From Paragordius varius (Eukaryota > Animalia > Nematomorpha): a stretch of 64,000 bases of DNA. Made by a program: the position numbers and the translations under genes. The stretch is taken from positions 8,990,001 through 9,054,000 of the forward strand of contig OZ176054.1 in the NCBI GenBank assembly GCA_964247055.1. Direction: 5' to 3'. Positions 1-64,000 of the stretch are shown here, in pieces (the first letter of the stretch is position 1; every line of letters begins with the position of its first letter). The notes beneath the pieces were generated by a model, which saw only the letters and a program-made list of their open reading frames with translations, made no database searches and had not been told where the DNA came from.

Positions 1-25
1 ACGGGCCGCATGTTGAGGACCCCTG
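1..25. mobile_element. Right end of a hAT (Charlie/Buster-like) MITE within a PKA intron; truncated by the window start
   Basis: Reverse complement reads CAGGGGTCCTCAACATGCGGCCCG, the same terminal style as the elements at 4303 and 41456. Confidence 0.65.
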
Positions 26-81
26 ATTTATACTGCAGCGTGGATTTAAAATAAATAAATAGAAATTTACTTAAATTTTAG

Positions 82-2326
<2,245 letters not shown>

Positions 2327-2689
2327 TAATATATATTTTATTTTTTACATTAATTTATAATCACATTAATTAATTACATAGACACATATTAATATAAATA
2401 AATAGGTAATTACTCATTGAATACACCATGAAGTTATGTAAAAAAATTTTGTGTAAAAAAATTCTTTCGCTGCACTACATGAAGCGGATATAAAAACAAG
2501 TCTTCTGACTAGTGAAAATAAGTCTTGATGGTCGGTAAGATAAACTTCCGAAATTCTTAACATTTAAAATGAAAAAAATTAATGACCTTTACCCTAAGTT
2601 TTGACCTGGTCGGCGCAACCCTAGTTGCTACAAGTCGACGTCGACTTTTTGCAATATTGGTAATTAAGCTTCTTCACAAATTAAAGTTT

Positions 2690-3172
2690 TTTTACTCTTA
2701 AATTCTGTCAAAGGGCATTGGTTTCTTTTCGATTACTGTCCATCCACCTTATTTTTCTTCCGCCCATTTTGCGTGCACCGCTGACCTCTTCCAACATCAA
2801 AGTCTTTCCAGGGCTAGACCTTATAATATGGCCTAAAACAGATAGTTTGGTGCGGACGAGCATACCAAGCAATGACATACAGGTATTGATTTGGTTTAAA
2901 ATTGTTAGTTATTTTGTCGAGCCATTTTATTTGAAGAAGTTTTCTCCACACCCAGAGTTCAAAGAAATTTTTTATCCGTGAGTCGGATAGATTTAGAATG
3001 TCTCCTTTTCACCCGTAAATAAAAAAAGTTGCAAAAATAGTTGCATTGGCAAGCCGAATTTTCATTTTTAAACTGAATCACGGGATGTTCAATTATTATC
3101 GTCCCGGAAATTCAGAGATTGTGTAGTTTTTTACTATATCGATAGAGTGCTCGTTGATAGTTACAAACTGTG
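2690..3172 (-). mobile_element. Degenerate RTE-clade (BovB/RTE-like) non-LTR retrotransposon fragment, RT C-terminal region
   Basis: Minus-strand peptides FELWVWRKLLQIKWLDKITN and KLSVLGHIIRSSPGKTLMLEEVSGARKMGGRKIRWMDS match the RTE C-terminal pattern (FELWCWRR...W; FGHIMR...KTxMLG...G.RKRGR...RWMD). Interrupted by stops and frameshifts. Confidence 0.8.
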
Positions 3173-4302
3173 TAAAATAATAAATTACAAAAATATTTAG
3201 ATAAACGACCCAAAGTTATAAATTATTTTTGTAATATAACAGAGAAAAACTTTGACGAATAAACACCGAAAAATTCAAATGAATTTTAGAGGCATTTTGA
3301 CATATTTTGAAGATTAAAAACTCAAACGAATACCAACTTATAATAAAAAACATTTTAAAATTATATATGGTAAAAATAAACCTATAAAATTAAAAAAAAA
3401 ATTGGACCCTTAATTTCACACACTAAGATAAATAATTGGGGAACGAACCCATCATTTGACAATGATTTTTATTCGTTTACAAATGCGCCAACCATAGTAA
3501 TGCCATTTTTAGTGATGGCGCCCTCTTCTGCAAAAATACTCTTTAAAAACAAAGCGCCGAAAATAGTGCTTCGAAAGAATTTTCCGGAATCGGGAAGAAC
3601 CGTAAATTAAATAATCTATATTATCTTTTCATTGAATGCAATCAGAATGGAGCATGTCCTATGTGTGGAGCTGACCCGCTATAAAATGTTTTCTCAATGT
3701 TATTTTACGAAAATGTATGATACTATGTGTAATCGAAAATGACTTTAGATATTTTCCTTATTTAAGTTTATAGTTGTTCTTAAAATTAGCCTTTGAGCAG
3801 CCCAGTAGGTCAAATACGCTTCCACATAGTATTTTGCCTTTAAAATCGTCACGAAAAGGTAAAGGACTTTTTTTCAATAATGGCGGATTAATTTTTCCAT
3901 ATGTGCCGATGGTTAGATTTCATTAGCTCCGAAGTATATCATACCTCTTATTTTAGAAGTTGTGTGTATAAGAATTTTATTAAAAAATTAATGAATGTTT
4001 TGATATTGACTGATAATGTATTTCGGGAACGGTTTTAGATAGTTGTTAAAAACATTTGGTTATTAAATTTTGTTTTAAAATATATTTTCTGCACATTAGC
4101 GTTATGATGATAAACGTTAACTAAAATAAAGAGAAATTGATCTGAACAAAGTATGTTTTATTAATGGTAATCATAGGCTGGTGTCTATTAACACTCATTA
4201 GGACACAACTATCTGACTTGATTTCTCATATTAATTAAGCATATCTGTTCGTATGATAGAGAAATTGGTAATATGATTAATTCAAACAGGATTACTCTAG
4301 CT

Positions 4303-6724
4303 CAGTGATAGTCAAACCGCGGCCCGCGGGCCGCATGTGGCCCTAAGAGTGCTTTAAAATTGCCCTATGACCATATTGCTTAATTATTTTATTGAATTTT
4401 TAAAATACAAATAACGAATTTTCGATTATTTTAATATTAATTTATTTTCTTTGGTAGTTGGTAATTTTTATTTTTTACCGAATTTAAAAATGCACAAAAA
4501 TTTCCCTACATTAAAATGATTTCATAATTTTGGCACACGTTGTTTCTGTTTCTGTTCTATTTTCTTTCCCATTTTGAAATTTTTATTGCATTCCTTTTTT
4601 GTATTTAAGCAAGCCTTTCACCCAAACTTGAATATACTATTCTTTTCATTGCTATCCTGCATCATTTTAATAAATCATTCCCATAAATTATTTTTATCAA
4701 CATCATTAAATTTTGACCTGTTTTTTTAAATTCAAATTATATTCCCATTTTGATAAAATTTACATAAGAATCAAACATAAATTCAAGTGATGGCATCTAA
4801 TGCTAAAAAACTTAAATTATCCGATGAAAATCACTCCTTTAAAAATGAATAAGAGGAAAAAAATTTTGCAGTTTTAAATAAAAAAGTTTTATTTGCCTTA
4901 TATGTAAGGACAACATAATTACAAAAAATACAATAATGAAAGACATTACAATCCATCATTCTCATAAACTACCATAAATTATGAGGAAAGAAACGAAAAA
5001 TATGTAAAGATTAAGGAATTATACCAGAAAGAAAATATTATATCAGCTTTCGCCCAGGAAAAATCTGTAACAATAGCTTCGTATGAAATTTGCTATATTT
5101 TAGATAAATATGAAACCGTTTACTGATTCCCATTTAATAGAAGAACTAATAAAATTGCACTTTTATTTGATAATTTCCATAATAAAGATCAAATCATGAG
5201 ACAAATTAAAAAACCCCAACTTTCTGATTCAAAATGTGCTCGATGCAATGAAGATACGTTTAATATATTTTATTATATTATTGGCTTTGAAAAACTGCAA
5301 ATATTTGAGTATTGCTATTGATTCTAGCACTGATATAAATTCAACACCTCAATGTGCGCTCTTCGTGAGATTTTCGCAACGACAACTTAATCAACGAGGA
5401 ATATTTAAAATTATTACCAATGTATAATACCACGAAAGGAAGAGGTTTTCTCGAAACAAATAGCAATTTTTTTGATAATATTGGAATATCTATAAAAAAA
5501 TTGGTTGCGATCTGCACAGATAGTTGTCCCTCTATGATTGGAATTAACAAAGGAACCCTCCTTTAAAAAACAAATATGTTTGCAAAATATTTTATCCTTT
5601 CACTGCTTTATTCATCAGCAATACTAGATTTTGCCTGTAAAAGATGAATCACTCAATTCAGTAATTAAAGCGGTTGTGGATATACTTAACCACATCCTTG
5701 GCAGATGATTCAACCGCCCTAAATTCAAAAAGCTTCTAAAGGATTTCCACAGTGAGTTTGTACACCGCTGTGAGATTGCTAAGCCTTAGCAAAATATTAT
5801 ATAGATTTTTTGTTTAAGACATGAATTTTTATTATTTATAATTTGGAGGTTAATAGTGACAAATGGTGGGTTTATTAGCCTGCCTTTGCATTACCTATAA
5901 ACTTAATTTTTTTAATACGATTCATCAAGGGAGCAAAAAATAACCAAATTTTCTAATCAAATATTTGCTTTTGAAGAAAAATAATAATATATAAACAAGA
6001 TTTCATAAATAAAACACTTAAAACGATTCATGAAGAAAATATGGAATTTACCGCGGAGATAATTAGACAATCATTTGGCATTTTAATCTAATAAAATTAA
6101 ATTCAGATATAAGAAATATTTAAAATTGCTTAAAACTCGTTGAAAATCCATGGCATATGGATCCCAATATTAGGCAAATTAATTTCGGTTTTGATCAGGC
6201 GCATATCATTGAAGGATTCGAGTTTGAAAATTCCAGTTTGGAGGCCATATTTAAGGAGAATCATAGCGAAGAAATATATGTAGGGTTTTGGTAAGATGTG
6301 CCAAATAAATATGAAAATATAAAAAAATGTGCTCAAGTTATCCTAACTGTTTTTCCCTCAACTTATACACGTGAGGCGGCATATTTAAAAATGAAGTATG
6401 TCAAGAGTTGATCAGAAAATCGTATAACCGATGATCATAGAGACGACGTATTAAGATTGGCTTGTCATGAGGCGAAACCAAATTTATCAAAAAATTTTGG
6501 TTAATATCAAAATAAATGTTGTTATCAAAATACTTTAATATTTTAAATGGTGCAAAACGAATTTTTAGCTGGAATAACATGCGATCCGCGAAAATTGTGG
6601 TGATATATAGTATAAACATGTGCATATGTGTCAAATAGCTATATTTGCCATTATAAGGTTCATGGTTTTCGAAAAAATAATATATTTTATTTGGCCGGTC
6701 AAATTTTTTTGGTGAGTACCACTG
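4303..6724 (+). mobile_element. Full-length but decayed hAT DNA transposon, Buster/SPIN (GTF2IRD2-like) type, 2,422 bp
   Basis: Identical 8-bp TSD CTCTAGCT at 4295-4302 and 6725-6732 (nnnTAnnn). Imperfect TIRs CAGTGATAGTCA / CAGTGGTACTCA. Subterminal GCGGCCCGCGGGCCGCATGTGGCCC. Confidence 0.93.
4790..6540 (+). pseudogene. hAT transposase pseudogene
   Basis: Recognisable blocks MASNAKKLKLSDENHSFKNE*EEK, YLSIAIDSSTDINSTPQCALFVRF, KLVAICTDSCPSMIG, FHCFIHQ and C-terminal VFPSTYTREAAYLKMKYVKS...RITDDH...LRLA. Many stops and frameshifts. Confidence 0.88.
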
Positions 6725-6908
6725 CTCTAGCTTGTATTTATGTACTAATTAATGCTCACAAGCACTATCTGCGATCACTGACGAATTGATATATACACCG
6801 CTACATTTTGTACATCAAACAGTGTTTTCAATGCACAGTTTTCGATTCTACAAAATCGCTGAAAGATGGAGATAACACTATACTAGTATTTAGATATGAT
6901 AATTTATT

Positions 6909-7228
6909 TTAAACATAATTTGTTAGCAAATAATTAATTGCAGCCTTTAAATCACCATTAAAGTGTTTGAGAATCTTTTCAGCATTTTTGGTGGTTATAT
7001 CAAATTCATTGATCTATATTAATGGTTTAAACTTACCAATACATCCGTTTTTCTTTTAATATTTAACTCTTTTTTATGAGGAGCATCTTTAAACAAATTA
7101 ATTGCCTAACATAAAGCAAAAAATACATTTTGGATATTAGCTGCATTAATTTCTTTATCTTCTGAATAATCTGTAACCTTTTCGAGATCTGCTCTACCGC
7201 TATCGTGCTTTTTTGTTTTTTCTTCCAT
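6909..7228 (-). CDS. HYPK: Huntingtin-interacting protein K (NatA-associated chaperone), 91 aa, 3 exons
   Basis: Exons 7228-7127, 7105-7037, 7013-6909 (introns 21 and 23 nt). Protein MEEKTKKHDSGRADLEKVTDYSEDKEI...AEKILKHFNGDLKAAINYL matches HYPK KHDSGAADLERVTDY and its C-terminal UBA-like helix. Confidence 0.93.
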
Positions 7229-7256
7229 GTGTTTGTGTGTATAAAATAATATACCG
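7229..7256. promoter_or_regulatory. Putative bidirectional promoter spacer HYPK/THOC5
   Basis: 28 bp between the HYPK ATG (7228, -) and the first candidate THOC5 ATG (7257, +). Confidence 0.5.
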
Positions 7257-9923
7257 ATGGTACGTTGTTTTTCAAATCTATAGGATATGCCCGATTTGGA
7301 ATTGGATAAAGCAAAACTTGTGGAAAAACTTGATGAATTTTATCAAAAAATAAATTGCATTGATGTTTTGGAAAACAATACAATTTCTCTAATTAATTTG
7401 AAAAGATTGAATCGTTTAATCCAAATTAGGTACCATTCATTTATATAATATTTTTGATGCAAAAATATTAAGGACAAAACAAATGATGTTAAAATCAATG
7501 TTGACAAAAATTATTTATTATTGCAAAATTTGCTGTACCAAGTTAATTACCTTAAACAAGAAGTTTGAAAAAAATATATTTTAGATTGATTTCTGTTTAA
7601 ACTACCCCAGTTGTCACGAGGAATTGGATATAATTCCATGGGACATATTTTTGGCTAAGAATATTGAATTTGGATCATCTGAAAAATTAATATCTGGTTT
7701 ATAAATTAATTTATATTATAAAGCCAATATCAAACTTTTGAACAAGGACGAAGACGAATTGTCAGCATTATACAATGTGACAACGGCTCGTTTAAAATGG
7801 GAGTTAATAGAAAGAAAAAGGTATAACTCGGAATAATTTATATGACGTAACATTTTACGGGTTGTTTATATTGGTTGAATTAACTTAATAAAATGTGCGA
7901 TTATTGTCACTAAAAAAACTAACTTTAATCGGTTTTTAGTTTAATGACTATTATTGGAGATCTTCAAAATTCCAAAGCTCAACTTTTATCGGCCAACAGT
8001 GATAAGTTAAAGAAAATACATTCAATAGTGCCAGCTCTTAAAAATGTTATGGAAGCATCTCTTCCTTTACAAGCACACTTTAATTTGGATATATCTAAAG
8101 TAACCTTCATTTATGCCTATTCTGCTTTTTATATATCAACATTACTTTATTATGGGTCAATATTTACAAACTTATAATTAATTCTTTTTAGTTTGAAAAT
8201 GTAATGAAGATAATCGACAGTCTCCCACTTCCCCTTATTAATTTATTTATCCAATTTAACACTTGGGTCCAACATAGCAAATCAAAAATTAACATTGTAC
8301 GGATTGAACATTACCAAGGTAATATCAATCGTAAATTGATTCGTTGAAATTATTTTTTAATTTTACTTTTTCATACCAAATTTATATAATAGACAATGTT
8401 AGTTTGTCCCAAAATGTGGATACTTTGGTTAATGAACTGTTAAACCAAAACTCTACTGACATATCTGATAATTTCGAAAGGCTCATCTTCTCAATCAAGT
8501 TTTTTCTCGTTTTTTTATATATTATAGAAATGAGTTGTCAGAATCACATACGCTTCAATTAAATATGGAATTCCAGGATTTAAATTATTTTTTAGTATCA
8601 AACATATATTATTTCCCCAAAATTAATCTAACCACTTTGAAAGTTGATTTGGAGCCTAAAGTGAGTTCGATTGAGAGTAATGATATTATGAAATCAATCG
8701 AATTTCAGCAGTTTAGCGATTGCCTATTAACGCAGTTGCTGTTAAGTAATTATTATTTTCTCTTGAATTTATTTCAAACAAGTTATAAAAACATTGACAA
8801 ATAACTTACAAAATTAAATATTTTATTCAATGTGATTTATTGAAAGCATCAATGCTTTGATAAAACCTATTTTATTTATAAGTGATTTATTATAATATAA
8901 TATCCGCATTTGTTTTTATAAGAATAGACCATTTTATAATAGCGATTATGGATATGACTTTATATTTATAGCGCTTTTAATGAAAGAATTACCATCTTTT
9001 AGTGTACGCTTTTTTCCTACCCATTGTATTTTGGGTTTTTTTTATTAATTTTATTTGTCATCCATTAATACTTTTTAACGCGTCAATATGTTACGGGTTT
9101 ATACCATTTTATTTAATTATCATTAACATAGGTTTTTAAACAAATTAAATATTTTGATTTATTTATTGTAAGTAATGATAAAAAAATATTTTTAGTGGGA
9201 AATTAAAAAAAGTAAAAAATAAAATTAATTAAACTCTTCAACATTTTTTAAAAATATCAACAGAATTAAATTTATGGTGTGTATTTAGAATCGATTCCCA
9301 TTTCACCCCCCACAACACAATGGTTAATGAAGTTGCAAATGATTTCAGACATTGGTGATTCAAATATCTCAAATTTAAACCATATGATACCCATGATATA
9401 TAATAAGGTTTTTTATGCAAGAATATTTTTTTAATTACTTCTTTTTTAATCAAACCTTACCAGATTTGAAATTAAAAGAAATATTATTTAATAATTATTT
9501 TTATTTGTAGATTGGGGTACCCATAAACACCCATATTACCGTTAATGATTTCCAAATATTATCTTCTCAATTGGTGTCATTTCAGGACTTTTCTCAAGGA
9601 CTGGATCAATTATTAACATACGTTCAACCTGCTGTACACTTATTATTATTGGTAAACTTTTTTTAAAATAGTTGCTAAAAACCTACTTAATTATTTATAA
9701 GGACACAATAAAAATGAACTTTGTACGACAAATGATATTTATATATTTATTAATCCTTTTTAAATAGTATAGTATATATCAAAATAAAAGTATATAAATT
9801 TTAAATGATATTAGTAATAAATTGCTAAAATTTTATAAAAAAATTATTAACTAATTTATATTAAATCACGGAATAATATTTAGGCTACCATTAATAATAT
9901 CTACTTATATATATATGTGGTTT

Positions 9924-9958
<35 letters not shown>

Positions 9959-11137
9959 GCCTCTCAAATTTGTTTGGAAATTTTTATATAAATGATTTAA
10001 ATTAGTAAATTACAAACATTTAAAGTAATTATTTTTTTGTATAATCAATAATCCCATTGATATAAATGTAAATGTTGGCTAAAAAATTTTCCGGAATATT
10101 GATAGGTTTTTCAAGAATAAATATTTTATTCCTCCATCAATGCGCGGATCCTATTCGATTCATTTTTTGAATAGTTCGCTGGTTTTTCCAATCTTATAAA
10201 TAAACTCTCTTTAAAAGGCTAGTAGTATACTTTAGATATCTTAAATTATCTTTTATTTAATTTTAGTTGATAATAGGGATAAATGAATAGTTATCAAGCG
10301 TTGTGTGAGCCTACAAATAATTGGACACATGAAAGCGCCTTATAGGATTGATTTATGACATTATAATTATTAAAATGTCCTATGAATTTTGGTTTTTTCC
10401 CAGTATTTGCCAGTAATTATCAAACCGATTTAATAAATACTGTTAAGACCAAATTTTTTTAATTTTTACCTAAAATAATTGTTGAATTATTATGTAAAAA
10501 TAATATATCTTAACTATAGATATTTGGATTGCGTCATATTTTGTCCAAACAAACCAATATCAACGAATTCAACTCCTTGTTCTCATTAATCAAAGGTGTA
10601 AATATACATATTGAATGTGATGTTTTACAATTTGTTTTGGAGTTTGTGTTGGTAATTAAAGATCAAGAATATACTCTCATTATAATGTTTCCGGTGTTCG
10701 AAAGCCTTGCCCATTTATTTTGTCATGATGAAACACCCAACAAATTGGTTAATGAACCCCCCTACCCGAAAATATCGATCAAATTTCATCAAACTCACCA
10801 TGATATTGAAACAAATCCTAACAATGAAATCACCTTCAATATTCATGATGTATCAAATAACTTAACGAATTTCGTCAATAATCTTAATATTGGTACACAA
10901 AACGGCATACAAAATCATTGTCATTTCATAAAACTTTTGCATGATTTGTTTTATGAAATCTTATTACCCCTTACTAATGACCCTAATCATGAGAAAATTA
11001 ATAATGATGATGATGATGGCAATGTTTTAAAAAGTGAATTTTTGTTTTTACAAAATCTTGATGTGAAAGTATATGAAGACATAATTTTTCTTTTCAAATT
11101 AGAAAATGAAATTACAAAAGATGTGTCTGAAAATTAA
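7257..11137 (+). CDS. THOC5: THO complex subunit 5 (FMIP); start at 7257 or 7287
   Basis: Exons give LKRLNRLIQIR, LLQNLLYQVNYLKQEIDFC, TARLKWELIERK, LKNVMEASLPLQ, LPLPLINLFIQ, WLMKL and ILSSQLVSF, colinear with human THOC5. The terminal exon is 10520-11137 (ORF 10529-11137). Boundaries around 8660-9300 and the last exon are less certain. Confidence 0.85.
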
Positions 11138-11494
11138 TAAATGTTTTATTCTTCTATCACTGTCTAGGTTTGATATAAAAAGGTTTAAACTTAGAAGAAA
11201 AGGCGGCCTTTCAAAAATGACAGCAATATAATTAGTACCTTGCTTTTTTTATTGTTAGAGGATTTGCATTTTTCGAATTTTTATATCCTCTTTGATATAT
11301 CTGAGTTTATTGTACTCTTTCACAGGTTTTTCATGTGCCAAAAAGACATAAAAATTAAAAAGATGATATTTTTTACCCACACATTATTTGCAATTTCGTA
11401 CATCAAATATTGTTATAAGATGCATTGGACCATACCATAATTTTTAATGTCTTTATTATTATTATATTTATTATAACTTTTTATTTTTAGACTA

Positions 11495-14400
11495 TTATTT
11501 GCATATATATAATGTGACATTTGTGCTACACAAAGCACACTCTACGTTACAACACCAATGGAATTTACAATTACAGCGCTGTTGGAGTGTAATAATTTTT
11601 GTTTTATAGCCTCGACCACAACATAAATTATAACATTCGGCTGGGTTCAGGAGTGGTTCAGCCATGTTTGAGACTTGTGTCGGCCCCTTTTCATTTTTAT
11701 AATTATTATTCATATTATTTTGCATAAATTGATGGTGTGATAACACATTATTATCCCCATCATTCAGGATACTATTATCATTTTTATTGTTATTGCCGCT
11801 AGTAGGATATGAGTTTTGTGGTACCATTTCATAGGATGTGGATGATGATAAGTGATACAGAGTTAAAAGTTCATTGAGACCTCCACCATGAAAGGCTACC
11901 ACGTCTTCCAACCCATTCAGATTATCTGGTAATTCCGTTCGAGTCCTTATGTTTGTTGTCGTCCCTTGAGATGTGAAAAGTTCATTGTTTCTTCGATACC
12001 TTTCTTTGTTTTTATTGAACAATGTTGAGCCTTCGTTTTCTTTATACCGTAGGGTTGAATCGGCCGTATACAATTGTTGATACACTAAACCACAAACACG
12101 TCCTTTTGTACCATTAAGGCCTAAGCGAATGTCTGTTTTACAAAAATCGGGGGATTGTTTAAGGAAAACCAATTCACCTAGCGCCAACTGTTTTGCATCA
12201 ATTGTACGTGCGTGTACACTCTTCTTTGTAACACGGTGAGCTGACTCAATGGTGTCTTTATCTTTTACTATTTGGAGACTATTTTGTTTGCGATTCAATT
12301 TAACCCGTTGTGCCGTATCATATTTATCTTTCAGGATTTGACCGATTTTGCGGAAAGGGGCATTTTGCAACCAACATGTTTTCATGGCGCAAGAGCCAGA
12401 AACACCCAGACAATTGCATAGGACAGAACTGGTATAATACACCGCCTATAGATGATAAAATATAAATGATATTCTTTATAATATACTTAAGATTTTATTA
12501 AAGTTTTAATATATAGACTATTAATCTCTAAAGAAATTCATTATAAATCTGTGAATGATAAAATTCACGGTAGATTAAAATGTAAATTGCCAGTAATAAA
12601 AATATATAATATCTTACTATATTTACAACATTTTTTAGTTTTTGCTGACCAAAATTTCTTCAAATTTAAAATGTGATATAAAATGCAGTTTTTAGAGATT
12701 ATATATATATATATATAGATAGGTACAATAAAATGTGGTAAATAACTACAGCATCACAAATAATTTAAATATAATACCCTACGTCCGACTTCATTATTGT
12801 GTAAATTCATTAGAGATTTGGCATATTTATTTCGTTTACGATTTTGTCCACCTTTAGAACCATAACCACGTAATCTTTGCCGCTTTGCTGTGTATGAATC
12901 ATTTGTCGTATAATGATAATCACTGTTACCATTATAAAATGGATTGTTAGGGTGATTGAAGCGTTGAACATGCTGAAATTGGCGATCAAACAGTTTTTGA
13001 CCAATTTCACGCTCCCTTATATCTATGAATTCTTTGGCGAATTTGTATCCGTATTTAAGGTTATCTCCACACCCATCCCATTTCCAAGTTGATTCAAGGT
13101 TTCTGGGCCGTTTAACTTGGGCACAGCCACAACTAGATAGAATGCCTTGTCGACAAAGTCTACTGATGGCATGTACGACTCCAGCGCTATTGATGGCATG
13201 CGTGAAGGCAGTTTCTCGACTTGCTAAAAACATGGAAATAATGCAAAATTACATTTTTTTTCAAGTCCAAAGATATAACTTTTAGGGAAATTATTAACTG
13301 ATTTCATCCAAATTATTTTTAGAAATCTGCCCAAATAATATCCATATATGGATACCTCTGCTCATTGTTTTTTTTTAAATACATTTAAATTAAAAGTTAA
13401 ATACTTTTATTAAAAACAAAGACGTTTTGCCAATTATATAATGTTAAAAACAGCATGTTTTAAGTGTTGATGTGAAAGTCACCAATTTTGTTTTTAATAT
13501 TAATAAAGATGGGACAGCTTTGATCTTAATATTTAAGTATATAAGAACAGTGAATACCCAAAATAAAAAATTATTCTTAAGCCATTTATTACTATAATCA
13601 CAACAAATTACATCAGAATTTACATTTAGTAAATAATTTAATTATAGATTCTGAATTTTTAATGTAAAAATATTTATTTAGCAAGCCAAAACATAATAAA
13701 TTTATTAATGTCCCTCAACGTCGAAATATAGTAAATGGTAAAAAACTACTAATTGCTTAAAACCAATAAAATTAATAAGCATAGTAGGGTGAAAGTGCTG
13801 AAAGCATATTTTATAATATAAACTTTTAAATGTTAAGACTAAAGGATATGTCGCTGACAATATGTCAGGAACAAAGTTGGATATATAAGAAATCGATGTG
13901 AAAACACAACAAATCATAGTTAGATCCAAATGATAAGTGCAAACAAGCAGAAACTGGGATATGATTTCTATGGGTCAAATGTACATATTTATAAGTTTTT
14001 CGTGTAATTTTAACTTAAGTTAAAATATCACAACGGATCAAAATCAAAATGCGTTGTATTAAATTTAATATTTTGATTAAAATGGGGTATTTTTTAGTGA
14101 AAAACAGTGAGCTTGACAAACATAATGCCTATGGCCGATTTTAGTATCCAACACCTTACAGTAAAAAATGAAATTAAACGGACAAAACGTTAAAGTAAGG
14201 GGGGATTTTTTTACAAAGACAACCATACTTTTTTAAACCTTAATTTATCCTATAAAAATCATTAAAAAATTGCTAAATACATAATTGATTGTACCAATAA
14301 ATTTATTTATATCATACTTTACAAATCGAAACAATGAGATATATATAAAAAATTACTTTTTGAAAAAAATATTTGTCTTTGTATATTTACGTTTTGTCCG

Positions 14401-17007
14401 TATAATTTTAATATTTACTGTATCATGGACATATATATATAATATTCAATTACGTATTTTAAGAATTGGTCCAAACACAGTTTCATCGTTGGCCTTTATA
14501 CTACAATTCCATTTCTGATTGCGGAATTGATATTGGCATTCGAAAATGCCATATTGTGCACCCTTGCCCACACCATACATATGGTCCTGGTAAAGTAAAC
14601 AGAGCCTTCTTTGCCCCTGACTTAAACCAGGCAGTTGACACCAATCAATTAACGTTTGTTCTTCAAGAATTTGATTTTTATTCCCGTCACTATTTAAGTG
14701 TTGGTGTGAGGATGTCGTCTCAATGATTGATTTAAGGCCATTATTTGGAATGTCTATAGATTTACGGCCTAAAAGGTATTTGGAAAGATGATGATTAGGT
14801 TTCATGGTGGATAACAGGTTTGCCGTTTTCTCTTGTAAATCGTAATTGAGTTTCATATTCATATTGTGGATGTCGTTTTGCAAAAGGCCGGGTGGTTTTC
14901 GTGAAGGCGCTATCAATCCCAAAGTCCTATCACAAAAGGAAAAATATATGTGTTAATTATGTATATTGGTGCATATATATATATCTATAGACCCCAAAAA
15001 CTAAAGTAATTATCAGTGGCTATTAAATCAAAATTAATCATCTGAATTAAAAGGGTATTAGACATTTTAACTGCTTTACTAACATACTCTCGTTTAAACG
15101 GGGAATTATTTTAATTACAGCCAAATTTGGAACCCGCCCTTAAACGGTATTTATAAATTTATAGCAATGGTTTATTTAGATTTTGTGGTAAACTGTTGTA
15201 CAATTGGAACATTTAAATAAATTAAATTATTATTTATTAAATGTTTCTTTCAACAAGTATAAAATCGAAAGAGACTGTAATCAATGTTACTATATATATA
15301 TATCTTTAAAAAGTTAAAAAACTGAATTAGGTAATTGATCTAAGCCTTTTTAAATCAATATTTACCGTTTATGGTGTATAACAAAATTATTTTCAATTTT
15401 GATTCTTTATAACCATTTTGCATTTATTATTAAATGCTCACGGGTAAATTCATGATCCAGAGATAAATTTAAAACAATTGAAAAACCAGAATTTTAATCC
15501 CATATTTTTCAAAACTGGTGCTTAACAATCTAGTTTTTCAAAAATAAAACAAGTTCCACATAAACGGACTGCTTTAAACCCTGTGTTTTAGGTGGTTTTT
15601 TTGATTGAAAAAAATTTACCATAAAAGGGAGAAGATCATCTTCAAAATGCTTACTACACAAAAAATATCGCAAACCAAATACTATATCAATAATTAAAAA
15701 TCCTAACAATGCATGCGAAACTTGTTTGTTAATTTAAAATGAATTCCTATAGTATATGACTTTCTAAGATTTGACCACTAAATCGGGTTATGGTATAAAA
15801 CTGATTTATGCGTTTTTGCCAGTAATTAGGCGGTTAATTTAAACCACCTAACTTTATTGCATTGTTGCACTTAATGATAAACCATTAAAATAGTGCCACC
15901 AGTCTTTCAGAATTTTTAATTTCCCTTTTTATTATTTTATAGATATAGAGGATTACAAATAAATTTAATGCTATAATAGCAAGTGTTAATAAAATAGTCA
16001 TAAAAAATGAAAGAGTGTGTGTTAAGTATTTACCCTATATTTTTTTATTATGTATGATACCATTAGATATACATAAAATAATATTTCCAATCAAATCAAT
16101 ATTTAATGGATAAAAATTAAAAATAGAGTATATAGGTATCAAAAAAACCAATAGCATACATATTTTAGTATTGTCGCGTTAATGAATATGAGTTCATTTT
16201 GTTATATATATAAATTAAGATGCTATCGCGACGCCTTAAAAAAACGTCAACTTATGGCATTTTAAGTCTTTTTTTTTAAATATCAAAATGCAATTTAAAA
16301 TAAAATGTAATAATAATGTCTCTTTTTGACATTTTTACAAGTATGAAAATAAAAGCAGAAAAGATAAAGTTTGACCGTTTTTCTCTAAGGTATATATATA
16401 TATGGTCGCCAAATAAGATGTTATAATTTGCAAAAACACATTTGTTTTACATTCAAAAAAATGTATTATGTATGCTAAAATATACTGTATTTTGACCTGA
16501 AAGTGATAAATTAACATCTAAATTTGCCTTAAAATTATGTTAAGAATATGGTCATTACTTTATTTCATACAACTAACTAGACTAGATTAAAACAGTCGGA
16601 AATAATCTTTTTTTAAAGGTCAACAAATATAAACTTTTATTGTGATTCCAAAAATTAACAAATTATTTCATTTACTTTAAGCCAAATATGCAAAATATAT
16701 AAAGTTGTTATATAGCAATAATAAAATTTAAAAGTATTAAAAAAATCAAAATAAACCTTTATTATTGTTATTTTAGGGTTATATCCCATATTAGCTTACT
16801 TACTATATCTAAGCTAAGCTATTAATCTTTCATAAAGTTTAGTTTTTAAAACAATGTAAAAAATATGAATCTTAAAAAGTAAAGCTTATATATTTACCAC
16901 CACATTCCAACGGTTGTTACAAATGCATAGTTTAGTACAAAAATCTGAATCCAAAAAATGCGGAATAATAAATGCGATACCGATATTTGTTGCACAGATA
17001 TAGCCAT
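11495..17007 (-). CDS. WNT5: Wnt5 ligand, 659 aa, 4 exons, with large insertions
   Basis: Exons 17007-16898 (signal peptide, ...GMWW), 14926-14454, 13223-12778, 12445-11495, with consistent phases. [54 protein letters not shown] and CCGRGY...CKFHWCC are present. Confidence 0.95.
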
Positions 17008-20000
17008 GTATATTTGTTTTGAAGTTGACTTTAACAAATTATTTGATTATCATTAAAGATTTTATATACTATGTATATATACCACTTAAAAGGTGCATAA
17101 GATTATTCATATAATGAGGAAAAAAATGATAGCAAAAAAGAAAATGTATTACATATTTTTGATAACCCTCCGCGTGTGATGTGACATTAAAATATAAAAA
17201 TATGTTGGTACACAAAAGTCATAGCAAGATAGATAGATGATATTTTATAAACCAAAAAAATATAGAGCAATTATTTTTTAGTTCTGCTTTTGAATTCCAG
17301 GAGTTTTTTTAGTGTTTCATAACCCTTTTGATGTATTGAAAAAGCACAAAAATAATAATTATTAAAATAATAATAATATTTTAGCGATAAATTTTATTAC
17401 TAAAGATAAACCGCCAAAGAAAACAATGTATCTTTTATTTGAAAATATAGAAGCAAATTGTAAATTAAAGAGGAGAGGACGCTCTATAAATTATGTGTAG
17501 GTAAACCGCTAGTCTAGTTATATACTAAATGTGGTTGATTATATTATCGATGAAGGTAATTTAATATTAAAGAAAAATGCTATAATGGTATATTTCGGGG
17601 TCGTCATATCTCAAGATAAAAGCAAAGTTTAACTCTATATATTTTATCTAAAAAAGGATAATAATGATAATTTGTTGTATGTTGCATTTAATTATACGAC
17701 GTATAAAAGCACAATCAATATCTACTAAGTTATCGGAGATGAAAGTGATAGTATATGATGAGAGATGCCTTCAGATAATCTTTGAAGGTATGGAGAAAAA
17801 AATATATTCAATCAATTTATATACATACATGCATATATATATTAGCAGTATATTATATAAATATGTGTAACACGCTTAAAATTAGAGTAATTAATAAGTA
17901 TTGTTTGTAATATATTTTTGATACAACAGTGATTTAGTGATTTATGTTATAGTAATAATTAATAATTTTAACGGTGATGAGATATCATCTCATATCTTTT
18001 GATAGTAATTTTATGAAAAAAAGTCAATGTGACTCTACATAGGAAGGAAGGAATTATAGATCAGGTTAGGAAGCAGCAAGTAATATTATTGGGGGGGAAA
18101 CATTTTTACAAGCAAATTAATTACATGCATATTCCTTTCATGTGTAGAGATATTACATAGGTAAAAATATTGAAGTTATATATATGTAAAGCATAGCACG
18201 GAGACATAATTGCAAATAAATTTTTACAGTAAATGCAATTAATTAATTTATGATGATGATATGATAGTAAGATTACATAATTAATAATATTGTCTTTTTT
18301 TCCATGTAAGTAAGTAAATGATAAAAATAATACAGTAGAAATAATTGGTTGGTTTGGTTGGTTGAGATTTTTATAAATTTATAATCTAATGGGCGGGTTT
18401 GCTATACATAACATTTCCAAATCTTTGTTTTTATAGTCGTTTAGTAATGCAAGAAAAACATTATTAAATTTTAATATTTTTTATATCAGCGATTTTCTGC
18501 ATCAAAGCATCTATTTTGTGATCCCTTTTGTCAAAGTAAATGTTGTTTAATTGTAAAAGACAAAAGAATAAAACAACCGTGGGTTAGACAAAAATATTGA
18601 AATAATTTACTGTTAAATTTTTTAACTTCATAATATTTATTATGTGTATAATAAATTAGTTGTATAACAAGTTGTTTTATTTACATAGAAAATAAATAAA
18701 TATTTACATGGCGCGTATTAACTTTAAAAAGATTGGGTTACCTAGCTACCTACCTACCTATCTACACTTTCATTCAAATTCACAATATTGTTTTGTGTAA
18801 TTTAGTATAAACATTTAAAACATAAATATGAGAACAGGTAAAACGAGCTACTGAGATGATTTAGTAGAACATATTTAACCTAACAAGTCTATTTTATTCA
18901 TCGTGGGTGGGGTGATAAAAATTTCATCAGTCTGTTTTTAGCATTAAAAAATGAAATTTTATGTAAGTTGACTTGATGGACCCATGTTTATATCTAAGTA
19001 AGATGCATACAAATTCTATTTAAATATTCAATATTTAGTTAGTTGTAAACTTTTTTTATATAAACTGATTGCAAAAATATAAGCATTGATTGTAATTAAG
19101 ATCGAGAATCTTTATTACATGTGACTTTATGAAATTTATTTTTAATTTCTAGTAAATATTTAAACTTTCCAAATTGACCATCTTCTCATAATCATAATCT
19201 TTGGAATATGATTAACGGTTTAAACATAAAAACTTTGTATGAGATATTTTAATTTAGTATTAAATTGCAAGTTAACCAAATATGTTTTACATCATCATAT
19301 TCAGTATGGACAAAATAAAACTAACGGGTAATAAAAAAACTAAATTAAAATTTCATTATAAAGGTATATTCTTTTTATTTGCACCACTATAGATCGCATT
19401 ATAAATACAATAAAATAAGACAGGGTAGCTAAAATTAATTTATTCATAATATGTATTCTATAAATAATAATTATTCGTTTGATAGATGGTAAATAGAACG
19501 AAAATTAAAGTGAAAGTCTGAATGGATAATGTAACCGATAAACTGAAAAAATTAAAATGAGACTTTCTGGTGCTTTGCAGTTATCTGTAAGTTTTAGATT
19601 ATATTTTCAATTAAAATCATTAGTTTAAGTTTCAAATTTAACATTGAAAACAATTATTTCTTATTTAATCACTAATTATAATACAAAATATATCTGTATA
19701 ATATTTTATAAAATTTGGGCAAAGAAATTGCATTTTGAAATGAATTGGAACCAAAAAACATAATATTAATTGGTATATTATTTTTTTCTAAGATTTTAAG
19801 TAAATATCGCTTTTCATTTTAACTAAAATAATTTATGCGGTAAAATATTTAATTTTTCAATCACATAATTTAACAATATCTACACCAAATATTCGGCTTT
19901 GATAATAATTTAAGTTTCATGTAAAGAAAATTTTTATGTACTTTGCATCGAAGCGAAATATCACTCTTTTTTTCCAACGAATAAAAAATATTATAGTATG

Positions 20001-21332
20001 ATTCAGGGTTTTGCGAAAATTAAGCCATATATAAATTACAAAAACTTTATAATTATTTTTTAGACGCGATCTAAATTTATTTATTTTCTTATTTTAACAG
20101 TTGCTAACATATAGTAAAATAATTATCTTAATTCCTTTACCACATAACCATTTTTCACGATTAAATAATACCTACATTTACTGATACATTTTTAATTTCT
20201 GAGAATTTTTTAAAGACTTTCAAAAATCAGTTATAACTCGTGTTTAATCCATTTGATAAAATTTAATTGACACAAATAACTCTGTAGTCAGTATTTATTC
20301 GATGTTTAATTTTGCTACACTATATATTGTTTTGAAGATATTTATTTTACAGCTTTAAGCTATTAAATGATATGCAATTTTAGAACCTTTTTTTCACTCA
20401 CAGTTTAATATGAGTCATATATATAAATATATATACTTTGAATATGTTTAGAATTCTGTTTTTGAGGAATTATTCTATTATGGTTTTTGCAAAAGCCCAA
20501 ACTTAGCTGAACGTCAATTTTGATTTATTTGTCCCTATAAACATTTTGATTTAAATATAAATTTATCTACCTTTTATGGTAAATAGCCATTATTTTTATA
20601 CCATTAATTACAATATAGTTTTTATTTAGGGAATATTTAATTTTTTTAAAAAAACAGAAATATGTGCGTCCTTGGAATAATTTATATCTTGGCGGTATTC
20701 ACCTGTCAGGATAGATTTTCTTTCTTAAAAATTAAATCTTTATATAATTTTATATATAGGTTCTATAGTACGAAAACCCTTTGTCTTTGTTTTGCTGTAA
20801 TAAAAGACATATATTAATGTCCAACATAAAAACATGTCACATAATATCATATTCATAAATATTTATACTTAAAAAAAGGACCAATCGGCACTTATCAAAA
20901 ACGCTATTAGATACCACAATATTTTAATATTTTTAATGTAATTATTGTTAATAAAATTATGGAAATATAATTTGTAGTAAGTATATAATGGTTGTATGGA
21001 ATATATTAAAAATTGAACTGTATCAAAAATGAGTACAAAGTATTAATTAATTAATTAGATATTTTTTTGATATTTTTGAATTTTATTTTTTATAATTATT
21101 TTTTTTATATAGCTAGTCATTTTATATTGTCATAGAAAATAATTGACTCTATATCGGTAAAAATAATGTTTTAAAAAGTATACTGAATAAAACTTTGGTT
21201 AAAATCATTTTTATATTAATTATTATATAAATATTTGTGATTGTACTAATTTGTTTTAGGTATGCAAGTAATTTTCAAACGTAAAATTACGCATGAATAA
21301 TATATTTTATAGATTTTATGATACACTCGTAT

Positions 21333-21514
21333 CATAATACGCAGGTAGAATCGCTGATAGTGTTAAAAGTTAATATATACAGTTGAAAAAATAATCCCAC
21401 GCATACTTACAAACTCATTAAATTTTCTAGTTTTTACTTATTTTTTTATCTAAAAGATGAGGATGTGTCATGAAAAATATTTCATTTATCTTATATCCTA
21501 CCTGCTGTATTATG
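21333..21514. repeat. Short element bounded by imperfect 19-20 bp inverted repeats (possible old MITE)
   Basis: CATAATACGCAGGTAGAAT (21333-21351) versus the reverse complement of ATCCTACCTGCTGTATTATG (21495-21514); no clear TSD. Confidence 0.4.
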
Positions 21515-23499
21515 CAAATAATATTTTTTAAATTCATAATAATTGAAAAACTATGGTTAAAGAGAGCCATGATATATCAGATATTTTTTTTGATAAAAAA
21601 TTACGCTTTTAAAATTTGATTGATCACAATATTGGAAAAAGATTGTGCATTTGGTACAAAATATCAATAGTATTTTGCATCTTTTAGATTCGATCAACTC
21701 TTAAATAGTTCATCATTAATAAATGCATATTCTTTGAGCATTACATTCAAAAAAATAGATCAAAATCCTAATTAGTATTTTTTTTATATATAAAATATTT
21801 TTAAATTATAATTAAACTGATATTTTGCTATTATTAAAATAAAACTTAATCCCTGACGCCATGGTTTTCAAACGATATTTATGTATTGCATTAAAAATAC
21901 GAGCCTAAAAACCGTTATTCAAAGAAAAAATTATATTACAGATACATCTGAATAAGAACTTAAAATCTATATTTTTAACGTTTTATGATTGTTTGCTAAA
22001 AATTTTAATTAGTCAAGTTAATGGATATAATTTTTTTGAGTAGTTTGAATAATATTGATAATAATATTTTAATGTAATGATGATAAAGTAAACAAACCTA
22101 TTAAAATGCTAAAAGCACTTAACCAAAACACCAATAATAATAAAAATATCCCCTTTATATAGAATAATTTGGAAAAGCCTTAAATGGCCTAAGAAGTACG
22201 AAATCCATTTTCAAGTTTATATAGAATAGGAATGCTACTTAAAATGAAGCTACCTAAAACAAAATGGCTCTAATTTTTTTAAAAAACCTTAAACCAATTA
22301 GTCATCCTGTGATTTTTACTGGGGCACATTGAATTTCAAATCAAAAATAAAAATGAAGTTTCAGGAGTCTTATATGTTTTAAGGCCTATATCAAAAAGTT
22401 ACAAAGGCTCTAATAAATCTTAAATTCTCGCATATTAGTTAAATGTTATGAACAGATTATAGTTTCATTCATATAATTTTCCTATAAATAACTGATTTCC
22501 AAATATTCAAAGCACCATTAATTAAAATATATTATTTAACGCAAAGCCACTAATACCCATTAAAATGTTTTTATTTATGTAAATTTTAGAGATAATCACT
22601 TATGTTATGCTAAAAAAGTATTTTTTACGTAAAAATAATTTTATCAAGAATTTGAAGGATATATATTAACACTCCATTACCTTTTGAAAATAAAAACATT
22701 TCGTAATTTTTGATCCAGGTCTAAATTTGTATGATAAAATATTATACTAAAAGGTGTTTTTGACTAAAATATTGTCATATCTTTATTTATACATTTAAAA
22801 TAATCAGTCTTAACAGCTTTGAAAGTTCGGCAAACTATCAACCTCTTCAAATCAAATTGAAACAAACGTCAATAAATCAATAATTTCCTATCAAAACAAA
22901 TTTAGATTTGGCAGTATTTTTACCGATTTATATAAAAAAATCTAAAAATATATTTCGGCGGCTTAAAGTTTGTGACGAGAATTAAACAATTAAATTTATT
23001 TTTTAAGTAATACGCTTGAAAGGTCAAATAAATATTAATTTAGGCCCAATATCTTTAATATGTAAAAAATAATTAAGTTTTTATTCGCTCTAAACTAGCT
23101 GATAGTATATATGGAAAAAACGCCGCTTCCACAAAATATTTTTCCCAGTTGATTTGATTATATAATTTTTTTTCGAATTGAAACACGTGTTAAAATTTGT
23201 TACGTCGGAATAAATGTTTTGCAAGACATACACCACTAAAAATAGGGTTTTATTGTTTAATTAGAATAAACCGACGGAAACAGTAAATATAAAAATTAGA
23301 TTCTTTAAATCCCCAAATCTTATTTTAATTAATTGGAGATGTTAATCCTCGCCAGTATTGTGTTTTAAGAATAAATTTTATTTATACGATTCAGGCGTTA
23401 ATGAATGATTTTTGTTACTCATGGTTAAAAGTGTTATAAAATTGTGTTCACACAGCTGGGATTAAGGGATATAAAAAGTAAATAATTTGTGGTTCCTTT

Positions 23500-25150
23500 T
23501 TAAAGGAAAGAATGATCTTATACCAATCCGCTAGAAACGTGGTTAACTGAACTCGTATGGCTTGAAAATTAGCTCCAAAACAATTGCATTTTTGTATGGC
23601 GTCTGAGTTTTATACCGGTAGACCCATACCCATAGACATATATGGAAAAGGTGCTGAGTTAAATTTTTCGCCTATATAGGGCAAATATTTGGAATCATCT
23701 TTGATACCATAGTCTCATGGGTTATTCGAAAAAAATATCTTTAATTAATCGTTATATGATGGCGTATTTTTAGGGCATAAAGGCCCCAAATTAATGGCTA
23801 ATAAGAAAACACCTGATATTAATTTTTACCTAGTTACGGGTAATATTTTAAGCTTTTAATAAGCTCATATGGGTTCGTAAATTTTCTGTAAATTAGTTCA
23901 ACGCAATTTCTATATAGTGGCGCAGTTTTTGGCGGGTAGCTCCTTACCCAGGGGCAGGTATAAAAACTTTGGGCAAAATTTTTGCCTTTATAAGGGGAAT
24001 ATCTGGAATTATCATGGTTTCCATATGTTCCTTTTAGACTCTTAGGTTTTCTGAAATTTGGCTCCAAAGGCATGCTGTATCGATATGGGGACGCAGTTTT
24101 GCGAGTGTAGCCTAACCAGGGGCGAAACAAAAAAATGCTTAAAAATTTTGCCTTATTTCGGTAATACCTGAAATTATGATTGAGATATGTTCTCGTGGGA
24201 CTTTCGAAAAATTGCCGCATAAAAGTCATTCTATAGTTGCGCATTTTTCAGGGCAAGGGCCTAATTAAGTGGTAATTTAATAAAACCGCTCTACTTAAAT
24301 TTTTGCCTTATACGGGTAATATTTCAAGCCCTTATTGATCTCATATGGCCTGATAAGTTTTCTAAAATTTGCCTCCAAAGTCACGCTGTATCGATATGAT
24401 GGCGCAGTTGTAGGCGGGTAGCCCCCTACCCAGCGATATAAAAAAGACGTTCGATTTAGGAACTGGAATTATCATTCATTCCATATGTTTTAAAAGTTTT
24501 TGGAAGAATGGTTTCAAAACTAAATATTAGTTCAATCATATCACATTTTTTAGGGCGTAAAGGGCCTATTAAAAAAAACCGATCTACTTAAATTTTGCCT
24601 TTTTACGGGTAATATTTCAGGCTCTTATCAAACTTATATGGCCTGATAAATTTTCTGAAAATTAACTCCTAAAATACGTAATTTTGATATGATGGCGCAG
24701 TTTTAGGGAGGTAACTCCCTACCCAGAGGCTCATACAAGAAAAGCGCTTGATTATAATTTTTGCCTTTTTACGGCTGGAATCATGATTCATTTCATATGC
24801 TCTCATGAGTTTTTGGAAAATTGTTTCAAAACTAAAAATTATTCTATGGTGGCGCATTCAGGGCATGAAGAACCTAATTAACGGCTAATTTAGAAAAACC
24901 GCTGAGTTAAATTTTTGCCTTTTTACGGGTATTATTTTTTGCAGTTATTGAACTCATATGGCCTGATTGGTTTTCTGAAATTTAGCCCCAAAAGCACGCT
25001 ATTTGGATATGACTCAGTTTTTAGCGGTTATCTCCTTTACCAGCAGCTATCATCAAAGAAACGCTAACTAATATTTCTGCCTTTAAACAGGTAATACCTG
25101 GATTCCTTATTGAATTTTTACGGTCTCATACTTTGGGCGAAAAATAGATT
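23500..25150. repeat. Diverged tandem array of ~154-166 bp monomers of two types (A/B)
   Basis: TTTGCCT-like anchor at ~23666, 23825, 23981, 24147, 24302, 24594, 24760, 24914, 25076. Type A carries GTAGC..TACCCAG; type B carries AGGGCATAAAGGCCC.AATTAA. Confidence 0.9.
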
Positions 25151-25678
25151 CAAAAAATTATTTTTGTGATTTTTTCGAAAAAATGGCATTTTACGGGGGT
25201 GGGGGGGGGCGGGTAAAAAGAGGGCATGAATTTAGAAAGCGAGCCCACTATGGTAAAAAAAATCATATTAAAAATCGAATGGTCCAGCATGTTTTATGGA
25301 AATATGGTTCAAAGACACGATTTTTGTGAACTTTTGAAAACCGTTTTTACACTGGGTGGGCCCGAACAGAGGGCCTAGTTCAAAAAAGGGCGAAGCTATT
25401 GTCGGGGCATTTATTAATGATATGTTTTCGATTTGGATTTGAATGGGATCTACCGGTTTTCCGAAAACAGATCACAAAGCCACCACTTTCCATTTTTATA
25501 TTATTTAATAAAATAATTAAAAATTAAATTTTAAAGATAGTTTATTTTTTAATATTCGGGTAAAAAGCCAAATATTGATCCCACATATAGTATCTGTAAT
25601 TTTACTAATTTCCAATCATATCATAATTGCAAAATCCATGATTATATAAAAAATAGAAAATATACAATTCATTTATTC

Positions 25679-28519
25679 TTATTCTAAATATATTTCTTGG
25701 GTAGAAGCAGCGCCTTGATGTTTGATTTCGCTACCTGTATGCATTAATAAAATAAAATTATAGATGAGAATAAATAAAAAAACAGTGATAATATAAAACT
25801 TTTTTCGCCCCCCAAAAGGTTTAAAAATTAAAATATAAGATAATATATTACCCGGTATATCAGGAGCAGGTTCTGAGCTGGCAACATTTCGCAATCCCAT
25901 TAAGGGGGGAGGTGGAGGTGGCATTAAATCATCTACGCCTGTGGATTGGACAACCTTTAAGTAAGAAAAAGGAAAATATTTATTTAATATTTTATAACAT
26001 TTTTATCATATTTATTGTTGTAATCATGAGAGAAGGTTAGTTAATTAGCTTAAATAGTATTAGCGATGTATATAATAGATGTGTTTTCTTAAACATGAAA
26101 ATATCAAAACTTTGATTTCGGAAAACGGAAAATTAAAAAATTGATATGGATTATTTACAACCAATTGCTAGAAAAAATTCAACTTTGAAAAATATAATAC
26201 TTCTTCTTTGTCCTTTCCCGCAGTTTCAATCATGTTTGATTCGGTCGATTTACTGATGGCATGACTGACAGGTTTAGAGTAAAGTGCAATTTCACTTGGT
26301 GTCAATTTAAAGGCAAATTGTAGGTAAAACTAAAAAAGGCGCACACATAATATTGATATATAATTTAGTTTTATTTTTTTACACATAGTAGTGTTTTCAA
26401 ATAAAAATAAAATATTTGCTAGTTTTTCATTTTAATTATTGCCAAATAGCATAAAAATATTATTGGCTTAAAGTTGGTGCATTTAAATAAAATGTTCTCT
26501 TGCTTCAATAATTTATCTCTTTACTCCAATGTTCACTTTTTTCTTAAAAAGCAATAGATTAGAAATAATCGAATCGAATTACTATAAAAAGAATCCAAAA
26601 AAGAGTATGAAACAAACCTGTTTAGCCTGAGCATTCCAAAGATACCAAAACTTTTTGTCGATGTAATTGACGAAACTTGTACCACCCATACCATGGCCCC
26701 CAAAATTACCTCGTTCATCCAATATCCCTCCACCAAAGGTATTGAGATTGGTTGATATCCCTGGTGGTTTATCGACTTCTCGGCTTGGAACCTAAAAAAG
26801 GGTTATTAATTCAAAAATTAAAACCATTCATTTTTGTGGAGTTGTCAAAAAGATTGCAAACATGTTTTTAAAACCAAAACCGCGGCGGTTTCCATGTAGA
26901 TTATGATAGTTATAGCAGAAGGTCAATTTACAAATCCATGTTTTCCATGAGATAGATTACGATAAAATTTAAAGCAGAACGTTAATTTACAAGTAGAAAA
27001 ATACAAAAAACTGATCTATGGTTTTACAAAATTATATGGGCTAAATGAAATTTTATTTTTAATAACTTATTTTCATTTAAATAATGTTATCTATTTTAAA
27101 TGTTTTCTATTTGATTGGATATATTTAATATATTTTTAAAAAAGTTTCTGTAAAATGACAAAAATTAAAATCACAACCATTGTAATCCAGTTGTAATCTT
27201 TGATAAAACTAATTTCAATTTTATAATAATATATATGATAATTTTGACAATTTAATTATAATTCAAATATAAATCAAAGATAAAACTCTCAAATTATTAT
27301 TTTAATAATATACCTTAAAAGCAATTGTTTCATACGGTTCGGCTGCAAACAAGAGATATTGCCATTTTTTATCAGGGGGTTCTATTCTTTGCTCATAAGC
27401 TGACATAAAACGATGTCTGGGAGCAATACCATCTGCTATCTCAGGATAATCGATTTGAAACAATAAACTACATTGATTCGTTTCGGGATCTTTTTGTTTC
27501 GTTACCTGAATATAAATACATTTATTTCCTGTACTATATATGAAATAAAAAATTATTTAAGACGAAAATCTATAAAAAATAGTCATAAAAAATTCCTATA
27601 TATAATTAATACATGACGTCGAAAAATGGGGACTTATTTTAAAAATATGAAATTACCTAATATAAATATTTTTACCAAACACTTAAGGAAAATATATGAT
27701 AAGGGACAACATATAAATAAAATACCTCATTACTTTGTTGCGCTAAATATTCCAAAGCTTGAGTGTCAAACTATTACAACTGTTTTATTATCAAAAAAAC
27801 ATTACTATCATAAATTAAAAAAGATTTTTTTACAGTATATTACGGTTTAGGACAAGGATTTATTACTAATAATGATTAATATTTTTTAATTTGGCCCCCA
27901 TTACAAGAGATATTTTGAATTGCCATGTAAGGATGTGTTGATGAAAAAAAAAATAAATACCTTGTACCCGGGTCTCCCAATCTTAACAAATTTCTTCTTA
28001 GCATTATTTGCTGCGGCCATACCCATCAAAGGCATTTTTTGATCGGCTAAAACCATCGTAGGTTGAATTTGTTGTTGCGCTAAATTGTCTTTGGCTTCTT
28101 TGGCGGCCCGCCTGGCCAAATTGTGTTGATGTTTTTTACCTTGGGTGTGGGCCAAATAACTTCCTTCATTGTTATGAAGAGTGAGACAAAGCTTACATTC
28201 ATACGTACCAAGATGGTTTTTTAAGAAATATGGATCCTGCAAAAAGGGTAGTTGGGTAATTTTAAGCAAAAATATGTGTAAAAGTTTTAAAAAATATTTT
28301 GCGCAATTAATTAATTAAAGGATTAGGTACTAATTTATTATAACTGAGAAAAACAATATAAAATATTAAAAAATATTTTTTAAAATAACCTACCTTCGTT
28401 ATATCAATAGTTTCCAAAGCTAACTGTCTTAACCGTTCTCTCCTATCTTTATTGGTTTCAGACCATGAGGCCACACCACCTCCACCAGTTTTTGCTCCAG
28501 GTCGATGCTGAAAATCCAT
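25679..28519 (-). CDS. SF3A2: Splicing factor 3a subunit 2 (SF3a66/Prp11)
   Basis: MDFQHRPGAKTGGGG...DRRERLRQLALETIDI, DPYFLKNHLGTYECKLCLTLHNNEGSYLAHTQGKKHQ (U1C-type zinc finger), KFVKIGRPGYK, LLFQIDYPEI, PRHRFMSAYEQRIEPPD, QYLLFAAEPYETIAFKVPSRE. Seven GT-AG exons starting 28519-28394, 28236-27961, 27505-27314. Confidence 0.97.
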
Positions 28520-28526
28520 TATGTGA
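28520..28526. promoter_or_regulatory. 7-bp spacer between the divergent SF3A2 and EIF2B2 start codons
   Basis: ...tcCAT tatgtga ATGtat...: SF3A2 ATG at 28519 (-) and EIF2B2 ATG at 28527 (+). Confidence 0.7.
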
Positions 28527-31391
28527 ATGTATGATAAAAAAGCATTGTTAAATTTTGATTTTCAAAATCCCAAAACAAGTCTTGAAAAGGCAAATCTAAC
28601 GCTAGCATGGATAATTAAAGTGATAACCAAATCAAAAAATTTTGATGTGGAGTATCTCACAGATTTGTTGAAAAAGCAAAAAATAAATTCAATTAGTTTG
28701 GATTGTTGGGATGACCCTATTTGTGGCAATATACTATTTCGGATAAGAAAAATATTAAACGAGGAAGCCAATAGTATACAATAATTTTATTCAAGTTAAA
28801 AATGACGATGATACATTGCAAGGATTATTGCTAAATACGATGCAAACTTTGTCTATGGAATCGGAAGAAATTTTTAAAGAGAAAGTATTTGAAGCTCTTA
28901 ATGAAATGCAAATTGAATTAGAAAATTGGTACTTATGTATTTCCATGTAATTTAGTTTGGAAAATATAGCTATTCAAGCCTTGGAGCACATTCATGCAGA
29001 CGAAACCATTATGACTCTGGGACATTCTGAAACGGTCGAAACTTTTTTAAAGCAGGCTGCCAAAACCAGAAAATTCCATGTTATAATAGCAGAAGCTTAC
29101 CCTTCACTTTCGGGTCATTTGTTGGCCAAAAATTTAACAGATAATAAAGACGGTATTTTATTTTAATATTCTATTTATATTGTATTTTTGATAATATTAT
29201 TTTGTTTTTCTTTTACTTTTTTTCTTTTTTATTTTAAAATTATCATGACCCCAATCTGAGAGAAACACATGATATTAGTCATGACCTTTTTATAAAAAAA
29301 TATAATATTTAATATAATGACGAGGACTTTAACACTTGGATGCAAGACATTTATTTCAGGGCTTCGATTCGAATTGGGGAAATTGGATACCCCAGATCTG
29401 TTTAAAATTAAATAATTCAAAAAATATGGGAGGAATTATAACCATGGCAAAAGTTTGCACTATAACATTAATGAACAGAAATATAAAAAAAATTCATTTA
29501 AAAATACTCGGGTGCTTAGATATCACAATTCGAATTGAGTGTTAAAATAACATTTACTTATATATCGTTTCAAGATAATAACTAGGACCTTATTAAATAT
29601 TGGAAAAATACACAAATGTTATAATTAAATTCTAGACATATAGCACATTTAGAGGGCAAAGGAAGACCAGTATATAAACGCGTTTTTTAAAAATGAAAAT
29701 CATTTGATTTTAATTGTATTTAATTTATGTAAAATCTTTGCTAATTATATTTTCCTTTGTTTTTCTAATGATTTCTGATTTTTAGCTAGTCAAAATAAAC
29801 CTGCTATTTTCTATGACTGAATCTTAATATCCCCATTATGCGAATTTTAAAACAAAAAATATTAAATGAAGAACATTTTTAACTTTTGTTATATGGTTCC
29901 TCCCTCGATTTCCACAAAAGTTATAACTTTTACAAATTTTTTAAATATACTTATGTTACGTATAATTTTGAAGGAACAAACCCAATATCATCGTCTCTTA
30001 CAGTGAGTCTAATACCAGATTCAGCCATTTTCGCAATCATGTCACGCGTTAATAAAGTCATTCTCGGTTGTGATCTTATGCTAGCTAACGGGGGCGTCGT
30101 AGCAAAATCCGGTTCATTTAACATTGCGGCGTCCGCTAAACATTATTCTGTTCCTGTTTTCGTTTGTGCAGGTTAATTAACAAAATTTTGTTAATTATTA
30201 ATTCAAGAATAGTTTGTTATAATAAAACTCTGTGACTATATCAATAAATTTAAAAAATAAAAATTATTAATTTACATTTAAATTGTGTTTTTTATAAACA
30301 ATAGTAATCATTGACATAGATTTTACTAAGTATCCAAAATGTGCAAGGTTATAATGTTCGAGAAATGTTCTATATTATATCAATTATATTTTTATTATAA
30401 AGATCAGTTTTAACTCGTAAATATATTTTTATTAATTCACGAAGTTTTAAGATGGCGATTTCCATATTCTTAAAAACTAAACATACTTTTTTATGTAAAT
30501 AGTTGAATACCGCTATATGTTTAAATTGATATTTATAAAATGCATACCAGTAAAAATGATCTAAAATATCTGGAAAATCCATTTTGACAAAAAAAACAGT
30601 CTTTTATAATTTGGTTGCATTTATTATTTAAAGTTTTTTGAATGAATTAGACAGCAATTTAAGAATAAAAAGTTTTGAAATAAATATTTTTAAATTTGAT
30701 AACTGCAAAAATATACTTTTCCCTACATTATATTAACATTTTTCAATTGATATCATGTTATATTAATCTTGTTTAGGAATTTATAAATTAACTCCAACAT
30801 ACATGGCGCCGCCCAATGTAAATGTAAGTCCAGCCCAGTATGAAATCCCTTATTACGGAGATTTTGAACCCCTTAGCGATGATGGCACACTCTCTTATTT
30901 GACACAATCCAATGACACTGTACCACCCGAACTTATAACCGTTTACATATCTAATACGTAGACATACCCTTTTTCATTAATATTTTTTTTTCTTTCCAAT
31001 TTACATGTACAGTTGTTGTTTAACCATTAATTTATTTGTTCTTTTGGATTTACTTTTTTTATAATTATTTTAGTCAATAATTTTCTATAGATGTTTTCTA
31101 ATGATTTAAATCGAATAAACACTTCAAATTATGCAATCAAACAAAAAATCCAAATTTATTATAACCGCTTATTAAACATTAATACTAATAACATTTCAAA
31201 AACTTTTAAAATTTAAACTGTTGAGTTAATATGAAAAAAGGTATAATATTTATATAATTTGTAATTATTTATATTTGATTATTACAATTTATTATGTATA
31301 TATAATATCATCAATATACAGTGGAAGTTATGCTCCCTCCTATGTTTATCAAATGATGCGTGAATTATATAACAAAGAAGATTTGATATGA
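28527..31391 (+). CDS. EIF2B2: Translation initiation factor eIF2B subunit beta
   Basis: Exons 28527-28773, 28796-28928, 28956-29152, then exons starting 29974, 30777 and 31322. They give [64 protein letters not shown] and [13 protein letters not shown]. Confidence 0.96.
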
Positions 31392-31668
31392 TGAATTATA
31401 TTAATAAATTGCAAAATCACATTTTTTGAATCCACCTATAAACATTATTAATAAAATTGACCCCCCATTTATATAGATATATATGATAATAGAAGTGTTG
31501 TAAGAAAATTGGGTATATAATATAAATTTTTTTTACAATGACCAAAATATATTTAATTATAGTACAATAAATGGTGTGATGTTAAAAACATATACATGTA
31601 ATAAATGGACAAATCGCAAATGCACAAAAAATTAAAATATAAATTTTGAATGTGAACCAAAAATAGAT

Positions 31669-32671
31669 TTATTGGGTTGGATAAGTTGAAGTGCCATAAC
31701 CATAATTCGTCAAATTAAACATCATGCTTGGATCATATGCTTGTTGCATTCCTCCATACGTATTTGCTTGTGTTGGGTTTTGAAACGCTGTGGTCAAAAC
31801 AAAATTTTGATAACATAATGACTTAAATTTTTAAATTTTTTTTTGGCTAATGTTCCCCAAACTTAAATACAACCTTATATAAAAAGAAAAAGTGCACACA
31901 AGCCAATAAGTTTAAAGGCGATTTTTATTTTAAGCTCATACGAGAATAGGGTCAATTATAAGGAGGGGGCCATCCCACACATATATACATTGTGTGCTAT
32001 TTTATGGCAATTTGACATGGAAAAAATAATTGATAAAATTTACCTTATATTGGTTACAAAAGTGTATTTACCTCCTGCAGTTTGCTGATACGATCCTACT
32101 CCCATCATCATATCCGTGTTTGTTGGTTGCGATTGATAACTATTGTAAGGGTTATGTTGAGGATATCGAACCACATTAGCATTATAAGTGAATGATGATT
32201 GCCCGTTTGTCGATGCTTTGTTCACACTTGCTACATTATTTTGAGGCAGACCAGTGGATCTAGAAACATATTTATGTGTAAGCATTAAAATGTATTTTTA
32301 ACCATTGACAAAATAATTATACGGCTAACATAACCACAAATGTAAAATACTTGTTACTATTTTAATGGATTTTATAGAGTATTGATTAGACTTCAAAATT
32401 AATGTTTACCAGAAATCGTTTTAAAATCCAAAACTGGTGCGCTGTTACTTGAGTAAAGGTCATCCAGCCAACACTATGGGAAGGTAACAGTAGGACTTTC
32501 AGTTTAAATAGTTTGCGTTTACAAATAAACCATTATTCTTTTGTGCATATATTATGTTTTTTACTAAGTGTAGAATAAGGTAAACTAAATTAGTTGTTTA
32601 TTCCATTAAAATATATTTTTAGATTTGTAGTATTACAGACTGCTTATGACCTGGTATACATAACCTGTCCG

Positions 32672-32704
<33 letters not shown>

Positions 32705-35700
32705 TATACAGACAAATTTTTTTGATTCAATGGATAAATATATATATACATAATTATGTTAATTACACTGCGGCGTTTGTTCCATAAGGTGAATAATATT
32801 GGTTTGCTGTGGTACCGACATTAAAACCCGATGGATACATGGCTGAATACATGTTTTGGAGAGCAGTCATTTGGGCCGCATTATTCAAATTACTTTGGGG
32901 TTGTTGCACATTTTTATAACCTTCCTTGACGAAATTCATCACTGGTCTAAAATTTGTATAAATCCATAATTATATAGTTATAACCATATATAGTGTACCA
33001 CCACCCCCTATGATTCTGATAGTGGGAAAAAACATGGGTCATTATCCGCAACATGCCCTTTTATATATATAATTTTTTTCTAAAATTAAATATGCATGTG
33101 GGAAGGTGTTGTCAACTTTGAAAGATATAAATTTAAAAAAATCAAAAAAAAGGTTTGATGATCAACATGAGCTTATTTAGGCACTGTTTATAAAAAAGAG
33201 CATCATAAGGGGGCAGGGATCCACTGTAATATATTGATTTGAAAAGTTAAAATTTGATATAAAACTTTTTAGAACTATCACTTGTTGCTACAGGTGTCGA
33301 CAACTTTTGCGCATCAGTATGTGAAATCAAATTATTGAAATAACGTGTATTATTAGTACGACTCTTCTCCATATACTTTGCCGTTCTTTGTTCTAACATA
33401 GTTATATGGTATTAAACAAACATTTTCTTATATAAATAATATCCAAAATTACTACTGTTTATATGATAATAACAACAACGCCTAAGCGGATCCACAATAT
33501 ATAATTATCTTTAATTTTTATATCATTCGCATATAATCAAAATAAATAATTGAAATTATTATTTTATCAATTATATTTCTTTTATTTTACCCATTTGAAA
33601 TATACGACCATGTATTGTAATTGTGGTTTAAAAATTTTACAGAGATCATTATTACATAAAATATTCATACTATATTTTTCTGCCACGTGGGAGTCAGCCT
33701 TCTGTTTCAGGTTTTGAACATAACGATCTCTTTTAGCCTTTTTGCGAACTTTCAAAACTTTTTCTCTTAAAACCTGATCCAATTCATCTGTCCGAACGCC
33801 TTTAATCATGTCCGCAGTCAAGTTTTTGGCATCAGTGCTGGAAATTAATTGGACAAGCTTATCATGCGCAATTTTGTCAATGGGTGCTTCGTTGCTATCA
33901 CCATTTTGATCTTGGACTAATACACAACAATCAATTAAAACATTTTGGATGGGTAAATTTAAAAATTGTGTATAACATCAATTTCTATCAATGACATTTT
34001 TTTCAGTCGAAAATAACACATCGTCTAAAGCAGGAGAGCCCTGACTTCGCAGGCAGCATTTTCAACCCGCAAAACCAGCGGACCCCAATAATTACAAATA
34101 TAAATTCATAAACATTAATAAATATATTAAAAAATAAGCTAATTATATTTACGAATACTATATAACCATTATTTTTCACCAATTACACATTGCTACTTGC
34201 CAACAAACACCCTTTTAGCTTAATAAACTAAATCAATTCCAAAAAGATGTGGTGTATAAATATTAATGGCATAAGAAATATATTCTACGCATTTATCGAA
34301 AAATTGGGTATTTATAAAATTTAGATTTTAGTTAATCTTTTTTAATTTTTTGGCGAGCGCACAAGTGTCGAACTCCTCCGCTCTAAAGCATATAAATTAT
34401 TGCTGAATGAGAAAATGATATTTCTGGATAATGAAAAAAAAATGTTATAAGTCAAAATCTGTAAAAATTTACCAGCGCCTTGCGCCGTATAATCAATGTG
34501 ATCATATTCATTGTTAGAGATTGGAGGTGCACTTTTACGGAGCTGTTTTCGTGAATTTCCTTTTGCTCCAGCTTTTCCCTTCCCACCTCCAGATGTGCGT
34601 CCTCGTTTTGGATTGTTATTGTAAGAAAAATCAGTCTCGTCTTCATACGAAACATCATGCTGCCCCGGATCCTTGGGAAAAACGCCAAATCTATTACCTT
34701 AAATATTCGGATAGAAATATGTATTTTTAAGGGAATAAAGTTGTTAAACTCGTGCAAAGTTTTTAGGGTTCGTTTCTTCTAAATTTGATCTACCAAATTT
34801 AAATCTTTTAAAGATAAATTTTTTAAATCGATACAATGTGAAGAAAATACTTGTTGTGTAACTAATTTTATTTTGAAAAATATTTTTTAATTGCAGAACC
34901 AATTAAAAAATAAGGTTAAAAACTAAATTTTTTTATTTTCAGATGCTTACTTTTATATAATAAACAATATATGTAGCAAAAAAATCACATACCACCATAC
35001 GGTGGACCAAAACCAGCTGGATCCGCGTCTCCATCATAGTATGGATCAGATCTCCCACCTCCACGCATAAATAATGGGGTAGGATAGGCGGGAGGAGGAT
35101 GGGGTGGACGTCTACCCCTCATTCCCATCATGGGCATCGGGGGTGGCATGCGAGGTGGGGGCGGTCTCGGCCCCAAAAACCTGGCATGAGGTGGTGGAGG
35201 TCCAAAAAAACCAGCATGTCTTGGTCCAGGTCTAGGCCCAAAACCAGGCCTGCCAAATGGTGGAGGATGAGGAGGTCTCCGCATACCAAATCTATTTGTG
35301 GTTAAAATATGATAGTAAATTTTGAGGGGTTAGTTTGACTTATTGGTTACTAGTAAGCATTCATAACAGTAACCGTTTCTAATGATAATCAGTCAAGAAA
35401 AATATTGTCAAATATATCATTTTCTAGCGATTGTAAAAATTGTGAAATGATAAATTCTAAAATTTTGATTGGAAATAATTCTTCAAACAATCAACTTTAA
35501 TATATAACTTATAAACGCTTTAATAAGCGATCGATCGATCGGACCGCGATTATATTATATTTTTGGACCGGTACCAAAACCGTCTCAAACTCTATTGCGC
35601 GTATTCACTACAAACAAATGCAAACCTATGGGTATCAAAGGGCCCCTCCATATTTCGTCGAGCAAATTGATGAGACAAAGCGTTGGGATCTTCCCACGTA

Positions 35701-38700
35701 TACGTGTCAGCATCATACATGTCATATAAATCATAATCGGCATTGTCTCCAGTAGTTGTCGTTGTGCTATTCAACAATGATGAAAGATCGGTAGGCAGAA
35801 AGGTACATTCCTTGCCCCGGAATTGGGCATTATGGTATTCGTGCTCAGCTAAATTCTTGACATGGCCCAATTTTTGGTATGGGATACAAAAACTATCCCC
35901 TGAATCCAAAGAACCTATACTCATTACATCATCATCAACAACAGCATCCTGACCATTATTCAAATCAATAGCGGAATCTCCATTTTCTATGTTAAATGTA
36001 TATGAATATATATGAGTGTATGTGCGCAAAAGAAATGTCTCATTATTTTTTTAATTTTAAAATAGTACAACATTTTTAATGCATGATATTTAGCAATGCG
36101 GATTTTTTATCTAAAAAAATTGGTATAAAAAATAGTTTTTGATGATATTAATATATATATATACCTTTTACTGCAAGTAACGAAGTAAGTCCCAACCGAC
36201 CAGCATCCATTTCAGATAGGGCATAAATCATGTCGACAATTAAACCAGATTTAATGATTCTAGGTTCAAGCATAGTTTCTTTTTTATCACCCAACAGGGA
36301 GGCTAATTCACTTAATTTGTGAATGAGACTACTATCATGACAAACAATGTTTATCATTTTATCAAAGGCTCCACGCAACAAAATTAATTTGGCAAGCAGC
36401 ACGGATTCCATGCTAAGTCGTATCCTAAAAATACAAGTTATCTCATTAAAAATATGTAATATAGAGGGGGGTTGAGTTTGGTCCAAGACTGGTTATATTA
36501 TATATATATATATATATATATAATATGGTCTTGACTGTTAACGTTAATAAAAAACCGGTCATATTTTAAAATATGTGTTTATCATGTAAATTGATAAAAA
36601 ACAATGATTGAAACTTAGTTTTCATAGTAAAAAATGTGAAATCTAAAATTTTATTAAATTTTGATTCATTGTTATAATTATATTTGACGGCCTTATCATT
36701 TGGTTTAGTTATATATATAAATATATATATATATGACTGCATTAATAAGCGCGGTCAGATCGCTTAATAATAAAATGGGGTTATAGCCTAACTCTAATTA
36801 GTAAACAAAACAAAGATGATTGATTTTGTTTTCAAAAAATATTAAAAAATAACCATTACCAATCATTTATCGTGACAATGGATTGATTTGGGTCCAAATA
36901 AAATTGATATGTGCCAAAGAGCAAAAATTGCAATGGAACTGACGTAGATAAATCAGTAATAATACGATTTTTTGAGAGTACCTATAATATAATTATTTTT
37001 GTTTTATCACTCCTCTATTTTGTTAATATTTATATAATAGTTTTCATAAAATTAAGAGTAGGTCTTATTTTGGTAAAATTTTTGTTTTAAATACATTTTT
37101 ATCATGAAAATTAATTGTCTTAAAACAGGAAAAATGAAATTATCCCGATTAACTCAGAAAAAATATTGTTTTAAGGCAAATTGTGTTCAAGGGTAAATTT
37201 AAAGTGTAAATGGTATTGTAAATAAATACTTTTTCAGTAAACAGAAAGAAAGGTTGATTTTTTTCATCGGTCAATGATACGATTGAATTTTTGTTCATGA
37301 CGGCTAAAACATGTTTTCCAAGTAAAGCATATCTTTTACCCAAAGAGTAAACAATGTTGAAGTTGTATCCGAAATTCAAAAGCGCCATTATCTAAAAAAA
37401 CACAAATAATTTTGTAAATAAAAAATGTATTCGTCTTCGAAACAAAAATAAATTAAAAAATTGATTTGATAATCCAATCATAATTAACAATATCCAGCGT
37501 TAGTTTTCATAATCAAAATAATATATAATGATATTAATGTAAATAATCGATTATAGTGTATCATAAAATGTTTATTTAAAATTCTTTTTATTTACAAATT
37601 TGTTTTCAAAAGAGTTTAGAGTATAACATACAGTATCCAAATGAGAATCCTTGCCAAATGGATTCAAAGTATTTGGTTCAAGAGCCGAATAGCTAATGTT
37701 CAGCAGAACGTGCAAAGCTTGTTTCAAATATGTCTGTGAACGTTTAACGTTTTCACAGAAATTGGGGATCAAAAAATTTTCATCCATATATGTCATCTTG
37801 TTAGATGCGCTATATTAGTTAGTAAAATTATATAATTTAATTACAAAAGACTATACAACTTTTTTAATAAAAAATGTACAATAACTAAAATATAAAAAAC
37901 TCAGTTTCAAGATATCCTTTGTAAGCCATTAATCTGGCAATCACATCACTTTGCCGTAGGCCAGAAAAACTTTTAAGTATAGCCTGGAGTCTTTTGGTAG
38001 ATGTTTGCATAAATATATCTGGGTTAGCTTGTAAAGCTACAATGGCTGTAATGGAATCTGCTACTCTATATATAACATTTATAATATACATGAAAATTTC
38101 CACATATAGTAGAGGCTGTTAAATTCAATAAGAAAAATATATTAATACCCTAAAATGCAGGATGCAATAATCATCTTGCCAATCTTTGGATCAAAAGGAA
38201 AATTCACCAGTATTTTACCCAACGATGTTAGCTTAACCTTTTCAAACAATTGTTCACATGTCAACGTTTCTTTGGTAAAACCAATGGGTTGGGGAATTTC
38301 TAAGGCTCCTAACTGAAGTAAATTGCAAACACATTGTTTTAAACAATAAGTATCGGGTCTCAGCAGTTTAGCGTAAAATTGTAAAACGGTTTCATTTAAT
38401 AATTCAGACAAGGCTTGTGCTGCCAAAAATATTTGAGTCAGGTTGGAGGGGAAAAGAGAATAACTTGGTAACCTGTGACATGTTACATAAATATATGTTA
38501 AGGTAAATTTTTGACCGGTTAAATATATGTGTTAGAACTATATGAAACATAACAATATTTCTATTAAATTGGTGGAACAAAAGCGTTTATAATTAATAAA
38601 AAGAACAAAAAATTGATATATTATTATTTCCTGTTTGAATTTTGATATAAAAGTTTGTTTGACTGCTAATTATTTCAAAAGGGGTCACAGTCACGGTCTT

Positions 38701-38748
38701 CATAAGTCTTTAGCCCCAACGCTATTTTATTATATTTAAAATTTTTAC

Positions 38749-38784
<36 letters not shown>

Positions 38785-41700
38785 TAAGCAATCCTATATT
38801 TAAACTATTGCTTTTTTAGATATAAAGAAAAAAGACCTTTCATAACGAGCCCGACTTATAAGGTGAAAACAAAATCCTGGTCTGTAGTGAGAAGCAAGGG
38901 AATATCTCATCTCAAGTACAGATTTGGGAGCTGTAACAATCAATTTGGTAGTTGTATCAGTGCTGGCATCATACACTTGGCGTTCAACCTTACAACTATC
39001 AATCACGTAAATGATATCATTAAACGTTACACAGCATTCACCAATGTTCGTTGATAGAATTAACTAAAAAAATGTTAGTTAGAAAGGTGTATTTTATTAT
39101 CTGGTAGTTTTATAATAATTATATTCCTTAATAAAGGCCGAGATATCTCATTACGAAAGTTTATATCATAATTAAACTAAGCATTAATCAAAAAAGATGT
39201 TAAATATAAAGATTCATACCTTATAATAGCCAAGGGGGGTTTTATTGTTCATTTTTTTCCAATCATCATAGGAAGTGAATTCATGAAGTTCGTAAATTTT
39301 AAATGGGCCACCTATAAATTTTTATATAATTTGATATATATTATGAAAAAATTAAAAGGATGATTTACATAAAAACCATACAAATGCACAGATAAAAAAT
39401 TAAATGTGTCAATAATTTAAGCATCCTTCCCAAATACCTTATAAATATTAACTTAAAATTTAGCTATTAAAAAAATGTGAAAATTTTCAATTTTCCATAC
39501 TTGATATTTTAGAAATATCCATCAAATATTTATGTAAAGATTGAATATAAGCAAGATTAGGGAGTATTATAGCAATAGTTCCTGGATCTTTCAAATCCAT
39601 AATGTAATCCAACACATGCTAAAAATGTGTATAAATTTAAAAAAATACCGTTTTTTTCTTCAAAAATACAACAAAAAAAACCATAATTAAATTTTACATA
39701 TATTAATTCAAACGATATGTCCTTTTCTGGCAATTTCAAACAGGCCTGTCGAGTTTCCGCTTTATATGTTTTAGGGACACATGCATTCATATTGATCAAA
39801 CTCTCCTCATCATTCAAAAAATTCTCAGAATAATCCTCTGTTTTCGCCAATGACTCAGCTAAAATAATAATATGAGGATTATACAAAAAAAAAACAAAAA
39901 AATTCTGAAAACAATTTTTTTAATACTTGTGTAATTAAGATTTTGCATGACGCCAGGTAGTTTTTTCTTCATTTTAGTCTTCTTCCTTCTACGGATCTTA
40001 GCGTATGCAGATGAGATAGATCCATCATAATCGAATTCGGTCATTTCAACGCAATCCTCCAAAAAGTATTCTATGATATTATATTATATATATATATACA
40101 TATATATATCGTTTTTGCTTTAAATTAGTCATATATAAAAAAAAAGATATATTCCGGAAAATTCTTTACTTCCAACTTCTAATTGGGGTGTTTGGATAGT
40201 TATTATGTGCGGAGAATCGAAATACTCTTCAATATCGTCGATGGCTAAATCCGAACTGATAATAATCAACTTGAATTGGGCATATATCCTGAGAATGTCT
40301 CGCACCAGCATCAAAATAAATTCAGTCTAAAATTCCGTAAAAATTTATAATAAAAACTAAATAAGTAATATTTTTTTCTGATATTGTAGAGTTTTTTACC
40401 CATACCAAATTGAACTAAAATCGATCTTCAACTCAAAAAACGTTGATTTATATTCAAATAAAATTTTATAAAAAGATAAGTTATTTAAACAACCTGTATC
40501 ATAAACAAAAAAATACCATAGAATCCCTTTCATACACTTCATCAATTATGAGATGGCTAATGCCTTTAAGTCCATACCGTATGATACGTTGCAATAAATA
40601 TACTAAATAATCATGACAAAATTATTAATATTATATAATAGAGTAATTAATTTGGGTATATAGTATAGTATAGTTAGGTGATAAATGATGTTAAATTTAA
40701 CCCGTAAAAAAACAACAATTTTTGCAACGTTTGTGTCTCTGTAATACATATTTTTTGGCAAATTTTTAGTAGATACCATCCATTCACACGCTCAATGGTA
40801 TGTATGTATGTATGCACACAAACTCGCCAAAATATGTACTACTTTAAGAGACACATAATCATCATATTATACTATATATACCAGTGTTGCAATACAAAAC
40901 ACTTCCAAACGGTCTTGGAAGTTTCTGTTGCTGTGATTGTTGTTGTAAAACATCATTATCATGACCCATATAATGGTGCCAAGCGGCGGAGCCCTGATAA
41001 CCGGCCGTAGATTCGCGCCTTTTTGCATAATCGTCTTCCAATGTTGAAGGGGGGAGGAGCGAAATATTTTCCAACCGTTCTTCACACATTCGATGACATG
41101 CAATGCGGAGAGCCAAATCTTGTGTTGCTGCGAGGGCGGTGGATTGAACACAACCACCACTGCAAACACACACACAACATTCGGCTCCACGATTGGCCGC
41201 AATGGCTTCGTCAATAATGTATTGTGGAATCTACGGGCGACAACAGAAGGAAGGCACACATGCCAAAATGTGGTATTAACACATGCAATTAAAAGTAAAT
41301 TAAATTATTTATCGAGTTACTTTTGTTTGTTTTGGTTAACAAAATGCGTTTATTGATAAAAAAAATGCATGTATTCATTGTTAAGCTTAAATTGCAAGTA
41401 AATGTGATTATATTATTTATTGATTAGAATAGATTTTTTGGATGGTGATTTAAAGCAGGGGTGTTCAACACACATGGCATCATGAGCCCGCATTTTCAAC
41501 CCAAAAAAACCGGTGGGCCGCATTGAAAAAACTACAAAATTAAGCGAATATCATAAGATTGTAAATAAATAGTACATGAGGCGGAACTTTTAATTATAAG
41601 GTTATTAAAAAGAGTTGATTACATCGCCAATTAATTTATATAGATATTGCTGATTTTAGCAGATTAATGTAGACCTTATACATATAAACCTATTCATGAA

Positions 41701-44518
41701 AGCGATAATAGAAGAGCTTAAATAGGTGGGTTATTAATAATATAATGTACGTACAAATACATTAGTTAACATATAGGAAACAATAAGCAAATATCGTCAC
41801 AATAATTTATAATCATAATTAAATATAAAATTAACTAATTTAAATAGGTATTGTATTTAAGGGGACTAAAAGAGATCATAGTAAAAGGCAATCAGATTGC
41901 ACAAAACGAGATCTTTTGATAAAGGTATTTTTTTAATCATCGAGGACAAGATAGCAAATATTTTGAAATTAGAAATGTATTACTGATTATAAACCAAGAT
42001 ATATGTGTGTAAAGTTAACATAAAATTTTTTAAAAAAATATCGAACCGCATATATTTTTTAATTTTAAGACAAAAATTTCTTACGGGCTGCATAAATTTT
42101 TTGGAGGGGCTCATGCGGTTCGCGTGTTGGCCACCCCTGGTTTAAAGCTTAAACAGTTATATATGCACTTAATTCATTGATAATGCATATATTGACTAAA
42201 ACAACCTACATGAACATTTCTAATTATATAGGAGTTAAAAATGTTTGTAAAATTTACATTTATAGAATTAACAACAAATATTTAAATTGGGGATAAACAA
42301 ACCTGTGTAGTTTTTCCTATGCCAGGTAAGCCCTTAATGATAACAACGGAATGTTTTCGTATGGCTTCCAATATCACAGGTTCATAGTTAAATATGGGTA
42401 AATTTTTTCTTTCATCCAGAATCTAATGTTTGTCAAATTAAAAAAACACAAACCTTAGTAAGGATTGAAAAGTTTTCAACTTTATTCGTCCATTCTTTCT
42501 TCAATTGTTCATTCAAAACTTTGAAATCCTAAAAGAAAAGATTAATAATAAGAAAATGATAATCTCACAATAGGATTCGAAATTTCCGTACATGCCCATG
42601 TATCCCAATCATTAACAGGTCCATTCCATAATTCTTTAACATTAAAAAAATGTATAATACGTGGTGAGGGCTTCACAAAAGTTGCATCTGGATACACGAT
42701 ATTGATTTCGGACAAAAGGTCATTGTAACTTTTAACATTGAGAATAGCTTTTTCTGGTACCTGTAAAAAGTCAAAAAGGAATATATTTACACATACCATA
42801 GGTGCTAAATTTGAGGTTTTAAAATTAAACTCAATAAATTAAACCCAACAGCTGTTTTCTAAATTTTTTGTTTAAAAATCAAATATATGCACACTATATA
42901 ACCATATATATATATATTAAATATGTTTACAATGTTGATGGGGATTAGTTGCAAAGTCTCTAACGCTTGATCGAATTCAGCATCAACTTCGGGGTGTAAG
43001 TTAACCATATATGGTTCCATCTAACGATACATGCATAATATTGTAAGTTATCGTAAAAATTAAAACTAAAATACAGTACAATAAATTATTAAGAAACTAG
43101 GATTAATATATTTAAATAAAGAATAATATATTTCAAACAGTTATATTCAAATATAACCTATCGTTTGTCATACAAAAAGAAGATTTTCTATATAAACTGA
43201 TAACACCCTGAAACAAATTTCCCAATCATGTAGGTTAAATAGTAAAAAACTTACGTTAGAAAAAGTTATAAGTTTTTTTTTTCATTTTAATTTTTGTTAG
43301 ATAAAAGATTCAATTAAGCGAATTAAATAGAATGTATACATTCCAATCGACTCCATTTTCTTTATTAGCAGATGATGATTTATCATAGGGTTCAATGAGA
43401 TCCATGTGAAACAATTGTCGCAAAAGCATAAGGGCACATGCTTTGGAAGCCGCAATTTTGGTTGGGCCATGTTCGGATGCTGTTATCGTAGTATTTTTAT
43501 CTTTGAGATATATGCTCATGTCTGCTATGTAGCTTCTAAGAATGAAAAAACAAGAATAAAATACTACTGAATTAAATTGCAAACAATAAATATTAAAGTT
43601 TGGAACCAAAACTGTTCTTAATTTAAGTTTCAAGTAATTTTTGCTAGAAAACGGTTATATCGTTCGTTGTTTTGTGCAAAGTTTGGTGGTTCATTGTGGT
43701 GAAATGGTTAATGTATATTGCATCAAAACATTATAAATATAAAATTGTTTTTGGAGTTGCGTAAAAAGATTAAGATTACCATCTTATAAGCTAAGATATA
43801 TATAAAAATAATTTTTAAAGTTAAAAAAAGAACGAAAAAATGACAATATGCCGTTTGTTTTTTGTCAACAAATAAAATGTGTACTTGTTTTGAAGACTCG
43901 TACCCACAACTTTATATTCATATTGAGTGGAAATACGATTCGATTGTAAAAAATGATGTAATCTAGTTTTGGCATTTTCTAACTTCCAATCCCCATGAAG
44001 TACAGCGGTATCATCGATATGATCAAACTATATTTAATATATTTTTGATAAATAAAAATTTTATTATATATATTATAAAATACAAAAGAAAAATATCTTT
44101 TCCAAAAAAAATATATTTTATTAACAAAATGTTTAAACATACCTCCTCCAATTTTTGTCTGCGTTTAACTTCATCCGTTTTTTCGACACAATCAGAAAAA
44201 TATGACTGGGCAGATTCTAAAATAGGGAAAATTATTAAACCTTTAGGCATATTATCAACATCATAATCCTGCGGTATGTAACCTTCATTGACTAAATAAT
44301 CGACAAAATTTTTAGCGGCACAACCTTGTGCTTCTTTCTTATTTGAAGCTACCCCTTGAGCTACATAATCAATCGTTGTAATAAAAGCCTATATTAAAAT
44401 AAAAAAATACCTGACAAATAAACTGTGGAGTCTTGGTTCCAACACTTTTATACTCATAACTTAAATTTTTTCCATTTTTTGAACACCATGTATACAGGTA
44501 ATTCTTTACATCAGCCAT
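31669..44518 (-). CDS. DHX9: DHX9/RNA helicase A/maleless-like protein with degenerate helicase motifs and a long low-complexity C-terminus; 30 exons, ~1,806 aa
   Basis: dsRBD1 MADVKNYLYTWC...ASNKKEAQGCAAKNFVDYL; dsRBD2 LHGDWKLENAKTRLHHF...ACALMLLRQLFH; MTAD-like WNGPVNDWDTW; then RecA1/2, HA2 (LTSLGKILVNFPFDPKIGKMII) and OB fold. All 30 hand-built exons are GT-AG and phase-consistent. The last six exons (34697-31669) are less certain than the core. Confidence 0.9.
32991..33226. mobile_element. Tc1/mariner-type MITE (236 bp) in a DHX9-like intron
   Basis: Degenerate TIRs (T/C)AGTG...CCCCC(T)TATGAT flanked by TA on both sides; a related copy starts at 63930. Confidence 0.65.
33964..34090 (-). 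ncRNA. Candidate intronic box H/ACA snoRNA
   Basis: GC-rich island in an AT-rich intron. The minus strand folds into a 13-bp upper stem with G-U pairs, has an H box AGACGA 14 nt after that stem, a weaker second hairpin and ACA near 33967-33971. Confidence 0.4.
41456..42139. mobile_element. hAT (Buster/Charlie-like) MITE, 684 bp, in a DHX9-like intron
   Basis: TIRs CAGGGGTGTTCAACAC / CAGGGGTGGCCAACAC; 8-bp TSD ATTTAAAG / GTTTAAAG (one mismatch). Confidence 0.88.
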
Positions 44519-44592
44519 TTTAAAAACAAATGTGTGAATCAGAAAAAATGTGCCATTAAAAGTTTTACCCGTTGTTTTTAAATTTGAAATTA
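44519..44592. promoter_or_regulatory. Putative bidirectional promoter spacer DHX9-like/NUP210
   Basis: 74 bp between the ATG at 44518 (-) and the ATG at 44593 (+). Confidence 0.55.
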
Positions 44593-47500
44593 ATGTTTTG
44601 GATAATTTTATGCGCTCTTTTTTTGGGATTTGTCCGAAATCAAACGCCAAAATTAAATACACCGCGGTTATTGGTTCCTTATAATTTGGGAAGTACTGTT
44701 GAATACGTTTTATATGCGTCAAATGGATGTTTTAAATGGTTTTCTAACAATCCAAATGTTGAATTAATTTTTGATTCGCCTTGTTCAAATAAATCATTAT
44801 TGTTAATAAAAAACAGAATAAATTTTGCTTTAATTGAAGCCGTCGATCATAGTATAATCATTTAATTTTTTAGTTTATAAACTTAATTGTGATGTTATAA
44901 TGGATGATATTGATCGGATAGAAATAATTAGCTCTACAAAAATTTTATATATCGAAAATACCCCAGAAATATTGATTGTTAAGGCATACAACACAAAAAG
45001 TTGTTTTAAAAATCATATTTTAGATGATTTATTTAGTACGTTAGCTGGCATCCCTATAATATGGAATTTAGATTCGGTTTATAGTCATGATATAATTTCG
45101 TAAGTTACTTAATATTCCCTTAATGTAAATTTTTTATAAAAATTTATAAAATGATTTACATGAATCAGTATTAAAATTTTGATCCATAATAAAATATAAA
45201 AAAGAGTAGGTTTTTGACCCTTCATTAATAGAAGCAGGTTTAATTGCTTGTATATGCATTTATTTACGGTCAAAAACAGTAAATATATATGTATATTTAT
45301 GCTGAAACTAAACAAAACGAATTTAATCAAATTTGGTTTTTTTAAGAAAATAACCCCGTTTCACCATAAAATTAATTATATCTGTGTTTTATACACGTGA
45401 TTACTATGTTAATATACTTGATGTTGAAAGCGGTCGCATTCATTGTCATAAATGTAATGACTGTTTGGGCCCATTCATACATATATGTCCTAAAAAAATA
45501 GTTGTAAAAAGTTTGTAAATTAATATATAAATTCATAAAATTTTTGATTTGATATTATTTAAAAAAAAATTTAGGTAACGATGAATAATTATGTTGTTTT
45601 TAAACTAAATACATATAAATAATTTCCACAATCAGATCATCATTGAACTAGGGAAAGTAAAAAGTGACTACCACGCATAACGCACTAAATAGAGTTTTGA
45701 CTACTTTATTTATAATTTTATAGATTTGAATATTTTGCAAATTCATCCTATGCTGTGGATGACTATATCATTGATATGGAAGCTAATGGGTTCCGTGGTG
45801 ATAAAATATTGGTTTCTGCTCATAAAACTGGCACTGTTCGAATTACGGCAAAATTGGCAGATCCTGGATATCAAGTTTTATCATCGTTTTTGTGGCTATA
45901 ATATTAAAATTATAATCGGAAAAGCGGTCTAAATTAATAGAGATATTAATAGTTTATATGTCATTTGAACGCGCATCATCATATAAAAATGTAAAACCAT
46001 TTTTTAAGGAAAAAATATTTGTATATCCTACTTGATTAAGAGCGGACTTTTATATTTTGATGAAATGCATTTTTTTGACTCATTTTTTAATCAGCGGTTT
46101 GAAGTCTTAAAGTTTTTATGTAACCATATACGAGTGTTTTTATCATAAATCTGCCACGGATTAATATTTAATAGCAAAAGACTTTCGGTTAATTTTAATT
46201 AAACCGAGGGTAAACCCATCTAAGAGAGGGTAAATGCCCAAATTTATATAACATTGCTATAAAGTCATTAAATTTATTATTATTAAGTTTTTTCCTATTT
46301 AATGTTTAAGTCATATATATTTATTGCTATTAATATCCAAGTTTTATTAGAATATTAGTGGTCATAATACTATTTAGTATTTATGAGATACATTTTACTT
46401 TTTTTATTTGTATTTATCATATAGTTAATTTTGGTCTTATTTGATTATCCCTCGAAATCCAAGATAGTAATATAAATAAATTTTACCCAAGTTTATTATT
46501 TTTTTTATTACTATCATATGTTTTGTTTTCAACCTAGGCACAAAAAATCTTCCAAATTATAATTAATTTCGATTTTGAGATATGATCTTTTTTATTTTAT
46601 GGGTTAAATATAACATTCTAAAAAATATGTTAAAATAGGTTTGAAATACCATTAAATTAAATATATGGCTAAATATGTTTTTTTGCAAAAAAAAGTTTTA
46701 AAATTATTTATAGCGAGTTTTTGTTTAAAAATAAATGATATAATTGAGATACATTTAACATATTTAATTATGAATTTAGGTTTTAAATTTGGATCTATAT
46801 TATTTGTTTCATTTCATATTATTAGCACGTTAAAAGTCACTCCATCGTTTTTAGCGTGATAGCCAACCTTATAATGGAGCCTAATGGTCGCATTTATGCA
46901 CAAATAAATACCTTAATACCAATCAAATTATTCCAAAAGAAATTTGATGAGTTAGTAGGTTAAAATCTATTTTTTATTAATAAAAGTGGCTTTTATATTT
47001 ACTTTCAATAGATTTACAAGTTGTTATATCTTTTAATCTTTAAAATAATTTTTGCATTTATTACAATTATTTTTCCAAGTAATATAAAATTTATTATTTT
47101 TACCCAATTAATCTAATTCAAATCAACATAATTTGTTTGCATTTTAAAGTTTTGTTCGAATCATTTATCATGTGCATCGTATTCTATTGTTTCCTTTGAA
47201 AAGCACTCGGATAATAGAATTAATGTCAAAGAAATATTTCTTTTTTACAAAAATGCATATGTTTTAGAGATATCATTGGATAAAGACGATGATTGTACCC
47301 CTGAATATAAGCTGCAACTTTCGTCAGATACTCATTGTAGCATTAAACACGGAAGTGAAATAATGACTCAATCTTTGGGTGAGTGTCATGTTACTTTGTT
47401 GCTTTCAAACCATGACAACAATGACAAACAACAACAGCAATTGGGCAAAGAACGTCGTTATCATATGCCAACATTACATATCCATGTGGTTGACGTTTCT

Positions 47501-50015
47501 CATTTAGGTTTACTGTTTTTTCATTGAAATCATTTGTACTTTACAAAATTTGACAAATTATGGTGGTTTCTACATTTTGGGTATTATTTAATATTGTAGA
47601 TGTGCTTTTTATCAATATTAAAGTAGTGTTGTTGGGACCGGTTCGGAAAGCAAAAAAACACTGTTTGAATTTTGGCTTAAGTGGTTTCATGCCTTGGTTT
47701 AAGACTGAGGTTTCCGATACCCGCAGCCCACATGCTGCCCTCTGATATATTATGTACAGCCCGCGAAAAATTTGGAAATTATTAATAAATACGAATTCCT
47801 CCATAATTTGCCAGAATATATTCTTAAAACTTGATAAATTTGATATTTATTTAACACATTTTTAATAAATCTTGCCCAATAGGCAACTAGCAAAAGTTTG
47901 TGAAATAAATAGCAGTGTGTTTGCAAATTTTTGCGATTGTTTGAAATTAAATAAAATATTTATTAATATCTTTATATATATTTTGTGGGCCGCCGTTTTT
48001 TGAGTCAAAAAAAGCGGCTTGCAAAGCCATTTGTATAATTGAAGACATCCTTGGTTTAAAGGCTATATAACGTTATTTTGTTAATATAAAATTATTATAA
48101 TTATCGCTTTTTATGATTAAATAAATTTTACATTTTGTGTATATTATGGTGTAATTATCATTGGTATATTAATGAATATAATGATGGTATGGATACTTGA
48201 ATATTATATTATTACGTTCTCTATTTACAGACATCCTAATTGAGTAAAATTATATAATTACGTTCTTGATTTACAGACATCCTAATTGAACCGAGAAATA
48301 TCGCAATTATGGAGTTGGATCGCATTTATTCTGTTGTTATAAACGTATTTGATGAAGCTTCAAATGCAATTTATCCATCCTCGGTAAATGTTGACAGAAA
48401 ATTACAAATTATAATTTTATTCAACGTTTTTTTGTTAAACAATATTAATATAAAAAATATTACTGTAATAAATGTAATTAAATTTGATTAAATTATATAG
48501 AATGTCGATATTAAATTGTTTGAACTAAACAATGATTTGTTGGAGATAGAAAGATTTGTACCAAATGGGACAATATATCATGTTAAACCATTAACAAAAG
48601 GAATAACACACTTGAGAGCCGAAATGGTACATTGTTATCTGTTTTAGTTTTTTTTAATCTAATTTAATTGAAATATAATTCAATAATAATTTTGCCTAAA
48701 ATAAAACATATTTAAAAGATAACAATTATCTAAATATATTTAATAATACCTACTTTTTTGTGAATGCATAAAAAAAGTTTTAAATAAGTCGGCTCCCTAT
48801 CAAATTTGGGCCTGTAGCCTGCCTTAATTTAATTCATAATAGTTTTCCAAAAAATATATTTGAGTTATAATAACAATTATTTTGTTTAAATTTAAGGATG
48901 CAGCCAATGTTATTTTCAAGGAAAAAGAAATTACCGTTTATGATAAAATACGTATAATGCCACGCAGAATAGTTATCCCGCATGATCCATTGAACCTTGA
49001 CACAACTTATGAAATCAAAATGAAAGTATCCAATATTGAATATGAGTTTAATGTCGTCATTTTAATTGAGTTTGGGATTCTCAATAAAAAAATTATAACC
49101 AGTCTGACAGCTTATGAATATTGTCATATGAATTTATCCGTTAATAAAGTATTGTGGGTTCAATAATGTTTTATCGATATAAAAGTTAGAAGTTTTTGAC
49201 CGATTATTATTGTTATATTTGGTCAAATTCATGGGAATGAATGCATTTATAATAACCGGTCTAACCCAATCCTAATTTTTAAATAATTTATATTCAATTT
49301 TAGTCTTGGTTTTTATTCACTAAAATAATACTTTTTAGGCTTTTGGCGGGAGTGGTAAATATGGGTGGCGGTCCACAAACGAAAGTTTAGCTGTTGTAAC
49401 GGATCCGAATAAAGGACATTTTACAATATTTGGCAAATATTTAGGGGAATCAACTATTTTGGCTTACGATGTTTTAAATCCATTACATTTGGCTACTGGC
49501 ATGGTATAATTATACACCTTGTTTTTGAATAATAACTTATTTATCATTTTGAATTTTTGATTCTCAATGTATAGATTGATATTATATATATATATATATA
49601 TGTATGTAATGTATAGAAAATATAATTATTTTATATTTTTAGAATAGCGATCCCATGTTATGGCAAACAGTATGTTTTAAAAATATCTGATATCCTACTC
49701 TATTTTTTCATACTGCATGCCTGTATAACTTAACACGAGCACTCTTTATACCTAAGACCCCATATATACTAACAAAAATTATGTTAATAAATATATATAC
49801 GAGCTTTAGATAGATTATGTTTTTTTGATTCGGTTCTAAGGAAATAAATGTTTTTTAATCAAATCAAAACCCTAAAATGTGTTTATAAATTACTAATTTG
49901 TTCTTATATATCTTTGCCGCTGCTAATATGCATAACATATAACATTTTAAACAAATTTTACAAACATTTTTTGTTCCTTTTAGTGAATTTATGTTCATCA
50001 CAGGTACTTTATTAT

Positions 50016-50061
<46 letters not shown>

Positions 50062-51492
50062 TATATATGTATATATACCATTTACAATTCAAATTCACCC
50101 TCTAACTAATCAAAAATACCCTTGATGAATTCATATTTACCCTAAAAATAAATTATATGTTTTCGGGATAATGTAACCCATCATTAATATGAACTATTTT
50201 TTTACGACGTATTTATTATTTTTTCGGCATTATAGTAATTTTAAACAGAATTTCATATTTTAAAAATATTATAAAAACAAGGTAATTTTTAATTTTAAAA
50301 AACACATAATTTATTTTAGGGTGAATATGAATTGTTTGAGAGTGAATTTGAATTGTTCAAGGGTGAATGTAAACTGTAAATGGTATTACATATACCGAAA
50401 TTATATTATTTAGATAATGGTTTTACTACCATATAAAATGAATTTTTTGATCCAAAGTTCAAAAATTGAAGCTTATGTCGGTGAGTTCATATCATTAAAT
50501 CTTGCTGTGATTGGGAAATCTCTCAATGGATGTAATTAATTTTGATAATATATTTTTAACGATATTTCATACATTTTTTTTTGTAATTATTTTAACGTTA
50601 CTTTTATAGCTGAAATGTATTTTACCCATTGTCAAAATTTATCGATTCAAATTTACATTGATAACTCTAATGCTTTCATCCAAATGTCCGAAACAATAAT
50701 ATCAAAAGACATAAATAATATGTACGAAATTGAAAATTATTTTGATTTTCCACACACCGGTTCTTGTTCAACGATACGATTGAAAGCATTAAAATCAGGT
50801 TTCAGCACTATTACGGCTTATTACAGTTACAAATCTCTTGGTATAGATCTTAAAACTTCTATTCAAATAGCAGCTTATGATTATATGCAAGTAACAACAC
50901 CATTGTTAATTTTATATTAATTTGGAGTAAATCCGTCTGAAATTACATGTGTTTTATACATTTTTATATTAAAATTCATATTCTGTCAGGGCCTAAATTT
51001 ATTAATTTATTTATAAATTTTTAATTTGTTATCGAGCATCTATCTATTATAGAAGAGTGCTTGATTTTTAATAAATTTTTTCAACATTTTTAACAAACTT
51101 TTTTTTTGTTAATTCCATTGGAAATACTGTTTAAACAATGTATATAAATATTTTCCACAGATAATTAAACCAAAGGAAGATATAGTAATAGCACCCAAAA
51201 CCTCAATACTCATAGGCTTAAAAAATGGACCACTTCCATGGGCCAATTTTGCTAAATCACATTTTATTGATGGTATATTACCTTTTTTTATCATTAATAA
51301 TGATATTTAGTGTACCATGAAAAGTCAGAAACCGAATTTTTCGACCATTTAATAAAGGGTATAGCTTTGGATAGTTTGGAAGAAAGATCAAGTAAATAAT
51401 TGATATTATGTACAATGTAAAATGATAAAAAGTTTGGTATTAGATATTTGGTTAAATTTTTAGATAGGTTATTTTAAAAAGCAATATTATTG

Positions 51493-51551
<59 letters not shown>

Positions 51552-54500
51552 CCATTTACAATTAAAATTCACCCTCAAATAAAATATATGATTAAATTAC
51601 CTATATTTTTTATATTTTTAAATAAAAATTTTGTTTTGAATGATAATACCGAAAAATAATAAATTATGCCACAAAGATATATTTCATATTAATAATGAGT
51701 TATATTAGTTCGAAAACACATAATTTATTTTTTGGGTATATTTGAATTGTTCAAGGGTGAATTTGAACTGTAAATGGTATACATAGTATAATATATATTG
51801 ACAAAATGTAATTTATTACGCAACATTAATAAAATTAAATTTAATCTGTAATTTTATTGACAACTTTGCACCTCTCACAGATATTAATTGGATAAGATTA
51901 GAGTGCTTGAAACCAGGTACCTGGTTTACATCAATCAGTAATGGAAATCACCCCTTTGCTATCAATCCAAACCCAATGGTGGCCCAAATAAATTTTACGT
52001 ATTTATTTTATTATTTCATGTGTAAAATTTAATAATAAGTTTATGATACAAAGATTAATTATGGTAATGGATTAATGAATAATTATAAAAAGGCAACATT
52101 CTTATGTCATCTGGAAAATTTTAAGGTTAAAACTTTTAAATTTACATTGTTATGGTAATTTTTTGTATTTGGGTTAAATTAACTTTTTTTAGCAATTAAC
52201 TTTAGCATTTGACAAAAATATATATTATTTGTTTACTAAATAATATTTATATAAATAGTATATTTTGTGAACAACCGAAGGAAATAAAACTCATACCTTT
52301 TTATCCGCACACCCTTAATGATCGTAATAGCAAACATACCTTATCTCATCATTACTGCCCATATTCGCATTCATCAGATGTTGAGGTAAAAAGGCTCAAA
52401 AAACATAAGCGTATGGCAAATAATTAAATATAAATCTTTTTTTTATACACAGAAAATTATTTCAATTCAAATGTAACATTTTTTACACACTTTTAATCAA
52501 AGGTAATTTTATTTTACTAATGATTGAGAAGTCCAGAAATTATGATTGCTTTTGTAAGAACCCTTTTTAAAAAGCATTAATTAAGTTGGTGCATATCATA
52601 ATATTAAAATTAGCTAAAATAACGCAATAGATTTAACATTTAAGAGTAGAAGAAAGATGATATTTAAAGTTTGGCATTTTCCACAATTTTTTTTTCTATA
52701 ATAATCGACTTATCCATAAATATTTGAGATTAACAAATTTATTGTTCTACTTGCACATCTATGAAAAATTCACCAAACCTTTTAATTTCCATTTTGATGC
52801 CTTAATTATTATAGACATAGCCACACTTTTGCTTATTGTTCCAACAAAAGTAATATTTTTACAATAGCCTTAATTTTTTGATTGATCTAGCTCGCTTCAT
52901 CGTTATATCGATAATTTGACGGGTTGTTATTGAAATATTGTTTTGATAGCATAACATTAAGATTATTCTTTTATTGAAAATTGATACTAGTTAGATTTTT
53001 GCCTATTTCAATACAATCAATAATCTTTTGTGTCTTATTTTTGTTTATTACCTTGCGTGCTAAAGATATATCCAGTGTTGTTGGAACACCCCACAAAAGT
53101 TATCATTAACATGTACGATCATTTGGGAAGACAATTTTATAACTTTTCCTCCATAAATCTTAAATGGTCAGCATTATCAACAATCCAGGATGAAAATATT
53201 GGGTCATTTAACTCGGGTGAAATTTTAACGAGTTTTCACAATTATGATCTACATTGTGAAAATTTTACATTTCCCTCTACACTTATGGAATCTGAAAACG
53301 TTTCCTATTATAATCTTCCTACGTGTATATTTTTTATAAATATTTTATTGTATATAATTTTGATTTTCATATAAGGCTCGATATTATATATTTATAATAT
53401 TCGTTTATATTTTATTTTTTTATGTTTAAAGGGTTAAGGACCGAACGCATAATATTAGGTTTTGACGCCTTCGCTGTAATTATATATTTATATGGGGATA
53501 AATATATATTTGTGTTTTGCAATGGTCTCATATATAAGTGCACAAATGACATGAGGATAAATACTCAACAATAATAATTGGATTTTTATTAAATAATCTC
53601 ACTAATTGTACCAAAAAATCCAAATTTTATATTTAACATAGTATTAGCCTCATTTTCACTCTAATAAACCTTGACTCTCTTTTAGATTATCAAATTTATT
53701 ATCCTCCGAAAAACGATTCACCAACGCTGGAACAAATAAGTCTTTTGAATGATGGATTAAATTTACCAACCTTAGAACCTTTAGAAAACCAAATCGCTAT
53801 TATCCAAGCATCTAAGCATTCAACAGCCTTTGATGATATTTTGGAGGTTAATTTTTACTACCTTTTTTGTTTTTCAAATTGCCTAAAAACTAAATTTATG
53901 TAACTTTCTTATCTATATATTTTGTGATAAAACATTTGAATCACTAAATTTTATTTATTAGGTTAAAATTATCCAAAAATGGTTAATTACTATAAAAAAT
54001 TGGTAAATAATTATTTAAGTTACATATATTACTGTGATTGTAAATTACAGTAAAAACTGAAATCCTAAAAACAAATTACCACCTCCCAGGGATATTGGTT
54101 GGGGCATGAAAATAAAAATAGGCTCGTGGCAAAGTCCATTTTTCCAATGATCTGTAAAATCATTAGTTTTACACTAGGGCATTATTTTTTTAAAAAATCG
54201 CCTCAATAAACTATGAAGTATGAATATTCCGAATATATATTACTTCGTGGCAAATCTGGATTTATGATCTCTACCTATCTAAAACCTCACGGCAAATATT
54301 TTTTTTCAAAAGAACCCTGTATTTTTAATCACTTACAGTCATGTATGTTTAGAATTGTCAGATATACGTATTTAATTGATTTTACTTTGTTTTTAATTGT
54401 TTACAATAAAAGAGCTATTATTATTTTAATGCTTAAAAATGCGCATGTTGAAAGTTGATATATCAAGCATTAAAACAATTAAAAACAAATTATAATCATT

Positions 54501-57500
54501 TAAAAACGAATGTCTGTCAATTCTACATATACATGACTGTAATAACCCATTGAGTTAAATTGCAGAGTAAAAAATGGAGATGTATATTGTTAACATTGAT
54601 ACTTTACAATTTAAATATTTAAATAGGAAAAAGTAAGGTTTTATGTTATTAGGTTTTTTCGTTTTGTCTGAATATATCAATTTTTATAACAATATAGTCT
54701 AATGGTTTTTTAAATGGTAATAGAACAGGTAAAATATAGCACAATTATTAATAGAAAAACAAAAAATATTACAACCCTATATATATTTTACAATGCTTTT
54801 GTTTCCATTACTAACCACTCTTAACTGTTTTATTAGAAATTTAAACTTTTACCTTTGCATTTGGAGACAAAACTTCTGTTAAGATTGGTTTCACCAATGA
54901 CAATACAACCTGAAACGCTAAATATATTAAACTATCCCAATTCAATCGTAAGATCCATTCGCATTTTTATTTTAATTGCTTATTACTACTTTAACAAAAT
55001 AATATTTAAAAATTAAAATTCATTACTATTTCTATAGAGTTATTTGAAAATATTTGGAGGTTCCGGACAATTTCACATTTCACAATCCGAAGAGAGTAAC
55101 CCAATAAGTATGATTTTTTCAATAAAAACTCATTCAAAGTGACATTTATTTATGTCCTTTTATTTAGCTAAGTACATCAAAGTTATATTGGTTATAATTT
55201 CCCTATTGTATAGATGTTTGGATATCGATAATTTAACAATTATTACAAAACAGAGGCCCCTTTTATTATTATTTTTTGGATATTACCGTTTTCTGCATAT
55301 GATTTTATTTGGCTTGAACATCTGAACATTACTAATAAAATCTGTTTGCGTTTCGATTTCGCATTAATTTGCAAATTACTTAGTCCCTTTTTGTGTTTTA
55401 TTCTAGGGAATTCTAATTTTTATCTAATATATACATTTTTAGTAAAGTTTGAATCAATAAACGTGAAACACTTGAATGATGGCGATATAGCGTACAATGA
55501 CAATTTCGATCACATAAAAGAAAAAGGCTCGAAATTTCAGAAAAGTATGAAAGAACCTAGACTTATTTCCATAATACCATTAAAGGAGGGACAAATTTCC
55601 CTTAATATACATGATGTATGTTTTGATCCAAATATGCAAAATGTTAAATCTATATCAATTACCATATCTAACATTGCAGAAATGAGGATTCATATGGCAA
55701 GCAAAGTTTAAATTATTCATTTTAATATACATATGGTTATGTATTTTATTTTTGGTACTAAAATTTTTAGCGGCGCATTAGACTTACTTCAATAATTTAA
55801 TTTTAAATTTGGGATATCACTTATTTATATTCAAATTTTTACATAAATAAGTTATAATCATTCTGAAGAATAATTTATATGTTAAAATCTTGACGTTACG
55901 ATGTATATTGCAATTTTTTTTCCTATTAACACTCACTATTTTATTGTATGGATTTTAGATTGAAGTTGGCAAATCTAATATCGTAAGTGTAAGTTTTTAT
56001 GACAAAAATCAAAGAGAATTCGATAGACAAGCCTTGCCTGCTAATTTAAAGCTCGATTTTCAAGTCAAAGATTTCAATATTTTAGACATGAAGTATTTAT
56101 TAAAATTATATATTATTTATCATTTTGTACGAAAAACGTATTTTTGAAAACAAATTAATTAATAATGAACAGGTTAGTTGAAAAACCACACGAATTACCC
56201 GTAGCGAAACCTATTTTTGTCCAATATAAAATTAAGGGAAAAACTGTGGGTCACACCACAGTTACTTTTACATTATATGATACGACCACCAATGAAAATA
56301 TAAGACAGAGCATAGAATTTGTCCAAGTTTTTGAGCGATTTAGTCTTGAACCAAAAGAAATTACATTGATTCCTGATTCAATATTTCAGGTATGACTTAT
56401 TTTGACAATATCGTTTTAAGGAGAAATGTAATTTTTACAAAAAAATATTGTATTTTTGTCAGGCACAAACAAACATATAATATATTTTCATATTGATACT
56501 TTTTTTTAAATTTTTACGACTTGCGAAATTTATAAAATAATTGATATATTGTATAAATCATCATTTATTAACTTATTTTTAAATTTCTTGGTCCTAAAAC
56601 AGTTAGTTTATTTTTATGAATGTCTTTTTAGTTAAAACCCATTCTCCCCATCGAAACTTTTGACACTAAATTGACCTTCCACATTGAATCTCATGGATTT
56701 GATCTTATGCAACACAATACTCAAGAAAATAAGTTTATGCGAGTCTCTGACATAGGTAAATAATAAAAAAATTTTGGTATATGATTTCAATTTGTAAATG
56801 ATTCAAACATTATATTTTCATAAAATCAAATCTATAGGAATGATTACGACATTAAGTGAAGGCACTAGTAATATCACTTCAATATTAACGGGATATAGCG
56901 AAAAATATGCGCAAAACGATTTGAATCAAAAAATTGAATGCAAAGTAACTTATTATCGCTTTAAATACAAAGATATTGGTTGTTTTTCGCATTGGTGCGA
57001 CAATTAATACCATTTTTATTTTATTTGTCGCATCGTTAAAATTTAGAGCAAAAATTTATTGCTTTCAAGTTCATTTAAATAGTCAAGCTTTATTCATTAT
57101 TTTTCAAAAAAATAGCGATGAATTAATTAATTTAATAACTATTTAATGAAAATTGTTATGAATGCGTTTCAATGCCGAAACATTGAAGCGTAACTATTTT
57201 ATAAGTTTTAACATGACTTTTAACCAGTGTTCAGGAACCGACCTGGTCCCGGTTCCACTTTTTTTGAACCGGTTCCATTGGGATGGAACCGACACGGTCC
57301 CGGTTCCACTTCTCCGGGCCCCGGTGCCGATTCCAAAATTTTAGGAACCAACCCGGTTTTGTTTCCAACCGTTCAAGAACTAACCCGGTTCCGGTTCCAC
57401 CCCCTTAATTACTGGTTCCCATATGATTTTTATTATAAAAATTTTATTTTATTATTAAAATTTAATTGTACCACTACACATTACAACATAATTTAAACCT

Positions 57501-57592
57501 AAAATTAAGCGGCTAATATCTCTGAATTACGGACGATTCGGCTCTTCTAAAAACTAAGTCATAACTCAAGTTCATTTATAATACATATGTTC

Positions 57593-57637
<45 letters not shown>

Positions 57638-58266
57638 TCTCCGTTGAAAGGAATTTTTCACCCTTAATTTTCTATTTTCAGACTTGAAAAGCAGTTTGAC
57701 CAGCGAATCGCTTGGTGCAATAATCTTTTAGTTAAAAAAGTTTTTTAGATGCCATATATTTTTAACTCTCATTTTATACCTTTGTACTTATCCATTTTCC
57801 TGTTATAATTTTATAATTTGTTTCATTTATTATGCTAGACTATATTTCTTTCACTATACATTTGGTAATTTATAATAAATTGTTTGATTTAATTTTGGTT
57901 GTATTATTATAATAATTTTGTAAATCATTTAATTAAAAGTCAGGAACCGAAAAGGAAACCGGTTCTAAATGTAAAATACCGGTTCCGGAACCGCTAAATT
58001 TTTAAGGAATCAAGGCGGTTCCGGTTCTATTTTTTTTGAACCGGTTCCAACTGCCTTTAACTATTTGAATAAGAATAAAAAATATATTTTAATGGTTGCA
58101 TGCTATTTAATCTAGTTTAATTTGTTATTAACCATATTTTTAGATTTAAATAATGCTTAAATATACATATTTAAAAATGTAAATAGGCTACATCCACAGT
58201 TAATGTTGTCAATTTATCCGGCATTCGTATAAAATCACCCATATTGAAATTGGGTGTTGGAAATAT

Positions 58267-58323
<57 letters not shown>

Positions 58324-61300
58324 CAAATTTATTCATTAACAATGTTATTCATAATATGTATTATTTGAATAAGTTGTTAACAAAATTAAAATTATATATA
58401 TTATTTTATTCATACTAGTTTGATTAATGTTTATTTTTACGCGATTATTAACTTTATATTAGATGCCCGTCTATCTTTATGGTATCGATGAAAGCGGAAA
58501 AATTATGGAATCATTATTTACGATTGCTAGCAAAATGGATCCACCCTTTACCATCAAATGGAATGTTTTGGACCAAAATAACTGCGTAATCACAAACAAT
58601 GATATTCTTTCCAAAAGTAAAAATTTCATTTATGCTAAATTTTGTTGAAAAATATTATGTTTTATTTTATATAATAATTGGAATATACGGTTTATTTATT
58701 TTTTTTTGTAAATTTTTGGAATGGGCCTGTCAGGTATTTTATATTAAAAAATCACTGTATGATAAATTTTGAAAAGTCCTTGGTAATCTTTTACTTTTAT
58801 TATATAAATGCAAATTTTTGAATTACATGGAAGTTAACATTTCGATTGACTGATACAATAAAGGAAAAATGTAAACCAGTGTTTGATTTTGTTTGGAATA
58901 ATTGATAGTAATAATTTTTGCTTTATAATTATATATTTTCTCAGATAATTTCATTGTAAATGTTTTGGGTGTGCGATCGGGTCCATGTCATATAACGGCA
59001 AAATTGTCGCTTTTGCAGGAAAAGAAAATATTTGGGAATAGTTTGACATCTTCGATACAAACTCTTAAATTTATTGGGAACACTCTGAAATCTAATATAT
59101 TACACGCCAACAAACACTTCAATTATGAAACTTCCTTTACCATCGAAGTAAATTATAAAAAAAATATTTTTACTCATACTACTGTTAAAAATAAAATTAT
59201 TATATAATAATCAATATTCTATTACATTTATTATCGTAATATATCTAAGTTTAAAGACAATCTACTTTACTAATAATATGTTTATGTCGATTTATAGTAT
59301 AATCGCTATGCACTGATTAATTTGACTAAAATGCAATTGAATCAGATATTAAATGAATAAACGGTTAAGCGTTAGAAAACTATAATTTAAAATCAGAAGA
59401 ATCAAATTATATATATATATATATATTGTTTGTGCCAAGTTATATGTATACTAGGTTATGGAATATTTAAAATTACATACCGCTAATCAAGATCCTATCT
59501 ATCCAAATAATCCAACAATAACCAAAAGCGCAAGCAAAGAAATTCTTTTGAACCCTGGAGCCGAAATATTCCTTAAAATCCTTCGTTATATATTTAACAA
59601 TTAATATAATAATAATAATAATAATAATTTTGCTTATTAGTTTTTTTTTTAATTTTAAGTAAAGTATATTTGTTTGATACTAATATCCCCTTTATTTAAA
59701 AGTTAAAAATTATTTTTTCATAATAATAGCTGAATACAATAATCCTGTAAGGTTAATGTACCTTGATTTGATGAATAACACGAAATATGAATTATTAAAC
59801 CATATTGTCACCAATTCTCTATCAAAGAAACTCAATCAAAACAAAAATAAATATGATGATGCCCTTAGTGTAATTAGTTCAACAAATGCCTTATTATTTG
59901 ATCCTTTAACCAACTTCGTTAAGGTTAATGAAATGATATTTGAATCAGAAAATATGGATTTGGATAGACAAAATACACTAAAGAAGGATATTTTAGTAAC
60001 TGCGTTTAGTGGTGGAGATGCATCGGCATTACTAACAAATGATTTATCATATCCAACAACAATTATTAATAGGGTTGACCAAATATCCCATCTTCTCCTT
60101 AGGGTAACAACGAGTTATTTTTAGGAAATGTGTGTGTAGTTTTTATACTTAAATTACACATACATTTTTATATTATGACAGGTTCGTAACATTGTATACC
60201 TAAGTAGTACATTGATTTTGGATGATTTCATAAGGAACCATTATGAGGAGCAAGGCATATTCCCAGTCGGTTCAACGATAAAAATACGCATTAATTGTCA
60301 TGATGAATATGGCGATTTATTTGATGCTACCCAAATAGCAATTAAATATAGGCCAAATAGGTAAAAATTATTTTTTATCAAGCTTCGAACGCATTTATGA
60401 CCGTCACTCCACGAACGATTATAAATAACCATTCATAACTTTTGTGCATAGGTTATATCAAGTGACACAAAATAAATATACATTATTTAATCTGCTACTA
60501 TTATGCAAATGATCGAATTTATTTTTATCAACTTTTATGTATATATTATTTTTATAAGTTTTGAAACTGATTATTGGTCATTTAATTATTAACCATTTTC
60601 AATATACTGGTTATGGCGGTTAGTCCAGTTATTTTTAAGTAAAAAAATTCAACTCACTTAATAGTATTTCATTATTCTTGATTTCTGTATTTTATATAGA
60701 TTTGATGTCGCAACTATTGAAATGCATTATACCATGTCACCGTTTCTTACACTAAAATTTAATCATCCTGGCCAAATAATAATACATGTTTCCGGCAACA
60801 AAGGACTGGATCATTATATTATACTTGAATGTAAAGATACCATTTCCACATCACCTTTAATACATTTAATTGAATCTGAGCATCCAACATCTAAATTATC
60901 AACTTACTCTCCAATTTCATGTACAAATTCTGCAGTCAAACTTGGGAATTTTGTATGTTTCTCAAACTTGGTATTAGGTAAAAATATTGATCATGTTATT
61001 ATAGTTAAATAATACAAAATATTATAGTATTATTAAATATTTGTTATATCATAGATGATAAAAAATATAAACATGTATGGAAAAGTGGAAGTGGACATAT
61101 CGTTTTGGAATCTATTTCGGGAATCGGCTTTGTTAATAGTTTGGGTGCCAAAGACAATGTAATATTGACTGTAAATATGAATCAATCAACACAAACGGAA
61201 GTAATGATAAATAATTATATAAAAGGTTGATATTTTACCATTCGAGTCCTTGACTTTTATTCCCAAATATGAGGAATATAAAATTCCAAGACAAAAAATA

Positions 61301-63051
61301 TTGGAAGCTAGTAACAAAATTATTGATGGAGGACCCTTATTTATTTCTGATGCTACTTTGGATTCAACATTTAAGTATTTTACACTACTTATATATATTA
61401 GCTTTCCATTTGTAACTTCTAATTTTGAAACAAAAATCGAAAAATATGAAAATTCTACTTGCTTATCGCAAAATGAATCGACCTTAATCGTTCAATTTAT
61501 CAAGAAGCAATTAAATAACTTTTATGATTGTGATATTACTTGGGAAATATCCACTGATTTAGCTCACCACCCCTTTCCAATAAACATACGAACCTTGTTT
61601 AAAGCATCAATCGATTTTAATTATAATACTGGTTTATAAGCATTTTATGTTTAGGGATATATTTTTGCGCTGTAAAATCAATAAATGAAAACCCAGTTGT
61701 GACGGTAAATCAAATTCTTGAAAATATTCGTAATAAAGTCATATCGTACATTCCCAACATTGATATAATTTTGAAGACAAAACATCATTTTAATGGGATA
61801 CAATATCATACGAAACAAACGTTATCCTATTATCCTCCTTTTATACTCTCCAATAATATTCTCCATGTATCCGCTTTAAAACTTCAAGATCATATAACAG
61901 TGACTACACCATCAAAATTAATCCTTTTTTCGATGCAGGTGATGATTTTGTTTTAGATGTTTTTACTTTTTAGAGATGATACTTATTAATAACACAATTT
62001 ATTCAATTTTAGACGATGTTAGATACAGAGGATGTTGAAAAAAATCCATTTACCATAAGCCAATTATCAGTAGCCGATTCTGTAGAAAGTGACCAAATTC
62101 ATTCCATCAAAGTAAATGTGCGTCTCAATATAAAATCAATCGAAAGGTTACAAAGTTTCCCAAAATACCGCATTATTATATTCAGTCCTTTAAACGAACA
62201 AATTGAATATTTAACGGTGTACGTTGATTGGAATAGCCTCTATTCAAGTAATTTATATGTTTTATATTAACCAAGGATTATAACCGGGATAGCTTTTTAT
62301 AGCCGTTTACAGAACCGAAACAAAGGTTCCTAACACTTAAAAAATAATATTTCTAATCTCAACTTATTTCAGTTTTTATTATAATTTCTTTGCGATTATA
62401 ATAATTAAATTTTCCAAAAATCAGCCATAAATTACAGTTTATATGGCATTCAATTTTAACAATTAACGGCGATTTTAGAACTTTTTTAGTTAAAAAGTGA
62501 TTAAACCGGATTGCGAAATCATATCCGAAATTTTTTTATAAAAAACCTTTTTTGATTATTAACTATAGACTTTTAAATAATGCTTCATGAAATATACGGT
62601 TCTTTAGATGTTAACCACCCAAGCGAAGAAAATGAATTTAATATATTTGATGTATCAACGAATCTCAGCAACTTTTTCAAGTACTTAATTGATTCCTATT
62701 ACATGTGGTTGAAATGGTTCAGTATTTTCCTATTTTCCATTATATTGGCCTTCATAGGTTAATTTTGCCAATTATTTTTATATAATAGCATGGCATATTT
62801 TATTCGTAGACAATGGTATAATGGCCATATTTTATCCCAGAGATATGCAAAAACCCAAAATAATATATAGTATTCATTATATCGTAATGTTAGATAAATC
62901 ACCAAACCAAAAAATGTATCTTAATAGATCCATTAATGATACTTACAGATTTAATAATAGTTCTCAACCAACACCATTTGATCCAAAATCCACAAGGTTA
63001 TGGAGTTTAGGTATATATTTGGTACAATTTAATTTGATTGTAGGTAATTGA
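44593..63051 (+). CDS. NUP210: Nuclear pore membrane glycoprotein 210 (gp210), many exons
   Basis: Signal peptide MFWIILCALFLG; KLNTPRLLVPY...ASNGCFKW; FSTLAG; AFGGSGKYGW; GPLPW; DHLGRQFYNFSSINLKW; VFERFSLEPKEITL. TM segment near 62700-62757 (SYYMWLKWFSIFLFSIILAFI) and tail ...TRLWS, colinear with human NUP210. Not every internal boundary was resolved. Confidence 0.93.
47705..48053. mobile_element. Degenerate hAT-type MITE in a NUP210 intron
   Basis: Left end CTGAGGTTTCCGATACCCGCAGCCCACATGCTGCCC and right end TTGAAGACATCCTTG resemble hAT MITE termini; flanks GTTTAAGA / GTTTAAAG. Confidence 0.5.
50078..50383. mobile_element. TA-flanked MITE (Tc1/mariner-type), copy 1
   Basis: TIR CCATTTACAATT / CCATTTACAGTT, TA on both sides, subterminal AATTCACCC repeats. 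Confidence 0.8.
51495..51546. repeat. (AT)n microsatellite; similar tracts near 240, 9920, 32670, 36500, 38760, 50020, 57594-57635 and 58269-58320
   Basis: Direct dinucleotide runs. Confidence 0.95.
51552..51777. mobile_element. TA-flanked MITE, copy 2 of the same family
   Basis: Same TIRs (CCATTTACAATT...AACTGTAAATGG), TA flanks, shorter interior (226 bp). Confidence 0.8.
57225..58053. mobile_element. hAT-type MITE with GGAACCGG subterminal repeats, containing a (TA)21 tract
   Basis: Starts CAGTGTTCAGGAACC and ends CCGGTTCCAACTG; 8-bp TSD CTTTTAAC / CCTTTAAC (one mismatch); many GAACCGG/CCGGTTC copies at both ends. Confidence 0.8.
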
Positions 63052-63160
63052 AAACACCGTTGTTGATTTGAAATCTCACAACGTTATGTTTTGTATATAA
63101 TAATAATAATTTATTATTAACTAGTAAAATAAATAATTTATCTATTATATAAATGCTTTT

Positions 63161-63884
63161 CTAATTATTTGGATAGTTAAATGGCCTCTGTACTTCGTGC
63201 CATATACATTTTTGCTGTTCTTGTTCAATAATATGCAAAAGGTCTTCACAAATGCTTGATAAATTCATGTTGGAAGGAATGTAAGCTATAAAATATTGAT
63301 TAATTTCGTAAATTTACTTTGAACTAGAGAATGGAGCAAAGGATTTGATGATTTGTTCAAAAAGTGTACAATTTGTTTACTATTTTTATATTCAATCATT
63401 GTTTCGGTGAAATTGTATTGACGGTTAATTATACTTGTATAATCCCTATTAATTAATTAAGTCAAGCAAACTTCCATTGCTTTGCATTCTTGAATTTAAT
63501 TAAGACACAGATTGGAAAAATATCTACTTCACACAATTTTTCTATTGCTTCCACACTAATGTCTAAAAGGGTGTGAGCTGTTTTCTAAACATATAATAAA
63601 TATCATAATGTGAATATTGTTGCAAATTTATGATTATCTTAAAAAGGAGTATACCTGATTTTTGAGAGTTTTGACATGATCCAGGGATATGTACTCAAAA
63701 AACGTTCCACATTTTTTATAATCAATATAGATATTATCTTGTAAGCCTTGAGCCATCATTTTTGGCGAGCATTTCATTAACTCTCCATCAAAATGTATAA
63801 ATTTATATGGCCACAATTCACATAATTGATCCATAATTTTTTTGTGTAATGGTCCACACAAAATGATGGGCCGTTGATAATAAA
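63161..63884 (-). CDS. DLG5: Discs large 5-like MAGUK, guanylate-kinase-like C-terminus (5' part outside the window)
   Basis: RPIILCGPL...KFIHFDGELMKCS...GLQDNIYIDYKK, HTLLDISVEAIEKL...IFPICVLIKFKNAKQWK and LSSICEDLLHIIEQEQQKCIW are colinear with the human DLG5 GK domain. Confidence 0.88.
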
Positions 63885-63929
63885 CTAAAGCAAACATGAT
63901 TGTTTAGTTCTCAAAAATTAAACAATATA

Positions 63930-64000
63930 CAGTGCATTCTTCCCCGATTGTGGGAAAAATACGTGGGTTATTATCCGCATCAGACCCTTTTTAAAAAATA
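63930..64000. mobile_element. Left end of a Tc1-type MITE related to 32991-33226 (truncated by the window end)
   Basis: TA|CAGTGCATTC..., sharing GTGGGAAAAA..C.TGGGT.ATTATCCGCA..A..CCCTTTT with the 33000-33060 copy. Confidence 0.6.

Follow-up and report, generated by a model that had tools for sequence, protein, structure and literature searches.

How two essential genes can both be transcribed and translated when next to nothing lies between them is the question raised by a locus of the hairworm Paragordius varius (Nematomorpha), where SF3A2 and EIF2B2 point away from each other with their start codons only a few bases apart. Core promoters and 5' leaders of animal genes normally need tens to hundreds of non-coding bases, and here 7 bp separate the only copies of both genes. 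The locus lies in the window analysed in this work, i.e., the whole stretch of 64,000 nucleotides from contig OZ176054.1 (assembly GCA_964247055.1, positions 8,990,001 to 9,054,000 of the forward strand), and all coordinates refer to this window unless another locus is named.

Gene models on both sides of the junction

The identity of SF3A2 (Prp11) is supported by the PF16835 domain, a zf-met zinc finger and the N-terminus MDFQHRPG, and its fourth exon contains VPSREVDK and KFW, which we take to match human SF3A2 (Table 1). An earlier, sequence-only reading of this DNA had considered that the conserved N-terminus fixes the start codon of the gene, and this is borne out by exon 1, whose residues 1-42 align residue for residue with residues 1-42 of the human protein (PDB 5z56_v, E 1.1e-17). 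The start codon reads CAT at 28517-28519 of the + strand (ATG on the - strand, first base 28519).

On the other side, EIF2B2 is recognised by PF01008 on two exons and by the alignment of all of its exons to the eIF2B subunit beta-like protein of Gordionus sp. m RMFG-2023 (XP_065312802.1). Its start codon is the ATG at 28527-28529 (+). The same reading had named the Met at 28527 as the only in-frame one of exon 1, which agrees with our analysis: the open reading frame from 28527 comprises 85 codons with a single Met, the first 81 residues align with the first 81 of the Gordionus protein (65% identity, E 6.4e-27) from the same first Met, and the N-terminus was also aligned with seven other animals. 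An in-frame TGA (28524-28526) directly precedes the ATG, and an in-frame stop is found just upstream of the Gordionus ATG too. The comparison of exon 1 with Gordionus yields a pN of 0.22 against a pS of 0.79, which argues that the exon is translated and under strong purifying selection; as this selection acts from the first codons, it counts against initiation at a Met of exon 2, the event that the earlier reading had put forward as fatal to its view. Intron 1 shares both position and phase with an intron of 38 nt in the annotated gene of Gordionus (10248-10285 of the Gordionus locus), while the orthologue of intron 2 is 41 nt long (10439-10479 of the same locus) and the Cys codon at the junction agrees with Gordionus ELENC-QENI. 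These two orthologous intron positions confirm the EIF2B2 gene model. A word search with exon 1 gave no match and an exhaustive search gave the Gordionus protein as the only one; searching with the latter retrieved no further hairworm eIF2B-beta (the next matches being 39% identical), and the comparison of exon 1 with solved structures returned chance matches only.

Table 1. Features at the SF3A2/EIF2B2 junction (window coordinates)
Feature	Position	Strand	Remarks
SF3A2 exon 4	26614..26791	-	sequence reading; 3' limit uncertain
SF3A2 exon 3	27314..27505	-	Pfam SF3A2 PF16835, 4.8e-27
SF3A2 exon 2 (zinc finger)	27961..28236	-	Pfam zf-met, 8.6e-08
SF3A2 intron 1	28237..28393	-	157 nt, 20% G+C, GT...AG
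SF3A2 exon 1	28394..28519	-	42 codons, start codon 28519-28517; GT donor 28393-28392
Upstream ATGs for an EIF2B2 leader	28465..28507	+	28465 (28 codons), 28505 (9 codons); both out of frame, overlapping the main ATG
Candidate 3' splice site for EIF2B2	28489..28500	+	pyrimidine run and CAG, 26 nt before the ATG, inside SF3A2 codons 7-10
Spacer TATGTGA	28520..28526		7 bp separating both start codons; read directly
EIF2B2 exon 1	28527..28773	+	82 codons and 1 nt, start codon 28527-28529
Upstream ATGs for an SF3A2 leader	28543..28608	-	28545 (8 codons), 28608 (29 codons); TAA of both overlaps the main ATG
EIF2B2 intron 1	28774..28795	+	22 nt, GT-AG, phase 1; its removal brings exons 1 and 2 into one frame
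EIF2B2 exon 2	28796..28928	+	tblastn with the Gordionus protein
EIF2B2 intron 2	28929..28955	+	27 nt, GT-AG; removes an in-frame TAA
EIF2B2 exon 3 (IF-2B domain)	28956..29152	+	Pfam PF01008, 1.5e-13
EIF2B2 exon 4 (IF-2B domain)	30004..30171	+	Pfam PF01008, 3.3e-17; tblastn
EIF2B2 exon 5	30777..30957	+	tblastn with the Gordionus protein
EIF2B2 last exon core	31320..31382	+	90% identical to Gordionus residues 369-389; exon ends not fixed

Across the 110.6-Mb assembly each of the two genes has one match, and the DNA of the junction is unique. The head-to-head arrangement is genuine: SF3A2 and EIF2B2 are essential genes, each present in one copy, and their ATGs stand 7 bp apart. That the pair might be an artefact or a wrong model, with intergenic DNA lost in assembly, an EIF2B2 start at the exon 2 Met or one of the genes a dead copy, seems to us highly improbable. 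Gordionus, it is true, does not show this tight arrangement; however, each reading frame remains open all the way to its ATG, the loss of a whole intergenic region that happened to end within 7 bp of both frames would be a coincidence, and neither the selection on the first codons of EIF2B2 nor the single-copy, essential nature of both genes fits with a dead copy or a later start. Two sequencing runs, which may be the source data, contain 72-77% of the sampled words of a 5-kb stretch; a search among the runs recorded as RNA gave none that contains the locus.

The seven-base spacer

Direct reading of the sequence gives exactly 7 bases between the two ATGs, head-to-head as previously claimed, and the genes, adjacent and on opposite strands (SF3A2 on -, EIF2B2 on +), are in divergent orientation. 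The sequence-only reading was mistaken on one point: the ATG-TGA of the spacer (28521-28526), which it described as out of frame, is in frame with EIF2B2 and forms a start-stop ORF of a single codon, immediately followed by the main ATG. The geometric part of its interpretation stands, with start codons backed by orthologues, single-copy genes and a spacer devoid of AG, and we concur that two ordinary promoters and 5' UTRs cannot fit within these 7 bp.

AG does not occur on either strand of 28520-28526 and, therefore, no cis- or trans-splice acceptor can be located between the ATGs. The closest AG upstream of the EIF2B2 ATG (+) is 26 nt away, within the coding exon of SF3A2, and the closest one upstream of the SF3A2 ATG (-) is 61 nt away, within the coding exon of EIF2B2. 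It follows that a leader of more than 7 nt, whether spliced or unspliced, would have to be copied from the coding exon of the partner, and that the 5' ends of both mRNAs would overlap in antisense unless the combined leaders amount to 7 nt or less.

Where transcription may begin

Expression of both genes is indispensable, and the spacer is too small for a promoter, a normal leader or an acceptor. The best explanation that we can offer from the DNA itself, and one that we hold to be rather probable, is therefore that each gene would be transcribed from a point within the partner's first coding exon, i.e., that the start sites would be crossed. Each of them would probably lie within about 25 nt, at most about 60-90 nt, into the exon of the partner; both mRNAs would then be antisense to each other across their first few dozen bases, and the core promoter of each gene would be overwritten on the first codons or the first intron of the other. 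Intron 1 of SF3A2 is a possible site for upstream promoter elements of EIF2B2; at the junction no core-promoter element was recognisable. How far the start sites may retreat from the ATGs appears to be limited by upstream ATGs. For EIF2B2 these occur at offsets -62 (with A at -3) and -22, in addition to the start-stop at -6, and for SF3A2 at -26 and -89, where they open out-of-frame uORFs overlapping the main ATG. Longer leaders would carry such overlapping uORFs, an argument for short leaders and for transcription that begins near the ATGs.

The leaders could be so short that the mRNAs are nearly leaderless, both start sites falling within the 7-bp spacer or at its margin, with leaders of about 5-9 nt, little or no RNA overlap and a cap-proximal start of translation. 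We judge this unlikely. The loose initiator pattern is BBCABW, and matches to it are present at the junction on both strands, where TTCACA (-) would give SF3A2 a 5-nt leader and TCCATT (+) would give EIF2B2 a 9-nt leader; however, our own estimate from base composition is that about 1 such hexamer per 100 positions is expected by chance, a level that these matches do not exceed, and even the 9-nt leader would begin inside the SF3A2 start codon. The contexts of the two ATGs speak in opposite directions, with A at -3 and G at +4 for SF3A2 (ATAATGG), and T at -3 and T at +4 for EIF2B2 (GTGAATGT), a poor context for cap-proximal initiation. Very short leaders would have the merit of escaping every upstream ATG except the cap-proximal start-stop, and leaders of 12 nt bearing a TISU element are faithfully translated in mammals (PMC2518114), but the TISU core AAGATGG is missing from both ATGs. 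Like the TISU mRNAs with short 5' UTRs (PMC2518114, PMC3177215), SF3A2 and EIF2B2 are housekeeping genes that might use leaders of about 5-12 nt; unlike them, they lack the core element, and their short leaders are hypothetical.

One might also suppose that one or both mRNAs acquire their 5' end by splicing, either from a non-coding exon far away or from a spliced leader in trans, with promoters elsewhere and acceptors in the coding exon of the partner; the acceptor of EIF2B2 would be at + 28500 and that of SF3A2 about 61 nt upstream of its ATG. Trans-splicing is widespread in nematodes, a phylum related to hairworms, and discarded outrons such as those of nematode SL trans-splicing would free the promoter from the adjoining ATG. 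A good-looking acceptor (a pyrimidine run followed by CAG) terminates 26 nt upstream of the EIF2B2 ATG, at 28500, and TTTTCAAG stands 61 nt before that of SF3A2; yet U-rich AG sites are common by chance in DNA of 29% G+C, no acceptor fits the spacer, and mature leaders would still be encoded in the coding sequence of the partner. Nor is AG found between the ATGs of two neighbouring pairs, upstream of a PRPF4-like gene (115-nt spacer) and of a DHX9-like gene (74-nt spacer), so an acceptor just 5' of the ATG is not the rule here. The genome gave no match to Rfam SL1 (RF00198) and no SL RNA gene, in what was a weak test, as scoring covered only 50 of the 37,936 candidates, and no signal came from the controls either. 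We found no literature linking Nematomorpha with trans-splicing; a Gordionus genome preprint and a Mermithidae/Nematomorpha preprint contain nothing on leaders or trans-splicing, and the former nothing on UTRs. Taken together, spliced leaders appear to us a doubtful, quite unlikely solution.

Comparison with known divergent genes

The crossed start sites that we favour recall the INO80E/HIRIP3 pair, which also consists of divergent protein-coding genes on opposite strands whose 5' ends share DNA, and for which sense-antisense overlap and transcriptional interference are expected. According to the INO80E/HIRIP3 paper, whether a 5' overlap is fixed or only intermittent may depend on the use of alternative start sites. 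In that pair it arises through extended 5' UTR isoforms, whereas for SF3A2 and EIF2B2 we infer that it would be obligatory, and on codons, for any leader above 7 nt. Bidirectional promoters, defined as pairs of divergent genes whose start sites are separated by less than 1 kb (PMC2648788), offer a second parallel in terms of orientation, housekeeping genes and one shared control region. The classical pairs, however, accommodate the promoter between the start sites, for which the 7 bp seen here leave no room.

Gordionus and neighbouring pairs

The 7-bp arrangement is not common to Gordionus, the one relative compared: SF3A2 was not found within 10 kb upstream of the Gordionus EIF2B2, where transposon ORFs occur instead. 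The arrangement has thus arisen or been lost within hairworms, and it could be dated within them given more genomes.

A scan for ORF pairs over 264 kb yielded 101 candidate pairs versus 17 in the reversed sequence, a noisy set made mostly of transposon or antisense ORFs; positions 30237-30274 were masked in scripted searches and scans of the window. Three pairs were verified in all, SF3A2/EIF2B2 included, which are too few to define a genome norm; the other two are DHX9-like/NUP210, whose ATGs are separated by 74 bp, and the PRPF4-like gene with a Methyltransf_16 gene, whose ATGs are separated by 115 bp. No common motif is visible in the three spacers. The presence of such tight pairs nearby suggests that short leaders and compact divergent promoters are usual here, with 7 bp at the far end of a series. 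It is tempting to go further and to see in this pair the extreme of a genome-wide design of the hairworm lineage, in which divergent housekeeping genes would have nearly no intergenic DNA, core promoters would lie in the first coding exon or intron of the partner, leaders would be ultra-short and 5' ends obligatorily antisense. We put this forward tentatively, as an unlikely generalisation; if true, it would amount to a promoter architecture that is as yet undescribed in animals.

At the scale of the single locus, crossed start sites would mean that the same few dozen bases serve as codons, as promoter and leader of the partner, and as the template of an obligatory sense-antisense RNA. Such a locus would provide a natural case for studying how RNA polymerase II avoids interference at crossed promoters, how short an animal leader can be, and how a coding sequence evolves under a second, regulatory reading.

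Coding sequence of the first exons

Neither first exon avoids antisense ATGs by its choice of codons, and hence no signature of dual use is visible in them. In SF3A2 exon 1 the third codon positions have a G+C content of 0.29, which is not unusual. A 13-nt inverted repeat (28504-28516 and 28557-28569) flanks the junction; it was considered as a signal and rejected, the folding of either strand being no better than that of shuffled sequences (z from -0.73 to +0.64), and the repeat exists because both proteins encode Asp-Phe-Gln.

Gene models at the junction

The start codons of the divergent genes SF3A2 and EIF2B2 lie only 7 bases apart in this A/T-rich animal DNA (window G+C about 27%), as the sequence-only reading had observed, and the count from the sequence is exactly 7 (see table); the pair represents a known type of gene arrangement in extreme form. 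The ATG-TGA inside the spacer, which the same reading had called out of frame, is actually in frame with EIF2B2. The agreement of exon 1 with human SF3A2 bears out the SF3A2 ATG at 28519 as the true start, and the 85-codon open frame beginning at 28527 holds, as claimed, one Met, directly preceded by an in-frame stop (TGA, 28524-26). Over residues 1-81, EIF2B2 gives a gap-free alignment with the same residues of eIF2B-beta from the hairworm Gordionus sp. m RMFG-2023 (65% identity, E 6.4e-27); in the Gordionus gene, too, an in-frame stop, TAA, stands seven codons before this Met. Exon 1 of the two species gives pN 0.22 against a saturated pS of 0.79, so that translation in this frame must already cover the earliest codons of the exon, and a start at a Met in exon 2 is excluded. 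In an alignment with seven other animals, the hairworm N-terminus is only about 6-10 residues below the usual length. Among 1.84 billion representative proteins, searched with the spliced gene models exon by exon, the EIF2B2 product has no close relative other than the Gordionus protein, in agreement with a horsehair-worm origin of the window. An artefact or a wrong gene model is highly improbable.

Eukaryotes cannot do without SF3A2 or eIF2B-beta, and the 110.6-Mb assembly contains a single match to each of the two genes, so that both must be expressed from this locus. The junction DNA is likewise unique in the assembly. Exon 4 of SF3A2 (26614-26791, - strand) carries, by comparison with human SF3A2, a Gly/Asn-rich insertion of about 35 residues between the conserved motifs VPSRE-DK and KFW. 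A proline-rich open frame (25679-25924, - strand) may be a further 3' exon.

Features of the junction and of two further divergent pairs (window positions unless stated; negative positions count from the main ATG)
Feature	Position	Strand	Remarks
SF3A2 start codon	28517-28519	-	CAT on + strand; sequence reading
Spacer TATGTGA	28520-28526		sequence reading
EIF2B2 start codon ATG	28527-28529	+	sequence reading
Upstream AUG, long EIF2B2 leader	-62	+	28-codon uORF in another frame, overlaps main AUG; context good
Upstream AUG, long EIF2B2 leader	-22	+	9 codons, overlaps main AUG
Upstream AUG, EIF2B2 leader	-6	+	start-stop in spacer
Upstream AUGs, long SF3A2 leader	-89, -26	-	both uORFs end in TAA overlapping main ATG
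SF3A2 exon 1	28394-28519	-	residue-for-residue match to human SF3A2 1-42 (spliceosome structures), E 1.1e-17
SF3A2 exon 2		-	zinc finger (Pfam search)
SF3A2 exon 3		-	SF3A2 domain PF16835 (Pfam, 4.8e-27)
EIF2B2 intron 1	28774-28795	+	predicted; GT-AG, 22 nt; Gordionus counterpart 38 nt (L002 10248-10285)
EIF2B2 intron 2	28929-28955	+	predicted; GT-AG, 27 nt; Gordionus counterpart 41 nt (L002 10439-10479)
DHX9-like / NUP210	44518 / 44593	- / +	dsrm N-terminus / Ig_NUP210_1st; head-to-head, ATGs 74 bp apart
Methyltransf_16 / PRPF4-like	L014:3004 / 3120 (G000:C5:8883004 / 8883120)	- / +	head-to-head, ATGs 115 bp apart

Leaders and start sites

The spacer lacks AG on both strands, which leaves no place between the two ATGs for a splice acceptor of either kind, cis or trans. 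Any leader longer than 7 nt, on either gene, would have to be copied from the coding exon of the partner, whatever the mechanism. The nearest AG upstream of EIF2B2, a pyrimidine run followed by CAG, ends at 28500, 26 nt before the ATG and within SF3A2 codons 7-10; on the SF3A2 side the nearest lies 61 nt away, within EIF2B2 codon ~19. Leaders spliced from elsewhere onto acceptors of this sort, inside the partner's exon, seem quite unlikely. Since long leaders would carry upstream AUGs, the pattern of these codons favours start sites near the ATGs, within about 25 nt; the EIF2B2 main AUG itself stands in a poor context, with T at both -3 and +4. Very short leaders are supported in mammals by the TISU motif (PMC2518114), and nearly leaderless mRNAs arising from the spacer might be imagined here; this motif is, however, missing at the ATGs of both genes, and we hold such mRNAs to be unlikely.

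The best reading, and on balance a probable one, is a crossing of the two start sites: each gene would initiate a short way inside the first exon of its partner, the two mRNAs would be antisense to each other for a few dozen bases at their 5' ends, and each core promoter would overlie the first codons or the first intron of the other gene. Crossed starts here would represent an obligatory version, placed in coding exons, of the head-to-head overlapping genes known from mammals (PMC11890862). The earlier interpretation, either crossed or near-leaderless 5' ends, was sound in its logic and unproven in its outcome.

A 13-nt inverted repeat, 85% complementary (28504-28516 / 28557-28569), flanks both start codons. 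Its origin lies in the Asp-Phe-Gln that the two proteins have in common, within Met-Asp-Phe-Gln-His of SF3A2 and Phe-Asp-Phe-Gln-Asn of EIF2B2; in Gordionus this Gln is replaced by Ser. No outstanding RNA structure was found at the junction, which folds no better than shuffled sequences.

Comparison with Gordionus and other divergent pairs

Every EIF2B2 exon aligns to the Gordionus protein, and both micro-introns, within 430 bp of the start, agree in position and phase with annotated introns of the Gordionus gene (locus L002); on this comparison the gene model beyond exon 1 is sound, and these orthologous introns lend comparative support to the predicted micro-introns of this genome. The Gordionus gene spans 23.4 kb (L002 10001-33393) versus about 2.9 kb here (28527-31400). 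In both species a DHX9-like gene follows EIF2B2 tail to tail, with gene ends only 195 bp apart in Gordionus; gene order downstream has therefore been kept. Upstream, the Gordionus ATG is preceded within 250-5000 bp by LINE-type reverse-transcriptase and gag-like ORFs, and no SF3A2 exon was found in the 10 kb before it, so that the 7-bp junction is not common to Gordionus. Its SF3A2 may lie further upstream, the ancestral neighbourhood having been split by transposons, or elsewhere.

A noisy scan for divergent ATG-started open frames over 264 kb (the window plus the 200 kb upstream) yielded two further verified pairs, from which compact divergent starts seem usual here, with 7 bp as the extreme. 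The Methyltransf_16 gene is a lysine-methyltransferase-like open frame of 271 codons; its neighbour, whose first exon had no Pfam match, is presumably PRPF4-like on our own reading of the sequence. At the PRPF4-like and DHX9-like starts the whole spacer lacks AG on the gene's own strand; nematode-style trans-splicing at sites immediately before the ATG is therefore unlikely to be the general rule. Open frames resembling reverse transcriptases and integrases are numerous in the upstream 200 kb (L005-L024; G000:C5:8790001-8990000), where some of them occur as several divergent copies, and they account for most of the false pairs in the scan.

What the first reader, a model, noticed from the sequence alone, without database searches (positions are those of the whole stretch)
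38837..42422. DHX9/maleless-like protein looks like an intact pseudo-helicase
The frame and all splice sites are intact, and structural residues are conserved (EYFLEDC, VIDSC, RPGFCFHLISRARYER). The catalytic motifs are systematically changed. Motif I GATGCGKTT reads GLPGIGKTT (42303-42332). Motif Ia TQPRRISA reads CSGGCVQSTA. Motif II DEIH reads DEVY (40532-40543). Motif III SAT reads SSD (~40249-40257). Motif IV FLPG reads ILPN, LHS reads LHE, and motif V TNIAETSIT reads TNIGECCVT. Motif VI QRKGRAGR reads MRYSLASH (38887-38910). Established: in DEAH/RHA helicases the motif VI Gln/Arg residues, the DExH His and SAT couple ATP hydrolysis to unwinding, and motifs Ia/IV/V bind the RNA backbone. 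Inference: the protein keeps GKT and DE, so it may still bind nucleotide but not hydrolyse ATP or unwind, acting instead as a dsRNA-binding scaffold through its two dsRBDs. Drosophila Bgcn is a precedent for a catalytically dead DExH protein; I do not know of one in the DHX9 orthogroup.
Basis: partly seen in the sequence, partly recalled or inferred. Interest (0 to 1): 0.92.

Follow-up and report, generated by a model that had tools for sequence, protein, structure and literature searches.

The report
Hairworm DHX9 gene with dead motor
A horsehair-worm relative's copy of the normally untouchable RNA helicase DHX9 is an intact, selected gene that keeps the residues that hold ATP. It has lost those that burn ATP, so it probably works as a non-enzymatic RNA-binding scaffold.

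Summary
A minus-strand gene runs from 44518 to 31669. I modelled 25 exons, down to 34473. All are GT-AG, with no stop codon and introns of 22-1072 nt. It encodes a DHX9/MLE-type protein reading GLPGIGKTT, DEVY, SSD, ILPN, LHE, TNIGECCVT and MRYSLASH at the stated coordinates.

Its closest relative is the Gordionus (Nematomorpha) "RNA helicase A-like" gene. The two share EIF2B2 as a tail-to-tail neighbour and most intron positions, so this is a positional DHX9 orthologue. Gordionus is an intermediate: DEIH is intact, but it has SGS and QRMDSAGR.

The whole protein is fast-evolving (48% of 394 metazoan-invariant columns kept). The motif loss still exceeds that: 19/46 motif positions kept, against 42/46 in an equally diverged Dictyostelium homologue. 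All 9 ground-state ADP/Mg contacts are kept and 0 of 6 hydrolysis/coupling residues.

The intact frame, in-frame indels, the exon/intron GC contrast and dN 0.64 against saturated dS argue against a pseudogene.

Not shown:
- Expression. The single read-laying run failed.
- Biochemical activity.
- Whether a canonical DHX9 exists elsewhere. The scan notes a second "dismantled" DHX9-family gene on another piece of this genome, unchecked.

Verdict: a probable pseudo-helicase, a new variant of a known kind.

The parts
31669..44518 (-). Whole DHX9/MLE-like gene: ATG at 44518, TAA at 31671-31669. Exons 1-25 are modelled to 34473; the distal tail exons are only partly resolved.
   Evidence: Spliced model, all GT-AG, no stops. 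Collinear with Gordionus P0007.
44143..44518 (-). Exons 1-2, split by a 22-nt intron at 44410-44389. They encode dsRBD1 with K5 and region-3 NKK kept.
   Evidence: profile positions 1-77, 62 bits. Pfam dsrm match below threshold, E 0.0024.
43340..44027 (-). Exons 3-4: dsRBD2. Region-3 NKK reads TKI, and region-2 GPxH reads GTSLQ.
   Evidence: Contact residues taken from PMC6451107.
42303..42422 (-). Exon 8, ending in motif I / Walker A GLPGIGKTTQ (42332-42303). It still fits GxxGxGKT.
   Evidence: P-loop-type Pfam match nSTAND3, E 5e-5.
40882..41230 (-). Exon 9: motif Ia/Ib region. It is 126 nt (42 codons) longer than the Gordionus exon, in three in-frame blocks. TQPRRISA and GYSVRFES are lost; R456-equivalent is kept in HRMCEERLE.
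   Evidence: No PDB match and no database homologue.
41147..41179 (-). Translated TG-rich microsatellite giving CCVCVCSGGCV inside exon 9.
   Evidence: Sequence read.
40532..40543 (-). Motif II, DEVY in place of DEIH (exon 10, 40602-40517).
40249..40257 (-). Motif III, SSD in place of SAT (exon 11, 40326-40170).
39556..39567 (-). Motif IV, ILPN in place of FLPG (exon 14, 39618-39501).
39280..39288 (-). LHE in place of LHS (exon 15, 39311-39220).
39025..39051 (-). Motif V, TNIGECCVT in place of TNIAETSIT (exon 16, 39063-38837).
38887..38910 (-). Motif VI, MRYSLASH in place of QRKGRAGR. Q760, R764 and R767 equivalents are lost.
36165..38472 (-). Exons 17-22: winged-helix/ratchet (HA2) and OB-fold regions, strongly diverged.
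   Evidence: profile positions 468-1121 aligned. HA2_N E 0.0066.
31669..35986 (-). C-terminal low-complexity tail (acidic, Pro/Arg/Gly-rich, basic KR block, Q/N/Y-rich end). Blocks are shared with Gordionus.
   Evidence: This tail is the subject of scan note s1-326745.

Best explanation
This is the positional orthologue of DHX9/MLE/RHA-1 in a nematomorph (horsehair worm) related to Gordionus. It is still a selected protein-coding gene, but it no longer works as an ATP-driven helicase.

Shown:
- The RecA2-side residues that stabilise the transition state and couple hydrolysis to movement are all replaced. These are the motif VI Gln and both Arg fingers, the DExH His, and SAT.
- The RNA-backbone motifs Ia/Ib/IV/V are replaced too.
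- The RecA1-side residues that hold nucleotide and Mg2+ are all retained: P-loop G414/K417/T418/T419, D511/E512, R456 and L388, plus T721.
- Erosion began before the split from Gordionus, which has SGS, QRMDSAGR and TEPRR. It then ran about twice as fast in this lineage, mainly in RecA1, RecA2 and dsRBD2.

Inferred:
- The protein binds ATP or ADP as a structural ligand without turning it over.
- It acts as a static RNA-binding/RNP scaffold. RNA would be held through dsRBD1, a weakened dsRBD2, and the long Pro/Arg/Gly- and Q/N/Y-rich tail, rather than by unwinding RNA.
For: Identity and orthology:
- Exon 16 hits DHX9 best in PDB, E 4e-18.
- A canonical-DHX9 profile aligns dsRBD1, dsRBD2 and the core through the OB fold, 673 bits.
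- In the tree it joins Gordionus with 100/100 support among the animal DHX9/MLE/RHA-1 sequences; deeper nodes are unresolved.
- EIF2B2 lies tail-to-tail downstream in both genomes.
- Exon sizes and phases match: 90, 120, 157, 227, 162, 122 nt.

Loss of catalysis beyond general divergence:
- Motif positions kept: ours 19/46, Dictyostelium 42/46 at equal overall divergence, nematodes 39-41/46 (p=5e-7).
- 0 of 6 hydrolysis/coupling residues are kept, against 9 of 9 ADP/Mg contacts (p about 2e-4 to 9e-4; contacts from PMC10619421).

Selection:
- The 25 modelled exons (about 1,530 codons) carry no stop, and all 24 introns are GT-AG.
- In simulation, 2% neutral substitution leaves the 1,240-codon core stop-free with P=0.0035.
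- All ten exon-length differences from Gordionus are multiples of 3.
- Exon GC is 0.27-0.57 and intron GC 0.09-0.29.
- dN is 0.64 against saturated dS of about 3.
- 122 derived residues are shared with Gordionus.

Extra relaxation in the core:
- Tajima test gives 191 against 96 lineage-specific changes, p=2e-8. The asymmetry lies in RecA1, RecA2 and dsRBD2, with smaller asymmetries in the linker and WH/ratchet, and none in dsRBD1 or OB.
Against: - There is no RNA evidence.
- There is no biochemical evidence.
- dS is saturated, so omega for this branch alone is not measured.
- Erosion is protein-wide: 48% of invariant columns are kept. Part of the motif loss could ride on general relaxation.
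- dsRBD2 has lost canonical RNA contacts, and F699 (adenine stacking from RecA2) is lost.
- I could not search the rest of the genome for a canonical DHX9.
- The binding-versus-catalytic residue classes were assembled after seeing the sequence.
Confidence: 0.6

Rival explanations
1. It is one of two or more DHX9-family copies. A canonical, active DHX9 elsewhere in the genome does the helicase work. This copy is a sub- or neo-functionalised duplicate, still a pseudo-helicase but not evidence that the lineage lives without DHX9 activity.
For: Scan note s1-257468 reports a second DHX9/Maleless-family gene on another piece of this genome. I could not search the genome. DHX9 is broadly required in other animals (established knowledge).
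Against: - This copy, not another, sits in the conserved DHX9L-EIF2B2 arrangement shared with Gordionus.
- The other copy is itself described as 'dismantled' (unchecked).
- None of the 119 canonical hits to the Gordionus protein carries nematomorph-derived states (at most 9 of 61). None is labelled Gordionus among those that carry a source name; about a dozen are unnamed Logan sequences. This is a weak test.
Confidence: 0.3
2. It is a decaying, unexpressed pseudogene that happens still to be open.
For: - It has a very long branch: 2.87 substitutions per site against a median of 0.29.
- 52% of invariant columns are changed in all domains.
- Microsatellite-derived inserts lie in exon 9.
- No RNA support is available.
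Against: - The open frame spans 25 exons with intact splice sites. P is about 0.0035 after only 2% neutral change.
- Every indel is in frame.
- Exons are much more GC-rich than introns.
- dN is far below saturated dS.
- Lineage-specific tail blocks are conserved with Gordionus.
- The nucleotide-contact residues are kept 9 of 9.
Confidence: 0.06
3. It is still an active ATPase/helicase that uses non-canonical motifs.
For: Walker A GxxGxGKT, Walker B D-E, R456 and the first Arg of motif VI are retained.
Against: - Both arginine fingers, the motif VI Gln, the DExH His and SAT are gone.
- Motifs Ia/Ib are unalignable and interrupted by 42 extra residues.
- From established mutagenesis of DEAH/RHA helicases, loss of these motif VI arginines alone abolishes ATPase.
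- In MLE the R764 equivalent contacts the gamma-phosphate mimic (PMC10619421).
Confidence: 0.04

Closest known systems
DHX9 / RNA helicase A (vertebrates), Maleless (Drosophila), RHA-1 (nematodes)
   Same: The architecture matches: dsRBD1, dsRBD2, linker with an NWNPW-type motif (here DWDTW), RecA1, RecA2, winged-helix/ratchet, OB fold and a Gly/Arg-containing tail. DHX9 is the best PDB match, the full-length profile aligns, and the sequence groups with animal DHX9/MLE/RHA-1 in the tree.
   Different: Motifs Ia, Ib, III, IV, V and VI and the H of DExH are replaced. RecA1 carries 42 extra residues. Only 35% identity to human DHX9 and 48% of invariant columns kept. The tail is about 570 aa and unlike the RGG tail. 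Nematode RHA-1 keeps all motifs.
Gordionus sp. m RMFG-2023 'ATP-dependent RNA helicase A-like' (XP_065312799/800; P0152/P0007)
   Same: It is the positional orthologue: EIF2B2 is the neighbour and exon structure is shared. It also shares tail blocks, 122 derived residues, the TKI change in dsRBD2, and loss of SAT and of G763/R764 in motif VI.
   Different: Gordionus keeps GPTGCGKTT, DEIH, TNIAETSAT, Q760 and R767, and part of motif Ia (TEPRR). It lacks the exon-9 inserts. Its branch is a third as long (0.95 against 2.87). The gene spans 26.6 kb in 28 exons.
Bgcn (Drosophila), the catalytically dead relative of the DExH helicase YTHDC2
   Same: It is a DExH/RHA-type protein that kept the fold but lost the ATPase motifs, and it acts as an RNA-binding partner rather than an enzyme (papers listed, e.g. 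PMC5703642).
   Different: It belongs to a different orthogroup (YTHDC2, not DHX9) and has no dsRBDs. Bgcn is a Drosophila-lineage derivative with known partners (Bam). Here no partners or phenotype are known.
Utp25/Def pseudohelicase (DEAD-box-like SSU processome factor)
   Same: It is a helicase fold retained without the catalytic residues, with a structural role in an RNP (PMC9539457, listed).
   Different: It is a DEAD-box-like protein, ancient and universal in eukaryotes, not a lineage-specific loss in an otherwise active orthogroup.

Membership tests
DHX9/MLE/RHA-1 orthogroup | Two N-terminal dsRBDs followed by a DExH/RHA core | tested here: met
   The canonical-DHX9 profile aligns residues 1-76 (dsRBD1) and 105-416 (dsRBD2, linker, motif I). 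An exon-level Pfam dsrm match exists but is below threshold.
DHX9/MLE/RHA-1 orthogroup | HA2 (winged-helix/ratchet) and OB-fold C-terminal to RecA2 | tested here: met
   Profile positions 468-1121 align to residues 493-1193. The HA2_N Pfam match is E 0.0066, below threshold. These are the most diverged domains, with 36-44% of invariant columns kept.
DHX9/MLE/RHA-1 orthogroup | Groups with DHX9 sequences in a tree, and shares synteny with an annotated orthologue | tested here: met
   It forms a 100/100 clade with Gordionus 'RNA helicase A-like' among the animal DHX9/MLE/RHA-1 sequences. It is a long-branch taxon, and the deeper placement is unresolved. The EIF2B2 neighbour is conserved.
DHX9/MLE/RHA-1 orthogroup | Intact helicase motifs I, Ia, Ib, II (DEIH), III (SAT), IV, V, VI (QRxGRAGR) | tested here: not met
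   Only motif I's GxxGxGKT and the D-E of motif II survive; 19/46 motif positions are kept. It is therefore a member by descent, not by catalytic signature.
Pseudoenzyme (pseudo-helicase) | Homologous to an active enzyme family but lacking residues essential for catalysis | tested here: met
   Q760M, R764L, R767H, H514Y and SAT to SSD. This is significant against divergence-matched controls.
Pseudoenzyme (pseudo-helicase) | Maintained by purifying selection, not a pseudogene | tested here: met
   Open frame, in-frame indels, GC contrast, dN well below saturated dS, and conserved lineage-specific blocks. The support is indirect: omega for this branch alone was not measurable.
Pseudoenzyme (pseudo-helicase) | Expressed as RNA and protein | tested here: inconclusive
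The five listed RNA runs of the species are tiny and hold none of the words.
Pseudoenzyme (pseudo-helicase) | Lacks ATPase/unwinding activity in vitro | not testable with these tools
   This needs recombinant protein.

The most novel reading that the evidence does not exclude
Gordiid horsehair worms have no catalytically competent DHX9 at all. The single orthologue lost SAT and an arginine finger in their common ancestor. It then survived as an ATP-binding, non-hydrolysing RNA-binding scaffold that kept eroding in this lineage. That would make this an animal lineage without DHX9 helicase activity, and a natural two-step series (Gordionus, then this species) of a helicase turning into a pseudo-helicase.
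Probability: 0.3. Interest if true: 0.75.

Novelty: new variant of a known kind. Interest (0 to 1): 0.55.

Why it matters
DHX9/MLE/RHA-1 is one of the most conserved RNA helicases in animals. Its known roles are generally tied to ATP-driven unwinding: dosage compensation, control of dsRNA and R-loops, and germline silencing.

An orthologue that is kept by selection after losing the hydrolysis machinery, while keeping every nucleotide-holding residue, would show which DHX9 functions do not need unwinding. Together with the partly eroded Gordionus protein, it offers two natural stages for studying how a helicase becomes a scaffold.

It also bears on the reported loss of many universal metazoan genes in Nematomorpha. 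Some apparently missing or divergent genes may be repurposed rather than lost.

Tried and rejected
No splice or expression evidence was obtained.

2. Finding the window's own protein or sister-species orthologues.
- phmmer of exon 16 against 1.84 billion representatives gave nothing above 52% identity.
- A search with exon 9 gave no hit.
- The Gordionus query found no other nematomorph protein.

3. PDB search with exon 9 found no match.

4. A hidden canonical exon or second copy in the window. tBLASTn with human-type, Trichuris and Tachypleus DHX9 found only the modelled exons. Intron 8 has no other copy in the window.

5. The exon-9 inserts as unspliced ultra-short introns. Only one GT..AG candidate keeps the frame, a 21-nt stretch at 40951-40931, and it cannot be judged without RNA. 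The others would shift the frame away from the conserved LPRPFG.

6. Exon-versus-intron word sharing between samples.
- X3/X4 hold 0.30-0.35 of the words over the exon-bearing stretch but 0.16-0.17 of intron 8.
- The assembly's own sample, X1/X2, shows the reverse: 0.65-0.67 against 0.75-0.85.
- This is suggestive of exon conservation. My decomposition was internally inconsistent, so I do not count it as evidence.

7. YN00 dN/dS failed because of saturation.

8. The search of earlier findings by sequence returned blank, which means nothing.

9. The idea that the window is Gordionus itself was rejected. EIF2B2 exons are only 49-95% identical between the two loci. The protein is absent from the database that holds the Gordionus proteome.


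Full report
WHAT IS THERE

The window is AT-rich (GC 0.22-0.36 in 2-kb bins). On the minus strand it carries a multi-exon gene. I allowed very short introns because earlier scan notes on this genome report introns of 21-36 nt. With that, I built a model of 25 exons from ATG 44518 to 34473. Every intron is GT-AG, there is no stop, and introns run from 22 to 1,072 nt. The tail continues to a TAA at 31671-31669.

Every quoted motif is at the quoted place:
- GLPGIGKTTQ: 42332-42303
- DEVY: 40543-40532
- SSD: 40257-40249
- ILPN: 39567-39556
- LHE: 39288-39280
- TNIGECCVT: 39051-39025
- MRYSLASH: 38910-38887

Exon 16 aligns to solved DHX9 with E 4e-18, to MLE with 2.5e-14, and to DHX36 only at 2e-8. 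The alignment places LEMRYSLASHY over LEQRKGRAGRV.

The one imprecise point is motif Ia. Against the nearest relative, the TQPRRISA position is more likely LAATQDLA, after an 11-residue insert. A profile of 119 canonical DHX9 proteins cannot align residues 417-492 at all.

WHOSE GENE IT IS

An exhaustive phmmer search with exon 16 found no protein above 52% identity. One hit, P0007, shares the N-terminus, the core and the unusual tail. It is 'ATP-dependent RNA helicase A-like' of Gordionus sp. m RMFG-2023, a horsehair worm.

Its locus (L001) resembles the window in three ways:
- GC content is similar, 0.263 against 0.273.
- An IF-2B (EIF2B2) gene lies tail-to-tail immediately downstream, just as in the window. 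EIF2B2 exon matches are 49-95% identical, so these are two species.
- I mapped the Gordionus protein exactly onto 28 exons. From the helicase core on, exon sizes match or differ by multiples of three (90, 120, 157, 227, 162, 122 nt are identical). Several N-terminal Gordionus exons correspond to single exons here.

A maximum-likelihood tree joins the two with 100/100 support among the animal DHX9/MLE/RHA-1 sequences. Deeper nodes are unresolved, and both are long-branch, compositionally odd rows. The stem is 1.44, Gordionus 0.95 and this gene 2.87 substitutions per site, against a median terminal branch of 0.29.

The gene is therefore the positional DHX9 orthologue of a nematomorph. The species itself is not identified. 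Four nematomorph genomes are published (10.1101/2024.06.11.598342), and Gordionus has a genome GC of 26.9% (10.1101/2023.06.26.546503).

IS THE MOTIF LOSS MORE THAN FAST EVOLUTION?

The whole protein is eroded. Among 394 columns that are at least 97% invariant in 119 canonical DHX9/MLE proteins:
- This gene keeps 48%.
- Gordionus keeps 66%.
- Canonical members lose on average 2 columns.
- Every domain is affected, from 61% kept in the dsRBDs to 36% in the OB fold.

Divergence-matched controls nevertheless show a specific loss. I scored 46 motif positions (I, Ia, II, III, IV, V, VI):

| Sequence | Invariant columns kept | Motif positions kept |
|---|---|---|
| This gene | 48% | 19/46 |
| Dictyostelium homologue | 49% | 42/46 |
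| Four nematode RHA-1 proteins | 69-78% | 39-41/46 |
| Gordionus | 66% | 33/46 |

The contrast between this gene and Dictyostelium gives Fisher p=5e-7.

Gordionus reads GPTGCGKTTQ, TEPRRMNC, DEIH, SGS, IFPG, TNIAETSAT and QRMDSAGR. SAT and the G-R of motif VI are therefore lost in both lineages, which suggests, though the replacing residues differ, that the loss predates their split. The remaining changes are specific to this lineage.

A relative-rate test gives 191 changes unique to this gene against 96 unique to Gordionus (p=2e-8). The asymmetry sits mainly in RecA1 (40 v 17), RecA2 (40 v 15) and dsRBD2 (14 v 4), with smaller asymmetries in the linker (21 v 10) and WH/ratchet (38 v 19). There is none in dsRBD1 (10 v 8) or the OB fold (26 v 22).

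Among the long sequences carrying an NWN-type DHX9 linker motif that I retrieved, only Gordionus lacks motif VI.

WHAT THE POCKET STILL HAS

The DHX9-ADP-Mg structures name the ground-state contacts: L388, G414, K417, T418, T419, R456, D511, E512 and T721, plus F699 from RecA2. They also note that R764 (MLE R768) touches the gamma-phosphate mimic (PMC10619421).

In this gene:
- All nine RecA1/ribose/Mg contacts are kept. F699 is N.
- H514, A544, T545, Q760, R764 and R767 are all replaced.
- With a background retention of 48%, nine of nine has P about 0.001. The contrast with 0 of 6 gives Fisher p between 2e-4 and 9e-4.
- The P-loop GLPGIGKTT still fits GxxGxGKT, and on its own it matches P-loop NTPase models.

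The caveat is that I assembled the two residue classes after seeing the sequence.

GENE OR PSEUDOGENE?

No RNA evidence could be obtained. The species' listed RNA runs are tiny and hold none of the gene. Runs X1/X2 hold intron 8 at 0.85 and 0.75, so they are DNA of the assembled sample.

The indirect evidence is consistent:
- The 25 modelled exons form an open frame of about 1,530 codons, and all 24 introns have canonical splice sites.
- In simulation, only 2% neutral substitution leaves the 1,240-codon core stop-free with P=0.0035, and 5% never does.
- Exon 9 is 126 nt longer than its Gordionus counterpart. All ten exon-length differences are multiples of three. Ten independent neutral indels would do that with P about 2e-5.
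- Exons are 0.27-0.57 GC against 0.09-0.29 for introns.
- dN to Gordionus is 0.64 while dS is saturated near 3.
- 122 derived residues and several tail blocks are shared with Gordionus.

Omega on this branch alone could not be measured.

RNA BINDING

dsRBD1 keeps K5 and the region-3 NKK. In dsRBD2 the NKKxxxK motif, which binds the major groove in MLE (PMC6451107), reads TKIAASK in both nematomorphs. The region-2 His is lost here only. Core motifs Ia, Ib, IV and V are gone. RNA binding through the helicase tunnel is therefore doubtful, and binding through dsRBD2 is probably weakened. dsRBD1 and the long basic, Pro/Arg/Gly-rich tail remain candidates.

WHAT REMAINS OPEN

I could not search the rest of the genome. 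An earlier scan note (s1-257468, unchecked) reports a second DHX9-family gene with a 'dismantled' core on another piece of this genome. No note reports a canonical copy, but ordinary genes are not noted.

The 119 canonical hits to the Gordionus protein carry no nematomorph-derived states. None is labelled Gordionus among those that carry a source name; about a dozen are unnamed Logan sequences. This is a weak test.

A literature search found dead DExH and DEAD-like proteins (Bgcn, Utp25) but no dead DHX9.

VERDICT

The most likely reading is a pseudo-helicase descended from the DHX9 orthologue, kept by selection. Its ATP hydrolysis and coupling machinery is lost, and its nucleotide-holding residues are retained. 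Its relative Gordionus shows an earlier stage of the same process. I class it as a new variant of a known kind (pseudoenzymes/pseudo-helicases). Its importance depends on whether any canonical DHX9 survives in these animals.

Noticed in passing
window 44389-44410, 42423-42453, 42529-42568: This gene needs ultra-short introns of 22, 31 and 40 nt to stay in frame. Reading through the 22-nt one hits a stop. The Gordionus intron orthologous to the 22-nt one is 41 nt, and its other short introns run 41-52 nt.
   Followed up: partly
window 41147-41179 and 40925-40951: Exon 9 contains a translated TG-rich microsatellite, giving CCVCVCSGGCV. It also contains a CAA/CAG run, giving QQQSQQQ. Inside the run lies a 21-nt GT..AG stretch (40951-40931) that could be an in-frame ultra-short intron.
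   Followed up: partly
window 28500-31670 and L001 36781-46586: EIF2B2 lies tail-to-tail with the DHX9-like gene in both this genome and Gordionus. This is conserved microsynteny across two nematomorph genera.
   Followed up: yes
L001 11101-25484: The Gordionus orthologue has a 14.4-kb intron inside dsRBD2, between its exons 6 and 7. These two exons (47+134 nt) correspond to the single 196-nt exon 4 here, so the window gene has no intron at that position. Gordionus also splits several N-terminal exons that are single exons here.
   Followed up: no
window 41231-42302: The 1,072-nt intron 8 contains GC-richer segments that look like imperfect terminal inverted repeats (around 42105-42140 and 41455-41490). 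This may be a small transposon remnant. There is no second copy in the window.
   Followed up: partly
window 38100-43000 (runs X3, X4, X5, X11, X12): DNA runs from a second sample and from three differently labelled organisms share 13-36% of the 31-mers of this locus. Close sister taxa or divergent populations therefore exist and could give a proper dN/dS.
   Followed up: no
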